A stretch of 64,000 bases of DNA, from the IMG/VR virus record IMGVR_UViG_3300033073_000410, positions 1 to 64,000 of that record; one strand, 5' to 3'. The position numbers and the translations under genes are program-made. The number at the start of each line of letters is the position of its first letter. The stretch's first letter is position 1. The notes beneath the pieces were generated by a model. It worked only from the letters and a program-made list of their open reading frames with translations. It made no database searches and was not told the origin of the DNA. Source of the DNA: a virus (lineage: Duplodnaviria; Caudoviricetes). Below, piece after piece: positions 1-64,000 of the stretch.

Positions 1-155
1 TCGCCAAGCTCTTCCTCAAGTCGATGTAAGTTCGTATAGTCGGTCCCTGGCACAATTTGGTCAGGACCGAAACGAAATATCTTACTGATAACTTGGGCGG
101 ATTCAATAAGCTCCTCTTGTAATATGATGAGAGTTTCTCGGAGGTCTTCATTCAT
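1..155 (-). CDS. MazG-like NTP pyrophosphohydrolase (5' part; runs off the left edge)
   Basis: Manual translation from ATG at 155: MNEDLRETLIILQEELIESAQVISKIFRFG...NLHRLEEELGD, with the EExxE...EExxD pattern of all-alpha NTP pyrophosphatases. Not in the ORF track. Confidence 0.7.
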   Translation of the reverse strand, partial: MNEDLRETLIILQEELIESAQVISKIFRFGPDQIVPGTDYTNLHRLEEELG

Positions 156-387
156 TTATAAATTCCATAATTGATTCATTTACTAATTCCATAATTTCAT
201 CGATAGATTCAGAAACTTCCCATGTCCCGTGAGGTGGACAAAACAAGTAAGTTACATCTTCTAAGTATGTAGAATCTTCGTGTTGAATTTCAACTTTATC
301 CGCATGCATAGTCACGATTGTGTCTGCATTGATAGCTAGTTGTTTACCTTTGTGCGCGGATGCGGCATTAGTTAGTTTAATGAACAT
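148..387 (-). CDS. FlbD/SwrD-like small protein
   Basis: MFIKLT...IN.D.I...V.ES..EI pattern resembles the FlbD family. Confidence 0.45.
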   Translation of the reverse strand: MFIKLTNAASAHKGKQLAINADTIVTMHADKVEIQHEDSTYLEDVTYLFCPPHGTWEVSESIDEIMELVNESIMEFINE

Positions 388-845
388 TTTTCTTTCTTCT
401 TATTTAAATAGTTTTCCCATTGAAACCACTTGTTGTCTTTTAAGAAACCCCAATCACGTTGTTGAGGTCCCATAAAGAACAATGTAGTAGCAGGTCCCAC
501 TGATTCATCAAGTTCAAGCCAATGAAATTCATTAGCACTACGTTTGATAATAGATCCGGGACCTCGCCAAGTTTGAAACTCGGCAATTTTTTTGCCTTCA
601 TTATTAAAGACAGGTGTGTGTTCCCAGTAACCGCCTTTGAGAACGATAGTCATGTATGGCCAAGGATGGTCGTGTAACACTGGCTCGTCTGACCTTAGGA
701 TCTGATGCAATGTAACGTTGAATGGAAAGTTCTTGCGATCCTTGAGAAACAAGTAATAGCGGTGCATATAATCTTCACCTGTTTCTCTATCAGGAATCAA
801 ACGATATCGGTCTAGCTTGACCATCAAATTGTGAAACCAACCCAT
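372..845 (-). CDS. Cupin-fold protein
   Basis: LHDHPW...GGYWE...FHWLEL...TLFFMGP cupin metal-binding motif; AGGAG SD upstream. Confidence 0.65.
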   Translation of the reverse strand: MGWFHNLMVKLDRYRLIPDRETGEDYMHRYYLFLKDRKNFPFNVTLHQILRSDEPVLHDHPWPYMTIVLKGGYWEHTPVFNNEGKKIAEFQTWRGPGSIIKRSANEFHWLELDESVGPATTLFFMGPQQRDWGFLKDNKWFQWENYLNKKKEKCSLN

Positions 846-906
846 GTTAACTCCTGATAAAAATTCTGAACGGGCTTGAGGTGCCCGTAAAACCTTTTAG
901 CAAAGA

Positions 907-1170
907 TTACTCTGCTGATTGTGCCAAAGCACGGTAGCCTGCGGCTACAACTGCACGACTTGGGTTACCCAAGCGATACTTAACGGTCATACGACCTTTA
1001 GTATCTGTGTGCTCATTTGCATAGATAGCAAAACCACTGTTCAAACGAAGGCTACTAACTGTAGCTGTTGGGTTAGCAATACCAAAACGTGCTTTGATTT
1101 GTGCCGCAGTGAGTTGTTCACCCTTCTTCAATGCCTGAACTAGGCGTTCGCTTTTTGTCAATGTTGTCAT
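907..1170 (-). CDS. Winged-HTH DNA-binding protein (start moved to MTTLTK)
   Basis: LTAAQIKARFGIANPTATVSSLR helix-turn-helix pattern; a promoter at 1211-1239 lies inside the longer ORF call. Confidence 0.6.
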   Translation of the reverse strand: MTTLTKSERLVQALKKGEQLTAAQIKARFGIANPTATVSSLRLNSGFAIYANEHTDTKGRMTVKYRLGNPSRAVVAAGYRALAQSAE

Positions 1171-1210
1171 TTTTAATTTCCTTAATGTTTCGTTCGTAGA
1201 ACGTATATAG

Positions 1211-1239
1211 ATTATACGATAGTACTCACCGTGAAGCAA
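1211..1239 (-). promoter_or_regulatory. sigma70-type promoter
   Basis: TTGCTT-N17-TATAAT on the minus strand. Confidence 0.6.
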
Positions 1240-1263
1240 GATACTTTGGATACCTTGCTTCAC

Positions 1264-2115
1264 TTAGATGTCCAGAAATTGTAACTTGAACACATCAGCT
1301 TGCGGATCATGTCCACCGTAACCACGCGGATTACACACAATACGGGTCTCACCAATCATATAGTCAAATGGGTCATGCATATGACCATGAGTCCACAATT
1401 TGATTTGGGGATGGTCAAGAATGAATTCACTCAAGTCACTACTATAACCACCGTTCATCAGTGAATGCTCGGGTGCAAGGTAACGTTCATGCGTACTCAT
1501 TTTACTCGGTGCATGGTGTCCAACAACCACAATCTTTTCTTCTTTACGGTCACCGATTACGGTTGTAAAGTAATTGAGAGTTTGCTGGTGGCGATACATT
1601 GTATGCGCTGGACGCAACTTCGTATAACCCTTTTCATCATTGCGAATGATTCGGTAATCGTTCATCAAGTCGCTAAGACAATGAAGGGTCAATGGGTCAC
1701 CTTTGTTACAGTCAGTCCACAATGTGGCACCCACGAATGTAACATCATTAATAACTTTGATATCACGCTCCAAGAAGTACACGTTAGAAAAACGTGCGGC
1801 TTCTTTACGTAAGTCGGCGATTGACCCTACCCACTTGCCATGATAGAATTCGTGATTACCAGCAACGTAAACAACGTGAGGGAATTCTCTACTCATACGT
1901 TCTAAGAAGCAACGATACCGTTGAGCCATCAATGCGTTATGTCCTAGCTGTTTGTAGGGTTCGTATGGGCTAGTTACAGTAGGTGGTTCGTGGTTATGTA
2001 AACTGTCAGCAACCATAATGTCACCGGACAGGATCAACACCTCAGCACCTTCGGTGTTATATAGTTCAATGTCTTTGAACTCTAGGTGTAAGTCAGAACA
2101 TAATGCGATTTTCAT
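1264..2115 (-). CDS. Calcineurin-like metallophosphoesterase
   Basis: SDLHLE, GD, GNHE, HHAP and HGHMH motifs. Confidence 0.9.
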   Translation of the reverse strand: MKIALCSDLHLEFKDIELYNTEGAEVLILSGDIMVADSLHNHEPPTVTSPYEPYKQLGHNALMAQRYRCFLERMSREFPHVVYVAGNHEFYHGKWVGSIADLRKEAARFSNVYFLERDIKVINDVTFVGATLWTDCNKGDPLTLHCLSDLMNDYRIIRNDEKGYTKLRPAHTMYRHQQTLNYFTTVIGDRKEEKIVVVGHHAPSKMSTHERYLAPEHSLMNGGYSSDLSEFILDHPQIKLWTHGHMHDPFDYMIGETRIVCNPRGYGGHDPQADVFKLQFLDI

Positions 2116-2121
2116 ACTGAT

Positions 2122-2150
2122 ATTATAGCATAGTTTGGAATAAATTACAA
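2122..2150 (-). promoter_or_regulatory. sigma70 promoter, probably leaderless transcript
   Basis: TTGTAA-N17-TATAAT (with TGn extension), 6 nt from the ATG at 2115. Confidence 0.6.
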
Positions 2151-2354
2151 GTACTTTAAAGAAAACATTATAGCGTCGGATTCCAATTCAAAGCAAACGT
2201 CACCTACAACATTGTCAATCATTGCATTACCTTTACAGTTTTGTTTGCACCATTTGTTGACGTTATTGCCTGCGTTGAATCGTTCAGGGCTTAGTTCCCC
2301 GCTGACGACAGGAGGGGCAAATTGGACACTAGTCCATGAATCTAAATCAATCAT
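2145..2354 (-). CDS. Hypothetical protein (W..F.E..A..F.L family)
   Basis: Overlapping ATGA junction; C-terminal CFELESDAIMFSLKY. Confidence 0.6.
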   Translation of the reverse strand: MIDLDSWTSVQFAPPVVSGELSPERFNAGNNVNKWCKQNCKGNAMIDNVVGDVCFELESDAIMFSLKYL

Positions 2355-2629
2355 CGCATTATTAATTCTTTGAGTTTCTTAGCAGTGATAACTTCGTGAA
2401 CAGCTTTGACATCCTTTACAATCATTTCCAGTTCAACGACTTCCCAATCTGCTACTCGGTTTCTTTTATTATCACCGCGACTGTCAGAATTCATCACGCC
2501 GGTCAAGAAGGTTCGTAGTTGTCCAATCTTCTGAAAGATGCGACCGGTCTTATCGTATGACTGATAGTAGGGAGTACCGCTCACATACATTTCAGGATCG
2601 TCTTTTTTTCTAATCTTGTAATAAATCAT
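2351..2629 (-). CDS. Hypothetical protein
   Basis: ATGA overlaps with both neighbours. Confidence 0.65.
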   Translation of the reverse strand: MIYYKIRKKDDPEMYVSGTPYYQSYDKTGRIFQKIGQLRTFLTGVMNSDSRGDNKRNRVADWEVVELEMIVKDVKAVHEVITAKKLKELIMR

Positions 2630-2889
2630 TGGAACCTCAATATTAACATCATGTATAATTTTTCAGGCATTTCAAAGTAAGCATCAAATGCCCACCTGGT
2701 TGTCACTTCTACTGCGCCGTGTTCACGCAACCAACTGCATACCTCACTGCCTCGTCTAGTTGACACACGAATACAAATCCACAGTTCATCGTCAACTATA
2801 CCATCGTCAATTTTTTCAAACAAAGGTTTTGGATCGGGCGTCATTAGATGCGGATACAAACTAGCAATGTCATTATCTGAAATATTCAT
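2626..2889 (-). CDS. Hypothetical protein (start moved to MNISD)
   Basis: ATG at 2889 overlaps the TGA of the upstream small ORF. Confidence 0.6.
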   Translation of the reverse strand: MNISDNDIASLYPHLMTPDPKPLFEKIDDGIVDDELWICIRVSTRRGSEVCSWLREHGAVEVTTRWAFDAYFEMPEKLYMMLILRFQ

Positions 2890-3059
2890 TGCCACCTCAA
2901 CATATACCACGTATACAACTTTTCATCAGTGAAGTAAATATGACCTCGGCGTCTCCACCAGTTACCACCATATACTTCTTTGCCCAATGTTTGTTTACAC
3001 CATTCTACTCTAGCGTATGCTTCAGGGATTTTTACTTTTCGAAAGAACTTCACATTCAT
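2886..3059 (-). CDS. Small hypothetical protein, 57 aa (not in the track)
   Basis: MNVKFFRKVKIPEAYARVEWCKQTLGKEVYGGNWWRRRGHIYFTDEKLYTWYMLRWQ; fills a gap, ATGA-coupled. Confidence 0.6.
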   Translation of the reverse strand: MNVKFFRKVKIPEAYARVEWCKQTLGKEVYGGNWWRRRGHIYFTDEKLYTWYMLRWQ

Positions 3060-3189
3060 GTCCCTTTAACTCTGCAAACTTCATTTTGATAGTGCCACAA
3101 AGTGTACAGCGGTAGAGGCAGTGAATTGTCATCTTCGCTCTACCTTCAAGTCTTGCGACTCCTGTATAACCTTTGATTGCTTCTATCAT
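3022..3189 (-). CDS. Small zinc-finger-like protein, 55 aa (not in the track)
   Basis: YRCTLCGTIKMKFAELKGHEC (CxxC-x12-HxC); ATG overlaps the TGA of 3186..3548. Confidence 0.55.
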   Translation of the reverse strand: MIEAIKGYTGVARLEGRAKMTIHCLYRCTLCGTIKMKFAELKGHECEVLSKSKNP

Positions 3190-3548
3190 TTTATTCCATC
3201 TACGTGCTTACATTTTTGTCTGAATGTAAATCCAGGGCATGTGCAAGTGTATTTACTACCTACTTTTTCTAAGTAGTAAACTTTACCGTTAGACCCTTGA
3301 ACTTCAACTAAATCTTTCTTTGGTTCCTCTTTCTTCCCGAAATATACTTCGTCACTCTCACCCTTCATCTTCAACACTTCAAACTTGCGTCCACGTGTAT
3401 CAATGCGAATGGGTGACTTGAACTTAAAGAGGTCAGTAGTACCGAACTTGATATAGCCAACCATAGCTGACTTATCATCCTTCATGTAATATGTGTGATT
3501 GGTAGCGTTACTATCCGACCACTCTGTAACCTCTTTAAAGTACTTCAT
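3186..3548 (-). CDS. SWIM zinc-finger protein
   Basis: C-terminal CTCPGFTFRQKCKH. Confidence 0.8.
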   Translation of the reverse strand: MKYFKEVTEWSDSNATNHTYYMKDDKSAMVGYIKFGTTDLFKFKSPIRIDTRGRKFEVLKMKGESDEVYFGKKEEPKKDLVEVQGSNGKVYYLEKVGSKYTCTCPGFTFRQKCKHVDGIK

Positions 3549-3703
3549 TAGTTATTTTCCCAAAGAAAGTGATAAATGATTAGTGCCCACATTTGTTCCC
3601 AAGTAATCTTAGCAACTTCCATGTAGTTAGGCACGTTACGCCAATACTCAATCAGTAAATTGGCAATCAGTAACGAGAGAAGACAGTACCAGACTTTGCT
3701 CAT
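3548..3703 (-). CDS. Small membrane protein, 51 aa (not in the track)
   Basis: MSKVWYCLLSLLIANLLIEYW...MWALIIYHFLWENN, two hydrophobic segments; fills the gap exactly. Confidence 0.5.
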   Translation of the reverse strand: MSKVWYCLLSLLIANLLIEYWRNVPNYMEVAKITWEQMWALIIYHFLWENN

Positions 3704-3704
3704 A

Positions 3705-4172
3705 TTAGTATGCCAACAGTTGAGATTCAGTAGTGTTATATTCTTGAGCCACTTCTTCTGCGATGGCTTCTGTCAATAATTTCCAACCAGTATCGGGACC
3801 TTGAGACACATACCAAACATTGTCTTTGTTCACGTAAAAGTATTCGCACCATTCATACTTTTCGAACATTTCCTTGTCGTTGAACAACACCTGGAAGTCA
3901 ACATTGGACTCATCACGGTCACGCTTGTAGAAACGGCATTGCTTTGCCTTGCCATCGTCATCGTATTCCATGCGGTCGTTGAAATTGATTTTCTCACCAA
4001 TCTCTTTACCGAGCATAGAGCAATCACCTTGAGCAACTAAGAAGTTAGCCTTAGTGCTATCGTAGTAATTCAAAAGAACATCACCCACATAACTCAGATA
4101 ACCGTCCGAGTGGCAGTAGATAGCTTTAACTTTTTCACCGTGCATTACACCGATACATGAACGAGTTGACAT
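3705..4172 (-). CDS. Conserved phage hypothetical protein (MSTR...YCHxDGY family)
   Basis: MSTRSCIG...IYCHSDGY motif; strong promoter and AAGGA SD upstream. Confidence 0.7.
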   Translation of the reverse strand: MSTRSCIGVMHGEKVKAIYCHSDGYLSYVGDVLLNYYDSTKANFLVAQGDCSMLGKEIGEKINFNDRMEYDDDGKAKQCRFYKRDRDESNVDFQVLFNDKEMFEKYEWCEYFYVNKDNVWYVSQGPDTGWKLLTEAIAEEVAQEYNTTESQLLAY

Positions 4173-4205
4173 TTTCTTTCCTTCTCTTTGACTGTTTAAG
4201 ATTCT

Positions 4206-4234
4206 ATTATATACCCAAAACGATTATTTGTCAA
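4206..4234 (-). promoter_or_regulatory. Consensus sigma70 early promoter
   Basis: TTGACA-aataatcgttttgggta-TATAAT (perfect, 17-nt spacer). Confidence 0.9.
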
Positions 4235-4440
4235 GCCTTTTTCTCACGCAGGATATCGAAAACCTCGTTCAAATAGATGGATGCTTCGTCATGCTCTAAA
4301 TAGAAGTCGGTAGTAGGATCGTAGTACTTTCCTTCTTTAGGATCGTAATACAAAACTTTACCCGAGGGATATGCGAACGGACCCTCAAGACCCTTGCGGG
4401 GTTTATAGTCATGTTTTGGGATAAAACTAATGTAACTCAT
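4231..4440 (-). CDS. Hypothetical protein (start moved to MSYISF)
   Basis: GLEGPF...LYYDPKEGKYYDPTTDFYL; AAGG SD before 4440. Confidence 0.65.
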   Translation of the reverse strand: MSYISFIPKHDYKPRKGLEGPFAYPSGKVLYYDPKEGKYYDPTTDFYLEHDEASIYLNEVFDILREKKA

Positions 4441-4451
4441 AAGTATTACCT

Positions 4452-4694
4452 TTAGGCGATGTTGAGTTGAACTTGAAGACCTTCCCAAGTACCAGCTAGA
4501 CCAACTGCACACTGGTCTGCGACACCTGAGCCTGAACGGGTGAATTCTAAAGCATCAAGGGCTTTTTGTGTCGCGGCGTTGCACTTACCAAAGTCACCGA
4601 CACCTGAACGGATTTGTTTAGCAGTAGCATAGAATGACGCATCACCAACATTTACACGGAAACGCTGAGTTTGTTTGAAACGCTTGACTTGCAT
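4452..4694 (-). CDS. Hypothetical protein
   Basis: AAGGAG SD and promoter upstream. Confidence 0.65.
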   Translation of the reverse strand: MQVKRFKQTQRFRVNVGDASFYATAKQIRSGVGDFGKCNAATQKALDALEFTRSGSGVADQCAVGLAGTWEGLQVQLNIA

Positions 4695-4723
4695 ACATGC
4701 TCCTTTAATCAATCAATACATGT

Positions 4724-4752
4724 ATTATATGCCCAAAACCATTTATTGTCAA
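4724..4752 (-). promoter_or_regulatory. Consensus sigma70 early promoter
   Basis: TTGACA-ataaatggttttgggca-TATAAT (perfect, 17-nt spacer); shares GTTTTGGG with the 4206 promoter. Confidence 0.9.
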
Positions 4753-4756
4753 GCCG

Positions 4757-4788
4757 TAAAAAAAAGCCCCAACTAGTGGGGCATTTTG
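4757..4788 (-). terminator. Rho-independent terminator
   Basis: GCCCCA..TGGGGC stem followed by a long U run on the minus strand. Confidence 0.8.
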
Positions 4789-4801
4789 TAGTACTTTAGT
4801 A

Positions 4802-5065
4802 TTACTTTTTAGATTGGTTTACGAAACCATACATCTTTTCAGCAGCCTCTAGAATCTTGTCCATTCCTGGAAACTCTGGCATCGCAACTGTTGAAACGAT
4901 TTGGTTAGTTTTCTCGTCACGTGTAGCAGTCATTTCCCAGCCTGCGAACTTAACTTGATAGTCTTGCATGACGATGTCCTTAGCCATTGCTAGAACGTCT
5001 GCACGAATCTCGTAACCGTTTTTGTTGAATTTTACTTCTGGTAATTTTGGTGTGTTGTCTGACAT
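4802..5065 (-). CDS. Conserved phage hypothetical protein (start MSDNTP)
   Basis: KNGYEIRADVLAMAKD motif; AGGAG SD. Confidence 0.7.
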   Translation of the reverse strand: MSDNTPKLPEVKFNKNGYEIRADVLAMAKDIVMQDYQVKFAGWEMTATRDEKTNQIVSTVAMPEFPGMDKILEAAEKMYGFVNQSKK

Positions 5066-5109
5066 GTTATTCTCCTGTGTGTGTATTATGTCTGTTTTGT
5101 GATTGAAAA

Positions 5110-5688
5110 TCAATCAATTTGGTGAGATGGGTTCAACCATAGAGTAGCGAGTTTACCTCGTAGTCTATTAATCTCTGCGTATATCTCAGCCTGCTCTTTG
5201 AACAACTGTGTGTTCGTTTCTACAAAGTTAGGCTCTGGTACTTCGATTGCCGCTGTACGTTCGCCATCACCTCGTTCCTTAGTTTTCAACTCATGCTTTA
5301 ATGCAAGATGTTGAATAACTCTGTTGTTTTCGATACAGTGCATGTAAACTTCTGGAATGTGATGGAACTTAGCCCATGCAAGCATTTCAGTCATTAACAT
5401 GTTTGCTACGCCTTGTCGTTGAAATTCTTTATCAACTGATACTGCAAGCTCCCATGTACCGTCATTGTTTTTAGCCAGGTGACCCCAGCCAACACGGTTG
5501 TCATCTGTCCTAGCAAACCACAATTCATGGTCTTTTGGATTGTAACACATATTTAAAATCATCTGGTCTATGTTGTAATCACTTGCAGGATGACCAAACC
5601 GACTATAACGGTCTTCTTGGTCAAGAGCCTTCAAGTGACGAGCATAGTCACTGATTTTATAAATATTTCCGTGTTGAATAGTAATCAT
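5110..5688 (-). CDS. GNAT family N-acetyltransferase
   Basis: ELAVSVDKEFQRQGVA acetyl-CoA motif A; HLKALDQEDRYSRFG N-terminus. Confidence 0.85.
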   Translation of the reverse strand: MITIQHGNIYKISDYARHLKALDQEDRYSRFGHPASDYNIDQMILNMCYNPKDHELWFARTDDNRVGWGHLAKNNDGTWELAVSVDKEFQRQGVANMLMTEMLAWAKFHHIPEVYMHCIENNRVIQHLALKHELKTKERGDGERTAAIEVPEPNFVETNTQLFKEQAEIYAEINRLRGKLATLWLNPSHQID

Positions 5689-5768
5689 GATCCGCGGATG
5701 ACTTGTTTTGCTTTAGCAGTTTTAATTGCTTGGATAGCTTCAAGAAATGATAAAAAGAATTTCTTCAT
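5685..5768 (-). CDS. 27-aa amphipathic peptide (not in the track)
   Basis: MKKFFLSFLEAIQAIKTAKAKQVIRGS; ATGA-coupled on both sides. Confidence 0.5.
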   Translation of the reverse strand: MKKFFLSFLEAIQAIKTAKAKQVIRGS

Positions 5769-5944
5769 ATTTCACCCCTCTTAGATTTCATATTGTACTC
5801 AACCGTTAAACGCTCAACGTCACCGTTGTTCTGTGGATTGTTATCTACAATATATTGTTCTAAACTTGAACCTAATGTTCTTTGTGAACGTGCTACCCAA
5901 ACACCTGCTACTGCTAGTACTAGCATTAGTAGGATGACGAACAT
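5765..5944 (-). CDS. Small membrane-anchored protein, DUF3563-like C-terminus
   Basis: N-terminal hydrophobic helix, then LEQYIVDNNPQNNGDVERLTVEY. Confidence 0.45.
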   Translation of the reverse strand: MFVILLMLVLAVAGVWVARSQRTLGSSLEQYIVDNNPQNNGDVERLTVEYNMKSKRGEI

Positions 5945-5945
5945 A

Positions 5946-6227
5946 TTACTTAGCCTTCTTAACAGGCTTAGCGCAACTGGCTGTTGGGAAGTATGATTGC
6001 AAAGTTTCAGCAAACTTGACGTATGGAGTACGGTCAGTGAATACTTCAGTAACCTTTGTGAAAGTTACAGAACCGGCTGTGATTGCGTCTTTTGTGTAAG
6101 TTGCTTGTGCGTCAATAAAGCCATTCAATGCTTCTTTGACTTGTGCTTGCGGAACGAATGTAGAAACGAATTGTTTCTTTGCGTTTTGAATGGCGTCTAC
6201 GCCTTGGAATGCGAAAGTGTTAAACAT
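5946..6227 (-). CDS. Phasin-like alpha-helical protein
   Basis: VDAIQNAKKQFVSTFV...LNGFIDAQATYTK amphipathic helices; AGGAG SD; TAAATA motif upstream. Confidence 0.45.
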   Translation of the reverse strand: MFNTFAFQGVDAIQNAKKQFVSTFVPQAQVKEALNGFIDAQATYTKDAITAGSVTFTKVTEVFTDRTPYVKFAETLQSYFPTASCAKPVKKAK

Positions 6228-6304
6228 AATTTTCTCCTGTGTATGTGTTTAAGTGTTGAGACTTTTATTGAGAGTCCCCAACTCACACAAGTATTTAGTA
6301 CCTG

Positions 6305-6607
6305 TTAACTGTTATTATAATATATTTCTCTATATTTGTGTAGAGTTTTAGCTCTAATTACAGCCAACCTAACTGCTACATAGTCCGAAACTTCATCATC
6401 GTCCGGTTCATGGACAATTTTGGGTCTACGACTAAAGGGACCGATATCTTCATCATCAATCCCAATCGGATCTTCACCCGAAAGTAATAAAGACTTGCGT
6501 AGTGGATTACTTCTTAGTAGCTTCGGCTTTTTTATCTTTGCTGGGACTTTTGTTAGCTGCCTTGGCTGCTTTAGCTTCGGCGTCCTTATCTGCTTTTTTC
6601 TTAGCAA
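6305..6607 (-). CDS. Hypothetical protein (true start uncertain; the 5' part overlaps 6507..6710)
   Basis: The C-terminal DEVSDYVAVRLAVIRAKTLHKYREIY fills an otherwise empty gap. Confidence 0.4.
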   Translation of the reverse strand: MLRKKQIRTPKLKQPRQLTKVPAKIKKPKLLRSNPLRKSLLLSGEDPIGIDDEDIGPFSRRPKIVHEPDDDEVSDYVAVRLAVIRAKTLHKYREIYYNNS

Positions 6608-6710
6608 GTTTCATTTCTGACTTTGGAGCACTAGCTGGTGCTTGTGCTGGCTCTGCGGCAAACACTGTCAATGCGAATGCGGCCATTACGATTGCGATTA
6701 GTTGTTTCAT
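6507..6710 (-). CDS. Secreted small Lys/Ala-rich protein
   Basis: Sec signal MKQLIAIVMAAFALTVFA|A followed by a low-complexity K/A tail; AAGGA SD. Confidence 0.7.
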   Translation of the reverse strand: MKQLIAIVMAAFALTVFAAEPAQAPASAPKSEMKLAKKKADKDAEAKAAKAANKSPSKDKKAEATKK

Positions 6711-6776
6711 TTTGAGTTCCTTTAAAAAATATTACTCACATATATACAACGCCTTAGCCCTCTAAAACGTTGACAG

Positions 6777-7178
6777 TTACTTTCCCGTTCTAACTGATTT
6801 TAGGTAATCATCAATGTTACCATACAAACTTACCATCATTGCTATCTTACTATCATATAGTCTGATGTAGGGTTTGCCTTTTTTGCCCTCTTGCTTAAGC
6901 ACGCCTAAATAGTATGGGCATTTTAACTTCTTACTCATATCTAGGATGTACCCATGCCACCCTTCTTCTAATTTTACACTAAAGTCATATTGATAATACT
7001 CAATTTCAGCAATGCGAAACATTGTATCACCTGTGTCAGTCAATCTTAATCCATCACTTCTTGCACCAGTTTGCCACCATCGGCGCATACATTCTTCTAT
7101 AGTGAACATTCGCATGGCTTCAGGCAACTGCTCATTCACCTTAGAAGTTATTTGTTCTTTGTAAGATGGCCTAGTCAT
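6777..7178 (-). CDS. Conserved phage hypothetical protein
   Basis: GLRLT..G and PYY motifs; coupled to the upstream gene. Confidence 0.7.
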   Translation of the reverse strand: MTRPSYKEQITSKVNEQLPEAMRMFTIEECMRRWWQTGARSDGLRLTDTGDTMFRIAEIEYYQYDFSVKLEEGWHGYILDMSKKLKCPYYLGVLKQEGKKGKPYIRLYDSKIAMMVSLYGNIDDYLKSVRTGK

Positions 7179-7464
7179 CTGGATAAACTTTAGTGCCGTT
7201 GTTCATAAACACCACAGTAAATTTATCAGTTTTGAATTGTTTGTTTAGTTTACGACACAGGTTACGTGCGTGTCCTGGATTACTGAAACTAGTTTTCTTA
7301 TATTTAGGAACAGCTTCACTGTCCAAGTAATGTTGGCTTTTTAAGTTAATAGGTTGGTCGTCATAAAACACAGCCCAGATGCCGGATGCTTCAACAATCT
7401 GGTCGCATTTGTATGTTGTCTTGTCTACTATCTCTAATAAGACTTTAGGTTGTGTTCTACTCAT
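7171..7464 (-). CDS. Conserved phage hypothetical protein
   Basis: MSRTQP...PKYKKTSFSNPGHA. Confidence 0.7.
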   Translation of the reverse strand: MSRTQPKVLLEIVDKTTYKCDQIVEASGIWAVFYDDQPINLKSQHYLDSEAVPKYKKTSFSNPGHARNLCRKLNKQFKTDKFTVVFMNNGTKVYPDD

Positions 7465-7653
7465 TTACCACTTACCACCTTTAACCACAACTTCTATAAC
7501 TTCTTCTTTTTGTGGTTTATCTTGTTGATCCAATATCAATTTAGTAATTTCATCACGTAAGGCACGTGCGTCACTAATAGGTAACACAATATCCTTACCT
7601 TGTCTTCCCTCTACCGAGGCAATTTTGTCGATGAATTTCTTTATTTGGATCAT
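7465..7653 (-). CDS. Hypothetical protein
   Basis: TAAATA motif just upstream; abuts its neighbours. Confidence 0.6.
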   Translation of the reverse strand: MIQIKKFIDKIASVEGRQGKDIVLPISDARALRDEITKLILDQQDKPQKEEVIEVVVKGGKW

Positions 7654-8117
7654 AGACTATTTATGCACTTCTTTGCTTCGGCTTCTGTTTTAAAGGGCCC
7701 ATGATACTCATATCGTTGAATAAAAATGTACTTTGGGCAGAATGTTGGCACAAATCCATCACCTTGTTGTAATGCAAACCAACCAGCGGCGTGAAAACAC
7801 TTGCTCTTAGGTGTTGTTGTGAATAGATGCAACTTGCGCTTTACATCCAACATGCTATTGTACGTTCTATTACCTGTTGTGGGGAAAACACTGAACGGAG
7901 ATACTGTTTCTGTTTTCTTTACCTTAACAGTTTTCTCAAACTCAATGTGTTTGTTCTTTTCAATTTGTTTGGTTGAATCATAGTGCTCAATGTTATTACC
8001 AATGCGTACATCGAATCCACTACCTTCAGCAGTTACGTTACCTACTTTCTTTGTACCATCTGTAATAACCCAGTATTCGTTCTTAACGATTGGTTTAGCT
8101 TTCAAGTTCATTTTCAT
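7650..8117 (-). CDS. Hypothetical protein
   Basis: FCPKYIFIQRYEYHGPFKT; operon-coupled. Confidence 0.7.
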   Translation of the reverse strand: MKMNLKAKPIVKNEYWVITDGTKKVGNVTAEGSGFDVRIGNNIEHYDSTKQIEKNKHIEFEKTVKVKKTETVSPFSVFPTTGNRTYNSMLDVKRKLHLFTTTPKSKCFHAAGWFALQQGDGFVPTFCPKYIFIQRYEYHGPFKTEAEAKKCINSL

Positions 8118-8577
8118 CCTTTGTTAATTTGTATACCAGCATAAATTGTTCGTATGCTTTTTTGACTGCCGGTACTTCTAGCATTTTCAATGCTTCATCT
8201 TCTAGTGCCTTCAAGCCTGCTTCTGCTACTTCTCTAGCACTAGGCCATTCAAGTTGTTTAGCGTCATCACCGAACACTTCGACAAGATGATTCCATGCTT
8301 CACGTTGTTCATCAGTTAGTTTGCGTTCACGAGATTTATAACCTAATCGCAATTCACCTGCATTAACTAAAGCACTTGATAGTGTATCTTCACACACTCT
8401 ACCTGCGGCAATTAATGGTGCATACATCGGGTCAACATGGTGTCGGGTAGAACTACCACCTGGATAGACCATAATCAAATGTGTTCCTTTAGGCAAGGCA
8501 TACGACAATTCATGGTCGTATTCGCTAACAGGATAGTATCTACTACCCTTCTTTTCATAAAAGACTTTCTTTGTCAT
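8095..8577 (-). CDS. Hypothetical protein
   Basis: Operon-coupled; C-terminal PAVKKAYEQFMLVYKL motif. Confidence 0.65.
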   Translation of the reverse strand: MTKKVFYEKKGSRYYPVSEYDHELSYALPKGTHLIMVYPGGSSTRHHVDPMYAPLIAAGRVCEDTLSSALVNAGELRLGYKSRERKLTDEQREAWNHLVEVFGDDAKQLEWPSAREVAEAGLKALEDEALKMLEVPAVKKAYEQFMLVYKLTKDENELES

Positions 8578-8810
8578 AGTTTGAATTTCTTTAAGTATTC
8601 ACTTGCCTCACGTGTGTGAAGTATCTCGGGTTCATTTGGTTCTGGATCTTCAATCTCTAACGCACCGAACTTATTTTCGTACAATTCAACAAACGTATCA
8701 ATCAAATCGGCAAACTCTTTTTCAGTAATACCAACCAACACTTCTTCCAGAATCATTTTGAATAGTTGTTTCTGATTATTATCCACCGAGTTTCTCCCAC
8801 ATATATTCAT
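8574..8810 (-). CDS. Hypothetical protein
   Basis: Operon-coupled ORF. Confidence 0.55.
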   Translation of the reverse strand: MNICGRNSVDNNQKQLFKMILEEVLVGITEKEFADLIDTFVELYENKFGALEIEDPEPNEPEILHTREASEYLKKFKL

Positions 8811-9006
8811 TCTCTTTCACATGAGCAACACACTTGAGATACCCATCTGACATAGCACGATGAATAGCCATTTTCAAATTACTAGGACACATATCTGAAA
8901 TTTCAATGTTAGCACGAGGTATTAGTGAAATGCCGTCAGACATAAGAAAGTCCGCGTCACCTTGTTTAATTTTCTTAAACTTAATTTGATTAGAAAGCAA
9001 TGTCAT
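8779..9006 (-). CDS. Hypothetical protein
   Basis: Operon-coupled ORF. Confidence 0.55.
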   Translation of the reverse strand: MTLLSNQIKFKKIKQGDADFLMSDGISLIPRANIEISDMCPSNLKMAIHRAMSDGYLKCVAHVKENEYMWEKLGG

Positions 9007-9355
9007 CGTTGGTCTCGTTGTCGTCAGGGTGATAAAACTCTTTAGTGTGGTCAGTTATGTTGTACTCACGTAAGTCAAGCTGGTGACGTTTAGGAATGTC
9101 ACCTCTGATATACTCGTACTTGATAAACTTACCCAATACCTTGTCAATCTCTTGTATAGTCTTGCCATGCCAACCACGTCCAAGAATATACTTGACCTTA
9201 ACCCACTTGACATTGTTCTCGGGGGCACCGGTGTAAGCACTTTGAAAACTGTAGTAGTCTGAATATCCACCACTCATTGAAACAAGTGAAAGAGGTCTAC
9301 ACCAATCTTCTGGCTCAACAATGTCATCCTTCTCAAGCATTTGAACTGGTATCAT
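8990..9355 (-). CDS. Hypothetical protein
   Basis: Operon-coupled ORF. Confidence 0.55.
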   Translation of the reverse strand: MIPVQMLEKDDIVEPEDWCRPLSLVSMSGGYSDYYSFQSAYTGAPENNVKWVKVKYILGRGWHGKTIQEIDKVLGKFIKYEYIRGDIPKRHQLDLREYNITDHTKEFYHPDDNETNDDIAF

Positions 9356-9582
9356 TTTTTCAATTCATCCCACATTAGTTTCTTAGCACGTGCGTCTAGT
9401 TGTGCTTCTTCTAATTTTATCATATCCCAAGCCATTGTTTCGAGCCACTTTACTACTGCCTCTTTACCTTGCTCAGTCAGATGACTATAATCTCTGCCCA
9501 CACCACTGTGGTAATAGCATTGTCGGTCTTTAACAATCTCATAAAGACCTGCATATATTTGCTTATGTAGAATGTGATTCAT
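9352..9582 (-). CDS. Hypothetical protein (start MNHILH)
   Basis: The shortened start minimises overlap with rnh. Confidence 0.55.
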   Translation of the reverse strand: MNHILHKQIYAGLYEIVKDRQCYYHSGVGRDYSHLTEQGKEAVVKWLETMAWDMIKLEEAQLDARAKKLMWDELKK

Positions 9583-10576
9583 GTAACGTGCCTTTGTATT
9601 CGCTATTGAGCCACTTAGCATAAGCGTCAGCTTGGTCAGAAATTTTTTGAAGTTCATACTTGCCACAGAATTTCATCAAGTGAATTCCCACTTGAGGTAC
9701 AGTTGTTGTTCGAATGTCAGTCTTGATAGTATTATCGACACTATCCTTAATATCTTGAGGTTGTGCGGTCAAATCAATCAATGTAACATTGCGCTTATAG
9801 TCATCAAGAACCTTGTGTTCACGGCCATCGTGGTCAGTCCAGCGTTGGAGCATCATGTTGTTCCAAACAAATCCTTGTTTGTCTTTATCTTCGTATGCTT
9901 CTTTGATACCGGCTTTCTTACTAGTACCTTTCTCACGTACACCCGGATACGCACTGAATACATTATCCGATGAATCGCCTCTGAGACATGTTTTGAAAAG
10001 CAAATATTGAGGATCTTCCAACAACTTAGGCTCTTTAGTCTTTTTATCTTTGACTAATACACCTTTGTCATTGTAGTAGCCCTGTAGTGTAATGAGTTCT
10101 CCAGATACCCCGTTGTATTGATGTACGTTGGTATCAATAAGCTGAACGTAGTCGGTATCACTACTAATAATATAATGCGTATCATTGGGATGTAAGTGAA
10201 TGAATCGGGCAATTAAGTCGTCTGCTTCTGCCTTAGGGTTGCGTAAGACTGAACAGTTTGTTTTCTCACGCAAGTAAGTTGTGAAAGCCTCGTAAGTCTC
10301 CCAGAACATATCGTTTTCTTCTTTTTCAGCTTGAGTTTGAACCTGCGTATCAACTATACGATTCTTCTTATAAGGTTCGTAGTAGTCCTTACGCCACGAG
10401 CGGCCCTCCAAGCAAAAGACAACGTGGTCAACACCGAACTTACGTACAATCTGATTGCAAGAAGCCAGTGTCAAGTGTAGGGCCATACCCACCTTCTCCC
10501 ACGTATCACTATTACGTGATGCAATATGACGAGCGCGGAAGAAAGTGTTGGCAGTATCAATTAAAGCGTATTTCAT
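9563..10576 (-). CDS. rnh: 5'-3' exonuclease / T4 RNase H-like (FEN family)
   Basis: LID, SWRK..Y..YK.NR, EADDLI, SSDTDYVQL, GDSSDNV..YPGV (H3TH). Confidence 0.9.
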   Translation of the reverse strand: MKYALIDTANTFFRARHIASRNSDTWEKVGMALHLTLASCNQIVRKFGVDHVVFCLEGRSWRKDYYEPYKKNRIVDTQVQTQAEKEENDMFWETYEAFTTYLREKTNCSVLRNPKAEADDLIARFIHLHPNDTHYIISSDTDYVQLIDTNVHQYNGVSGELITLQGYYNDKGVLVKDKKTKEPKLLEDPQYLLFKTCLRGDSSDNVFSAYPGVREKGTSKKAGIKEAYEDKDKQGFVWNNMMLQRWTDHDGREHKVLDDYKRNVTLIDLTAQPQDIKDSVDNTIKTDIRTTTVPQVGIHLMKFCGKYELQKISDQADAYAKWLNSEYKGTLHESHST

Positions 10577-10582
10577 GCGTTA

Positions 10583-10611
10583 ATTATATACGTATATTTA
10601 GATTTTGTAAA
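10583..10611 (-). promoter_or_regulatory. sigma70 promoter, probably leaderless transcript
   Basis: TTTACA-N17-TATAAT, 6 nt from the ATG at 10576. Confidence 0.7.
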
Positions 10612-10615
10612 CGAT

Positions 10616-11041
10616 TTAGGTCACATCTTCTAAATATTTTTCGGGAAAGTGTCTGATTCCATCTACAACCGTTTTCATGTTGTATCGTGTAATGGGCAAG
10701 AACACCTTTTTTACCCGTTTCATTTGCAAAGGATGACACTTAATGCGATCCTCAATGATATCACGCACGTATTCGGGTGTCACTTGAGTAAATTGTGGGT
10801 CAACATACTCACTTGGCTTGTGGTTACCTTGAGGGTTCTCTAAGTACGGAAACAATTCACGCATTAGGTAACTTTCGCAGTTCTTCACATGCTCGTCATA
10901 CCCATCAACAGCCACATATAGATGATGAATAGAAGGGTTGTTATTACCTTTATCATACGAAATGATACGTGACTTTGCTTTTTTAGTGATACCGGGCTTA
11001 ACCTTACCGTACACCTCGGCTACATATAACATCATGCTCAT
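10616..11041 (-). CDS. GIY-YIG/T5orf172-like protein
   Basis: LYVAE...KVKPGITK...SRI..Y..GN...E..L...SEY layout. Confidence 0.5.
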   Translation of the reverse strand: MSMMLYVAEVYGKVKPGITKKAKSRIISYDKGNNNPSIHHLYVAVDGYDEHVKNCESYLMRELFPYLENPQGNHKPSEYVDPQFTQVTPEYVRDIIEDRIKCHPLQMKRVKKVFLPITRYNMKTVVDGIRHFPEKYLEDVT

Positions 11042-12246
11042 TTGAATTTCGCTTTCTGTGCTGGTTCGAGTTGATTATACATGCAAGTACTGTTTTCAGT
11101 ATAGCGAGTAGTCAAGCTACGTGGTACATATTGATATGTGCCGCCTGCTTTTTGATACAACTGCATCAACAAGACAAGTGACGCATCACGAGGACATCCA
11201 CTAGGAACATCACCGAATGCTTTATCGTAGTATTTAGGGTACAATGATTGTGTCAAGTTCTTAAACTCTGCCCAACCACCTGCAACTTCTTTAACGACTG
11301 CGTTCAAGTCACGCATAAAGTCTTTGAAGTCTTGTGTAGAGAAGTCTGCACCTTCTTTCAACAAACGCTTACGCAAATCTTGGAAGGGAAGAATCTCAAT
11401 TGCATCAAGAGGTTCTTGAGGCCAATATGTTTCGTGATTCTCACCGAAGAATTTAACGTCTGCTACTTCTAGCTTAGTCAACAAGTTACAATGGACAACT
11501 GAACCTGCTTTGAAACGCTCAGTGCTGTCAGGATGTACTGGGAACAAGTTCCATGTTTCAAGTTCATCTTGGATACGTGTAGCAAGTTCGTACTTTTCTT
11601 GTGTTTCATTGTGAGGTGAGTCCAAACGCTTACCGAAAACATGGATCTTGTGCATTTCAAATGGGATGATAGCAAGTTTATCTTCACCGTTGATACCCAA
11701 GAAGTGTTCACGTGCAAAACTAAAGTCATTTGTCTCTACGACTTGACAGTTTACCTCAAGCTCTAACCAATCTTTAGGATCAACGTCTGGGAACTCACCC
11801 AACTTAGCACGTAGGGCAATTGCTAACACAGTATGCTGACCATCTGTGATATAGCATGTGTTGCTATTAGGTAATTGAATAACGTTGATTGTTGCAGGAC
11901 GGCGTGAGTCCCATGTAGTGATGATTCGAACTAGATGGTCGAAATTGATTTTGCGTTGTACTGCCAATGCTGAAAGAAGATGCTTAATCTTGATTCGCTT
12001 CATCTTTGGCATTTGGTCGTAACGTTGAGGTTTACCTTTACGACTTGTTTTGAATTCTGCTGTGGAGAGTAGTTGTTTAAGTTGTTTGTACTCGGGGCTC
12101 TCCATGAAAAGTTCTGCTAACTTATCAATACTATTCGAGTCAATGTATCCGGGTTTCTTATCTAACTCATTAGTAGGACGATCCTTTGCAGTGACCTTCT
12201 TAGAGTTTGGAACCCAATCGAATTTAAACTTAGTAGATGTTGCCAT
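11038..12246 (-). CDS. ParB/Srx-superfamily (DGQH, DUF6551-like) protein
   Basis: VQRKINFDHL..I...WD.....INV......YITDGQHT..A core. Confidence 0.6.
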   Translation of the reverse strand: MATSTKFKFDWVPNSKKVTAKDRPTNELDKKPGYIDSNSIDKLAELFMESPEYKQLKQLLSTAEFKTSRKGKPQRYDQMPKMKRIKIKHLLSALAVQRKINFDHLVRIITTWDSRRPATINVIQLPNSNTCYITDGQHTVLAIALRAKLGEFPDVDPKDWLELEVNCQVVETNDFSFAREHFLGINGEDKLAIIPFEMHKIHVFGKRLDSPHNETQEKYELATRIQDELETWNLFPVHPDSTERFKAGSVVHCNLLTKLEVADVKFFGENHETYWPQEPLDAIEILPFQDLRKRLLKEGADFSTQDFKDFMRDLNAVVKEVAGGWAEFKNLTQSLYPKYYDKAFGDVPSGCPRDASLVLLMQLYQKAGGTYQYVPRSLTTRYTENSTCMYNQLEPAQKAKFK

Positions 12247-12302
12247 ATATTTCCTTTCTGTGTTAATGGCTGTGCAACAAATATTATTTGAAGCACATAA
12301 GC

Positions 12303-12331
12303 ATTATACAACAGAAAATCAATAATGTCAA
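12303..12331 (-). promoter_or_regulatory. Consensus sigma70 promoter for the ParB/GIY-YIG pair
   Basis: TTGACA-N17-TATAAT (perfect). Confidence 0.85.
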
Positions 12332-12759
12332 CTAACTTCTGTGCGTCCGTTACCCAAATCTTTTTGTCTAATTACACGCAAGTCTCTATTGTCTGGGTCA
12401 GCTATCACTTGTTCATATACCTCAAGTGCAACATTGCGACAAACGTTTTGAAACCAGCGGTCTACAATCATGTGGTCAGTGTCACTATCTTTGAACTTAT
12501 AACCAGCACGAATCAAGTTCAATACAAACTTATCATTATAGTCAAGTTCAAACGAACCGCTGTTCAAGTCATTGGGGTCAACATCCATTCGTAGGATGTT
12601 GACATAGGGCTCACCTGCTTGTGTTGCTTTCTCTTTCTCAGATAGTTCCTTCTCAGGTTCCTTAACCTTAGGCATCTTCGGTATTTTTGGTTTAGGCATG
12701 TTCGGTACTTCTTTCTTACCGAACAGTTTTTTACCCCATAAATTGCTAAATAATCCCAT
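12328..12759 (-). CDS. Conserved phage hypothetical protein (start MGLFSN)
   Basis: GEPYV...FELDYNDKFV..L..AGY...IVDRWF..VC. Confidence 0.7.
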   Translation of the reverse strand: MGLFSNLWGKKLFGKKEVPNMPKPKIPKMPKVKEPEKELSEKEKATQAGEPYVNILRMDVDPNDLNSGSFELDYNDKFVLNLIRAGYKFKDSDTDHMIVDRWFQNVCRNVALEVYEQVIADPDNRDLRVIRQKDLGNGRTEVS

Positions 12760-13780
12760 CTTGTTTTGCTTTCTCATAAAGTTTGTGACTAGCAAGGTTC
12801 TTACCTTTACTTTCGCACATGATATCGAATTTATCACAAAACGATAGTGCCCAATTATTTACATCTTCGTTCCAAAAATAGTCACTATGGGCTCTAAGTT
12901 TTTGTTTATTGTATTTAGACTCCAAAAGTGTGTCTCTATCTGGGCGAACACGTGTGTCATGTCCAACGAGAACATCCTCACGACTGACAGAATAGTGGCA
13001 AGTAGGACGCACACCCCGCCAGCTATCCAAAACTTTTCTAACGTCATCGTGATTCGGGTCGATGTAAATACCTTCCCGAATCCAGTTGTGATGAATGTCA
13101 AGCACGATAGGAACCAAATCCATAAGAGCAAGGCAATCAGTAAGTCCATGTGTATATTCCTCGTTTTCGATTGTTAAACTGTTCCGTGCTTCAGGTGACA
13201 AACGCTTGTATGCGTCACGAATACCCTGAGCACCTCTACGACCACTGATGTGAACGTTGATTTTGATATCTTGAAATTTCTGACCAAAGCCCATCCAACG
13301 TGCCATGTCAGCGTGATACTCGAATTCGGTTATTGATTTCTCAACGATTCCATCTGATTCTGATGCGAGTACGACAAACTGGTCAGGATGAAAAGACACA
13401 CGGATATCGTTATTACGGATTGTTTCACCCAGTGGGGCGAACCAGCGCTGAAGGCTAGTCTGAGTATTAGGATCACGCCAGAAGTCAGTATATTCATCAT
13501 GTGTATAAAAGCTCAACATGTCGGAGGTGATACGCAACATGCGTAACTCAGGAGGAAGTGTTGCTACCTTCTTCAATAAGTTGTGGGTATTGACAATGTT
13601 TGTTTTTGCAACGTCAATAATCTTTTGTTCCACAATGTCACGCTTGTTGCGTTTAGCCCAGGCCATAGTAGTGCCACCAGTATTTAATCCTTCGGCACTG
13701 GATATCTCGCCTTTCTTATTAATCTCTGCCCATTTGCAAGCAAAGCCGATACGTTTGATAGATTGGTTGAATGTAGTCAT
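12746..13780 (-). CDS. uvsE: UV damage endonuclease
   Basis: RIGFAC, SFHPDQFVVLAS, INVH, TIENEE, VLDIHHNW, HYS, AHSD, IMCESKGKN motifs. Confidence 0.9.
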   Translation of the reverse strand: MTTFNQSIKRIGFACKWAEINKKGEISSAEGLNTGGTTMAWAKRNKRDIVEQKIIDVAKTNIVNTHNLLKKVATLPPELRMLRITSDMLSFYTHDEYTDFWRDPNTQTSLQRWFAPLGETIRNNDIRVSFHPDQFVVLASESDGIVEKSITEFEYHADMARWMGFGQKFQDIKINVHISGRRGAQGIRDAYKRLSPEARNSLTIENEEYTHGLTDCLALMDLVPIVLDIHHNWIREGIYIDPNHDDVRKVLDSWRGVRPTCHYSVSREDVLVGHDTRVRPDRDTLLESKYNKQKLRAHSDYFWNEDVNNWALSFCDKFDIMCESKGKNLASHKLYEKAKQDGII

Positions 13781-13786
13781 AGCGAT

Positions 13787-13815
13787 ACTATAACACATTA
13801 TTGAATTTTTAGCAA
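13787..13815 (-). promoter_or_regulatory. sigma70 promoter, probably leaderless transcript
   Basis: TTGCTA-N17-TATAGT (TGn extended), 6 nt from the ATG at 13780. Confidence 0.55.
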
Positions 13816-14625
13816 GTCTTCCATTGAGTACATACTTTTCATGTATCTACTAACGTCTTCCAGTACACTAGACGGAAGGTCTCCTTTTCTACGAGGGCCG
13901 GAACTAATACTAAAGTCTACATCGTTTACTCGACAAAACAAGTTAACCATTTCTTTGACTGTATAGCCCACACCGTGACCTAAACATTCAATACTATTGC
14001 TTGGTTGTTCAATCGCAGTTTTGATAGCTTCGCAAATTTCCATGACATGTACATAGTCTCTCACGCATGTACCATCTGTGCTTACATCATAATCAGTACC
14101 GTGAATAGTAAATGTGCCAGTATCAATAGCTTTGATAAGATTACTCATTAAACCATCAGGGTTTGTTGGTTGAAAGCCATCAGTACCAATGACATTGTAG
14201 AATCTGAATGTAGTGTAAGGGATATTCTTGTAGGTACACCACTCTCTAACACAATCTTCTGCCGCTTTCTTGCTTGTACCGTATGCACTCATACATCCTT
14301 CTGCCGCACCAGTACTTGCGAACACAAAGTTTTTGAACTTTACTGTGTTCATTACGTTCAATGTCCCGCAGAAGTTTGTCATATAGTAATCTGTTGGATG
14401 AGTTTCGCTCTGACCCACGTTTACTAGTGCGGCTAGGTGAACTACACAATCAAACACAATGCTATTAGCAGGAACATTCTGTCTAATATCATGTTTATAG
14501 TGTTTAGTCACTGGATGTTGTGGATTAACTAAATCCATGCCGTACAATTCGTACTCACCATCTAACAATTTAGACAAGTGACTACCAATGTAGCCTGAGT
14601 TACCTGTGATTAGAATCTTTTTCAT
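13798..14625 (-). CDS. NAD-dependent epimerase/dehydratase (GalE-like)
   Basis: ITGNSGYIGSH, HLAA, YGTSK, RFYNV, VRDYVHV, RRKGD. Confidence 0.9.
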   Translation of the reverse strand: MKKILITGNSGYIGSHLSKLLDGEYELYGMDLVNPQHPVTKHYKHDIRQNVPANSIVFDCVVHLAALVNVGQSETHPTDYYMTNFCGTLNVMNTVKFKNFVFASTGAAEGCMSAYGTSKKAAEDCVREWCTYKNIPYTTFRFYNVIGTDGFQPTNPDGLMSNLIKAIDTGTFTIHGTDYDVSTDGTCVRDYVHVMEICEAIKTAIEQPSNSIECLGHGVGYTVKEMVNLFCRVNDVDFSISSGPRRKGDLPSSVLEDVSRYMKSMYSMEDLLKIQ

Positions 14626-15974
14626 TCAAATGAAAACAAACTTGCGCCTGTAGTCTCCTCTATTGGTTCGTAGCTAGGATCTTTTGTTAAGTACGTATCG
14701 TTATCTGTGTAGATAGTTCTAAACTTACTACGATTAGTTAATGCTGAACGGCAATCATCGATACAGATAATCTTTCGTCCCAAGTCTTTGATATAGTCAC
14801 TGTATTTGACTGTAGTGTTCTCTAAAATCTTAGCGGTGTTACTGTTAGATTGCTTTGATTCAAACATACCAAAGCATGTATTCCATTTGTGAAACACACT
14901 TGCCTCTTGTTGTTTTGCATGGTCCAATGAACCTAAGTTATACCATTTCTCAGCGGTATCAAAACTATCATACAACTCTTTTGCTCGTTTAGCCATAGTC
15001 AACTTAGTGCAAGTATAAAAGTAATCACCGTTAAAGTTACCAGTCCATCGTTGCTCTGCTAGTACAAGTGTGGGTAATTGAATATGTTGCTCATAGAAAG
15101 CCATACCATAACTCTCAACTGTACTAGGGTTGAAAGCGATTCTACTTGACTTGATGAAGTCTACTTTCTCTTGTCCAATGATACTAGCACGGACATCGTA
15201 CTTAGCACCAATCTTTTCTAAACGTTCTTCAAACTTCTTAACGCCATTAGGACTAGTCATTACTTTAGCAGGTAAGCCTGTTTGCTCAATCAACTCAATA
15301 AACAACTCTGGATTCTTGCCTTCTTCCCAGCGACCTACGAACAAGATACCTTCACGCTCACCTTGATACTCTGTTAGTAAATCTCTTTCTGTGATAGGGA
15401 TAGGTAAGTGACAAACATTGTTTATTTGAATTCTATCTTCTAATTCAAGTTGGTTGAATTTACTTTGTGTACCTACATATAATGAACCTACTTGTAACTG
15501 TAGACGCATCATTTCGTTAGTGTTCTTTAAGAATGGGTTCTTAGTCCAATTAAAAATTTGACTTTCTAAATGAGTATAGCCAATAATTTGAATCACATCC
15601 TCAAGACCCATAGTACTTGCTACTTGAATTGTCTCATAGGTGTTGCAAACTAATGCGTCATATAGGTTGTGTTCAAGTGCTTCTACAATCGCATTACGAA
15701 AGTTAGCCATACGTTCATAATTAAACGTATCACCATACATAAAGATATTACTATGAGTAGTGTATGCTAACGGTTCTAATGGAGCAATGATGTTAGCCTT
15801 CAAACTCTTAATGAAGTCATTATCTTTAGGTTCTTTGTCTGTGATGATATCAACTTTGATGTTATATTCATCCATCAACTCGCAAAAACTCTTTGTGAAC
15901 TGACCAATACCACCATGTGGTATTAAAGTCTGCGAACTCACTAAGAAACCAATTCGTTTGTCGTATGTTCTCAT
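14622..15974 (-). CDS. GT-B glycosyltransferase (GT4-like)
   Basis: PHGGIG N-terminal loop, LFVGRWEEGKN, PSTVESYGMAFYE (E-x7-E). Confidence 0.8.
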   Translation of the reverse strand: MRTYDKRIGFLVSSQTLIPHGGIGQFTKSFCELMDEYNIKVDIITDKEPKDNDFIKSLKANIIAPLEPLAYTTHSNIFMYGDTFNYERMANFRNAIVEALEHNLYDALVCNTYETIQVASTMGLEDVIQIIGYTHLESQIFNWTKNPFLKNTNEMMRLQLQVGSLYVGTQSKFNQLELEDRIQINNVCHLPIPITERDLLTEYQGEREGILFVGRWEEGKNPELFIELIEQTGLPAKVMTSPNGVKKFEERLEKIGAKYDVRASIIGQEKVDFIKSSRIAFNPSTVESYGMAFYEQHIQLPTLVLAEQRWTGNFNGDYFYTCTKLTMAKRAKELYDSFDTAEKWYNLGSLDHAKQQEASVFHKWNTCFGMFESKQSNSNTAKILENTTVKYSDYIKDLGRKIICIDDCRSALTNRSKFRTIYTDNDTYLTKDPSYEPIEETTGASLFSFE

Positions 15975-16216
15975 TTAAATCTGTCCTTGATTGCTTCAAC
16001 ACATTGCTCAACTAACCTAGCATCAAACGTATCTCGTTCATATGTAGTTACAGGGAATTTGCGAACCTCTTTGACCGCAGTAATACATTCATTGATAACT
16101 AGGTCAATCAAATACTCAACACTTTCACCTGCAACTACTGGAGGCAGTTCTTCTCCATCATTACCGTAGCACATTCCGCCTGCTTCTGTTAACAGTTCTT
16201 TTATTTTTGCTCTCAT
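15971..16216 (-). CDS. Hypothetical protein
   Basis: ATGA-coupled ORF. Confidence 0.55.
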   Translation of the reverse strand: MRAKIKELLTEAGGMCYGNDGEELPPVVAGESVEYLIDLVINECITAVKEVRKFPVTTYERDTFDARLVEQCVEAIKDRFK

Positions 16217-16473
16217 ATCTTTTCTAATAATCTTAACTTGATGAATTCTTCTTTGGACATCCATTTATCTGTAAGTTGAACAATCTGAGTATCAAATCTT
16301 TTGAACCTACGACCACGATATGCTTTAGTAAGCCACATCCATTTGTTAGATTCTATACATTTGTGAGGGAGAATACAAAGCATATATACCCAATCACGGG
16401 TACTGCGGTCGTATTCTTCCATAGAAACAAAGTCATACCCTTGTTCAACAAAAACACCCATCAAGTGCCCCAC
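16213..16473 (-). CDS. Hypothetical protein
   Basis: LPHKC..S.K.MWL..AY motif; coupled. Confidence 0.55.
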   Translation of the reverse strand: MGHLMGVFVEQGYDFVSMEEYDRSTRDWVYMLCILPHKCIESNKWMWLTKAYRGRRFKRFDTQIVQLTDKWMSKEEFIKLRLLEKI

Positions 16474-17303
16474 TCGTTTTTAAATAACGGTACTTGTAAT
16501 CTATCTGAATAGCGCCAGCCTCGTTTCATTGCGGCTAGTGCTACGTTCTTTGCGTTCAATGAATATACACTTTCAACACCACCTACTGGCATCAAATAGA
16601 CAGGACCTTTAAAGCCACAACGTCTATATTGTTCTACTGCCTTTTCCGCTTCAAGTACATCTTCCTCTGAAGCCACAACGAACTTAAGGTATGTGAAACC
16701 CACATCGTAGTATTGACGTACAACGTCAGGCAAAATAGCTTCATCCCATTTCTCTCCGCTTACTGATAATTTAGGACTTACACTAAATGTAAGTGCGTTC
16801 TTTTCTCTGTTTCTCTTCCAATCTTGAAGATACTCACTAAACTCTGGAGATAACTTTTGAGTACCATTAGTCTCAAATGTAATCTCTTTGAGACTTCTCA
16901 TTTTCTCGTTTGAAAGTAAGTCTGGATATGCTCTTTGCCATCCGAGTAAAGGCTCACCACCCGTGATAACAAGATGCTCATCAAGCCAACGCTTTCCAGG
17001 CAGTAAATCAACAATGCTATCGGCAATACTATCAGTACTGAGGACAGGACTAAGATGCTTGAAACGAGGATCCCAACTAGCATACGAATCACACCCTGTA
17101 GACACCAACGGTAAATTTTTATACTCTGTGATACTATTTGCATCAATTTTGTTTCTTTCTTCACTTAATTGTCCTTTAGGCATGCCGAAGCCACCGCACG
17201 TAAAATTGCATCCGTAGATTCGTAAGAACACGGATGGTACACCCATATAACGGCCTTCGCCTTGGATGCTATAGAATAGTTCTGCTACTTTTAATTTGCT
17301 CAT
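16461..17303 (-). CDS. queE: 7-carboxy-7-deazaguanine synthase (radical SAM)
   Basis: ELFYSIQGEG..G.PSVFLR..GCNFTC...GCDS, ITGGEP, FETNG, SVSPK, LKFVV, RLQV. Confidence 0.92.
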   Translation of the reverse strand: MSKLKVAELFYSIQGEGRYMGVPSVFLRIYGCNFTCGGFGMPKGQLSEERNKIDANSITEYKNLPLVSTGCDSYASWDPRFKHLSPVLSTDSIADSIVDLLPGKRWLDEHLVITGGEPLLGWQRAYPDLLSNEKMRSLKEITFETNGTQKLSPEFSEYLQDWKRNREKNALTFSVSPKLSVSGEKWDEAILPDVVRQYYDVGFTYLKFVVASEEDVLEAEKAVEQYRRCGFKGPVYLMPVGGVESVYSLNAKNVALAAMKRGWRYSDRLQVPLFKNEWGT

Positions 17304-17449
17304 AGATATTTGATTATAACTTGTTCCACTAGTAGATAGTAAGACCATAAGGGAAAAACAATAGCAAAGAATGTAGACCAAAACCCATTAGCTATTACTA
17401 TTCCGCCCATCCAGAACAATAACATTACGAATGACATTACTTTGTTCAT
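17300..17449 (-). CDS. Small membrane protein, 49 aa (not in the track)
   Basis: MNKVMSFVMLLFWMGGIVIANGFWSTFFAIVFPLWSYYLLVEQVIIKYL; its stop overlaps the queE ATG. Confidence 0.6.
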   Translation of the reverse strand: MNKVMSFVMLLFWMGGIVIANGFWSTFFAIVFPLWSYYLLVEQVIIKYL

Positions 17450-17452
17450 ATA

Positions 17453-18037
17453 CTACCTATTAAGTTGGTGACCTGGCACATCAATGATGACCTCTTGTAA
17501 AGATACATTATCTCTCATTTCGATTAAATTTACAACCGTATTGGCTAACAAGTTTGGGTCCATCTTCTTTCCACCACTGAACATTTTGGTTAAATCAGTA
17601 TCTATTCTACCCGGAATGATAGACATAACATTAGGAAAGATTGGCTTAGACCCTAACCCATTATACGGGTAAACTATATCCATCTGCTCTTTCTTTGCAT
17701 TGTAATATAGCCGTCTTGCCGGGGTAAACATCTGTTGCACAGTTTCATTTACATAAATCACTTTACTACAAATGTTTACCACTAATTTGTGTCGTTCATT
17801 TGACCAGGCTGCTAACACAGCCTTAAGCATTAGAGTTTGTCCTACTGGAGTGTATGTGTTGTTGATGAACACATCACAGTCGTTCAACGAGGATATGATA
17901 GTATCACGAATAGTTGAATCGTCTATGTCATACCCGGTTGATTTGCTAAACCCTATTACTTCATGTCCATGAGATTCTAGTACATTCTTTAATTGAAGTC
18001 CTAGGCCCCTCGTGTGCCCGGTCAATGCTACTTTCAC
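17453..18037 (-). CDS. Short-chain dehydrogenase/reductase
   Basis: TGHTRGLG, FINN, YYNAK (YxxxK), PGRIDT. Confidence 0.8.
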   Translation of the reverse strand: MKVALTGHTRGLGLQLKNVLESHGHEVIGFSKSTGYDIDDSTIRDTIISSLNDCDVFINNTYTPVGQTLMLKAVLAAWSNERHKLVVNICSKVIYVNETVQQMFTPARRLYYNAKKEQMDIVYPYNGLGSKPIFPNVMSIIPGRIDTDLTKMFSGGKKMDPNLLANTVVNLIEMRDNVSLQEVIIDVPGHQLNR

Positions 18038-18534
18038 GCAAAAAGATCCTCACACCATTCACGATGACCTTCTCTGAAAGCCATGTTACTTTGTGTTTCT
18101 CTAACCTCAACACGATAACACCACAATCTTTTTGCTTCACTTTCACCCCACATGTCTGGGATGTAAACACCATTGACATACTTGTATAGCATGTCAGATA
18201 ATGCTTCGCAACCTAGTGCTGGCAAGATAGTTAACTTAGCTAACTTTCTGCGTTCCATTTCTTTATAGAACTCTAGTTCAGGGTCATCTTGTGCTACTAA
18301 TGTAGTGTGGTCAAACTGGTCTTCTAAAATCTTCTTTAGTTCTTTCAAGCCGCCGTAATCAGCAGCCCAATTACGAACGTCTAAATCGTTTGTACCGAAA
18401 TAGAACTTCATGCTGAAACTATAGCCATGATTCATATTGCAGTGGCTGTCTGCACGCCATTGACGATAAGCGCAAGGGAATGCGTCAATGTATTCTTTTG
18501 TACTTGTGTACTTGTAAGTTATTGGGTTATGCAT
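18034..18534 (-). CDS. queD: 6-carboxy-5,6,7,8-tetrahydropterin synthase
   Basis: CNMNHGYS (CxxxHGY), DYG.LK, FDH, E.L, VEVRET..N. Confidence 0.88.
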   Translation of the reverse strand: MHNPITYKYTSTKEYIDAFPCAYRQWRADSHCNMNHGYSFSMKFYFGTNDLDVRNWAADYGGLKELKKILEDQFDHTTLVAQDDPELEFYKEMERRKLAKLTILPALGCEALSDMLYKYVNGVYIPDMWGESEAKRLWCYRVEVRETQSNMAFREGHREWCEDLFA

Positions 18535-18605
18535 ATTTTCTCCTATGTTAATTTTAGCATAGGCAGCAGAATTTGTAAAGCGGGATGATGCTAAGACCGC
18601 TATCT
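18535..18605 (-). ncRNA. Candidate preQ1-I-like riboswitch in the queD leader
   Basis: AGCGG-UCUUAGCAUCAUC-CCGCU-UUACAAA-UUC-UGCUG-CCUAUG-CUAAAAUUAA-CAUAGG-AG-AAAAU-AUG: P1, pseudoknot P2, A-rich linker and anti-SD hairpin. Confidence 0.6.
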
Positions 18606-18614
18606 TTATTTACC

Positions 18615-18914
18615 TTATCTGTAAAGTTCCAATAACATTTGGTACTTATTGTATGCCTCTTGGACTGCAGGATTTTCACGACGGATAACATAATCCTCAT
18701 GGTCTTTTTTATTCACATGTTCCATCTTGCTAAAATAGTCAGCCATGTGTTCTAACTCTCTACGGCCGATTTCCATTTCAACGGAACCACGGTCATAGCC
18801 AGTGTAATAAGATGACTTGAGTGAATCATAATAGTCGATAAATTGATGAGGTCGGTCTTCTTTAACTCTTACAACTTTGAATCCAAAATATCTAACAAAT
18901 TTTTCTAAGTCCAT
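18615..18914 (-). CDS. Hypothetical protein
   Basis: C-terminal ENPAVQEAYNKYQMLLEL motif. Confidence 0.6.
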   Translation of the reverse strand: MDLEKFVRYFGFKVVRVKEDRPHQFIDYYDSLKSSYYTGYDRGSVEMEIGRRELEHMADYFSKMEHVNKKDHEDYVIRRENPAVQEAYNKYQMLLELYR

Positions 18915-19375
18915 TACTTACCTTTCTGTGCTTCTGCTACACGCTTGCGTAATCCACTTGAACTAAACGAATGGTCACGACTGTTAAAGATATGATTGAT
19001 ACCTTTCTGTGCGCCCTCTGCTCTACCAGTAAAATCATTGCTCTGATACTCAACACCTAAGATACGAACATCTATGGGTAAAATGAGGATAAGGTCCACA
19101 AGGTCTCTTTCTGTTTCGTACACAACAATTTCATCGACATAACGACACGCCGACAACTGTATCTGCCTCTCAACAACTGACTGTACAGGTTTATTTTTAG
19201 TCTCAGGTCTATCGATTGTGGGGTCGGTTTGGAGCCCAGCAATAAGGTAATCGCAATGATTCTTAGCCTCAGAAAGCATAGCGATGTGTCCAGCGTGGAG
19301 TAAATCGAATGTACTGAACGTAATTCCAATGGTCTTACCCTCTTGTTTGAGTTGTTTAATCTTGTTGAATATCAT
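18914..19375 (-). CDS. Cytidylyltransferase (TagD/glycerol-3-phosphate CTase-like)
   Basis: TFDLLHAGH (HxGH), CDYLIAGLQ, KPV...ER, YVDE, RDHSFSSS. Confidence 0.88.
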   Translation of the reverse strand: MIFNKIKQLKQEGKTIGITFSTFDLLHAGHIAMLSEAKNHCDYLIAGLQTDPTIDRPETKNKPVQSVVERQIQLSACRYVDEIVVYETERDLVDLILILPIDVRILGVEYQSNDFTGRAEGAQKGINHIFNSRDHSFSSSGLRKRVAEAQKGK

Positions 19376-19667
19376 CTGGTAGTATCTCTACTAATTCATC
19401 AAAGTTCTCACCCTGAGTAAAATGATACTCTCTACCTGCGTGATGATAGACTGAAGTCCAAGTTCTTTGATTGTTGCTCTCACTTGATGGCTCGATGAGA
19501 TTAAACACTGTAAACAAGTGTTCTCTCTCCTCGCCAGTAATGATGCGTTGCTCGGGGCCTGTTATATCACGTAGAAACTTTTTAAGTTTCACTGGGTCTT
19601 TCCTCAATTCCTCAAGAAAGTCCTCGTGAGCCTTTTTCAAGTCTATTACTTGGCTAGTGTACGCCAC
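19356..19667 (-). CDS. Hypothetical protein
   Basis: Coupled ORF. Confidence 0.55.
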   Translation of the reverse strand: MAYTSQVIDLKKAHEDFLEELRKDPVKLKKFLRDITGPEQRIITGEEREHLFTVFNLIEPSSESNNQRTWTSVYHHAGREYHFTQGENFDELVEILPDDIQQD

Positions 19668-19882
19668 ATTACCCTCTTTTCATTTTCTTTTAAGAATTCT
19701 TCTTCGCCGGCAAAGGTGGGACTATCTGCCATAATCTCGTCAATGAGCCATTTGAGTTTATGCAGGTCTTTCTTTATCTCAAACTGTGTGAAGCCATCAT
19801 TGTAACGACTGTGTAGTTCTACCCCACTCATATAGATTTGATGGCTTACTTGATTATAATCCATTGGCTTTTTAAATCCCAT
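19646..19882 (-). CDS. Hypothetical protein (start MGFKKP)
   Basis: AAGGAG SD before 19882. Confidence 0.6.
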   Translation of the reverse strand: MGFKKPMDYNQVSHQIYMSGVELHSRYNDGFTQFEIKKDLHKLKWLIDEIMADSPTFAGEEEFLKENEKRVMWRTLAK

Positions 19883-20042
19883 TTGATTTCTCCTTACATG
19901 TACAGTTTCTACCTTGATTGCAATTGCCGTGACAAGCACTAGTTGCATTCCAGGCGTTAGCTAATATTGCTTTGATAACTGAAATGAATGGGTAAAGAAG
20001 ATAACCCAATAACATTCCATAGATGAAAATTTCAATCATCAT
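19872..20042 (-). CDS. Small membrane protein with CxGNCNQGRxCxC motif (not in the track)
   Basis: [56 protein letters not shown]. Confidence 0.6.
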
Positions 20043-20719
20043 TTGCCTTTGTTTGCGATTTGCAAGAATTCTGCACGTGCTGATGGATCAGTTTTGAAGC
20101 CTCCACCGAGACGACAAGTGACAGTGCTGGAACCGGTATCTTCGACACCTCTTGACTTAACGCAATAATGCTGTGCATCGATGAGGACTGCAACGTCTTC
20201 GGTTTCAAGAATATATTGTAGACTGTGAAAAATCTGCTCTGTAAGTCTCTCTTGGATTTGAGGTCGTTTCGAAAAGTATTCAACGATCCTATTGATTTTT
20301 GATAGTCCGAGCACTTTGGATTTAGGAACATAAGCAACTGTAGCCAACCCGTCAATAACGACAAAGTGATGTTCGCAATTACTTTGGACCATAACGTTGC
20401 GTTCAACGACCATTTCGTTATACTGCATTTTATTATCGACTGTAGTACATTTTGGGAATGCGTCATAATCTAAACCCCAGAAAATTTCGTTTACATACAT
20501 CTTAGCAACACGCTTTGGTGTTTCGATAAGACTGTCATCAGTTAAATCAAGACCTAATGCTTTCATAATCTCAGCAAACAATGGCTCGATTACAGCGATT
20601 CTATCTTTTCTATCAGGTATTAGTGATGGTTTTGCAGGTGTCTCAACACCCATTTTGACTAAGTGCTCATGCACTCTTTGACCCAATTGTGGATCGCATT
20701 TTGTTTTATTAAAACTCAT
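20039..20719 (-). CDS. folE: GTP cyclohydrolase I
   Basis: [39 protein letters not shown]. Confidence 0.95.
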
Positions 20720-20754
20720 AGATAACCCTCCGTTGTGATGGTTTTATTTTGACA

Positions 20755-20778
20755 TTGTGCAACCTTTGTGTTGCACAA
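20755..20778. other. Perfect 9-bp hairpin in the folE leader
   Basis: TTGTGCAAC-N6-GTTGCACAA just downstream of the TAAATA motif at 20780-20785. Confidence 0.6.
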
Positions 20779-20794
20779 GTATTTAGTCAACGTA

Positions 20795-20992
20795 TTACTT
20801 AGCTTTAGCTTTTGCTTCTGCACGTGCTGCCTTTTCAGCAGTAATTTCGTTACGGCGTGCTTTGATTGCTTTAGCCATTTCTGCCAACGCTTTGCGGGCA
20901 CGAGTACCGGCAGCCGCATTACCCTTTTCAAACTTTTCATGTTCTGCTAGGTATGCTTCTAGGTGTGTGTTAATTTCATTGTGTGCTGACAT
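20795..20992 (-). CDS. Histone H1-like (Hc1-type) small basic protein
   Basis: FEKGNAAAGTRARKALAEMAK...RRNEI. Confidence 0.75.
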   Translation of the reverse strand: MSAHNEINTHLEAYLAEHEKFEKGNAAAGTRARKALAEMAKAIKARRNEITAEKAARAEAKAKAK

Positions 20993-21245
20993 TTTTCTTT
21001 CCTTTAGTTTTCTTTTTCACAGTTACTACCTTTGATAGACTACCATCATCATTAATAATAGTCTCTGGTTCACTGTATTCAAATTTACGTGAAGCAATCG
21101 CTTCTTGTACTTCTTTTAGAAGCTGGTCGTCATCCCAAATAAGTTCAGTCGAGCCATCTTCAAAAGTCTTTACAGTCAAGTGCGTACCTTGACTAATCTT
21201 AGGCCAACCATCAGATGGTTGATTTTTTAATTTCTTTGTTGCCAT
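20976..21245 (-). CDS. Hypothetical protein (start MATKKL)
   Basis: GTHLTV...DG.TEL.WDD..L..EV..AI. Confidence 0.6.
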   Translation of the reverse strand: MATKKLKNQPSDGWPKISQGTHLTVKTFEDGSTELIWDDDQLLKEVQEAIASRKFEYSEPETIINDDGSLSKVVTVKKKTKGKKNVSTQ

Positions 21246-22036
21246 TATTTTGCCCCCGGATCCTTTGCTAACCCACGCCAGTGTGTCACTGTATGGTCTA
21301 AAAAGTCCCATTCTTTGCCGTCCCAATGTCCTTTGTTGGGGAATGGCCAGTTGATAGATTCTTTAGTGAGAATTTCATAGACACCAACTCGCACTGGATT
21401 AATATCTACTGGGAACCAATCGGTCATTTCTAGCTCTGCGACTTCTGATTCTACTACATCATAGTTTCTTTCAAAAGGCCACTTTGCTGTTTGTTTGGTA
21501 TTTGTTTTTGAATTAGGCCACTTAGTTTCATCTTCACTAAACAAATCTACTTCTACGCCGTTTATTTCTACTACCGGCAATTCAATAGTATGAACAATCG
21601 TAGCAGGATCAGTTAAGCCACTGTACTCTACGCCGGTATCTTTGTTAACTAGTTTCAGAGGACCGGTCATGAAATACTCAGTATCATCGTGAGTCCAGCC
21701 CAATTCTTCTACACCTTCATAGTAGTTCTCGTCCCATGCATTCTCAAACGCTTCTAGGTCTTCATCAGTACAGTTACGACCCTTTTCAGTATCTGCCCAG
21801 CAACCGTCAATCATGTCTACCATTTCCCAGCATTCATCATTGTCGATACATCCGAGTTCATAACAATCATCTTCATTCTTTAATTCAGAAGGTGTGAGTG
21901 GAATGTCATCTGATTCTACCGTAAATGTAGACCATCGATATCCTTCTTCACGGATGATGCACTTGTCGTCTTTATACCAGAATTGACGTTCTACTGAACT
22001 TTTCTTATATTCGGTTGATAATTCCCATGTAGCCAT
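21245..22036 (-). CDS. Acidic hypothetical protein
   Basis: Long ORF; C-terminal TDWFP....PVR.G.YE....W.G..W.....HWRGL module. Confidence 0.65.
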   Translation of the reverse strand: MATWELSTEYKKSSVERQFWYKDDKCIIREEGYRWSTFTVESDDIPLTPSELKNEDDCYELGCIDNDECWEMVDMIDGCWADTEKGRNCTDEDLEAFENAWDENYYEGVEELGWTHDDTEYFMTGPLKLVNKDTGVEYSGLTDPATIVHTIELPVVEINGVEVDLFSEDETKWPNSKTNTKQTAKWPFERNYDVVESEVAELEMTDWFPVDINPVRVGVYEILTKESINWPFPNKGHWDGKEWDFLDHTVTHWRGLAKDPGAK

Positions 22037-22037
22037 A

Positions 22038-22220
22038 TCATAATCCTTTTAAACGTTTTACCATTACAAACTTGTCGTAGATTTCACTCATTTGAGTTTG
22101 TTCACCAAAGCACCATTGAATGGAAGCAGTAATTCTAGCCTCTGTTAAATCTTCTTTTGATGCGTTGGGGAACTTCTCTTTGACGAGAGATTCCCATAGT
22201 TCATCAATATTTTGATTCAC
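22038..22220 (-). CDS. Hypothetical protein
   Basis: Coupled ORF. Confidence 0.5.
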   Translation of the reverse strand: MNQNIDELWESLVKEKFPNASKEDLTEARITASIQWCFGEQTQMSEIYDKFVMVKRLKGL

Positions 22221-23394
22221 GTGAATGCTTTCTATAGTCTGTGCTCATACGTAGCATTGTATCACCCTTACCCTCAAGAATGTCAACGATTCGGTCAATC
22301 GTACCATTATTGTAGTCGGATATTTTACCCATGTTCTCGTGTGGCTTCTTTAAAAGTTTTTCCAATTTGTCTAGTGCATCATCTATTGACCAGGGTACAT
22401 ACATACGCTCATGGTCATTCGCAAAAGATTCAGGGAAAGAACGATAAGCAGGATAAAGTACGTTGCATCCCAAACTGTCAGCTTCGGAGACTGTGTTGGA
22501 GACCCAATCTTGTAAAGCGCAATTAAAAACAACACGACTATCGTTGACCACATTATAGTAATCATTCTTATCTAGATCCTCATAAATGTCTAGTACATCA
22601 AGTGCTTGCAATTGTCGAGTACGTTCCATGTAACTATCATTGTTACTTTTTAGTTTCGCACCAGAGCATATAGAAAACTCTATACCTGCACCACCTGGAT
22701 GACGTTTGTACCAACCTTCGATTACATCCATGTAAAAGTCTGGTTGCTTCTCTTGGTCCCATCGTGCTGAGAAAACAACACGGTGTTTGCGTTCACCAAA
22801 TGGCTTGATTGATTCAACACGTGATTGAACTTCTTCTTTACCAAATGCTAGACCGGAAATATTATAGATTGGGGCTTCCCAGCCTGCAATCTTCATGTTC
22901 ATGACCATTTCTTCATTAGTTGCAAGCACAGCACCTCCGCTTTGGTTAACTGCCTCACATACCATCTGTTCATAGTGTCCCATCCACTTTGACATTCCCC
23001 ATACGTGAACAAAATCGTCAGGATCGATTGACTGCGCCAAACAGCGTACAAAAATTTTCGGGCGATGTGATGCAGGCACTTGATTAAGAATATAAGGCAA
23101 ACTCTCAAAGCCCGGTTGAAACATATCTTCAAAGTAGATAACATCTTCACTAGTAACTTCTCCCGCCTTCATCAATTTAACTAGATTCATTAGCTGGCTC
23201 ATACCAAAGTATGAACGACCATGTGCATCTAATACTTGACCAGTGACAATTGCTTGGTCGTTACTCAACGTTTCACCGGGAACAACTACATAGTCTAAAC
23301 CCCGTTTGTCAAAGACACGAGTATTCCACTCTTGTAGCTGTAGAGTGTATCTTGCCTTGTAGGGTTCAAGACCCATGTAGTATAATTTTCTCAT
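22204..23394 (-). CDS. GT-B glycosyltransferase (phage DNA alpha-glucosyltransferase-like fold)
   Basis: VVFSARWDQEKQP, FNCALQDWVSNTVSEA, LYPAYRSFPE. Confidence 0.75.
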   Translation of the reverse strand: MRKLYYMGLEPYKARYTLQLQEWNTRVFDKRGLDYVVVPGETLSNDQAIVTGQVLDAHGRSYFGMSQLMNLVKLMKAGEVTSEDVIYFEDMFQPGFESLPYILNQVPASHRPKIFVRCLAQSIDPDDFVHVWGMSKWMGHYEQMVCEAVNQSGGAVLATNEEMVMNMKIAGWEAPIYNISGLAFGKEEVQSRVESIKPFGERKHRVVFSARWDQEKQPDFYMDVIEGWYKRHPGGAGIEFSICSGAKLKSNNDSYMERTRQLQALDVLDIYEDLDKNDYYNVVNDSRVVFNCALQDWVSNTVSEADSLGCNVLYPAYRSFPESFANDHERMYVPWSIDDALDKLEKLLKKPHENMGKISDYNNGTIDRIVDILEGKGDTMLRMSTDYRKHSRESKY

Positions 23395-23597
23395 CGTGTG
23401 ATTGCTTCCGGCCATTGATCCTTAGCAAATTTACCTGCTAAGTTTTTAGTATGTTGACGATATACGTATGAACGCATATCATACAATGTTGCTTCATCAA
23501 ACTTGTAACCAAAGTCTTGACAGAATGTTAGATACTTTTCCAAGTCTTCAAAGATTTGATTGACTTTAGCGTTTGGTTTGAATGTAGGTTTTGCCAT
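23391..23597 (-). CDS. Conserved phage hypothetical protein
   Basis: IFEDLEKY..FC.D.GY.FDE..LY; AAGGA SD. Confidence 0.65.
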   Translation of the reverse strand: MAKPTFKPNAKVNQIFEDLEKYLTFCQDFGYKFDEATLYDMRSYVYRQHTKNLAGKFAKDQWPEAITR

Positions 23598-23608
23598 TTT
23601 GTTTTCCT

Positions 23609-24064
23609 TTAAATGGATATTGTTAAGTTAGGTTGTTTACGATTGTAATAAATTGTGGCACCGTTCTCACCGTCTTCGGAGACAGTAATCTCAATGTCAC
23701 GGTCGGGGTATCGAGTAGCGATTTCTGTATATAAGTCATCGCTCAACATTTCACAACTCTTGTAATCCAATTGTAACGTGCCTGTAGAATATAACTTCTC
23801 TAGCCAGCGTTTGAATTGAATAAACTCGATATCCCTATCGTTGTGAAATACTTCAATCGCCACATTAAAATGAAAAATGTGACGATGTGGAGTTGCTAAA
23901 AAGCTAACATCATATTCATCACCCGTTGCAAGTGATGGGTCTGTTGCTGCCGCTGGGTACTTGTGAATACCCTCTTTTTGATACGTGACGAAAACCATTC
24001 GTCTTGCCGCACTACTAATGCGTACACGTTGTTCTAGTAATGCTCTGTCTCGTTGTTCATTCAT
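23609..24064 (-). CDS. QueD-paralog T-fold protein (DpdL-like candidate CDG decarboxylase)
   Basis: EGIH, LATPHRHIF (LxxxHRHxF), SCEM, VSEDGENGA; lacks the QueD CxxxHG motif. Confidence 0.6.
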   Translation of the reverse strand: MNEQRDRALLEQRVRISSAARRMVFVTYQKEGIHKYPAAATDPSLATGDEYDVSFLATPHRHIFHFNVAIEVFHNDRDIEFIQFKRWLEKLYSTGTLQLDYKSCEMLSDDLYTEIATRYPDRDIEITVSEDGENGATIYYNRKQPNLTISI

Positions 24065-24257
24065 GGTTCATTTCCTTATCATAATCTTGTTGTGCTCGTT
24101 CAAACTTACGAATGTCATCCTTGTAGATAAGTTTTTGCTTTTTCAATGCATTGACTTTCATTTGGTCATAGTTCGGATTTAACATCAGGTCTTGAATAAC
24201 ACTATCGATTAATCGATGTGATTCAGTTAGTGTTGCGATTCGTTGTTTGTACGGCAA
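24057..24257 (-). CDS. DUF465/YdcH-like coiled-coil protein
   Basis: L...H..ID..I......N.LKK.KL..KD.I. Confidence 0.7.
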   Translation of the reverse strand: MPYKQRIATLTESHRLIDSVIQDLMLNPNYDQMKVNALKKQKLIYKDDIRKFERAQQDYDKEMNHE

Positions 24258-24258
24258 A

Positions 24259-25812
24259 TCAATCTCCTAATACTTCTTGAATAGCGTCATCACTATCCAA
24301 CTCTTCCTCATCCTCTACCACTTCAGTTTCTTCTTCGAATAGAGCATTAAACATAGTCATTGCGTTAACAGTTTTCTTACCGCTAATACCCTGACTGCCT
24401 GATTGGAATTGCTTCCAGTAACTATTGTGATAGTCAATCAATTCGATAGCTTCTTGTTTTGTTTTCTTTGAGAAAATCTCGTCAACCAATTCACTAAAGA
24501 ACTTACTACCCTCGAACTTATGAATAAGCATTTTAGGAACAATGCCTTGCTCATAACTACGATTCGCATCTTGAACCGCTGTCATGTGCATCCAAACATT
24601 ATGTGATTGAATCAATGTATAACTCAATGTGTCCCAACTGGTTTTAGTTTCTTTACCATGCTGTCCAATAAATCCTTGACCTCTAAAGCACAAATCCTTA
24701 AGTAACATTCTATCAGTTACTGGACTGTCTGTAAACATATCATGGACACCTTCAGCCAAAACAGCATCCCGATACTTACGTGCATCAGTTGAATACTGTT
24801 TGCCCTCAGCAGTTTTCTCCATACTGTATGTCCATTTCTTATCATGTTCGATACTAGTATTGAAATATGCCAAACCTTTAGCCGCACTATAGAATGGGCT
24901 TGCACAGTCAAATGTGATTTGAAGTTTTGGGTTATGGTACTTACGAATTGCTTTTTGGATATCAGTAAACAATACAGCATACTCTAAGATACTTGTACCC
25001 AAGCAGTGAATCAAGTCGTGCTTACCTTCTTGTAACAATCCATCAAAAATGATATCAACCATTCTAGTTAGCATCAAGTGAACGTCAATCTTGTTCTGTC
25101 CCCCGAACGCCCAACCATTAAAGTGATTATCTGGATAGATGTTTGGATCGCAATACTTCTTCATTTCATTATACCAATCTTCTGATTGAGTATGATTACG
25201 ACCTTGTAATACGTTTAAGAACTTGCACTTGCCGTTTCTGTTCTTAATGAAGTATTCATTGTTGATGTGTGTAGCACTGATAGCTTCTTCGATTGTACTA
25301 ATACCGTGAGCACTTGTACCAGTCTTAGGGTCTTTGATATGAAACGTAGTCAATGATTGTGAAGGGATATCTAAACACATACCATAGTCCATGTATGTAT
25401 CCATCCAATTCAAAACTTGCTTGCGCTTTTTCATAGCACGTGGACAATTAGGATCTTTCCAATCAGCAGGCCATTGAGCCTTTAGAATTTGAAATCCACC
25501 TGAGTCACCTAGCATGAATGTACCTGGTTCACGATTACGCACAACCCATTCTTTAGGATCGTCATCGGTTGTATCCAAGTTTGCGTGACCAGCAGAATAC
25601 AAACCCCACTTGTAAGTATACAGACCTTGCTTACTGTTGAGAAAGTTTAAACATTCAACATCACCATTGAACTGTTGCGGAATGCGATTCTGTTCAAAAT
25701 AGTTTTCACCTGCTTGTTGCTTACCCAAGCCAGCAATATAAAAACTACTTACTGCGGGTAAGAACAGTGCCCATTCTGGGTCTTGTTTTGCTGATAAATT
25801 ATCTTGTTGCAT
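24259..25812 (-). CDS. TGT-fold guanine transglycosylase (DpdA-like, probably DpdA3-type)
   Basis: GDSGGFQI, CLDIP, NVLQG, GWAFGG, IHCLG, TFDCASP, HN; adjacent to folE/queD/queE and replication genes. Confidence 0.75.
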   Translation of the reverse strand: MQQDNLSAKQDPEWALFLPAVSSFYIAGLGKQQAGENYFEQNRIPQQFNGDVECLNFLNSKQGLYTYKWGLYSAGHANLDTTDDDPKEWVVRNREPGTFMLGDSGGFQILKAQWPADWKDPNCPRAMKKRKQVLNWMDTYMDYGMCLDIPSQSLTTFHIKDPKTGTSAHGISTIEEAISATHINNEYFIKNRNGKCKFLNVLQGRNHTQSEDWYNEMKKYCDPNIYPDNHFNGWAFGGQNKIDVHLMLTRMVDIIFDGLLQEGKHDLIHCLGTSILEYAVLFTDIQKAIRKYHNPKLQITFDCASPFYSAAKGLAYFNTSIEHDKKWTYSMEKTAEGKQYSTDARKYRDAVLAEGVHDMFTDSPVTDRMLLKDLCFRGQGFIGQHGKETKTSWDTLSYTLIQSHNVWMHMTAVQDANRSYEQGIVPKMLIHKFEGSKFFSELVDEIFSKKTKQEAIELIDYHNSYWKQFQSGSQGISGKKTVNAMTMFNALFEEETEVVEDEEELDSDDAIQEVLGD

Positions 25813-26201
25813 TAAGGTACCATTGAAGGTTTGATATCATTGCCCGGACTCTTAATAAGAGTCTGAACCATTTTGATTTGGTCTTTTTTCTGATTGATTT
25901 GGTCTACTAAATCTCTGATAGATGGGTGCTCTTTCGCCAATGCTTCAAGCTCCCATTCTTCTGCACGTTTCTTACGTGCCCAATCTAATAGTGATTCGGT
26001 TTCTTGTGATAGACCAACACTGGCTGTACCTTCGTTGAGTTTCATCCAGTTGTTGCCATCGAACACTTCCATACTTTGATTGGTAGTGTTGTATCGCATA
26101 TTACCTACGCCCTGAGCACCACTGTAACCATTGATATAGTTACTGCCGCCACTGTAAGTGACTTGCACAGAGGGTGAGGTTCCGTAGATTGTGCCTATCA
26201 T
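25812..26201 (-). CDS. Hypothetical protein
   Basis: G.MRYN.....EVFDG..W motif plus a C-terminal EHPSI...M...L helix. Confidence 0.65.
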   Translation of the reverse strand: MIGTIYGTSPSVQVTYSGGSNYINGYSGAQGVGNMRYNTTNQSMEVFDGNNWMKLNEGTASVGLSQETESLLDWARKKRAEEWELEALAKEHPSIRDLVDQINQKKDQIKMVQTLIKSPGNDIKPSMVP

Positions 26202-26932
26202 TTTTGTTGCGCTGGTAACAAGTATTGATATACAGCTAATCCTGAATCAACTGTAATTTCAGCAAGACCTTGGTCGCTAATCTTAAATGTCTTATCACCA
26301 TTCAAGCTAAGAATAGCCATAACTTGCTTAACTGGCCATTGCCATTGACGACTCATTGTACCAGTAACACCTGCTTCGAAAACAAAGTTACCGCTGTGAG
26401 TTGATGGATCACCGAAGAACACTTTCAAATCACCATTGTCTAGTTTTGTAGTAAAAGTTGTTTCTTCTGAGTTGGCACTTGCTTGCTTCTTCAAACGTAG
26501 AATGTTAGCAACACTTGGTGTGAAACTAACATTGAATGTTGGGGTAACTGCTAGTTTAGGCTTCTTAACTTTTTCAACGACAACGTTCTCGCCCATCAAA
26601 CGATAGTCGTTAATAAAGTCGCCGTTCTTTGTTTCAAAGTGAATCGTGTCCGGGACTTGCACACCATTACGGTCTTTAGTCTTAACTGAGATATTTGCAG
26701 TTTCATCATATTCATCGAAACCAACGATAGTGCTTAACTTGCTCAAGTTAGGCATACCGAATGTACCGATAAACTCTGGGTTAGCTGTCTTAAACTTACC
26801 AGTAACAATAACTGTGCGGTCGTCTGCGACTGCGATAACTTCAGTTTCTTGTTGTGTACCTTCTACTCGAACAACGTCAATGCCATCTAATGCTTTAACG
26901 TGTTCGATAATGTCTTGTAATGTATCTTTCAT
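26198..26932 (-). CDS. Sliding clamp (gp45/PCNA-like)
   Basis: 244 aa, beta-rich, ends ITVDSGLAVYQYLLPA; directly downstream of the DNA polymerase. Confidence 0.7.
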   Translation of the reverse strand: MKDTLQDIIEHVKALDGIDVVRVEGTQQETEVIAVADDRTVIVTGKFKTANPEFIGTFGMPNLSKLSTIVGFDEYDETANISVKTKDRNGVQVPDTIHFETKNGDFINDYRLMGENVVVEKVKKPKLAVTPTFNVSFTPSVANILRLKKQASANSEETTFTTKLDNGDLKVFFGDPSTHSGNFVFEAGVTGTMSRQWQWPVKQVMAILSLNGDKTFKISDQGLAEITVDSGLAVYQYLLPAQQK

Positions 26933-26972
26933 TTTATGTCCTTATAAATGTATTTAGGAATACTTAATGTGT

Positions 26973-27001
26973 ATTATAGTGGAAGTTTTTGCGTTTGTAA
27001 A
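26973..27001 (-). promoter_or_regulatory. sigma70 promoter, plus a tandem TAAATA late motif at 26951-26956
   Basis: TTTACA-N17-TATAAT. Confidence 0.65.
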
Positions 27002-27009
27002 CAATTAGT

Positions 27010-29736
27010 TTACCCGAACGTAAACAAATCGTCAAATGTTGACTTCACATCGGTGTTCTCACGAATTTGCCAATCTAACACACCAAGCAAGTTGTCAATC
27101 TTTTCATCAACAAGTGTTTGCTCCATTGCGTCATCATCGAATGGTAACTCTTTGAACCAATCAGGCAATCTAAGTTCATCAGTTGGGTATGCTACACTAG
27201 TAAAGCCTAATGGATTGGGCTTAAGTTTACACACGATAATCTTCATACCGTCAACAATTTTCATAGAATAATTGTCGCCATGAAGTTTACGCAAGTAGTT
27301 GTAGTTCAATGCCGCACGAACGTGTCCGGGCATATTCTCACGACCCTTCTTACTGTTAGCTTCTAGGTCACCATAGTATGTGAGTTTGTTAACTCCCTTA
27401 GGTGAACCTTTAGTCCAACTTTCTTGTGCAGCCAACACACGCTTGAATTCTTTTACTTTCGTAATTACTTCATCACGTTGTTTACCATCTTGAATCACCA
27501 TACACAATACATCCATTAAGAATTCTTGTACATACTTAGGTGTATCAGCACGTTTCAAGTCAAGACCCATAGCCTTAACATCACCCTTCTTACCGTCTTT
27601 GTCTTTGCGTTTACCTTCTTTGTCAAAGATGTTAATCGCATAACGTTTCTTTGTAATAAAGATAGAACGGTCGCCAATCAATTCACGTCCAGCTTTAATG
27701 ATTGCCCCATTCTTACGTGGTGCATGAAATGCCTTCTCCATGAATCCCGGGAAACTTTCGTTGGCTTCATCGGCAATTGAATCATATAACCCAATGCACA
27801 AATCTTTATCCCACGCTAGTCCTCCAGCTTCGATTTGTTCCTTAAGCGTGTTAAACGCACTAAAATAGCAACTATCAGTATCGCCGTATACAATTGCATC
27901 CCCTTCATGTGTATATTCACCAGTCACAGTTTGATTGATTTGGCTCATCATATGTTTAACAATCTGACGACCACTCAATGTAACTGATTGACCAATACGT
28001 TTGTCGTAAAAACGACAATGCTCATTCAACAAAGCGCCGTATGCTGAGTTAAGCAAAATCTTACGAACCAATTGACGCTTATCGTAATATGCGAATAGTT
28101 CTTTATCACCTGCCGCATCTGCTTCTTTAGCTTTTGCTTGTGTTTCTTTACGTTCTGAGTACCAACGTGATAACAAACCAGGTACAACACCCTCTTTCTC
28201 ATAAGAGAAGATTGTGCCATTCGCTGAAAGCATCCATGGTCGATGACTATCAAACACCATCTTCCATATTTCAGCCGCAGACATTTCTACGCTTCTGCCA
28301 TCTTCATAGTCAACAGTTAACATAGTGCCACGTTCTTGTGACATAATAGCTGTATACTCTAAAGCACCAAACAAACCTTCCCATAAGATTGCACCTTCAA
28401 CTGCATCATCGCCATCTTTGTAGCGTTTCTTTTTCATTGCTAAGGTCAATCCCTTTTTCTTCATGTACTCGTCTGTGAGGGTCTGTCTAACTTGGGCAAC
28501 AATAGTCTCGCCCGCCATGTTGAGTGCTCTAATGACTGACGGGTATAGTGAGTTGATGTCAACTGCCCCGACCCATTCGTGCATACCCCTTTTGGGAGTA
28601 GCAACGAAGGCACCTGCCGCTTGCTGTGATTCTTCTTCATTCTCGACCTTTCGTTTTTTATCTGGAACAACTAATCCTCGTTCATGTGCTTCGTTATAAA
28701 TTGCCATTTCAATCATAGCAACTGAACCCATAACTGTTGGCAAGAGAACTGTGTTCTCGTGTGCTAGTGCGTTAGCCAACTCTAAGAATTTTGTTTTGTT
28801 GTGAATTTTAACCAACAACATAGTATCTTGTCTGTTGTATTCTAAGAACTTAAACCAGTCCTTGTTATACAATTGGTCAAGAGTACCTTCATATTGTGTT
28901 TTGTTTTCACCGACTTCCATCTCACCGATAGCGTCTAGTTTGTAACTATGGCGTGATTCGTAGTTATACTTTTTGTACAACTGCAAATAGTCCATGTGAA
29001 TGCGACCAACTAAGTCGTATGTTTGTTCTTCTTTACCGAAACGTTCGTACATACGAGGCTTAGGTAGTTGACCCATCAAGCAGAACTTGCGAGTATCGTC
29101 TTTGCTCATTACTCGTGTAACTCTGTTGACCATGTATGGAATATCATAGCCTTCTGAGTTCCAACCAGTCATAACGTCAGCATCTTCAATCAACTGGAAG
29201 AATGTTTCAAACATATCTGTCTCGTTATCAAAGACTAAACAGTTTTCAAATTGGCTTGCAATTTCTTGTGCTGTTTCTTTAGTCATGTGCTTAGGTGGGA
29301 TACACAATGTTACCAATGTGTCTTGCCAATCTAAGTAACAACTGATAGCTGTAACAGGATTGAATGGGTCACTTGTAGGACTGAAACCCTTTTCTGGATC
29401 AAAGTCTACTTCAATGTCAAAGAAACAAGTGTGTAGTTTAGGTGGCTCAACACCTAAATAGTTTTCTGAAAGACAACGGAATACAACGTTAACATCGCTC
29501 TCGTAAAGTGTTTTACCAGAATAGATCCTACGTTCTTTCTCAAACTCAGCACGTTTCCTAGTACTGAATCTACTTACAGGGTTGCCGTAAATGCTTCGTT
29601 GTTTACCCTTTTGGTCATCATAATAGAATACATAGTTTGCAGGGTATTCTTTATATGTTCGTTGACCTTCAGGTGTTCTTTCTACAACGTAGATACGGTC
29701 TTCATCCCTGCTATGAATAGCATCTACGTAACTCAA
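27010..29736 (-). CDS. Family B DNA polymerase (gp43-like)
   Basis: Exo FDIE, GWN..YDIPY, YN.QD; Pol DINSLYPS, KILLNSAYG, YGDTDS, KKRY; no intein. Confidence 0.97.
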   Translation of the reverse strand: MSYVDAIHSRDEDRIYVVERTPEGQRTYKEYPANYVFYYDDQKGKQRSIYGNPVSRFSTRKRAEFEKERRIYSGKTLYESDVNVVFRCLSENYLGVEPPKLHTCFFDIEVDFDPEKGFSPTSDPFNPVTAISCYLDWQDTLVTLCIPPKHMTKETAQEIASQFENCLVFDNETDMFETFFQLIEDADVMTGWNSEGYDIPYMVNRVTRVMSKDDTRKFCLMGQLPKPRMYERFGKEEQTYDLVGRIHMDYLQLYKKYNYESRHSYKLDAIGEMEVGENKTQYEGTLDQLYNKDWFKFLEYNRQDTMLLVKIHNKTKFLELANALAHENTVLLPTVMGSVAMIEMAIYNEAHERGLVVPDKKRKVENEEESQQAAGAFVATPKRGMHEWVGAVDINSLYPSVIRALNMAGETIVAQVRQTLTDEYMKKKGLTLAMKKKRYKDGDDAVEGAILWEGLFGALEYTAIMSQERGTMLTVDYEDGRSVEMSAAEIWKMVFDSHRPWMLSANGTIFSYEKEGVVPGLLSRWYSERKETQAKAKEADAAGDKELFAYYDKRQLVRKILLNSAYGALLNEHCRFYDKRIGQSVTLSGRQIVKHMMSQINQTVTGEYTHEGDAIVYGDTDSCYFSAFNTLKEQIEAGGLAWDKDLCIGLYDSIADEANESFPGFMEKAFHAPRKNGAIIKAGRELIGDRSIFITKKRYAINIFDKEGKRKDKDGKKGDVKAMGLDLKRADTPKYVQEFLMDVLCMVIQDGKQRDEVITKVKEFKRVLAAQESWTKGSPKGVNKLTYYGDLEANSKKGRENMPGHVRAALNYNYLRKLHGDNYSMKIVDGMKIIVCKLKPNPLGFTSVAYPTDELRLPDWFKELPFDDDAMEQTLVDEKIDNLLGVLDWQIRENTDVKSTFDDLFTFG

Positions 29737-29993
29737 ATTGTTTTACCTACTGTTTCCAAAATAGTATTGAGTTCCTCGTTCTCTTGGTTTGTTTGTGTTA
29801 AGCTGGCCTTGTGTGCGACACGGATGGCTTTCTTCAATACAGATGGCTTAACTTCCAATTCTTCTGCGATTGCTTTTACTGTATCGTTCAATCCCTCGTT
29901 AAGGGTATCGATTTCATGTAAGACGGTCATGCCCTCATTAATCAACTGTGTTAATTTGATTTTTTGGTCGCCGCTAAACATCTTTGCTGTCAT
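29733..29993 (-). CDS. dsDNA-binding protein (T4 DsbA/GapR-like)
   Basis: Helical ..LNEGLNDTVKAIAEELEVKPSVLKKAIR..HK; beside the polymerase. Confidence 0.6.
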   Translation of the reverse strand: MTAKMFSGDQKIKLTQLINEGMTVLHEIDTLNEGLNDTVKAIAEELEVKPSVLKKAIRVAHKASLTQTNQENEELNTILETVGKTI

Positions 29994-30017
29994 ATATATT
30001 CTCCTAAAGAAGTAGTT

Positions 30018-30046
30018 AGTATATATGAACTGCGTAACAAAGTCAA
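30018..30046 (-). promoter_or_regulatory. sigma70 promoter of the replication operon
   Basis: TTGACT-N17-TATACT. Confidence 0.7.
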
Positions 30047-30072
30047 ACTTTTTACGTAACTAGTTTAACCGT

Positions 30073-30489
30073 TTAGTACTCGTTGTACCCTTTATGACCT
30101 TTTGGTAGGATGTGTTTACTTTGTCCTGATTGATTCCAACTGCGCCACATTCTTTCACCTTGGTCTGTTTGATTCCAACTAGGTATAATGTCGTTACCTA
30201 ACATCTTAGCATAAGCATACATGTTAGTAGCGATGCCTTGACCTTCGTATTCTTCTTTAACCCATGTGTTTGCGCTAATCAATGCTTTATCATGTGGTTC
30301 TTCAATGAACTCAGCGTTAGCAATCTCTTTGTTACCATCGTATGCTTTGATGGTAAGTTGGTTGCCATAACCACTGTCATTATCTACTTCGGCAGTATAA
30401 CGATACCCATGCATCTCTACCTCATGTTTGAATTCAGAGTTGTAGATATCTGGATTGATTTCTTCGTTGATAAATTCGTTAGCTCTCAT
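30073..30489 (-). CDS. GNAT-fold protein with putative capsid-targeting N-terminus
   Basis: MRANEFINE; V.EEYEGQGIATNMY...QT.QG..MW. Confidence 0.7.
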   Translation of the reverse strand: MRANEFINEEINPDIYNSEFKHEVEMHGYRYTAEVDNDSGYGNQLTIKAYDGNKEIANAEFIEEPHDKALISANTWVKEEYEGQGIATNMYAYAKMLGNDIIPSWNQTDQGERMWRSWNQSGQSKHILPKGHKGYNEY

Positions 30490-31205
30490 TTTACTATTGG
30501 GTTTCCGTATACTTGCTCACGTATACGTGAGTTACCAGCGTTGCGCTCGTAGTTCCCATTTTGGTCAAGCATCTTTAAGTCTGAGTCTGGGAACAATGTG
30601 TTCAATATACGTTCATCAGTGACTGGTTGCATACCTAACTTACCTAATGTCCTAGCCATTGCATCGCTTGATTCAATCCACGTGCCTGGCTTGCCTAACA
30701 AAGCCTTTACACGTTGAATTACTTTTTGTTTCGATTCTGTTTTACCATCATGACCGATGCCTTGAATTTTGTAACCGCGCCAATGTTCGTTTGGTCTTGC
30801 TTTGCGATAGAATACTGTGCAATCTAAATCGGGTTGAGGATCCCAATCTAATGCAACCCAATCACTTGCTGCCACTTCACTAGCACTGTTTACAAAACTA
30901 CCTAGACTTGTATTTTGGTATGCATTGTTAACTAGTTGAATAAGATTATCTGACCATTGATGTTTATCAGGATCAGCTATTATCAATGCCCAACGATTCT
31001 TAATCAAATCATTGTTAGTTTTCTCTACTAACTCTTCACCGGTAACTCGTTGTAAAAGTTCCCATGCGGCTTCTTGGTCACCTTGAGCAAGAAATTGTTT
31101 CATTTCAGCTTTTTCTTCCGGCGTAGCTACTTTGAAGAACTTCATCATCTCCATCATGCCTATATTACCTTCGTAACGTGCTTCTGAAAATTCTCTTGCT
31201 CTCAT
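30486..31205 (-). CDS. Putative head-internal protein (GNAT-like second domain)
   Basis: MRAREFSE|A; YEGNIG.ME...F module; internal LVE linker; K..G.GHDG...W.E.S. Confidence 0.6.
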   Translation of the reverse strand: MRAREFSEARYEGNIGMMEMMKFFKVATPEEKAEMKQFLAQGDQEAAWELLQRVTGEELVEKTNNDLIKNRWALIIADPDKHQWSDNLIQLVNNAYQNTSLGSFVNSASEVAASDWVALDWDPQPDLDCTVFYRKARPNEHWRGYKIQGIGHDGKTESKQKVIQRVKALLGKPGTWIESSDAMARTLGKLGMQPVTDERILNTLFPDSDLKMLDQNGNYERNAGNSRIREQVYGNPIVK

Positions 31206-31882
31206 CTTGACGCAACCTTAACTGGTTTACCTGGCTTGATTGGCTTAACGTTTAATGCATGTTGCCAATCTTTTGCTTTTTGTTCACGATTCTTTTGACC
31301 CTTTAAGCCAGGGTTAATATGTTTAGTAACTTGTTTAGTATCATTAAAGTTCTTTGCTTTAGGATGGACAAACGTCATCCAATACCAAATACTACTCAAT
31401 GCTGCCGCTGTTGGTGTAGCAACTAAATCAGGTTGCTTAACAAAGTCGATTGGATGACTAATGTACTTACTAATCCATTCACCTGCTTTTTGATAGTTGT
31501 ACTTACCAGTCAACTGAATGTAGCCACGACCACGATACTTAATGCCATCGCCTGGTTGTGTATTGCCTAACTGTTTTGCTTTTTCTGGATTGTATTGTAT
31601 GTCGTACTTTTTAGCAAAACGTTCAGGTGAACCGTATTCTTCCATTGCTTTAAAGTTGTCACTTTCATGGGCGCACTGTGCCATGAACGCGGCTAGTTCT
31701 TTTGGGTTAGTAATAAATTTCTTTGCCCAGTTCATTAGTAATTCTACTTTAGGGTTATTAGCAACTGGTTGTGGATTAACTTTTGCCTGAGCAGCACCTG
31801 ATGCAGCCATTGCACCGGCACCTAATGCACCCAAGAATCCTCGGCGTGACATATCCTCAGTGATAATCTCATTTATTCTCAT
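31202..31882 (-). CDS. Glycoside hydrolase family 19 lysozyme with capsid tag and Tat-like signal
   Basis: FMAQCAHES, LGN..PGDG.KYRGRG.IQLTG.YNY, WYW, INPG; N-terminus MRINEIITE-DMSRRGFLG...AQA. Confidence 0.88.
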   Translation of the reverse strand: MRINEIITEDMSRRGFLGALGAGAMAASGAAQAKVNPQPVANNPKVELLMNWAKKFITNPKELAAFMAQCAHESDNFKAMEEYGSPERFAKKYDIQYNPEKAKQLGNTQPGDGIKYRGRGYIQLTGKYNYQKAGEWISKYISHPIDFVKQPDLVATPTAAALSSIWYWMTFVHPKAKNFNDTKQVTKHINPGLKGQKNREQKAKDWQHALNVKPIKPGKPVKVASR

Positions 31883-32048
31883 TAATCATTCTCTTAATCA
31901 ATAACATCATTCTCAAAGGATCCTTGTTATATTGTCGTTTTACTAAATCTACTTTTATATCACGATTAGGATCATCGAACAAGTCGTCTGGTATATTTTT
32001 TAAGTTCTCTCTTATCTTATTGGAATATTTGGGGGTGTTGTTTGCCAT
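31869..32048 (-). CDS. Small hypothetical protein, 59 aa (not in the track)
   Basis: MANNTPKYSNKIRENLKNIPDDLFDDPNRD...; fills a gap. Confidence 0.4.
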   Translation of the reverse strand: MANNTPKYSNKIRENLKNIPDDLFDDPNRDIKVDLVKRQYNKDPLRMMLLIKRMINENK

Positions 32049-32610
32049 AAATCTTTATGTACTTTCCCGCCATCATGTCAGCCATTGCTTCAATGGGTGA
32101 TCCTGGATAACTATCACCAGGCTTAATCATATTCAATTGCCCTTGACGATGATGTGTCAACTCATGGAATATTGTTCGTAAGATATCTACGAGATTGCGA
32201 TTGCCAACATACACAGTAATGTTACCGTCATCAGTATGCACACCGGTGCGATGATTTGCTTGAGCCTCGGCTGTATCTGTACTAAAGTCAAACACAGGAT
32301 GTGGTTCTTGAATGTTTAGTTTCTGAATAGACCATTGAATAAAATGGTCGATAACTTGTTTCTCGTCTACAGATTCAACACCCTCGTCTAGTTCGTTATT
32401 ACGTTGCTTAATCTTCTTAATCCAAGCATCGGGAGTGCGGCCAAACTTGCGAACAAACAAGTCGTGTAGTTTGTCACCCGTAATATCATGCTTAACACTG
32501 ATTCTTGACATCAAATCGTCAATGGCATCATAGTCCACACGTTTGAGTGAGGGAAGCATCTTCGCTAGTTCGTCAGCGGCTGATTCTGATAAAAATTCTG
32601 TAGCTCTCAT
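32017..32610 (-). CDS. Zincin metallopeptidase-like protein with capsid tag
   Basis: MRATEFLSE; RTIFHELTHHRQ...E..A. Confidence 0.7.
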   Translation of the reverse strand: MRATEFLSESAADELAKMLPSLKRVDYDAIDDLMSRISVKHDITGDKLHDLFVRKFGRTPDAWIKKIKQRNNELDEGVESVDEKQVIDHFIQWSIQKLNIQEPHPVFDFSTDTAEAQANHRTGVHTDDGNITVYVGNRNLVDILRTIFHELTHHRQGQLNMIKPGDSYPGSPIEAMADMMAGKYIKIYGKQHPQIFQ

Positions 32611-32635
32611 ATTAATATTTATCGCAAATAGGAAA

Positions 32636-32726
32636 ATGCTCACTTTTGAGATTACGGTAGCGAATCGCTCTCTCAGCCCAGCAGCCGGGCCACTCTATAA
32701 CGCAAAGGTCCTAAGGTAGAGTGTTC
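32636..32726. ncRNA. Structured intergenic RNA candidate (three adjacent stems)
   Basis: TGAGA/TCTCA, GCCC/GGGC and CACTCTA/TAGAGTG stems in a GC-richer 90-nt gap. Confidence 0.5.
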
Positions 32727-34055
32727 TTACATGACAAATATCTTACCAACTGAACTTGATAATACATCGTCAAACATATACTGCATATCGTTAGCTAACA
32801 TTGATGTAGCATCTTGTCTTTCGGACTCGTCACGATATTCAGGCTTGATATTCAAATACCTGCTAGGGTTGCCCCAGTTTTTACGGCCATAACCCAAGTT
32901 AGCTGGTAATGGATTAAATGTTACTTGACCAGTACCTAGATACTGAGCGAAAATTTCATACAAGAATTCATATGGGCGCTTGATTTCACCACTACGACTA
33001 GAACGCTGTGTGCCGATAGCGTTGAACAATGCATTGTATTCTGGTGTCAAGTCACCTCTCATTGAGTTTGGAGTAACACCCATTCTACTTGGGCTTTGTT
33101 TACCATAGTAATCTTCTAGCATCCCGTTAACTGATGTGAAGAAATGCTTTTCAGCTTCGCCCCAAGTACTCCAACCACGATTAGTACGAACACCTGCTTG
33201 AATAGCATGACCAAATCTATGTGCCATGATCCATGGTGTCATCATTACTTTACTATCACCACTGTTACCTACGAATACTACAGTGATAGCATCTTCACTA
33301 CCTTCAATAATTGGTTGTGCTTGTTGGCCAAACATCTGTTGAAGTTGCTCACTGGAGACTGGGCCAGTTTCGCTATACTTCCCTGTGCCGGGGATGTTAC
33401 TAAAGAACAATCTAAAATCGTACGGAGTCTTTTCAAAGAACTTTTGCGTCTTTAATTGATTAGTGGGGTGAGGTACTAGACGTTTATCTACACCCTTAAA
33501 TGGACCTGGCTTATTAAAGTCACCCATTGGAGTGAACTGTTGTAAAGCCATCTCATCAGTAATTTCTTCACTAATCTTGTTCTCTGGTTTGTCATATGCT
33601 CTACGGTCAGTTAAGTGATATTCCATACCATTGTGTTCAGTGTATTTTTGATACAAGTCCCATGTAGGTAATAGACGTTTAATCATCTTAGCATATAATG
33701 CAATGCGACTATTTTCTTTTGCACTGAATGTGATTTCTTCTACTTTATCAAGTCCGTAATCTTGTAAAAATGCTCTAGTGATATCAACAGCAGTTGATAA
33801 TACTTCTGCTGAATTGCCGGTGCCAGTTGTACCAAACAAGTCTAAATCTTCAGGGTCGTCTTGGTTTCGTATTAAACGGAACTGCATCTCCCACTTAGTA
33901 GGATTACCTATACGAACATGTGAATAGGCATGCCATTGATATGTTCTATCACCTACTGTGAAATCAGCAGTTGCTTCTTCACTACCGCGGTGTCGCCACT
34001 TCCAGTTTGTCTTACCTGGAGCGAATACCTCAGTGATGAATTCACTTGCTCTCAT
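32727..34055 (-). CDS. Two-domain putative head-internal protein
   Basis: MRASEFITE; internal ISE/ITDE linker; C-domain MTPWIMAHRFGHA...YE..AQY (zincin-like HxxxH). Confidence 0.65.
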   Translation of the reverse strand: MRASEFITEVFAPGKTNWKWRHRGSEEATADFTVGDRTYQWHAYSHVRIGNPTKWEMQFRLIRNQDDPEDLDLFGTTGTGNSAEVLSTAVDITRAFLQDYGLDKVEEITFSAKENSRIALYAKMIKRLLPTWDLYQKYTEHNGMEYHLTDRRAYDKPENKISEEITDEMALQQFTPMGDFNKPGPFKGVDKRLVPHPTNQLKTQKFFEKTPYDFRLFFSNIPGTGKYSETGPVSSEQLQQMFGQQAQPIIEGSEDAITVVFVGNSGDSKVMMTPWIMAHRFGHAIQAGVRTNRGWSTWGEAEKHFFTSVNGMLEDYYGKQSPSRMGVTPNSMRGDLTPEYNALFNAIGTQRSSRSGEIKRPYEFLYEIFAQYLGTGQVTFNPLPANLGYGRKNWGNPSRYLNIKPEYRDESERQDATSMLANDMQYMFDDVLSSSVGKIFVM

Positions 34056-34495
34056 TACTCACGTTCTTTCTTTAAGATAGAACGAATGAACCACGCTTTC
34101 TTAGCATACAAGTCTTGTAGTTCAGCCAAGAAGTTTGCAATGCCTTGTTGCTTCTCATTAGTTGCTTCATCAAACATAGCAACAACTAACTGCAACATTT
34201 TATCAGTATCTTGTAATGTTTCGACAAACATTAACTCAGCACGAGGAATCTTTACTTGGTCTTCAATGATACTCAATTCAGCATAGCGTTGTAAGCTACC
34301 GGGAGTATAGTGACCTAAGATTCTAATGTATTCAGCAATGCGGTCAATTGTACCGTCTACATCACCGTATAGTGAATCATAGAATGCATGGTATTGCGGG
34401 AAGTTTGAACCCTCAATGTTCCAATGAAAGTTCTGTGATTTGATAGCAAAACTTTGTGTACTTGCTAGTAATACTTTTAGATTGTCTGATAACAT
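34055..34495 (-). CDS. dps: Dps / ferritin-like DNA protection protein
   Basis: HWNIEG.NF..YH...D.IAE.IR.LG; K.AW. Confidence 0.88.
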   Translation of the reverse strand: MLSDNLKVLLASTQSFAIKSQNFHWNIEGSNFPQYHAFYDSLYGDVDGTIDRIAEYIRILGHYTPGSLQRYAELSIIEDQVKIPRAELMFVETLQDTDKMLQLVVAMFDEATNEKQQGIANFLAELQDLYAKKAWFIRSILKKERE

Positions 34496-34564
34496 AATTA
34501 TTTCTGAGGTTGTGGGGGAGGACTACCCTTACGATTCCAATAGAATTCAAAGTAGTCCATGTAT

Positions 34565-36043
34565 TTAGTGTCTCAACAATAGTGTTGATAGAACGTTCTG
34601 GTCGTTAGCACTTACATCACCTTCACCAGGTGCAACAATAACATTGTACTTCATGCCACCAACTTTACCTTTACCCATGTACTCATCATATGATAATATA
34701 CTTGATGGGCTGATATTGTATGCATCGGCTAAACGTTGTTTCAATTGTTTCAATGCTTCTGGACTAGCAACTTGCCATTGACCATCTGGTCCTTTAGCCA
34801 AGTTACCCTTGCTATCTTTAGCCAATAAGTCATAGAATAGTTTTTCAGGAACAATGCGACTATTCTTAGTTGTTTCTAGATTAGGATCACTTGCCTTAAC
34901 TTGTTTCTCTTGGCTAGTGTTAGCACCTTCACTCCAGTTGATAATGAAGTTGTCTGGCTTCTTAGCTAATGCGGCACCAGCCATCTTAGTATAAGCATAG
35001 AACTTAGTGTCTGGATGTTGTGCTGCCATCTTCAACGCTAAGTCTAGGTATTCAGGACTAAAGAAGTCACCAGCGTCATGCCAACGAACTGTTACGTCCC
35101 AGCCACCTGGGAATTTCTTATCACCCTTTTTACCAGCAGCTTCTTCGTGTGCAATTTCGCTACTAAGTTGTTTAAAGAATCCATCCGGATCATTCAACAA
35201 GTATGTTAAGATGCGACCGTCACTAACCCAAGCATTCTTGAATTGAACTTTACCACCCTTCATAGCGAAGCAATCAACTTTACATGAACCAGCACCTGGA
35301 CATGTGTTTACTACAATTAGTTTGCCAGTAGATTCATCTACAGCGATACCAGTTAAAGCTGCAAAGCCAACGTTAAAGAATTGTTCAAACTCACCGTTTG
35401 AATGCTTCATCTTTTCGTTTTGCTTTAATAACTTCTTTGGACGTGTTTTCAATGCGTTGATAACATCTTCTTCACGATATCTTTTACCTTGCTCGTCATA
35501 GTAAGTGATTACACTTGAGCGATGCATGTATGGCAATTTAAACTTGTCAGTTTTAGTCTTACCACTAATGTACTTTTCTTCACCCGGTGTAACTTCACCA
35601 GTCTTCTTATTGACTTTATCTTTACTAACTTTGACTTTACCAGTCTTCTTGTCAATGTCAGGCGTACCTTGAATACGAGTCATATAGTCTTGGAACTCTT
35701 GTCCACCGAACTCACGTTGAGGTGCATCTAACTTAGTAGCTTCATCTACTGGCTTAGTAAAGCCTTGATACGCACCTTTAACTGCACCAGTAACACCGCC
35801 TATTACTTTCTTACCAACTTGTGACATGAAAGAAGGACGCTCTTTAGGCTGAGTTAAACTATCAATAGTCTTACGTGCGTTAGCTTGTGCATCACGTTGC
35901 ACATCAGCCATTGAGTATGCTTCATCTACTTCATCTTCATCGCCGGCTTGGCTGACGAATTGATCCATGCTCATTACTTTAACGCCTTGAACAGCTCCGG
36001 GTAGTTTTGGCGTTGCGCCTTCAAATAGTTCTTGAAATTTCAT
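34565..36043 (-). CDS. Capsid-tagged protein with C-terminal Gp88-like (radical-SAM-like Fe-S) domain
   Basis: MKFQELFE; VDE|A linkers; TCPGAGSCKVDCFA, VRWHDAGDFFS, FYAYTK. Confidence 0.7.
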   Translation of the reverse strand: MKFQELFEGATPKLPGAVQGVKVMSMDQFVSQAGDEDEVDEAYSMADVQRDAQANARKTIDSLTQPKERPSFMSQVGKKVIGGVTGAVKGAYQGFTKPVDEATKLDAPQREFGGQEFQDYMTRIQGTPDIDKKTGKVKVSKDKVNKKTGEVTPGEEKYISGKTKTDKFKLPYMHRSSVITYYDEQGKRYREEDVINALKTRPKKLLKQNEKMKHSNGEFEQFFNVGFAALTGIAVDESTGKLIVVNTCPGAGSCKVDCFAMKGGKVQFKNAWVSDGRILTYLLNDPDGFFKQLSSEIAHEEAAGKKGDKKFPGGWDVTVRWHDAGDFFSPEYLDLALKMAAQHPDTKFYAYTKMAGAALAKKPDNFIINWSEGANTSQEKQVKASDPNLETTKNSRIVPEKLFYDLLAKDSKGNLAKGPDGQWQVASPEALKQLKQRLADAYNISPSSILSYDEYMGKGKVGGMKYNVIVAPGEGDVSANDQNVLSTLLLRH

Positions 36044-36045
36044 AA

Positions 36046-38886
36046 TTATTTCTTTGGTACACAGTTAGGCACTGTCTTGCCGTTCTTTTTCTTCATGCCG
36101 TATTGTTCATAACCATCCCAGCAATCTTCTTCGATAGCAGCCTCAGGGCCATGATGCTTGAAATAAGCAACCCATGCTAATCTAAATGCTTTCTGACTGA
36201 ACGGGAATGGTGAACCACCACCGTAGTATAACTTCTGGAACGCATCTTTCATAGTGTCGCCAGGTCTTGCGTGACTTGCTGCCGCCCAGCCCACTTGCCA
36301 ACCCATTACATCTAAGCCAGCTTCGTAGCCACCACTTCGTTCAAACTCACGCATAGCTTCTGGATCTTTCTCAAACACAGACTTCTTTTCGTTTTGTTTG
36401 CGAATCTTAGCAATGTTTTTGGCACGATCCTTTACAATAATATCGTGTGCTTGATGTGTTGGTTCTGTCGCCCAGTCCCATGCTTTCTTAGCACCTTGTT
36501 TGATTGTATCACCAAAGCCTTCTTTAGCAACGATATCTTTATCTTTTGCTTTGTTTGAGATTTCTTTATCTTTAGCTTTTGCACCGATTTCTTTATCAGC
36601 ACCCTTCTTAAAGATTTGTAGGTCTTTGTACAGGTCACTGGCTAATTTATCTTCTGAAACTTCTGCTTCATCTACTTTTTTTGGAAGACTTTTATAGTCT
36701 GCTCCTTTATCAGCACTATGAAACTCTTTGCCAACTTTCTGACTAATGCCAACTTTCTTAGCAAACTCTGGATTGTGTGCTACTGCTGCCATTGTTCTGA
36801 ATTGTGCTTGGCTCTTTGATTTTTCATTGACTTGTTTAGCACGAGGATCTTGCCAGTGATAGATTAAACCATCACGACCTAAGGTTTCGCTCTTGCTCCC
36901 TCTATCTCCGGGAAAACTTGGCTTACGAGGTTCAGGGAACTTGCCTGTTGCTTGGGGTCCTGGCTTTAAGAAACTATTGGCTTCTTCTACTTGTTCGCCA
37001 CCTGCCATATGAGCACCATCGACAATCTTGCCGTTAGTAAACTTAAATGATTGTACACCATCTGGTGTTAACATCTTCTTCAATCCCATTGTAGTGATTG
37101 TTCCTGGGTCGGCTTGTCCTACACGCTTTTCTTCTACTGGCAATGCTGAACCACGAGGTAATACTTTCTTACCGTTTTGTAATTTACGTGATAGTAAATC
37201 TTGCAATACATAATCAGCGTTGTTAATAACAACTTGACGAGCTTCTTCTGGACTTGAAGCAACTACTGAGTACAGTCTTGGACCATAATCAGCATACTTG
37301 CCACGATAGTAGTTATTGAACACACGAACGTCCCATACACGCCAATCTTTAAGAGCGGCGAACGTAGACATTTCTTCACCTTCTTTAACGTCTTTATTCT
37401 TTTCTGCATCAGCAATATGTTGTTGCAACATAGCCCACAATCTATCACTTTCAGACTGTTTAGCTTCTTTATCTTTCCCAGACAACTCAGCTTTTGGCTT
37501 TTTACTCAATTCTTTTCTAGCAGTCTTTGTATTTGCTTTTTTAACTTCAGCTAAAGCATCTTCTGGTTGTCTTCTTGCTTGCGGTAATTGGTCATGTTCT
37601 TGTAAATAATCAAAGAACTCTTGAACTGACATACCATAATCACGTTCCACACCTGCTCTGAATGTAGCTTGTTCTTGAGGAGAAGCATTGTTGTACTTAT
37701 CCATTAGTTCAGTAACTGTCAAATCGGCGTCAATTATATTCTGATTTGCTTGTTGAGTAGCTACTACACCGAGCCATCTAATCTTATCAATAATCATACT
37801 AATCTCAGCAGTGATATTATTTCTAGTATCCATTGATGCTCTGCCAAACTTTTTCACCTGCTGTTGACTTAATGCTCTAGCGACTTCCATAAAGTCACTA
37901 CTGTTGACACCAGCTTTTTGTAATTCTTCTTTAGCGTATGCTAACCATTCTTTACCTTCATCAGTCAATCTCCAACTATTATCAATTTCAACTTGCTGAG
38001 GAGATGGGATTGAGGCAACAGTTGAACTGAAAGTTTGACCGCTTGGACGATTGACAATTTCTAAGATTGCTCTGATAGATGGTGTGATATCATTATTACC
38101 TTGAATCGCTGCACCAGTGTTAGGATTATATGATTGATTGTTTTCTGGGCCAAAATGCTTGACTTGCCACATACTCAATCGTCTTGCCAATGATATACGT
38201 TGTGCAGGATCAGCAGCTTCTAATTGTTTCTGAGCATATGCTAAGAAGCGTTGAAACTTATCACCTTCTTCTTCCCACTCATCAGCTTCTTCTAAACGTT
38301 GGTCGTTTGGTACACCACGTTGAAACAACTCTTGATGAATTGCTTGCCATGCTTCATTGTTCTTTTTACCTTCAGCACGTAATTCTTCTGTGTTTGGAGG
38401 TGCATCTCCGCCAAACAAACTAGCACCTTTATATTTGTTAAAGATGGCTTGAATTTCGTCACTACGTTTTCTAATATCACGTAGCATTTGCTTTAATTTG
38501 TCAGTTGGGATTTCTTTATATGGAGCTAATTTTGCTTGATATGCTGAAACATTAGCTTGTTGTTGTTCTTTTCCTTTAACTAAACCATCTTTGTAACCAC
38601 GTGAATATTCACCTGATTCAGGACCATAGATAGAACTAGCACGAGGATTAGCTTCACCCCTGATACCGTCATTGACGCCATCTTCATAAGCACCTTCTTT
38701 AACTGACACTGAGTTAGGAAATTTGTCACTAGTCTTGATGCCTTGTAACATAGAGCCTTTGCCTCTACGCTTAACTCTTCCTAGTGGTTGACTTACTGAC
38801 GCTACACTAGCACTTGTGCTAGTTCCCGCATCCGATTCTGTTACAACTTCTTGTTGTTTTGGTGCTAAAAGTTTTTCGATTTTCAT
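36046..38886 (-). CDS. Modular head-internal polyprotein-like protein
   Basis: About 11 (V/L/I/A)-x-E linkers separating short modules; C-terminal CWDGY...VPNCVP. Confidence 0.6.
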   Translation of the reverse strand: MKIEKLLAPKQQEVVTESDAGTSTSASVASVSQPLGRVKRRGKGSMLQGIKTSDKFPNSVSVKEGAYEDGVNDGIRGEANPRASSIYGPESGEYSRGYKDGLVKGKEQQQANVSAYQAKLAPYKEIPTDKLKQMLRDIRKRSDEIQAIFNKYKGASLFGGDAPPNTEELRAEGKKNNEAWQAIHQELFQRGVPNDQRLEEADEWEEEGDKFQRFLAYAQKQLEAADPAQRISLARRLSMWQVKHFGPENNQSYNPNTGAAIQGNNDITPSIRAILEIVNRPSGQTFSSTVASIPSPQQVEIDNSWRLTDEGKEWLAYAKEELQKAGVNSSDFMEVARALSQQQVKKFGRASMDTRNNITAEISMIIDKIRWLGVVATQQANQNIIDADLTVTELMDKYNNASPQEQATFRAGVERDYGMSVQEFFDYLQEHDQLPQARRQPEDALAEVKKANTKTARKELSKKPKAELSGKDKEAKQSESDRLWAMLQQHIADAEKNKDVKEGEEMSTFAALKDWRVWDVRVFNNYYRGKYADYGPRLYSVVASSPEEARQVVINNADYVLQDLLSRKLQNGKKVLPRGSALPVEEKRVGQADPGTITTMGLKKMLTPDGVQSFKFTNGKIVDGAHMAGGEQVEEANSFLKPGPQATGKFPEPRKPSFPGDRGSKSETLGRDGLIYHWQDPRAKQVNEKSKSQAQFRTMAAVAHNPEFAKKVGISQKVGKEFHSADKGADYKSLPKKVDEAEVSEDKLASDLYKDLQIFKKGADKEIGAKAKDKEISNKAKDKDIVAKEGFGDTIKQGAKKAWDWATEPTHQAHDIIVKDRAKNIAKIRKQNEKKSVFEKDPEAMREFERSGGYEAGLDVMGWQVGWAAASHARPGDTMKDAFQKLYYGGGSPFPFSQKAFRLAWVAYFKHHGPEAAIEEDCWDGYEQYGMKKKNGKTVPNCVPKK

Positions 38887-38909
38887 AAAAAGATCCGTTA
38901 ATCTAATAT

Positions 38910-41588
38910 TTATCTGCGGCGTCTATTAACTCTAGGATAAATTTGTCCAGAGCTTGGTTGTGGTAAATGTGTATTTCTAGGATATACTTGCCCAGTTGTA
39001 TTAACCTCATTCTTATAATATAGATATAAGTTTACTGAACCCTGCAAATCTGTTAAATCAGCTGGGCCACCGTGTGTTTCAGTAATTTGACCGTGCTTTG
39101 CTAGATTTAAAATATAACGTTTTGCAGTATCTTGATTCATGTATGGATATAACTCTAACGCACATGCCAATACACCAGCTACTTGAGGTGTAGCCATACT
39201 TGTTCCGCTGAACTTACCTAAGCCATAACTATTACTTCTTGGATCAACGACAGCATAATTATACAAGCATGAAATGATATTTGTACCAGGGCTATAAACA
39301 TCCACACCCGGTCCACAGTCACTGTATGATGCTTTATAATCTCCGACGGATACGTCAATTGAGCCTACACAAATAGTATTCAAATCAAAGTCACCTCCAC
39401 CGGCTATTGATTCAACTGCTGTTGGACTTGAACCTCTCATATAATAATATGGATTCTGAACACTTGCTGGATAACGTTGCGCCATTTCGAATGTATTGTC
39501 CCAATCTAAGCCACCGGGTAAATCATGCTTCCATGAACCGTTACCAGCCGCGCCCACAAAAATAATACCTTCTTTTTGTGCATCTTCAACATCAGCATCT
39601 AAGCCAGGCACTCGCATTGGAATACGTTTACCAGCAATAAATCCCCAAGCATTTAATTGCTCAGTGGAAAAACCACCCGATGAATAGCGTAACCCGTTAC
39701 TACTTGTTTGAATATCAAATGTTTCAGGGGTATGTTCATTAAAAGTATATTGAATACGCATATTAGTAACAGTTGATGAGTACGCCGCTGACATACCAAT
39801 GTGTAATGTAAACTGCCTATTAGGTGCAGTTCCTGTTACAGTAGAATATACCTCAGTCAATCTCCTATCGCCGCCACCCCAAAAGATTTTAGGATATGAT
39901 GGGTAAGCATAGCTTAAACCATAGTATGCATCTGAGCCACCGCCGAATGTAAGATATCCGTTAGTACAAACGTAAACGCCACTATACGTTCCGCCCAAAT
40001 ATCTGATATTAAAAGGCAACGCAACATATCCAAATCCATCATCCATGCTTCCTGTAAAGGGGATAGAACCAATAATATTGGTCATACTTGATGTATTGAG
40101 TAAAACGTTTGCTATTTCAGTTGTATCGGCAGAATAACTTCCAGGAGTAACTACGTGTACGTCAAAAATAACGTCATAGCCGGCCCAATCATCTTGTTCC
40201 GTCACCGAATCAAAAGTAATTGTATACGGACCTGTTCCGGTAACTTGATATGATTTTGATATTAGTACTTCACCATCACCATAAAATCCATCAAGTGTTT
40301 GAGTTTCAGTATCTTGAAATAAAACGGTCTCACCTTCACGAATAGTAACCGTAATACCGATATCAAAAATAGTCAATGATCCTACTACTGCTATATCAGC
40401 TAATACCGCAATATCCGCAGGACCAGTGAGTGTAACAGTATATGAACTTGATGCAGGTCTTGTTGAGGCAGTATATGTTGCTTGTCCCGGACCACTAGCA
40501 ACCCATCCAGATGGAATATCAGTGATACTCGGTGGAGTACCACCTAAGTCTCCAAACGTTGTTAACCTATAGCCAGCGTTTTCTTTTTTGTCAAATGTAG
40601 CTAACAATGTAGTAGCCGAACATATACCATATAAACCGCTGTATGCAACTGATGTTACAGGTGTATGTCGTTGTCCTCTATATGTTACTGCCGTGATATC
40701 AGAAAATGACCATTCACTAGGGAAAATACTTTGTCCCCAACTATTAGTTGATAGTGTAGGGTTCTTTCTTCCGGTTTCAGAATTAACTTCTTTGTGTCTA
40801 TGGAATGCACGAATATAATCCATTACATAATCAAACTGTGTCCAAGTATTGAAATCTGGACTAGCATCATAATAGATATTATAGATATTTGCATCACGTG
40901 CCCAACCTTGAGTATTGCCAGCAACAGTACCAGCAACGTGTAATGGATGGTCTTGTGGGTAACCACTAAAATTATATGAATAATTAGTAACTGCTGTTCC
41001 AGTTACTTCCGGATTCCATTGACACCAATTGATTGATTTAACCCTAGTGCCACCTGTACCGTCACTATTAACTTGGTATTCTGGGTGTCCGGGGGAAATG
41101 CCATCAGCGTCAGTAACAACAACGTCAACGTTCTTACCTGTTTGTCCTAAAGTAATAGAACCTGTTTGCATCTGTGTTCCATTGCTACCCCAGTTACTTC
41201 TATTTTCACCCTCAATACAACGTAATAAACCCCAATTCTTCATGGGAGTTGTAGTATTACCACTCTTGTCCCATGCAGTACTTGATTGACTAACTGAATC
41301 AGTCACATCTTCAAACGTACCGGCTGTAATACCCATGTATTTTTTATGTATGGTTACCATTTTAACTAAAGGATTATTACGTAATTCTTCAGCTTCACCG
41401 TGTGTTAAACTATATGTTGTGTTACGACTTGAAGGTCTACGGTCTTTACAGTAAACACTTCTAGTAATCGTTGTATTAGCCGGAGCTTTTAAATGAGATT
41501 CTAACTCATCATATATCGTTTCTAAGTCAGCAAAGTCGTTAACCGTGACGATATAATCAAATCTTCTATTTGATTCTAAGTAGGTCAT
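38910..41588 (-). CDS. Subtilisin-like S8 serine protease with large beta-rich insertion
   Basis: VDVVVTD, HPLHVAGTVAG, AAGN, DVYSPG, SGTSMATPQVAG. Confidence 0.9.
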   Translation of the reverse strand: MTYLESNRRFDYIVTVNDFADLETIYDELESHLKAPANTTITRSVYCKDRRPSSRNTTYSLTHGEAEELRNNPLVKMVTIHKKYMGITAGTFEDVTDSVSQSSTAWDKSGNTTTPMKNWGLLRCIEGENRSNWGSNGTQMQTGSITLGQTGKNVDVVVTDADGISPGHPEYQVNSDGTGGTRVKSINWCQWNPEVTGTAVTNYSYNFSGYPQDHPLHVAGTVAGNTQGWARDANIYNIYYDASPDFNTWTQFDYVMDYIRAFHRHKEVNSETGRKNPTLSTNSWGQSIFPSEWSFSDITAVTYRGQRHTPVTSVAYSGLYGICSATTLLATFDKKENAGYRLTTFGDLGGTPPSITDIPSGWVASGPGQATYTASTRPASSSYTVTLTGPADIAVLADIAVVGSLTIFDIGITVTIREGETVLFQDTETQTLDGFYGDGEVLISKSYQVTGTGPYTITFDSVTEQDDWAGYDVIFDVHVVTPGSYSADTTEIANVLLNTSSMTNIIGSIPFTGSMDDGFGYVALPFNIRYLGGTYSGVYVCTNGYLTFGGGSDAYYGLSYAYPSYPKIFWGGGDRRLTEVYSTVTGTAPNRQFTLHIGMSAAYSSTVTNMRIQYTFNEHTPETFDIQTSSNGLRYSSGGFSTEQLNAWGFIAGKRIPMRVPGLDADVEDAQKEGIIFVGAAGNGSWKHDLPGGLDWDNTFEMAQRYPASVQNPYYYMRGSSPTAVESIAGGGDFDLNTICVGSIDVSVGDYKASYSDCGPGVDVYSPGTNIISCLYNYAVVDPRSNSYGLGKFSGTSMATPQVAGVLACALELYPYMNQDTAKRYILNLAKHGQITETHGGPADLTDLQGSVNLYLYYKNEVNTTGQVYPRNTHLPQPSSGQIYPRVNRRRR

Positions 41589-41591
41589 ATA

Positions 41592-44500
41592 TTATACCTC
41601 TAATTGTAATACAGTTAATGTTACTGTGATTGCTTGTGTTGAACCACTTAAGTTAGTAATTGTTGCAGGAATCTGATTTGTTACTGAACTTTCGTTATTG
41701 AAGCCGTATACTGCTGGAGCTAATACAACTGTTTCACCTGCAGATGTTACGATTTCAGTAATTAATCCCACACCACTTGCAGGTTCATTACCGATTGCAC
41801 GTGAACTATCACTTGTGCGACTTGCTTGGTCAGTATATAAACGAACTCTTGCGGCTGCATTAGTTTCAATCTTGTACAACAAATAGCCCTTGTATGCAGT
41901 AAATGAACTTGATGCGCTTGCGGCATTAGCAATAGAACTTGTAGTTACTGATACAGTACCGCGAGATGTTAATCCTGCTCCGCCTCCACCACCTTGACCT
42001 AAAACTGTTTGTCCGTTGCTATCAACAATGTCACCACCTGCAGGTAATGTTAGTACATTATTTTCAAATACCCACGGGGTAGCACCTGATTGCACAACAA
42101 TAGCACCAGGTAATACACCACCATCTCCATCACCTGCTTGAATATGAATATTACCACATTGACCATTTTCGTTTGAGCCGCCACTAGACAAGTAAACATT
42201 ACCGCCTTGTGGCTCTGGTTGTCCTACATCATTGTAACCACTAGAACCTGCAAGTAAACGCAAGTCGCCACCGACGCTAGACTGTGCTCCCGCATCTCCA
42301 CCTGCTCCGGCCATGATTGTAACATCCTCACCATAACCAAACATTGATGGGCCAACTTCTAAGCGCATTCCGCCGCCAGTAGTTGTGAACTCCATGCCCC
42401 AAGCACTATATAGATTCAAGTTAGCTTCTGTGTCGCCCTGACCAATTGTAGTACCCTGGATGTAACAATTGTTAATGTACACACGTTCTTGTACTAATGG
42501 GTTATTCGTGTGGTCAATACCACCTCTGATTGTGACAGAACCAATCGATCCTGAACCACCTACACCAACATCTCTGCCGGCAATTAATACATTGCCTCTA
42601 CCTACGATAGCTGCTTCTTCGTTAGGAAGATATAAGTTACCATCTGTATTAAAGATCCAAGATTCGCCAGCACCAGGGGTACCTTGCCAGTTGCCCCACA
42701 CAGTAACCCCGTCGCTAGTGATATCAATCTCACCGGCGCCAGTTCCAATGTCATCACTGCCAAATGTGTACAAATACATGTTACCAGTAACTTGAATATC
42801 GCTAGTGTTTGTAACTAATTTACCTTGATTACTGAAAGCCCATTCAAATGGGCCTGCACTAGGACTCATTGTAGTGACATAAACACCATCACTATCTTTC
42901 AACCATACTTCACTGTATAGTTCACCTGAAGTATAAATGTCAATATCACTAGTATTTTGTGTGTTGTAGATGCTAGTACCATTGAAGATAATCTCACCTG
43001 TTTGTCCAGGTGGAATTTCTCCGGGCGTTGGGAACACACTAGTACCATGCTCGTCAACAATGTCGCCACCGACCGGTAATGTTAATTTACCAGTACTGTC
43101 AAATGTCCATGTCTTTGGACTAGCTTCTAAGTTCCCGGCTGCTACAGTGAATCCAGATGAATTAACAACTGCTTGACCGTTAGCACCGATAATAGCTGCT
43201 GCACCGACGGGGTTACTTAAGTATGCGGCTTGCGTATCACTTACACTCCATTGAGGTAAGTTCATTTGAGCATATCCAGTTCCTAGTTTGATTCTACCTC
43301 TGCTAGTTACTGAACCATTAGAACTAAATCTATATGTTCCTGAATCACCACCGATTTGACATCTATATGCGGCATAGTCTACAATATCACTATTAGTTGT
43401 TAATCCCAAACTACTTGTTGGATTAAATGTAGTGACAGTAGTAGTTGATGGTAATGAGCCAGGGGCTTGGTTTACTAATCCTGTAGGAACATCCCAGCCA
43501 CCGTACATTGGGCCAACTAAAAATTGGTCAAACAAATATGATTCAACATATCCATCTGTTGGTAACTGCCATGTAAATGCGCTCGTAGATGCATTTGTGC
43601 CACCGGTTTGTGGACTAACTGCTGTCTCACCAGTTAAAATTAGTTTTTGGTTGTTGTGAATTGCGGCTAACTTTGTGTTCATGCTGTTCGATGCAGGACC
43701 ATCAGTTGTACCGTATACAGAATTTGAACCTAATGTAATTTCCCAATCAAAGTTCTCACTATTTGAGTTTACCATTGTTCTTGGGTTATACTTAGCCGTA
43801 TAAAAATCCTTGTCGTTAGCAACAAATTCACCTGAGAAGACTGTACCGGCAATGTAAACGTTACCACCAACTGTATCTTCTGTCGGACGTTCTGAAATTA
43901 AACTAGTAATTCTGATAGGTAGTACGGAATTTATACCTACTTCTCTTGTCCACAAACTAGTTAGACTAGAATCAAATGTGCCAACAACAGATACATGCAA
44001 ATCGACTCCGTCGTCTTTGAAAATAGCAACTTCGATATTATGTGTGACTGTGTTAAATTCAACTGCTAGACCTTCTACATCCAATCCAGTAGTACTTAGA
44101 TTAGTAGCCGCCACTAATACACCATCAGTATCATACTTGTGCAAGACTGCAACCATATTTGAGCCACTATTGTTAGTACCGATTACATATAATGCGTTAT
44201 CAGTAGTTGTAGCATATGTAGCACATGTATAATATGTGTTAGTCAATGACAGAATTGTTTTAGCCCAAATAACGTTACCTGTATCTACATCTACTTTTGC
44301 TACTGCAGGAACAATGTTCCCACCAACCTTAGATGAACCAGCTAAGTAAACTGCGGTAGTAGGAGAGTAACTAGCAAACATGTCATTTGCTTTGAAGTTT
44401 TGTAAGATTATTGGTGTATTATCAGCTTGCTCACCTGTATCTTTAACAATCTTACCTAAATATGTTTTACCAATACTATTACTATCAGTAACTTGAGCAA

Positions 44501-45815
44501 ATGCTGACCAATAAACATATGATACGTTAACATTATTAACTACGTCAATAATATGATTTGTTGTGCCAACTATATCATTGTCATTTGGAGCAGTCCAGCT
44601 ATTACGCCATTTGATTTCACCAGTAGGTGAATATTTAACTGCCATTAATTGATTTAAGTTGTTTTTCTCGTAATTACCTAATACATAGATATCACCAGCT
44701 AAGTCAACTGTTGCACTTGAACCCGCAACGTTGGCGTTTTCAGCACCGTCACCAGCCCCAAAGATTGAGAACCAGAATGAATAATCAGTATTAGCATTCA
44801 ACCAAACATCGGCGGTTGATGTTAATGAACCTGCGTACACTGCATCTAGTTTATTATCACTTGTTCCCAAGCTATATGCTGATGATGTTGTTGGTGTAAC
44901 AGTAGAACTTATATTCAAGTTCTTTACTGAACCATCTACTGGCATATGTAATACGCCAGTGTTGTCGAACTCCCAAACTTTAGCTGGGTTACCAATTTCA
45001 TCTACATCGCCTGTACGAACTTTAACGCTTTCAAAAGCACCAGTGATATCAACATTTGCACCTCGCATTTTTAATGCACCTTCAAATACTTGCATACCCT
45101 CTGTGCCTACGCCAGACTGAATAGTAATATTACCAGCGGTGCCTGAAGTAGAGCTACCTGACTGAATTAAGATATTGCCAGCTTGGCCGCTGTAACCATA
45201 TGTACTACCTGATTCGATTCGAATATCTCCACCAAACTGTGCTGCTGGGCCCGCGTAAATCTGAACACCACCACCGCCACTCTCATACACATCATTTGAA
45301 CCTTGACCAGCATAGATTCCAATTTCGCCGCCGTTTGTAGTTGGTCCGCCAAACTCAGAGAAATCTTGTCCACCTTGAATATAAATTGGTCCGCCTGCTG
45401 TATTACTTGTAGGATCAGAACCAATAATACCGATACCTTGGTTGAATGGACCCGGGCCAATTACGCCACCGTCAAATGTTAGTGTACCATTAACGATACC
45501 ATTGCCACCACCACCTTCAACGTTAGCGATTGCATTATCAACATACGCTGTTGTCGCATATGATTGTAAGTTAGGTTTGTTTAAGATTAAACCTGTACCA
45601 GTAGTTGCGTTCCAGTCAGCTAGAACGTTTGTCTCAACAACCTTTGTTACATAGCGTGTAACGTTCTCGACTGTATTAGTGATAACTTCACGGTCTGTGC
45701 TAGTTGTATGAGTTCCGCCACCAGCTATCAAATTATTGATATCTCTATTGCGGATATAATTTAAACTTGGATCGACTGATGTATCGACTATCGTTTGTTG
45801 TGGTGTTACTGGCAT
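41592..45815 (-). CDS. Tail fibre / long virion structural protein
   Basis: ADWNA..G..ILNKP, Gly-rich GG.I.I.AG repeats, W.F...G.L.LP.GGDIVD repeats, beta-propeller-like middle. Confidence 0.75.
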   Translation of the reverse strand: MPVTPQQTIVDTSVDPSLNYIRNRDINNLIAGGGTHTTSTDREVITNTVENVTRYVTKVVETNVLADWNATTGTGLILNKPNLQSYATTAYVDNAIANVEGGGGNGIVNGTLTFDGGVIGPGPFNQGIGIIGSDPTSNTAGGPIYIQGGQDFSEFGGPTTNGGEIGIYAGQGSNDVYESGGGGVQIYAGPAAQFGGDIRIESGSTYGYSGQAGNILIQSGSSTSGTAGNITIQSGVGTEGMQVFEGALKMRGANVDITGAFESVKVRTGDVDEIGNPAKVWEFDNTGVLHMPVDGSVKNLNISSTVTPTTSSAYSLGTSDNKLDAVYAGSLTSTADVWLNANTDYSFWFSIFGAGDGAENANVAGSSATVDLAGDIYVLGNYEKNNLNQLMAVKYSPTGEIKWRNSWTAPNDNDIVGTTNHIIDVVNNVNVSYVYWSAFAQVTDSNSIGKTYLGKIVKDTGEQADNTPIILQNFKANDMFASYSPTTAVYLAGSSKVGGNIVPAVAKVDVDTGNVIWAKTILSLTNTYYTCATYATTTDNALYVIGTNNSGSNMVAVLHKYDTDGVLVAATNLSTTGLDVEGLAVEFNTVTHNIEVAIFKDDGVDLHVSVVGTFDSSLTSLWTREVGINSVLPIRITSLISERPTEDTVGGNVYIAGTVFSGEFVANDKDFYTAKYNPRTMVNSNSENFDWEITLGSNSVYGTTDGPASNSMNTKLAAIHNNQKLILTGETAVSPQTGGTNASTSAFTWQLPTDGYVESYLFDQFLVGPMYGGWDVPTGLVNQAPGSLPSTTTVTTFNPTSSLGLTTNSDIVDYAAYRCQIGGDSGTYRFSSNGSVTSRGRIKLGTGYAQMNLPQWSVSDTQAAYLSNPVGAAAIIGANGQAVVNSSGFTVAAGNLEASPKTWTFDSTGKLTLPVGGDIVDEHGTSVFPTPGEIPPGQTGEIIFNGTSIYNTQNTSDIDIYTSGELYSEVWLKDSDGVYVTTMSPSAGPFEWAFSNQGKLVTNTSDIQVTGNMYLYTFGSDDIGTGAGEIDITSDGVTVWGNWQGTPGAGESWIFNTDGNLYLPNEEAAIVGRGNVLIAGRDVGVGGSGSIGSVTIRGGIDHTNNPLVQERVYINNCYIQGTTIGQGDTEANLNLYSAWGMEFTTTGGGMRLEVGPSMFGYGEDVTIMAGAGGDAGAQSSVGGDLRLLAGSSGYNDVGQPEPQGGNVYLSSGGSNENGQCGNIHIQAGDGDGGVLPGAIVVQSGATPWVFENNVLTLPAGGDIVDSNGQTVLGQGGGGGAGLTSRGTVSVTTSSIANAASASSSFTAYKGYLLYKIETNAAARVRLYTDQASRTSDSSRAIGNEPASGVGLITEIVTSAGETVVLAPAVYGFNNESSVTNQIPATITNLSGSTQAITVTLTVLQLEV

Positions 45816-45836
45816 TTTACTTCTTCCTTATTATTC

Positions 45837-46766
45837 TTATGGTTGTAAAATCGGCGGTCTGCCGTTACGTTGGATCTTGCTGCCTAACTTTCTAGCATTA
45901 TCCTTGATACTATTTGGGGTTACATCTACGCTTAAACCCATTTTCCAACGAGGATCGTTTCTTTCTTCCTCGCTTGGGATATATCCTGAGCACTCTTGTA
46001 CATACTGTGTCCAACCCTCAAGTAAGTCATCTTCTATTGAAGTATCTTCTACTTCTTCTGGGAGGCTCAAGTGTTTGCTATGCAGTTCATCTAGTTGTTT
46101 GTATAGTCTAGTGATGATACCTGCATTGCGTAATGCTTTGTATGCTAGATTTTCGGGGCCAAATTCCCCAGTTTTATCTAAGCCTGCTTTGCGATATTTC
46201 TTTAATGTTCTTAAAACACCTTGAATTCTCTCGTAATTACCACTCTTTAATGCATACTCAGCTAATTTAATTAGTTTCTGATACTTAATCTTAGTAGCGG
46301 CTTGGTCAAAGTGTGCTCTACGCTTACGAGGTAATCTATTCCACTTGTCATTTAGTACACTATACTCTCCTAAGCTGACTACAGGTAAGTTTGTATCTTG
46401 TACATATAATTCTACTTCATAGCCACCAATAGTAATGTCATGGCTATCGTTATATACGTTCTTTTTAGCATCGAATAGTTCACGGTAAACGTCATCGTCT
46501 TTAAACTTACTCATATCTACCAAGATATGCAAGTCAATGTCTGAGTATGGTGTGTAACTATAAGCTGCACTTGAACCACTGATTGTAATATCTTCAATCT
46601 CTAAGTGGTTGATACCTAAATGGTCAACGAAATCTTCTGCTATCACTAATAATTGACTTCTAACCTCTGGAATCATGGAATCACCCTGAAATATAGCTGG
46701 GTTTAGTTCTTTGTGGAAGCGTACTGTATCGCTGAGGTTTAAATTGTACAGTTCATTAAGGTTCAT
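45837..46766 (-). CDS. Pol-beta superfamily nucleotidyltransferase
   Basis: SGS.A.Y.Y..YSDIDLH...VELYVQ; GEFG.ENL.YK.LR. Confidence 0.8.
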   Translation of the reverse strand: MNLNELYNLNLSDTVRFHKELNPAIFQGDSMIPEVRSQLLVIAEDFVDHLGINHLEIEDITISGSSAAYSYTPYSDIDLHILVDMSKFKDDDVYRELFDAKKNVYNDSHDITIGGYEVELYVQDTNLPVVSLGEYSVLNDKWNRLPRKRRAHFDQAATKIKYQKLIKLAEYALKSGNYERIQGVLRTLKKYRKAGLDKTGEFGPENLAYKALRNAGIITRLYKQLDELHSKHLSLPEEVEDTSIEDDLLEGWTQYVQECSGYIPSEEERNDPRWKMGLSVDVTPNSIKDNARKLGSKIQRNGRPPILQP

Positions 46767-46778
46767 ATTTTATTTATC

Positions 46779-46815
46779 AAAAAAACGGCTACCTTAGTTT
46801 CCTAGGGTAGCCGTT
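46779..46815 (-). terminator. Rho-independent terminator
   Basis: CGGCTACC..GGTAGCCG stem with a U-tract on the minus strand. Confidence 0.85.
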
Positions 46816-46833
46816 GTGTAGAATATTAGTATA

Positions 46834-47709
46834 TTATTCTGTTGGGTTTTGTTCTTGTGATTGTGCAAGAGCTTTCTTTTTCTCTTCTTCCAAGTACATG
46901 GGTCCGATTGTATTCAACAAGTGTTGTTGATTTTCCATACAGAATACATATGCACCACTGTGACGTAACAATACTCGTTTGTCAACCCAGATTCTACCAC
47001 CTAGGTCACGCCAGTTTTCACAGAATGTCCAGTCTTCACTATAGTAACGACCTTGACGCACTGCTGTATCAAAGTATGTTTTCAAGTGAGCATCGTATTT
47101 AGGATCTAAACCGATATCATTCTTGTATGGCTTAACTGCTGGGTGATTGTTCATTTTCTCAAACACTTCACGCTTCATCAACAAGAAACCTGTACCTGCT
47201 TTACTTACTTCTTGTAAGCCGTCTGGTCCTTCTTCTGCACCCTCGAAACCGTTAACAACCCACTTGATGGGCATAGTCTTCATTGGGTACAAGCCACCAA
47301 TAACATCAACGTTTCTGTTTAACAATACTAATAGATGCCATGGTTCCCAACCAATATCAGCGTCAACAAAGAATAAATGTGTTGCACCTTCTTGTAATAG
47401 GAATTTAGCTGTAAGAGTATTTCTAGCACGTGAAATTAATGATTCGTTAACCATTGTTTCCAATGTCCAGTCGATATTCAATTGACGGGCTGTGTTAGCC
47501 CACTTAATAAACGACATGAATGTAGATTCAGTCAACATTCCACCATAGCATGGCATTGCTATGTGGACTTTAGTTGTACGTAAATAGTCTACGTTAACTT
47601 GAACTTGCCCATCTTGGGCTTTCTTCTCTTGTTCCTGGGCAGCTTGTTCAGCGATTTCGTGAACTTTTTCTACGGGAACTGTTTTTTCTTCGTCTTTTGT
47701 CTTTGCCAT
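46834..47709 (-). CDS. GT-A glycosyltransferase (GT2-like)
   Basis: IAMPCYGG, ESLISRARN, FVDADI (DxD), GTGFLL, SEDW.FC, L.H.G. Confidence 0.8.
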   Translation of the reverse strand: MAKTKDEEKTVPVEKVHEIAEQAAQEQEKKAQDGQVQVNVDYLRTTKVHIAMPCYGGMLTESTFMSFIKWANTARQLNIDWTLETMVNESLISRARNTLTAKFLLQEGATHLFFVDADIGWEPWHLLVLLNRNVDVIGGLYPMKTMPIKWVVNGFEGAEEGPDGLQEVSKAGTGFLLMKREVFEKMNNHPAVKPYKNDIGLDPKYDAHLKTYFDTAVRQGRYYSEDWTFCENWRDLGGRIWVDKRVLLRHSGAYVFCMENQQHLLNTIGPMYLEEEKKKALAQSQEQNPTE

Positions 47710-47765
47710 TTGGTCCTCTTTAAAGATGTAAATATTTACACTCTAAAGAGGAGTACGAAATATTT

Positions 47766-49637
47766 TTATTCGTCCACGTAATCTTCTATGATACCACGTT
47801 CATCCTTGACCCCGTAGTGCCCACGACTAGCTTCTGTGTGTGGTTGATAGATGACAAATGCTTTAGGGCGATATCTTAGAAAATGCTCATACGCATACTT
47901 GTGTGCCATTCCTAAGTTATCTGACTGATATAATGGTCCACCGATAAATTCAAACTCATCATTAGGATCACATTGGTATACAACATACTCAGCATAGTGG
48001 TCATCGTCATCACCGTTACCAGGAGCGAATTCGTTTAGACCTTGCTCTTTCTTTGCTTTCTCTATAGCATCCCATTCGGCACCAGTCTTTTGTCCACGTT
48101 TTTTCTTCTGTGCAGGAGCAGTAGATGATGAGCGACCAGTGTGCATGTTTCTGTAATCGCCACTTGGTGTCTTAGTAAAGTCACCTTCTTTAACATCTAG
48201 TGCATCACCAACTTCCATTGGCTCTAGACCGTGTACAGGACAATCTGGATCTGGATCTCCTGGATGGCAAGAGCATTTGTATTTGCTGCCTTCTTCTAAG
48301 TCGTCCGATTCTAATTCATTAATTGTTTTAGGATTATCTGCTGGGTAGAAGTAATAACCCATTACACCCTTCAAACCACTGCGTGTCCAGATATAAACTT
48401 GACGACCTTCTTTAGTAACAATTAGTTTCAAACTAGAAGGAACATCACCGCGAATTGGCATTCTTGACGCCATATTAAGTTGAATGCCATTTAGATACAT
48501 GAAACTGCTATCACCGTCCCATTCAGCATCAGTTTGAATAGGGGCGTTCTTGCCGTGATAGTTTACTTGATTCAAGCGTTCGATATCTTGTGTACCTTTT
48601 TGAATACGTTTAGCGTCTTGTTTTGCTTTTTCGGCTGCATCAGCACGTGCTTGTGCGGCATTTGAATCTGCGGCTGCTTTGTACATAGCTTGTTGATGGC
48701 TTGGTGTAGGGAATGCACCAGCGATACCACTTGCTTTACCGGCTGCGCCAGCTAATCCTGCACCCGCGATACCCTTTAAGATACCTCTACGTGAGATATC
48801 CTCTTCAACACCCTTAGTTCTAGCTTCTTTTTCTAAGTCTAGTTTACGTTGACGAATAGCTTCCTGGTCAACACCCGGCTCACGCTCTAAATCTTGTAGT
48901 GCTTTTCTTTTAGCATCTAAATCAGCCTTATCTTTAAGTGCGGATTCAATTAAACTATATACCTTTTGTTTTCTATCATTAGACATTGTTGGTAATAATG
49001 GTTTAATACGCTCGATAAATTCTTTTAATTTCTTAGTCTTAACTGCGCCCAATAATCTAGCTTCTGCTTTACGCATTAAATCCATGACTTCTTTATCACT
49101 TAATGCTTTAGGCATATCTCTGCGCCACACTTGATACTTCTGTTCTTCTGTAGCATCAGGTTGCAATAGTATTTCACGCATAGGAGTAGCACGTGGGCCC
49201 TCTTCTTGTGCATACTTGTCTTTTGTCTCTTGTCTTGAAATAACCTTGAGTTTTTGTAATCCCATTGATTGATATACGGGTACGCCCTCTTTGTTTGGCT
49301 TTTCTAAGTACTGGAACGCATTCTTCTGGTCAGCACCCACAACAACTACAACACCAACATAACCCTCGTTAGCTAATTGTGTTAATGCTTCGTTTAAGTT
49401 ACCCTCTGCTGTAAAGATAGTAGCATACTGAGGGAATACACGTTGATAGATTTTAATCTTTTCTTCGGGGAATAATGGATCGTCTTTGCCAACTGTTTTG
49501 CTGACAAAGAAGTAAGGATCCGCATGCATCATCTTAGCTTGTGTGATAACTGCACTGGCTAGATACATATGCCCTGTGTGACCCATACCACGACCCCATC
49601 CTACTACTGCGATTTTGCTTTGACCTGTGCGTTTCAT
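47766..49637 (-). CDS. HUP/cytidylyltransferase-like N-domain fused to a modular tail
   Basis: WGRGMGHTGH (HxGH), DPL....K, VVG.DQ, ATPMR; then LIE, VEE, LEE, VKE, LNE linkers, internal SRRGIL and CSC..CPVH. Confidence 0.7.
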   Translation of the reverse strand: MKRTGQSKIAVVGWGRGMGHTGHMYLASAVITQAKMMHADPYFFVSKTVGKDDPLFPEEKIKIYQRVFPQYATIFTAEGNLNEALTQLANEGYVGVVVVVGADQKNAFQYLEKPNKEGVPVYQSMGLQKLKVISRQETKDKYAQEEGPRATPMREILLQPDATEEQKYQVWRRDMPKALSDKEVMDLMRKAEARLLGAVKTKKLKEFIERIKPLLPTMSNDRKQKVYSLIESALKDKADLDAKRKALQDLEREPGVDQEAIRQRKLDLEKEARTKGVEEDISRRGILKGIAGAGLAGAAGKASGIAGAFPTPSHQQAMYKAAADSNAAQARADAAEKAKQDAKRIQKGTQDIERLNQVNYHGKNAPIQTDAEWDGDSSFMYLNGIQLNMASRMPIRGDVPSSLKLIVTKEGRQVYIWTRSGLKGVMGYYFYPADNPKTINELESDDLEEGSKYKCSCHPGDPDPDCPVHGLEPMEVGDALDVKEGDFTKTPSGDYRNMHTGRSSSTAPAQKKKRGQKTGAEWDAIEKAKKEQGLNEFAPGNGDDDDHYAEYVVYQCDPNDEFEFIGGPLYQSDNLGMAHKYAYEHFLRYRPKAFVIYQPHTEASRGHYGVKDERGIIEDYVDE

Positions 49638-50770
49638 AATTTTCTTGGCTTCCAATTCAATTGGTCGATAAGTTTTAAGAACTGTCCGGGTAAATCATTC
49701 TGAAAGTTAATCTCAGGGTGTGCTTGTACATAGCCCTCTGGATTAGTTTGCATGATTCCACCGTGAAGTCCTAGACTTAACGACTTGATAATCTTCATCT
49801 TCTCGTTTGTTAATGCTTCTACAGCACCCAGTGTAGCTTTCAAGCCCTCTTTGTCACTAAGCATCATTTGTGCTTTAGCTGGGCTTAAGTTTTGTTGTGC
49901 ATATGCTGGGAAATCTTTTAATAGATTCTTAACACGTAAATGTTTATTTAGATATGTATATAATTCACCACCGGGACTAGATAATCCCTTCTTAGGTGCT
50001 AGATAATTGTCAATTAACTGACTATTAGTTGAAATAAACTGTGCTAATTTATCTAGGCCACTAGTATCGACACCGGGCATTTCTTCTACATATGTTGTAC
50101 CCTGAACAATAACTCCGGGAACACTTAATTTCTCTGCGTTAGGATAACGTTGTTCGTCACCACTACCCAATGTAGCATAATAACCTGTAGCGGCTACCAT
50201 TAGTTTAGCACCTTTAATCTGTTTACCTAGATTACTGTCAGCAGGAACGTGAAACGTAGTGATATTAGGCTTAAAATCGTATGTCTTTGTACGTGGGTTT
50301 AATGTAGGAGGTGATTCACATCCAGGGAAGAACAATAATCCACCCTCGATGAAGCCTTTCTTAGGTGAAATCTTCTCAAAGTACGGCCATAGACTAGCTA
50401 ATGTCTGTGCAAACACTTTACGTCCACCAGCATCGCCGGATCCTGTGCCTAATACGAACTTAACAATATCTTCGGGACTGCTAGGAAGAGTGGGTGCGCC
50501 AGTATTAGTCTGCATCTTACCACTCTTTAAATATTGCCATGCATTCTTAGGAATCATTCTAAAGACTCCTTTATCATCACGGCCCCAATAGATAACGGGC
50601 ATACCATCCCATTTTAATTCAATCGAATCATACTTCTCAGTCATATACTTCATGCGTTCTACTGCGTGAAGGCCACCTTGACTACCATTACTGATAACCA
50701 AGTCTTCAATATGCTGATACTTACGACCAACAGTTCCGGCAGCTTCAAATAAAATATCGTTTAATTTCAT
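49634..50770 (-). CDS. DUF6267-like protein with ligase-type KxDG motif
   Basis: MKLNDILFE; HIEDL, LKWDGMP, F.PN...., EGYV, KLID. Confidence 0.65.
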   Translation of the reverse strand: MKLNDILFEAAGTVGRKYQHIEDLVISNGSQGGLHAVERMKYMTEKYDSIELKWDGMPVIYWGRDDKGVFRMIPKNAWQYLKSGKMQTNTGAPTLPSSPEDIVKFVLGTGSGDAGGRKVFAQTLASLWPYFEKISPKKGFIEGGLLFFPGCESPPTLNPRTKTYDFKPNITTFHVPADSNLGKQIKGAKLMVAATGYYATLGSGDEQRYPNAEKLSVPGVIVQGTTYVEEMPGVDTSGLDKLAQFISTNSQLIDNYLAPKKGLSSPGGELYTYLNKHLRVKNLLKDFPAYAQQNLSPAKAQMMLSDKEGLKATLGAVEALTNEKMKIIKSLSLGLHGGIMQTNPEGYVQAHPEINFQNDLPGQFLKLIDQLNWKPRKL

Positions 50771-51525
50771 TTTAGCATGTCCATTGTACGACGGAACCAT
50801 TCAGTTACGTTTGGAGTAGCAGCCTGCCAGCTTGCGCCAGCACGTGCTTTACTCATAATTTCTTCTTGTCTCTCTGGTGGGACTTTAGCAATGATAGATT
50901 CAACAGAACCCAAGTCTTTACCAGTAGCTCCCTTACCTAATAGATATTGAGCGATTGTATTCCAGTCGCTAGATAATAATTGTGCTTTCTTTCCTGCACT
51001 GTCTCTAGCATATAAACCCTCGTCTGGACTCCATAGCATATTCTGACTACTTGCTAGTGCGTTCATAACTAGTTGCTTGTTCACGCCCTTGTATGGACTA
51101 CCCTGAGGGATTTCATGTCTGTGATATTGTGCTACATTCTTAGCGTTCTTAACTACTTTGATATCTACTTGATAGAAGTTACCAGCTAAAGGGATTCTAG
51201 CATGAACTGTAACGCCCGCTAGTTTAGTCTGAATATTCTTTTCATTTAAATATGCAGCCAATGCTCTACGTGTAGTTGATGAATCGCTAGTGTTGAATTG
51301 TTTCATTAGTATTTCTAAGTCAACCATTGCGTCTAAGTCGTTTGCTCTTACAACTGACCCATCTTTGTTGTATCGTGGCTTCCAGCATGAGCCGATAACT
51401 TCTACGGAAACTCCCAAAGGTTTCACATATTTGAACGTAGCTTCTGCTAATGGCTTTCCAACTTCACTGGGGTCAAAGTTAGTTACTACATCGTCCCAAA
51501 TGTTTCCACCTTCCATTAAGTTCAT
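50767..51525 (-). CDS. Pol-beta-like nucleotidyltransferase
   Basis: MNLMEGGN; IGS......NDLDAMVD...YQVDI; S.YKG. Confidence 0.65.
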   Translation of the reverse strand: MNLMEGGNIWDDVVTNFDPSEVGKPLAEATFKYVKPLGVSVEVIGSCWKPRYNKDGSVVRANDLDAMVDLEILMKQFNTSDSSTTRRALAAYLNEKNIQTKLAGVTVHARIPLAGNFYQVDIKVVKNAKNVAQYHRHEIPQGSPYKGVNKQLVMNALASSQNMLWSPDEGLYARDSAGKKAQLLSSDWNTIAQYLLGKGATGKDLGSVESIIAKVPPERQEEIMSKARAGASWQAATPNVTEWFRRTMDMLK

Positions 51526-51526
51526 T

Positions 51527-51868
51527 TTAATAGCTCACTTTAATATGTTGAATAACACCAGCACTAAAATTGCTGATAACTACACGGATCCAAACAAAGT
51601 TTCCTGTGACGTTTTGATAACTGATTTGAGTTAATCCGTCAGCTTCGAAACTATGAACTTCGAACCAGTCGCCGTCTGTAGGGACTTCTGATAATGTAGC
51701 TTGAAATGAAATATAACCAGATACTGAGGTTAATTTCCATGCAACTGTTTGCAGATTCTTCTTGCTTAGATAGTACCCGGCGGCAGGGAAATGGTCGCTG
51801 ATAACCGTAGTGTTGTTGCCTGCAAAAGCCGTTTGACCAAGCATTAATGTTGTAATTGTTTGGCTCAT
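51527..51868 (-). CDS. Hypothetical beta-sandwich protein (probably structural)
   Basis: QATL...P...DWF.V...GNFVWIR. Confidence 0.6.
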   Translation of the reverse strand: MSQTITTLMLGQTAFAGNNTTVISDHFPAAGYYLSKKNLQTVAWKLTSVSGYISFQATLSEVPTDGDWFEVHSFEADGLTQISYQNVTGNFVWIRVVISNFSAGVIQHIKVSY

Positions 51869-52035
51869 TATGCTTTCTCAACTTCCACTAAAACATCTCC
51901 AGCAACTAACTGCTGAACAACTTCTTCAATCGTCTTGGGAAGGTCATCAAACCCGGTAGACTCTACATCTGCCGGGTTATCTCTTACAAGTTGGCTTAAT
52001 TTAACTACAAATACGGTTTCTACAATCTTGGCCAT
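51868..52035 (-). CDS. Small conserved protein, 55 aa (not in the track)
   Basis: MAKIVETVFVVKLSQLVRD...IEEVVQQLVAGDVLVEVEKA; GGAG SD and TAAATA upstream. Confidence 0.65.
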   Translation of the reverse strand: MAKIVETVFVVKLSQLVRDNPADVESTGFDDLPKTIEEVVQQLVAGDVLVEVEKA

Positions 52036-52067
52036 GAAAATACTCCATTAATAGAGTATTTATCATG

Positions 52068-52796
52068 TTATGTAGGTTCTGGACGCTTTTCTAATTTATA
52101 GCGTTTACCCAGCATGTCGCCGTACAATAGTGCTAGATAGCTTAATGTTGATTCTTCATTGTAGTCAATGAAGTAGTGACTGGACATGTAATTGCCCCAC
52201 CAATAATTAATTACAGTTTTTTCTCTAACCCACTTGGACATTGCAGGGCTAGAACTAAGGGTTTTCTTATTTTTATCTAAGAATTTCTTAAGTTCTTCCT
52301 TGAACCCGTCAGGAGCACGTTTGCTCTTTAAGTAAACCCTATAGTTAAACTTGGGCTTGTTTACAAAGTGCTTTATACCAACTAAATTACTTGTGATAAC
52401 TTCGGTCATGTCAGTTACAACATTAACATCGTTAGTATATTGTGACTTAATATCCTGCAAATACTGTAGGTCGTTACTGAAAACAGCAATTGTGTCACCC
52501 TCGCTACGCAACCCAATGTTCTTGTCCTTCTTAGCCGCGGCCCTGAAAGTAATTAACCTTTCAATTGGTACTAAGTTTTCAGTGATTTCTTTCTTTGCAT
52601 CGTCACGTAACTTACTGTACAATTTACTCTTCCCGGCTAAACGTAACTTCAATGTTTCGATATCACTGTACCAGGCATAACGAACACCCGGTATAGATAA
52701 ACGCAACCTATATAGGTACTTACTGTAATATGAACTGTCTCGGTAATCGTGAAAATCGATACCAGGAACATCACTGACTGACTTCAATAATCCCAT
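52068..52796 (-). CDS. Hypothetical protein
   Basis: 242-aa ORF downstream of clpA. Confidence 0.65.
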   Translation of the reverse strand: MGLLKSVSDVPGIDFHDYRDSSYYSKYLYRLRLSIPGVRYAWYSDIETLKLRLAGKSKLYSKLRDDAKKEITENLVPIERLITFRAAAKKDKNIGLRSEGDTIAVFSNDLQYLQDIKSQYTNDVNVVTDMTEVITSNLVGIKHFVNKPKFNYRVYLKSKRAPDGFKEELKKFLDKNKKTLSSSPAMSKWVREKTVINYWWGNYMSSHYFIDYNEESTLSYLALLYGDMLGKRYKLEKRPEPT

Positions 52797-55050
52797 CTTC
52801 TCCTACTTTCGCTACTAGTTTCTGTGATACCTCGAACTCGATGGTATCGTTGTTTAATACCGCGTTGATTGTACTATTTTTAATACGTTCAAACAAGATT
52901 TTCTTAGATAGAGGCACCCGAATCAATTCGTCAATCTTACGTGACAATGGACGAGCACCCATCTTACTATCATAGCCCTTTTCAGCTAGATATTCAACAA
53001 CTGGTTCACTCAAGTTCAACTGAATCTGATATGTGTCATTCAATTGTTTACGCAAGTCCTCTGTAAACTTAAGTACAATCTTCTTGATAGCCAATGTATC
53101 GAGTTTATCAAACTTACAGACCAAGTCGATACGGTTTCTGAATTCTGGCTTAAAGAACTCTTTCAACGCTTTGTCATCTTCACCTGTACGTTCTTGTGAA
53201 CCGAAACCAATCACTGACTTCTCACTATCACTAGAACCCAAGTTACTGGTCATGATAATGATACAGTTCTTAGCATTGACTTCTTTACCGTTCGTGCCGG
53301 TCACTCGACCTTCATCAAGTAATTGCAAGAACACGTTAAAGATATCTGGGTGAGCCTTTTCAACTTCGTCAAACAACAAGATAGCATGAGGGTTCTTGCT
53401 CAAGTCGTTGATTAAGCGTCCGCCACCTAAGTTGCCTTCGCCGAAGCCTACGTATCCGGGAGGTGCGCCGAGCAATGCTGACACGTTGAACTTTTCACTG
53501 TACTCTGACATGTCGTATTTCAACAAGGGCATGTCTAAGTTCTTACTTAACAAACGTGCAAGTTCAGTCTTACCCGTACCAGTTGGGCCTAAGAACAAGA
53601 AACTTGCCATTGGCTTAGTCTCTGGGCTGATGCCAGCAAAACTAACATATAAGCGATCCAATACAGCATCAACAGTCTTTTCTTGACCATACAACTTATG
53701 CTTCACGTTATCGGACAATGTCAACACACGTGCGTTACTGTCATTACTCAACTTGTCAGCAGGGACTTTAGCCATGCGTTCAACTTGTTCGTAAATCAAT
53801 TCTTTTGTAATCTTAGCACCACTGTTGTTCAATACTCTCTGTTTAGCACAAGCCGCATCAATCAAGTCAATTGACTTGTCTGGGTTCTTACGGTCATGCA
53901 TGTAACGGGTAGCACTATCTACTGCCGCAACAATAGCGTCATCTTCGATTTCAACATCATGGAAGTCATTCAAGCGTTTGCTCAAGCCACCAAGAATACG
54001 AATAGTTGATTCACGATTTGGTTCGTCAACTGATACACGATAGAAGCGGCGCATCAACGCACGATCCTTCTCGAAACTCTCATAGTACTCTTCCCAAGTT
54101 GTACTAGCGATAACTTTCAATGTACCCTTAGTGATAGCAGGCTTAATCATATTAGCGAAGTCAACACTGCCGTTACTACTGTTGCCACCAGCACCCTTCA
54201 TAGTGTGTGCTTCGTCAATGAAAAGAATAGCTTTCTTCTTGGCACTCAATGCTTCGAGTACTGACTTAATCTTTTCTTCAAAGTCACCGCGATACTTACT
54301 ACCAGCAAGCAAACTACCGATTTCAAGACTATAAAGAGTATGACCCTTCAAGAAGTCTGGGCAATCGCCGTCAACAATCTTTTGTGCTAGACCCTCTGCG
54401 ATAGCTGTCTTACCTACACCAGGATCACCCACCATTAACACGTTACTTTTGAATCGTTTAGCTAATACGTTAACAATCTCGTTGACCTCAGTTGAACGAC
54501 CAATCATTGGTTCTAGTTTACCAGTTTGTGCTAGTTCACTCAAATTGATAGTGTATTCTTCTAGGATTTCATTAGCTTGTGATTCTGTCAATGCAACGAT
54601 ACTATCATTGTGCTTATAGTTCTTTTGCCAGAAGGGAACAAACTGATTCTTTTCAACGCCATACTTCAATAAAAAGTAATGTGCATGGCTATTTGTTTCG
54701 TTTAAAATACTAAGATACAAGTCAATGCTTGTAACATTTTTACGACCGGTAAACAATACTTGTGTTACTGCTCGGTTCATTACACGCTCTAAACTATGTG
54801 TTTTGCGTGGCTGAACATCTTGTCCTTGACTGATATCTACCTTGATTGATTGTAGGTTATCGATATAACTGGTGATTTCCTTAATCATCATGTCAGTATC
54901 AGCACCAAATTGGTCAAGACATTTCTTAAACGGGGTGAATGTTACTAGTGCTAGTAACAAGTGCTCAATAGTGCAATATTCATGGTTGCGCTCTTTAGCG
55001 AATCCAACTGATGATTCAATGATGGATTCGATTTCTGGTGAATTAGTCAC
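52771..55050 (-). CDS. clpA: ATP-dependent Clp protease ATPase subunit
   Basis: N-domain EHLLLAL; GDPGVGKT, KYRGDFEE, FIDEAH; GPTGTGKTE, GAPPGYVG, DEVEKAH; IGF loop; MGARPL; no ClpB middle coiled coil. Confidence 0.92.
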   Translation of the reverse strand: MTNSPEIESIIESSVGFAKERNHEYCTIEHLLLALVTFTPFKKCLDQFGADTDMMIKEITSYIDNLQSIKVDISQGQDVQPRKTHSLERVMNRAVTQVLFTGRKNVTSIDLYLSILNETNSHAHYFLLKYGVEKNQFVPFWQKNYKHNDSIVALTESQANEILEEYTINLSELAQTGKLEPMIGRSTEVNEIVNVLAKRFKSNVLMVGDPGVGKTAIAEGLAQKIVDGDCPDFLKGHTLYSLEIGSLLAGSKYRGDFEEKIKSVLEALSAKKKAILFIDEAHTMKGAGGNSSNGSVDFANMIKPAITKGTLKVIASTTWEEYYESFEKDRALMRRFYRVSVDEPNRESTIRILGGLSKRLNDFHDVEIEDDAIVAAVDSATRYMHDRKNPDKSIDLIDAACAKQRVLNNSGAKITKELIYEQVERMAKVPADKLSNDSNARVLTLSDNVKHKLYGQEKTVDAVLDRLYVSFAGISPETKPMASFLFLGPTGTGKTELARLLSKNLDMPLLKYDMSEYSEKFNVSALLGAPPGYVGFGEGNLGGGRLINDLSKNPHAILLFDEVEKAHPDIFNVFLQLLDEGRVTGTNGKEVNAKNCIIIMTSNLGSSDSEKSVIGFGSQERTGEDDKALKEFFKPEFRNRIDLVCKFDKLDTLAIKKIVLKFTEDLRKQLNDTYQIQLNLSEPVVEYLAEKGYDSKMGARPLSRKIDELIRVPLSKKILFERIKNSTINAVLNNDTIEFEVSQKLVAKVGEDGIIEVSQ

Positions 55051-55061
55051 TAATTGTTCCT

Positions 55062-55868
55062 TTATTTAGATTGAGTTTGACGAATCATGTTTATTACAGA
55101 TGCGTCAATGTTAGCAGGGATAAATGGTTTTAGCAAGAGATATTGGTCACCGGCACCTTGATGATATGGGATTCCCTCGCCCTTAATCTTCATCATTGCA
55201 CCCGGTTGAGTCTTTTCGGGTATGTTGACTTCAAGTTCCTTACCCTTAATAGTAGTGAACTTAACTGTTGTACCCACAATTAGATCCAGAACTGAAATCT
55301 CAAATGTACTAATTAAGTCGGGACCATTACGTTCAAACTTTGGATTAGGTTGAACTCTGAACTCTGCTATAAGTACGCTGTCTGGGATTATGTGTTCGTA
55401 TTTGAGTTGTGTGCCGTTGTCAACACCGACTGGGATATCGATTTTGATTGCTTCAACTTTTCCAGATGGTAACTGTATTGAGAGTAACTGCTCTCCGCCA
55501 GTACAAACCTGTTCCAGGGTGACCCATACAATAGTCCTGAATACGTTCTGTCGCTGAAATCCTTGTCCGAAGAAGTTGTGGTTTCCACCTCCGAACATTT
55601 GGGCGAAAATGTCGTTAACGCTTCCCCCGTGATTGAATTGGAATCCGAAAGGGCTGCCGCCATGTTGACCGAATGGGTTTGGATTGTCATATTGCTGTTT
55701 CTTTTCTGGGTTAGATAAGTTATCGTAGGCTTCTTGAACCTTTTGGAACATGGCAGTGTCACCACCCTTATCTGGGTGATGTACTGCTGCCATTTTTCTG
55801 TATGCTTTTTTGATTTCGTCGGGGGAGGCATTTCTGTCTACCCCGAGAGTTTGATAATAGTCGCTCAT
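55062..55868 (-). CDS. dnaJ: DnaJ-class (type II/CbpA-like) co-chaperone
   Basis: DYY..LGV, HPDKGG, G/F region, C-terminal domain; no Zn finger. Confidence 0.9.
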   Translation of the reverse strand: MSDYYQTLGVDRNASPDEIKKAYRKMAAVHHPDKGGDTAMFQKVQEAYDNLSNPEKKQQYDNPNPFGQHGGSPFGFQFNHGGSVNDIFAQMFGGGNHNFFGQGFQRQNVFRTIVWVTLEQVCTGGEQLLSIQLPSGKVEAIKIDIPVGVDNGTQLKYEHIIPDSVLIAEFRVQPNPKFERNGPDLISTFEISVLDLIVGTTVKFTTIKGKELEVNIPEKTQPGAMMKIKGEGIPYHQGAGDQYLLLKPFIPANIDASVINMIRQTQSK

Positions 55869-55875
55869 AATATTG

Positions 55876-55904
55876 ATGATAGCACAGTTTGTGTGCTAAG
55901 TCAA
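55876..55904 (-). promoter_or_regulatory. sigma70 promoter with internal inverted repeat, probably leaderless
   Basis: TTGACT-N17-TATCAT, 7 nt from the ATG; TAGCACA-N5-TGTGCTA inverted repeat. Confidence 0.6.
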
Positions 55905-55907
55905 TAT

Positions 55908-56504
55908 TTATTTTGCCGCACCCTCAATTTTTTCTTTTGTTCTACCATATGCGGCGATACCTAGAACTGCACCCATTGCGATGTGGTAAAGACCAGCACC
56001 TTGTAATGTCAATGGTTGCCACTGTGACGTTACGTTACCGTGTGTCAATGCTTGTAACAATGACCAAAGAATTGGGAACACAACAAAGTCACATGTACAT
56101 GTTAACATATACACCCAACCCATAACTGGGCGCCATTTCTTGTTGATCCAATCTGTTGCGTCTTTGTCTAATGCTACTGTGGACTCTCCACCTTGGCTCA
56201 TTGCTCCTCCGCCGGATTGTAGGGCGGCTGCTTGGTTGTTGTTTGATTGCATGTTTGCTCCTCCCATTGACGGACTTGAGCCGAAACTGCTAGTTGTTGA
56301 CGATGTTGTAGTTGTAGTGCCAAAGCTACCGGAACCTCCGAAACCACTGGCTGCTGGGCTTGTTGCATTACCAAATCCTCCTCCGAATGAACTTCCCGTT
56401 GGGAAAGCAGATACGTTTGGATCTGCCGCTAGTGCCTCATGATGGTCGTCATCTGTGGCGATTGGAGTCTCTGCTCCCGCTTTTTTTGCTAGTAATGTTG
56501 CCAT
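55908..56504 (-). CDS. Holin-like membrane protein (3TM holin family)
   Basis: WRP..GW.Y......F...P...L...LG..AYGRT.EK. Confidence 0.65.
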   Translation of the reverse strand: MATLLAKKAGAETPIATDDDHHEALAADPNVSAFPTGSSFGGGFGNATSPAASGFGGSGSFGTTTTTSSTTSSFGSSPSMGGANMQSNNNQAAALQSGGGAMSQGGESTVALDKDATDWINKKWRPVMGWVYMLTCTCDFVVFPILWSLLQALTHGNVTSQWQPLTLQGAGLYHIAMGAVLGIAAYGRTKEKIEGAAK

Positions 56505-56505
56505 A

Positions 56506-57045
56506 TTATAATCCCGCCTTTGAAATAAAGTCTTTGAGTAGACTATCTTGTTCTTTGAAAATCTTGTGTGGCTCTAGTCCTGCACGTTCACGCATTTCAT
56601 TCAAGTCTGACTCTTTTTCCATTCTATATTGATGTGGACTTAATGTAATCATACTTTTAATACGTCCGGCGTCTAAAGGATAATTAGTCCCATCAATTTT
56701 CATTTCCCAGTCTTCAACTTTAAGACCAGTTAATGTTTCTAAATCTTCTACAAGCTCAATGATTCTATCTGGAACCATTGTTCTACGGTCTAGTTCAACG
56801 AACACTACATAGCGTCCTGATACTAACTCACCGTCACTAGTCTTAGCGTCTAAGACCCAGTCATATCCTCGCTCAAACCAGTCAACTAAATCTTCACTAG
56901 CCTGATTACCCCTAACAACAAATGACACAGTAACAATTTCATCATCACTTCCCATCTTTGCTTCATATTCATCAATTGAAATTCTAGGGACGATTTGTCC
57001 CTTCAAATCCATATGATCCATACCCTCTAATAGAATTTTGTTCAT
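56506..57045 (-). CDS. Conserved phage hypothetical protein
   Basis: IDEY..KMG.D, DL..W.ERGY..VLDA..S.GE, VFVE..R. Confidence 0.7.
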   Translation of the reverse strand: MNKILLEGMDHMDLKGQIVPRISIDEYEAKMGSDDEIVTVSFVVRGNQASEDLVDWFERGYDWVLDAKTSDGELVSGRYVVFVELDRRTMVPDRIIELVEDLETLTGLKVEDWEMKIDGTNYPLDAGRIKSMITLSPHQYRMEKESDLNEMRERAGLEPHKIFKEQDSLLKDFISKAGL

Positions 57046-57668
57046 TACATCATTCCTCCGGGTGCTGGTGGCATTCCTCCGCCCATCCCCATGTCAGGAG
57101 CCATTCCCATACCTTGTGCTTGTTGAGGTTGATTTTCTTCTCCCTCTTCGGAACCTGCTTTATCTAAGTCATCTTCGTAAGCATTATCCAACTCACCCAA
57201 GTCAATAGTTTGGTCTGCTAAGTCAATAGAACCTTCGCGGATATCGTTCATTAGTTCTTTAGGCATATTGATGTAGACTAACCACACTTCACGCTCAACC
57301 ATTTTAGGATACTTAGTTCCGGGCTTGAAATCCTCTGCTGATTCGATTTTAACTGGAACTTCAATAGTAGTCTTTTTGAACTTGATTGTGCAACCAAGTC
57401 TTAGTAATCTTTTGCCACCACGTGGGTCGGGCATTAGTTTCTCAGGGTACATGAATACACAAGAAACACTATACTTCTCAACATCAGGACCACGGACTAA
57501 CTCGCCCAAATCCCAATGTTTATATGCATAGAGGTCAGCTTCATCTAGGACTCGTTCAAAGTCTAGTAAGCTGTTAATCATACCGTCACTAAAGTAGACA
57601 CCCTTAATAGTATTAATGATGCTCGAATAGTTGATATCGTTGAAAAAGTCGTCTGAAGGATTGCTCAT
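57045..57668 (-). CDS. Conserved phage hypothetical protein
   Basis: LLDFERVLD..DLYAY..W..GE...GP...MPDP.GG.RL; TAAATA upstream. Confidence 0.7.
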   Translation of the reverse strand: MSNPSDDFFNDINYSSIINTIKGVYFSDGMINSLLDFERVLDEADLYAYKHWDLGELVRGPDVEKYSVSCVFMYPEKLMPDPRGGKRLLRLGCTIKFKKTTIEVPVKIESAEDFKPGTKYPKMVEREVWLVYINMPKELMNDIREGSIDLADQTIDLGELDNAYEDDLDKAGSEEGEENQPQQAQGMGMAPDMGMGGGMPPAPGGMM

Positions 57669-57838
57669 AGTTTAGTATTTATCATTCTTTGAACGATAAC
57701 GAGCAGAAAGAAAAGTTCGGGGGTAGCCTAATATTTATGCTAATTCTGTGTGAAAAAAGTACGCTACTATAGGCTATTCATTTGACCTTAAATAAACTTG
57801 AGTGTTATGAGAACTCACGCTCGACAAAGGAGATAATT

Positions 57839-58618
57839 TTGAGCAAACGAAAGACAGGCGCTTTACGCAATCAGGAACAAGACACACGCTACGCACACAC
57901 AAAAAAACAAGAACAAACATTCTATACGAAAGAATCTAAAACAATCAATTTCGACCAAGCACGAATCAAACTGAATACTAAACCCATTCAATTAGTGCCC
58001 AAGTCCGTCAATCAAGAAAAGTACATTCTCGCACTACTTAATGAACACGTTGATATCGTTGTCGTAGGTGGACCTGCGGGAACAGGTAAAACTTATCTAG
58101 CTATGCAAGCCGCTATCAAGGCATTGAAAGCAGGTGAAGTAGACCGTATTATCTTGACTAGACCTGCAATTGGTGTTGAAGATGAAAAGCATGGGTTCTT
58201 GCCAGGAGATATCAATCAAAAGATGGAACCGTGGACTAGACCTCTGCTAGACGTTTTACGTGAGTATTACACAGCCCGTGAAATCGCCCACATGCTAGAA
58301 GAACAGATAGTGGAAATTGCACCCCTAGCATTCTGTCGAGGTCGGAACTTTAAGCACAGCTACGTTATACTTGATGAAGCTCAAAACGCAACCCCTGGTC
58401 AACTCAAGATGATTATGACTAGAATCGGTATCGGCAGTAAGATTGTAATTACTGGCGACATTGAACAAGCCGATAGAAAAACAGCCGACAATGGGCTACT
58501 AGACTTACAAAATCGATTGGGGAAGGGGGTGATTCCAGGGTTGCAACTATGTAACTTTGAACTAAAAGATGTTCAACGACATAGGATTATCGAGCACGTA
58601 CTTAAATTGTATGGATAA
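57839..58618 (+). CDS. phoH: PhoH family ATPase
   Basis: GPAGTGKT, RP, GFLPG, RGRNF, DEAQN, TR.G, GD..Q.D, DV.RH; TTG start with AAGGAG SD. Confidence 0.93.
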   Translation: MSKRKTGALRNQEQDTRYAHTKKQEQTFYTKESKTINFDQARIKLNTKPIQLVPKSVNQEKYILALLNEHVDIVVVGGPAGTGKTYLAMQAAIKALKAGEVDRIILTRPAIGVEDEKHGFLPGDINQKMEPWTRPLLDVLREYYTAREIAHMLEEQIVEIAPLAFCRGRNFKHSYVILDEAQNATPGQLKMIMTRIGIGSKIVITGDIEQADRKTADNGLLDLQNRLGKGVIPGLQLCNFELKDVQRHRIIEHVLKLYG

Positions 58619-58619
58619 T

Positions 58620-58644
58620 AAAAAGGGGCTTAACGCCCCTTTTT
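58620..58644. terminator. Bidirectional terminator between convergent genes
   Basis: AAAAAGGGGC-ttaac-GCCCCTTTTT. Confidence 0.9.
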
Positions 58645-58897
58645 ATTCCTCGTTCGCTTCGTTAGTTAATCGTTCTATGATAGCAGGGTAGACCTGAATA
58701 TAGTACGCAAGCATTTTGTCAAAGTCAGTTTGAATAACTTGGCTTTCGACCAAGCATTTTACCAACTTCTTTTCCTTAAAGTCCATGATAACATTCGCCA
58801 TTTGAATGTCATTATCTTTAACTTTCTTCGCAACTTGAACTTGTTCGTCAATCTTACCATCGGCTTTACGAACGTATGTAATAATTAGATATCTCAT
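58643..58897 (-). CDS. Hypothetical protein
   Basis: YLIITY....G..DE; downstream of the clamp loader. Confidence 0.65.
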   Translation of the reverse strand: MRYLIITYVRKADGKIDEQVQVAKKVKDNDIQMANVIMDFKEKKLVKCLVESQVIQTDFDKMLAYYIQVYPAIIERLTNEANEE

Positions 58898-58898
58898 A

Positions 58899-59825
58899 TT
58901 AACTTGTTAATTCTATAAGTGTAGCTGCCAAGTTGATTTCAGGGATACCAACTAGGCTTAAGTTTGCTAAACCATTGCGAATCACAATGATACTAGCATC
59001 CTTCTTTTCTTGTGTATTGCCCCACAAGTCTAAGTTGTTGTACATCCAACGATATACATCTTCAATACGACTTGGATACAATGCCAAATATTGTAGTAGT
59101 TGTTGACGACCTTCGTTAATCTTTCCCTTCTTAAACAGTTGGGTTGCTTCAACTAATAGTTCATCTTCACTAGAAGTTTGTGTTGATGGTGGCAACAATT
59201 TGCCTGTGCTACTATTGACTTGCAATTGATTCAAACACTTACGTAAGTCAGGATAACTTACACCAATGTAGCTATCAAGCACATCCAAATCAAATTCAAC
59301 ATTCTCTGTAACTAGAACAGTTGCGGCTCTTGCCGTGAACTCAGTTTTATCTGGTTTAGCGATATGAAACTTGTGACAGCGACTTTCACGCAATGCAGGT
59401 ATAACTCTATGCTCATAGTTACAAGTTAAGATATAACGTGTAGTAGCAGAATATGCTTCCATATCATTACGCAATGCAGCCTGTGCGTCACGTGATAGAT
59501 AGTCAGCTTCGTCAAGCAACACGACTTTGAACTTACCAAAGGGCATTGTTTCTACGAAACCATTAATCTTTGTACGAACGTTCTCTACGGAGTTTTCACG
59601 TGATGCGTTGATTTCCAACACATCGAATTCATCTACTCCCAACTCTTTGATTAAGACTTTTGCTAGTGTTGTTTTACCAGTACCAGGGTCACCCGATAAC
59701 AATAAGTGAGGGATAGTTCCCTCTTTGATCCAACCTTCTACTTGTTGCTTTTGTCGTTCATCAACAAACACATAATCACTAATGTTTGTTGGGCGATACT
59801 TTTCTACCCAGAGACTGTTTTTCAT
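58899..59825 (-). CDS. Clamp loader AAA+ subunit (gp44/RFC small)
   Basis: WVEKYRP, GDPGTGKTT, EINAS, LDEAD, SRC, PDLR. Confidence 0.92.
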   Translation of the reverse strand: MKNSLWVEKYRPTNISDYVFVDERQKQQVEGWIKEGTIPHLLLSGDPGTGKTTLAKVLIKELGVDEFDVLEINASRENSVENVRTKINGFVETMPFGKFKVVLLDEADYLSRDAQAALRNDMEAYSATTRYILTCNYEHRVIPALRESRCHKFHIAKPDKTEFTARAATVLVTENVEFDLDVLDSYIGVSYPDLRKCLNQLQVNSSTGKLLPPSTQTSSEDELLVEATQLFKKGKINEGRQQLLQYLALYPSRIEDVYRWMYNNLDLWGNTQEKKDASIIVIRNGLANLSLVGIPEINLAATLIELTS

Positions 59826-60187
59826 CGTTTCAATGCTTCCAAAGTCATAATTTTAGCAAGTTCTGTGCCTAAATCCAAGTCACTTGGGATAAGATGTAGT
59901 GCTTGGTCGTTAGTATCCTTCTTCTCATTGTAGTAACTGTATTCTACAATGTGACCGCCCGTTGCTGGGTAGATTCTAAATACTAACGGAGATTGACTTA
60001 AGTTAACCTGACCGTCATCTGCAACTTTAATTCCCTGTCTCGATCCTGCTCGTACTCTAGGAATGTTCATAGCTAAACCAACTCTTGGACCCTCTGCTAC
60101 TTTTTGAGTATTATGTTCCTCTTGCTCAATACTCTTGAGTCCGTTATACAACCATTTAAAAAACCAATTCATATTATACCTTATCAC
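59822..60187 (-). CDS. Hypothetical protein
   Basis: F.I..A.GG.IVE...L..I....DL..EL..I. Confidence 0.6.
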   Translation of the reverse strand: MIRYNMNWFFKWLYNGLKSIEQEEHNTQKVAEGPRVGLAMNIPRVRAGSRQGIKVADDGQVNLSQSPLVFRIYPATGGHIVEYSYYNEKKDTNDQALHLIPSDLDLGTELAKIMTLEALKR

Positions 60188-60542
60188 TCATAGTTAAATC
60201 GTCAACGGGTTCGTCACTAACTAATAGAATATCCGCTGGGTCAACTCTACGGATAGTTTTCTTACCCTCTTCATCTTCGATGTCCACACCCCTAGTCCAA
60301 CGACCATGACTGATGCAAATCCATTTGCCCACTTCAAGTTGCGGGTCTTTTTGATTTGGTCCTAGTGCATAGATTTTAGCCCAACGAGGGCGAATACCTG
60401 AACTTTTCATATCATCGTTTGGTAAAATGATACCACCATTTGTGATACGTACATCAAATGCCATATCACATACAATGATGTGTTCACTAATAGCCTTAAA
60501 CTGGTCTTTGTTAAATTTGTGTGGTTCGAATGATGCTTTCAT
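60174..60542 (-). CDS. groES: GroES-like co-chaperonin
   Basis: TNGGIILP mobile loop, IYALGP, VG..I, DIL. Confidence 0.7.
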   Translation of the reverse strand: MKASFEPHKFNKDQFKAISEHIIVCDMAFDVRITNGGIILPNDDMKSSGIRPRWAKIYALGPNQKDPQLEVGKWICISHGRWTRGVDIEDEEGKKTIRRVDPADILLVSDEPVDDLTMSDKV

Positions 60543-60548
60543 GCTATG

Positions 60549-60578
60549 ATTATAAAGTATTTTTGTTTCTGTTTTCAA
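60549..60578 (-). promoter_or_regulatory. sigma70 promoter, probably leaderless
   Basis: TTGAAA-N18-TATAAT, 6 nt from the ATG at 60542. Confidence 0.6.
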
Positions 60579-60587
60579 TTAAATTGG

Positions 60588-60854
60588 TTACTTTTGTACG
60601 TCATCATCTTCGTCAAAGAATTTCTTTTCCTCTGGCGACAACTCATCGGGTTGTAATGCTGGTTGATTGCGTACCGCTTGATTATACGTCTTTCTAACAC
60701 GTTGGTTATTGTCTTGGATAATCTTGTTGTTGCTATCTAAGATATCCCCACGTGCGTTGACACTCATGTTACCGACTGCGCGGACTTTTTCATTGCGGGC
60801 AACTAAAGCAGACATGTCTACTGATTTACCCATTGCTGAACGTGATACACCCAT
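60588..60854 (-). CDS. Conserved phage hypothetical protein
   Basis: RSA.GK.VDM..L...NE...AVGNM.VNARGD. Confidence 0.7.
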   Translation of the reverse strand: MGVSRSAMGKSVDMSALVARNEKVRAVGNMSVNARGDILDSNNKIIQDNNQRVRKTYNQAVRNQPALQPDELSPEEKKFFDEDDDVQK

Positions 60855-60864
60855 AATTTTCTCC

Positions 60865-61371
60865 TTATTTAAGAAACTCGTCTATCGACAAGTCATAGTG
60901 TAAACTATTTATACGGTGTACCCCCATTAGATACAATACATAACTAGACACACTTGATCCTCTGCCCACTCCCCAAACTACGTTATGTTTTCTCATTGTA
61001 TCAACCAAATACTTTAGATAACGCAATAGCATGAACAAATCACGCTCTTGGAACTTGAGCAGTTCATCACCCACTCGTTGTAACTCTGATTCGGTTTCGC
61101 ACAAGTCTAATACGTATTTGGCAATATCAAAGTCAACATATTCTTCTGGGAGGAACCAAACACTCTGATTCTTCAAATCAAAGTTCTCTACTGAACCCGA
61201 TGGCTTTTGATAGACTGAGAAACTTGGTTTGTTGTCTAAGTCCAATACCTCTGGGATTTGTAATATAGATTCAACCAATGCACGTTTGACTGTTCTATCT
61301 GGGTTTTTAAGATAGAACTCGCACAGGTCGTTTTCGGTCAATACTTGTTGACCATAGTTATCATTACGCAT
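60865..61371 (-). CDS. DNA polymerase III alpha (DnaE) partial palm-domain protein
   Basis: RV..EL, WGVGRGSSVSSYVLYL.GVH.I. Confidence 0.75.
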   Translation of the reverse strand: MRNDNYGQQVLTENDLCEFYLKNPDRTVKRALVESILQIPEVLDLDNKPSFSVYQKPSGSVENFDLKNQSVWFLPEEYVDFDIAKYVLDLCETESELQRVGDELLKFQERDLFMLLRYLKYLVDTMRKHNVVWGVGRGSSVSSYVLYLMGVHRINSLHYDLSIDEFLK

Positions 61372-61377
61372 TGATAT

Positions 61378-61406
61378 AGTATAACAGGTTTATACTAGAA
61401 TTTCAA
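61378..61406 (-). promoter_or_regulatory. sigma70 promoter, probably leaderless
   Basis: TTGAAA-N17-TATACT (TGn extended), 6 nt from the ATG at 61371. Confidence 0.6.
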
Positions 61407-61409
61407 CTG

Positions 61410-62024
61410 TTATGTTTCCGTTTTGTTATCAAAACTTGCGAACAACACTTCTGAATTGGGCGTTAATGTTTTGGTCTTGTTGTTGTCCCAAGCCAAATAG
61501 ATATCTGACCAATCTGTTTTGGGCTTAACTAACTTAACAACTTTCTTAGAAGAATTCTTAACTTTAACATCATTGATTTTACATGAGCATTCATTCCACC
61601 ATCCGTGTGACATAAAGGGTCCGATGTTATCTTCTACTTCAACCATGCAACTTACACCATCGCTCAATGCAGAACCAATTTGAATATCAGTGAGTAATAG
61701 TCTGCCCTCAGCGATTGCGTTTATCTTTACCATTAGCATGATACCAATCACTTGGTCATACGGATCTTCAGGTAATGAACACACTTTTAGATTTGCACTA
61801 CTATACTTTTCAATCATTTGAGTTTCTGATTGGTTGATAAAGATTGCATCAGTTAACACTTCATGTACTAAGTGTTTGATTCTTTCGAGCGCAATGTTTT
61901 GTTCTTCAATCGATTCAGTACCCACATTCATTGTCAAGTCAATGTCATATGAATTCATAAAGAACGAACCACTGAAGTACGCACCAGCTAAGAAATTTAA
62001 GTTTGTACAAACTCTTGCTGTCAT
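61410..62024 (-). CDS. Conserved phage hypothetical protein
   Basis: QNIA.ER, LPEDPYDQ, K.NAI, WW. Confidence 0.65.
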   Translation of the reverse strand: MTARVCTNLNFLAGAYFSGSFFMNSYDIDLTMNVGTESIEEQNIALERIKHLVHEVLTDAIFINQSETQMIEKYSSANLKVCSLPEDPYDQVIGIMLMVKINAIAEGRLLLTDIQIGSALSDGVSCMVEVEDNIGPFMSHGWWNECSCKINDVKVKNSSKKVVKLVKPKTDWSDIYLAWDNNKTKTLTPNSEVLFASFDNKTET

Positions 62025-62260
62025 TTTGAACTTTCAACGTTGATTTGATTTTGGGCGTTCTGCTTTTTAAACAACTCGTCCATTTTACTAGCGTATACGG
62101 CTCTGTAGTTTTCTAGTACCATTTGAATTTGATAGACTAGTGCCGCATTGCGGGTGCGTGAGGCAAAATTGAGTTTATCCGTTAAATCAGTAATCTTCTT
62201 ACCAATTTCGTCTAAACTCAACTGTGCTATTTCATTGTTATCGATGAAGGGATGTTGCAT
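62021..62260 (-). CDS. Hypothetical coiled-coil protein
   Basis: MxHP start; TAAATA upstream. Confidence 0.6.
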   Translation of the reverse strand: MQHPFIDNNEIAQLSLDEIGKKITDLTDKLNFASRTRNAALVYQIQMVLENYRAVYASKMDELFKKQNAQNQINVESSK

Positions 62261-62297
62261 GAAAATATTTAGTAGTCAGCAACCGGCTAAAACTATT

Positions 62298-63110
62298 TTA
62301 GCTAATAACGTATAACGGCATCCTACCCCAAATTGGTGTTTCACCGTCATATGGCCCCACGCATAGGTACATATATTGCCCGTCTGAACAGATAGTTCCG
62401 GGACCGTCACCAGGTAGACCAATCGGATCAGTGATAGAACGTAGATTCAATCCGCCTGCTTTTTGGTTTCTGTTTACTGGGTAAATATCAAGTGTTGTTC
62501 CACAATCAAGTGATGATATATTGTACACCATTAATGACACTCCATTTGGAACTCCAGTTTGATTACTAAATACACCAGGTGCTAGATATTGAGAACCATA
62601 GTTTTCTAATTGCTGTACACTCGGAGTTGGTCCACTTAATAACTCACCTGTATCAGTATCATGGGTAGATGGAGGGAATGTAATAACTGTACCTTCTTCC
62701 ACAATTAAACGAATTTGAATTTCAGTTTGAACCACCTTGCTACCAGTAGTAGATGGCCAGTTATCAAAGTAGATAGTTACTGGTCCGGATACTGTACCAT
62801 ATTGTACGTCACCTTTAGAAACATCAACTACAATAGTTCCCTCTAAAGCACTACCCAAATGGTATGAACTCTTTCTGTATGTTTTAGTTTCTACGTTAGA
62901 GATTTGTCCTCCACCCATATCATTGTTAAGAGCAGTACCATTCAATGCACTTTTAACTAGGACTTTAGATTGCAAGTCTGTTAGTTCATCTTTAGTAATG
63001 TCTAAGTTGTTTTTGATTGAGCCAAAGTTGTCTCTGAATCCCTGCGAAGAATTGTTGATTCCCGGTACAGGGTAATTGATGTTCATTCCGTTTGTGTTAA
63101 TATCACTCAT
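62298..63110 (-). CDS. Baseplate/tail structural protein
   Basis: YPV.G..N.SQGFRDNF..IK; G.PGD..G....D..Y.Y.C...YDG...IW.R. Confidence 0.65.
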   Translation of the reverse strand: MSDINTNGMNINYPVPGINNSSQGFRDNFGSIKNNLDITKDELTDLQSKVLVKSALNGTALNNDMGGGQISNVETKTYRKSSYHLGSALEGTIVVDVSKGDVQYGTVSGPVTIYFDNWPSTTGSKVVQTEIQIRLIVEEGTVITFPPSTHDTDTGELLSGPTPSVQQLENYGSQYLAPGVFSNQTGVPNGVSLMVYNISSLDCGTTLDIYPVNRNQKAGGLNLRSITDPIGLPGDGPGTICSDGQYMYLCVGPYDGETPIWGRMPLYVIS

Positions 63111-63130
63111 ATTATTTTTCCGTGAAGTAT

Positions 63131-64000
63131 TTAGTATGTGTTCTTGGGTAGAATCGTTTTCTCTGGGAACACGACTACCAAATCATTTGTGTCTAGTGGA
63201 TACGGTGTGGGTGTTGCGCTTGGCAATTCAGACCACCCTGGCATTGAAGTCATATATGGATTCCAGTTGAACGTACTACTCTTATCGATAATATATCTAT
63301 CGACAGTAAATTCTACTTTGTTTAACGGGAACGTAATATTATTAATGATATTATCTCTAATAGTGCTTGATGCCCCTTCTACTGTGTAGCATATGACCCA
63401 AGCAGGAATATACCCTAGAATAGAACCGTCTACTTGCTGACTAGTCATCCACTTTGGCAATATATTACTATCTAAGTTTTCACCCAACACAGAAGCAACG
63501 TGTGCTCTCATGTTTTTCAATCCAGCCGGATACAATGTTCTAACTGTGCCAGGCGATAAACTAGTATTGTATTTGTTATCAAATGAATTGCTAGTATAGA
63601 TATCTCCAGCGCCAGTATCATAAGGGCCTAAGTTTCTACTAATCGGAACTTCCCAGAAAACACTCTTACTTGATGCATCGGCTTCGTTGATAATATCACA
63701 GTATACAACTTCGTACAAAATGTTTCCATTTGTATCTTTAGCAATCGCAGTCTTTACATCACCTATTAACAAATTGATATCAGAATGATTTCTACCCATC
63801 GCTGACAAATATGTTTCTAAACTAGTTGACTCTACCCCGTAGATGTGTACGAAAGAGACCATAGATGACTTACCAAAGTAAGGATCTTCGGGTCTATATA
63901 ATAACTCTGTAGGGAATATATTTTCATCATTCAACAAGTTATTCAATAGTTTACGCTGCGGGACTCCGGGAGCCGCTTTAATGTATACGTTCTCGATAGG
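63131..64000 (-). CDS. Baseplate wedge-like protein (3' part; open to the right edge)
   Basis: YR..DP.FG, K.A.A....YEVVY, NMR, LP.WM...Q, LGY..A...CY, DRY; the frame stays open to 64000. Confidence 0.65.
   Translation of the reverse strand, partial: PIENVYIKAAPGVPQRKLLNNLLNDENIFPTELLYRPEDPYFGKSSMVSFVHIYGVESTSLETYLSAMGRNHSDINLLIGDVKTAIAKDTNGNILYEVVYCDIINEADASSKSVFWEVPISRNLGPYDTGAGDIYTSNSFDNKYNTSLSPGTVRTLYPAGLKNMRAHVASVLGENLDSNILPKWMTSQQVDGSILGYIPAWVICYTVEGASSTIRDNIINNITFPLNKVEFTVDRYIIDKSSTFNWNPYMTSMPGWSELPSATPTPYPLDTNDLVVVFPEKTILPKNTY

Follow-up and report, generated by a model that had tools for sequence, protein, structure and literature searches.

The queD-like locus

The window, that is, the whole stretch of 64,000 nucleotides that was analysed, comprises positions 1 to 64,000 of the IMG/VR record IMGVR_UViG_3300033073_000410. 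This 115-kb record covers part of a jumbo phage (estimated completeness 33%) and encodes a family-B DNA polymerase along with other replication genes. On the minus strand of the window, an open reading frame (ORF) of 166 codons (18534-18034) encodes a protein of the PTPS/QueD family (Pfam PF01242, E 4.5e-14). The protein contains a CxxxHG motif (C-x3-H-G) and matches the QueD and PTPS models of NCBIfam weakly.

All genes around the queD-like gene lie on the same strand. They encode FolE, a nucleotidyltransferase, an SDR-like protein, a QueE-like radical-SAM protein, and glycosyltransferase-like proteins. The SDR-like ORF (17453-18037) sits between the QueD-like and QueE-like genes. Between a 99-codon ORF (18914-18615) and the queD-like ORF there is a gap of 80 nt, which is filled by a leader. 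Read on the minus strand, positions 18612-18535 are letter for letter the queD leader quoted in an earlier prediction (here called the original prediction), which had been made from the sequence alone and which proposed a preQ1-I-like riboswitch at this site. The features of the locus are collected in Table 1.

Table 1. Features of the queD leader and of the neighbouring genes, in the order in which they are read on the minus strand.
Feature	Position	Strand	Remark
FolE	20719-20039	-	strong match
Nucleotidyltransferase	19375-18914	-	neighbour of the leader
TAAATA motif	18612-18607	-	5 nt upstream of P1; possible phage promoter element
P1 5' strand, AGCGG	18601-18597	-	pairs with 18583-18579
Pseudoknot loop, 13 nt	18596-18584	-	L1 + P2 5' strand + L2
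L1 (N-C-U)	18596-18594	-	C and U invariant in alignment A1
P2 5' strand, shifted register of the original prediction, UAGCA	18593-18589	-	within the loop
P2 5' strand, family register, GCA	18591-18589	-	within the loop
L2 (UCAUC)	18588-18584	-	last base, C18584, invariant
P1 3' strand, CCGCU	18583-18579	-	covariation in alignments of relatives
Sigma-70-like promoter	18579-18551	-	-35 TTTACA 18579-18574, 17-nt spacer, TG, -10 TAAAAT 18556-18551
Tail L3, 13 nt, form UAYAAAYUCUGC	18578-18566	-	conserved single strand
P2 3' strand, shifted register of the original prediction, UGCUG	18568-18564	-	uses the invariant UGC
P2 3' strand, family register, UGCC	18565-18562	-	3 bp plus an A-C mismatch in the window copy
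SD-sequestering hairpin	18563-18540	-	arm 18563-18558 pairs with 18547-18542; MFE fold
SD	18544-18540	-	within the sequestering hairpin
Start codon AUG of the QueD-like gene	18534-18532	-	ORF 18034-18534, PF01242 match
SDR-like protein	18037-17453	-	weak NCBIfam matches; nearest Atlas clusters with adh_short or Epimerase domains
QueE-like radical-SAM protein	17381-16461	-	PHROG E 1e-53

Distribution of the element

Relatives of the leader were collected by a search of IMG/VR based on QueD, which returned 203 relatives, from which 80 loci were kept. The element lies directly upstream of the gene in 77 of the 80 loci fetched by QueD homology. Further loci were added by a scan with a 20-nt pattern taken from the tail. 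After removal of duplicates, 140 distinct versions of the element were available from IMG/VR contigs of uncultured phages; the filter for these unique elements demanded C-U at loop positions 2-3. A single PTPS/QueD cluster accounts for 134 of the 139 downstream ORFs. Within this cluster, the N-terminus comes in two divergent types, and some members are extended at this end.

A covariance model built from the relatives finds the site in the window with 58.5 bits (E 2e-19), and the next-best match in the window reaches 10 bits. Both the window and the whole record contain exactly one copy of the element. Near-complete relatives (320-345 kb) also contain one copy each, and one locus (L030) contains two. 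Weak matches of the model in the genomes of two relatives (L096 and L097) were rejected, as they lie inside a coding region and on the other strand.

Among cultured phages (INPHARED), no real blastn match was found with either a 1.1-kb query or the leaders of all three platform classes described below, and the QueD homologues of cultured phages show at most 51% identity. In bacteria and archaea, matches to the tail pattern (80 loci scored, of at least 120 stretches) are attributable to chance. With model R1 they reach no more than 24 bits, against 47-70 bits for true members. The literature searched contains no paper describing this pseudoknot family, and no Rfam family for it was found. Judged by sequence comparison, the pseudoknot is real, abundant and phage-specific, found here only in contigs of uncultured phages.

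Structure of the element

When the leader of the window is folded as a single sequence, the result is no better than chance (z = -0.89). Because of this, the reality of the structure rests on comparative data.

The first helix, P1, has five base pairs and is paired in 100% of 99 distinct relatives. Three of the five pairs have changed on both sides (A-U to U-A, G-C to C-G, and C-G to U-A), and the two pairs on the loop side are G-C in every sequence. In 500 shuffles, none reached the observed number of paired cells, none the number of cells changed on both sides, and none the covariation score. A search free of any pairing requirement recovered three true members (L105, L210 and L217) that each have one mismatched P1 pair, which indicates that the P1 signal was not created by the way the sequences were selected.

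The single-stranded parts are conserved as strongly. In L1, C and U are invariant in alignment A1; among the 140 distinct elements their invariance is partly by construction, since the filter required C-U. The first loop base varies (U in 61, C in 53 and A in 26 of the 140). At the end of the loop, all 140 have a C, which is mostly preceded by U and in a few elements by C or A. In the tail L3, seven positions are invariant and three more are nearly invariant (alignments A1 and A2), and this conservation holds across all three platform classes. Together, about 20 positions outside the helices vary little or not at all: the C-U of the loop, UCAUC before the 3' strand of P1, and UAYAAAYUCUGC after it.

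The second helix, P2, forms between the 3' portion of the P1 loop (before UCAUC) and the 4-7 nt right after the invariant UGC of the tail. Each of the four P2 pairs has changed on both sides among the 99 distinct sequences of alignment A3, which was fitted by a model containing only P2 and is thus biased towards this helix. The inner three pairs are formed in 95% of cells, and the innermost pair is seen as all four Watson-Crick types (U-A, A-U, G-C and C-G). The G-U pairs of P2 fit RNA of the sense strand only. For P1 and P2 together, the covariation score is 0.442, compared with 0.113 +/- 0.011 for shuffles and at most 0.058 for slid partners; with related sequences and a P2-fitted alignment, the shuffle figures are not to be read as probabilities.

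Because the P2-fitted alignment leans towards P2, an anchored, alignment-free test was added. In this test the mean helix is 3.93 bp long, against 3.52 +/- 0.07 bp with shuffled tails, and none of 1000 shuffles came as high. The anchored test replaced an unanchored longest-helix swap control, which was uninformative, GGC/GCC being common to nearly all loops and tails.

The leader element is, on this comparative evidence, a real H-type pseudoknot with a conserved core. An H-type pseudoknot made of P1 and a loop-tail helix is what the original prediction had described, and the collection of queD leaders that it had suggested as a check bears this out, as P1 and P2 both covary.

Comparison with preQ1-I riboswitches

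The original prediction placed the element near class I of the preQ1 riboswitches and suggested a scan with the Rfam model as a check. At gathering level, a scan of the window with Rfam finds no family. A permissive scan with RF00522 gives 12.8 bits (E 5.5) over model positions 6-34 of 45, far below the gathering score of 39. Relatives do not match this model either: no match was found in the leaders of L013 and L001 scanned alone, or in ten whole loci, a less sensitive scan. Other Rfam matches in the permissive scans are weak and at chance level.

Several parts of the preQ1-I pocket are well described. A strictly conserved specificity cytosine lies directly 5' of the P1 3' strand, and a conserved G-C pair that closes P1 forms the floor of the pocket (PMC11625349). 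In L1, a conserved U6 (UU in types I and III) reads the N9-H of the ligand (PMC11625349). A short, A-rich L3 leads straight into the P2 3' strand, and a conserved A in it reads the edge of the ligand (PMC11625349). Regulation is OFF, with SD bases buried in P2 or with the formation of terminators (PMC11625349).

The phage element shares much of this build. It is a small H-type pseudoknot with a 5-bp P1 and a loop-tail P2, it has an invariant G-C floor next to the loop, and its tail begins A-rich (UAYAAA, with invariant A's). An invariant C precedes the 3' strand of P1, and in most cases it follows a U, as in preQ1-I type I (e.g. Carnobacterium antarcticum). The element is also located before a gene of the queuosine-pathway type.

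There are equally clear differences. In place of a conserved U6, the first base of the loop may be U, C or A. The 13-nt tail of the phage element contains an invariant Y-UCUGC before P2, which has no counterpart in the aligned Rfam consensus. The 3' strand of P2 is the anti-RBS strand, not the SD itself, and the predicted wiring is ON, not OFF. Finally, the phage element was found here only in contigs of uncultured phages.

Thus, of the preQ1-I-like pseudoknot and SD platform that had been proposed, the likeness stands and the family membership does not: the RF00522 score is 12.8 bits against a threshold of 39, and the L1 uridine is not conserved. On paper, the element resembles a pocket of the preQ1-I type, and it should not be filed as a member of RF00522. 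What is new here is a queD-leader pseudoknot that looks like a variant of the preQ1-I design with the opposite wiring.

Expression platforms and switch direction

The same aptamer-like element is followed by three classes of platform: A (85 unique elements, including that of the window), B (30) and C (22). In class A the platform is a hairpin, with the SD paired to its 5' arm; the start codon is covered by a longer helix in classes B and C. No terminator-like site was found for the leader.

The 3' strand of P2 is part of these sequestering helices. In the knot-free minimum free energy (MFE) fold, at least 2 nt of this strand pair with the region from the SD to AUG+5 in 125 of 139 members. The anti-RBS strand of classes B and C begins at +1 after UGC in 47 of 51 members. 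In 90 of 139 members, blocking the P2 strand makes the SD or the AUG more accessible, with a gain in unpaired probability of more than 0.2, and a loss of this size never occurs for the SD; the knot state in these calculations is approximated by forbidding the P2 strands from pairing, and pseudoknot energies are not in the model.

Knot and sequestering helix are therefore predicted to be mutually exclusive. Since the P2 3' strand lies inside the sequestering strand, formation of the knot would free the SD or AUG, which amounts to ON wiring. To our knowledge, the ligand stabilises the knot in every known pseudoknot riboswitch. If a ligand does so here too, the family would be wired as a translational ON switch that is OFF by default. 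The original prediction had argued for OFF logic, which is at odds with the position of the P2 3' strand inside the anti-RBS strand in 125 of 139 members.

An example of such an ON design can be found in the add adenine riboswitch of Vibrio vulnificus, a translational ON switch with a purine aptamer built on a three-way junction. There, too, a default hairpin hides the RBS, a strand of the aptamer is also part of the sequestering helix, and binding frees the RBS. The two differ in that the aptamer is a junction there and a pseudoknot here, and there is no sequence relationship.

The copy in the window

The copy in the window has an unusual P2. Its outermost pair is an A opposite a C, which is one of 22 non-standard cells at this position among 99 sequences. 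In the register of the family, P2 of the window has 3 bp and -1.9 kcal/mol, while typical members have -4.2 to -5.3. UGC occurs three times in the tail of the window, so the loop GCA can slip among three registers. The shifted register of the original prediction has 5 bp and -3.5 kcal/mol (18593-18589 with 18568-18564). A further, alternative pairing of the loop with 18560-18554 has 7 bp and -5.9 kcal/mol.

In the knot-free leader, the hairpin that the original prediction had drawn, in which CCUAUG pairs with CAUAGG and buries the AGGAG, does form in the MFE fold, and the unpaired probability of the GG of the SD is 0.00. It rises to 0.53-0.77 when the P2 strand of the family register is blocked. 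With the shifted P2 strand blocked, the SD core stays buried (GG unpaired 0.01).

These figures bear on the mechanism that had been proposed for this sequence. It holds that a ligand stabilises the shifted P2, which abuts and maybe stacks on the SD hairpin (OFF), and that without ligand the loop pairs 7/7 with 18560-18554 (ON). Within the window, both the shifted P2 (-3.5) and the 7-bp pairing (-5.9) are stronger than the P2 of the family register (-1.9), and blocking the shifted P2 leaves the SD core paired, as the model would have it. Product-driven OFF control is also the usual logic of biosynthetic genes and of the known preQ1-I riboswitches (PMC11625349).

The relatives point the other way. 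The shifted register is impossible in classes B and C and in many members of class A. A subfamily with an AGCA loop exists, and the base that precedes AGCA is U, G or A (opposite G), so the fifth pair is not kept; the shifted helix is also shorter in the anchored test, with a mean of 3.22 bp. The 5-bp P2 of the original prediction thus exists and fits the window copy and this subfamily, and it is not the register that covaries. Likewise, its pairing of UUAGCAU with AUGCUAA forms in the window and lacks support from covariation: the partner strand is invariant in class A, so that covariation can neither favour nor exclude the pairing there, and it is missing from classes B and C. In both of these classes, moreover, the P2 3' strand itself sequesters the start codon. 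For the window sequence alone the two-state OFF model is possible; it has no comparative support, runs contrary to the wiring of the family, and is considered improbable.

The window copy looks like an atypical member of the family, partly decayed or re-registered. Its behaviour is less certain than that of the family, as the shifted 5-bp and the 7-bp registers are both available to it. It is useful as a natural variant of P2 and would be a poor first choice for biochemistry.

Promoters within and upstream of the element

A sigma-70-like promoter is embedded in the leader of the window. It matches 10 of 12 consensus positions and has the TG of an extended -10. Its -35 lies at the start of the conserved tail and its -10 in the loop of the SD hairpin. 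A match of at least 9/12 with a spacer of 17-18 nt is present in 76 of 85 class A relatives. In the -10 hexamer of class A, positions 1, 2 and 6 are the most conserved and position 3 varies (TAnnnT), a pattern like that of real -10 elements, and TG is present in 67 of 70.

Conservation of the leader could in principle reflect this promoter, a function at the level of DNA rather than RNA structure. The strength of the match in the window and its retention across class A, with the TAnnnT pattern and a fixed range of spacers, are what such a function would produce. Against it, classes B and C keep the tail and the knot without an internal promoter (at least 9/12 in 0 of 30 and 1 of 22, respectively). 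The compensatory changes in P1 and P2 and the strand-specific G-U pairs would also be left unexplained. This explanation is very improbable, and the embedded promoter is most likely an extra feature of class A rather than the reason for the knot. Its position suggests that class A transcripts made by the host polymerase, starting at about 18544, would carry the SD without the aptamer.

In classes B and C, a strong sigma-70-like promoter lies upstream instead. Of 38 strong matches, 28 have a -10 that ends 7 nt before P1, which would make the knot the 5'-terminal part of the transcript. Promoters of the TTGACA-17-TATAAT type can be seen at L001 2880-2920 and L007 2870-2910.

Class A leaders often have a word of the TAAATA type 5-11 nt before P1, in place of the upstream promoter. 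TAAATA occurs within 60 nt upstream of P1 in 92 of 140 relatives. It resembles TATAAAT, the late promoter word of T4-type phages (PMC9004378). RTAAATA is not enriched on the two strands of the window, where 20 copies were found and 35 were expected. Such depletion would fit a word that serves as a phage promoter element and is avoided at other sites. Of the 20 copies, 13 lie on the coding (minus) strand, one of them 5 nt before P1.

Pathway context and candidate ligands

Phages use the 7-deazaguanine pathway to shield their DNA from restriction. QueC was not found with Pfam models in the record or in four near-complete relatives, in agreement with the original prediction, which had noted the absence of queC. 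With the Pfam model of TGT, nothing convincing was found in the same genomes. This negative result has to be qualified because of a structural match in the product of ORF 25812-24259.

This ORF, on the minus strand, encodes 517 residues with a DSGGFQ motif. Its protein has no sequence match in Pfam, PHROG or the PDB; its close homologues in metagenomes number more than 6000. An AlphaFold model (mean pLDDT 64, pTM 0.70) was compared with known structures, and every one of the best 50 matches in the PDB is a tRNA-guanine transglycosylase (E about 1e-5, TM 0.42-0.48 on the target). By its predicted fold, the product is a candidate for a divergent DpdA-like enzyme.

Plausibly, CDG or a derivative of it is produced by the cluster and built into DNA. 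With its glycosyltransferases and nucleotide-sugar enzymes, the cluster may glycosylate this base as well. The trio of FolE, PTPS and SDR also resembles the route to tetrahydrobiopterin, and the product of the cluster may lie on that route instead.

By analogy with preQ1-I, any base with a guanine-like face could be recognised by a pocket that contains a specificity cytosine. Such bases include 7-deazaguanines (CDG, preQ0), guanine and pterin intermediates. As the ligand of an ON switch, a precursor or a signal of demand would be more fitting than an end product. Among biosynthetic genes ON control is uncommon, and with the pathway product as ligand it would have no evident rationale.

Proposed mechanism

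The reading that best accounts for these results is that the element is a phage-specific, cis-acting pseudoknot in the leader of QueD/PTPS genes that serves as a riboswitch aptamer of preQ1-I-like build with ON wiring. Its probability is put at roughly 60%. It builds directly on four results: the element is conserved, P1 and P2 covary, the genes downstream almost all encode QueD-family proteins, and knot and hairpin are predicted to exclude each other. By default, the sequestering hairpin would hide the SD or the start codon (OFF). A small molecule with a guanine-like Watson-Crick face would then bind and stabilise the knot, a step that we infer. The knot would take the P2 3' strand from the sequestering helix, so that the RBS is freed and translation of QueD is turned ON.

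Alternatively, the pseudoknot may be the binding site of a protein (a phage translational regulator or QueD), or a structure that blocks the inhibitory hairpin independently of any ligand. A precedent is the leader of phage T4 gene 32, where a pseudoknot nucleates binding of the gene's own protein product, which represses translation. The element resembles it in being a small H-type pseudoknot that lies 5'-terminally on a phage mRNA and would control its translation. Conserved single-stranded positions together with a covarying knot fit an operator as well as an aptamer, no known riboswitch family matches, and ON control by a pathway product has no obvious rationale.

Unlike the gene 32 leader, the element precedes different proteins and shares a core resembling a metabolite pocket with preQ1-I. 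It stands before two divergent types of QueD and, in single cases, before a TauD-family dioxygenase, a cupin, and an unassigned protein. With such diverse downstream genes, autoregulation by a single protein is less likely. The G-C floor, the invariant C and the A-rich tail also match the ligand pocket of preQ1-I (PMC11625349). A protein-binding or ligand-independent role is accordingly rated as unlikely, and an aptamer with ON wiring is preferred.

A more specific form of the aptamer reading is offered tentatively, at somewhat below even odds. The element would represent a new riboswitch class of uncultured, mostly freshwater jumbo phages, with a pocket of the preQ1-I type for another guanine-faced ligand and with ON wiring, and early transcripts of class A would escape control through the nested promoter. 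Candidates for the ligand are CDG or 7-deazaguanine, guanine freed by DNA transglycosylation, and a pterin intermediate such as dihydroneopterin triphosphate.

Phage-encoded riboswitches are rare, and the literature searched offers little beyond the glutamine riboswitches of marine phages (PMC9004378). It contains no report of a riboswitch controlling phage synthesis of 7-deazaguanine. If the proposed mechanism is true, an RNA of about 50 nt would be a natural test of how ligand and logic can change in the smallest known riboswitch fold. It would also provide a handle on the timing of DNA hypermodification in phages, and a compact ON-switch part for synthetic biology.

Other genes downstream of the element

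A few copies of the element precede genes other than queD. The second copy in locus L030 (1867-1917), next to the QueD copy, precedes a gene for a TauD/TfdA-family dioxygenase (1946-2866). In one case each, the element precedes a cupin (L153) and a protein of 243 residues that belongs to no known family (L165). At L213 (7776-8624, minus strand) and L203, the leader is followed by an ORF of 282 residues with a TTG start, which is not QueD and belongs to no known family.
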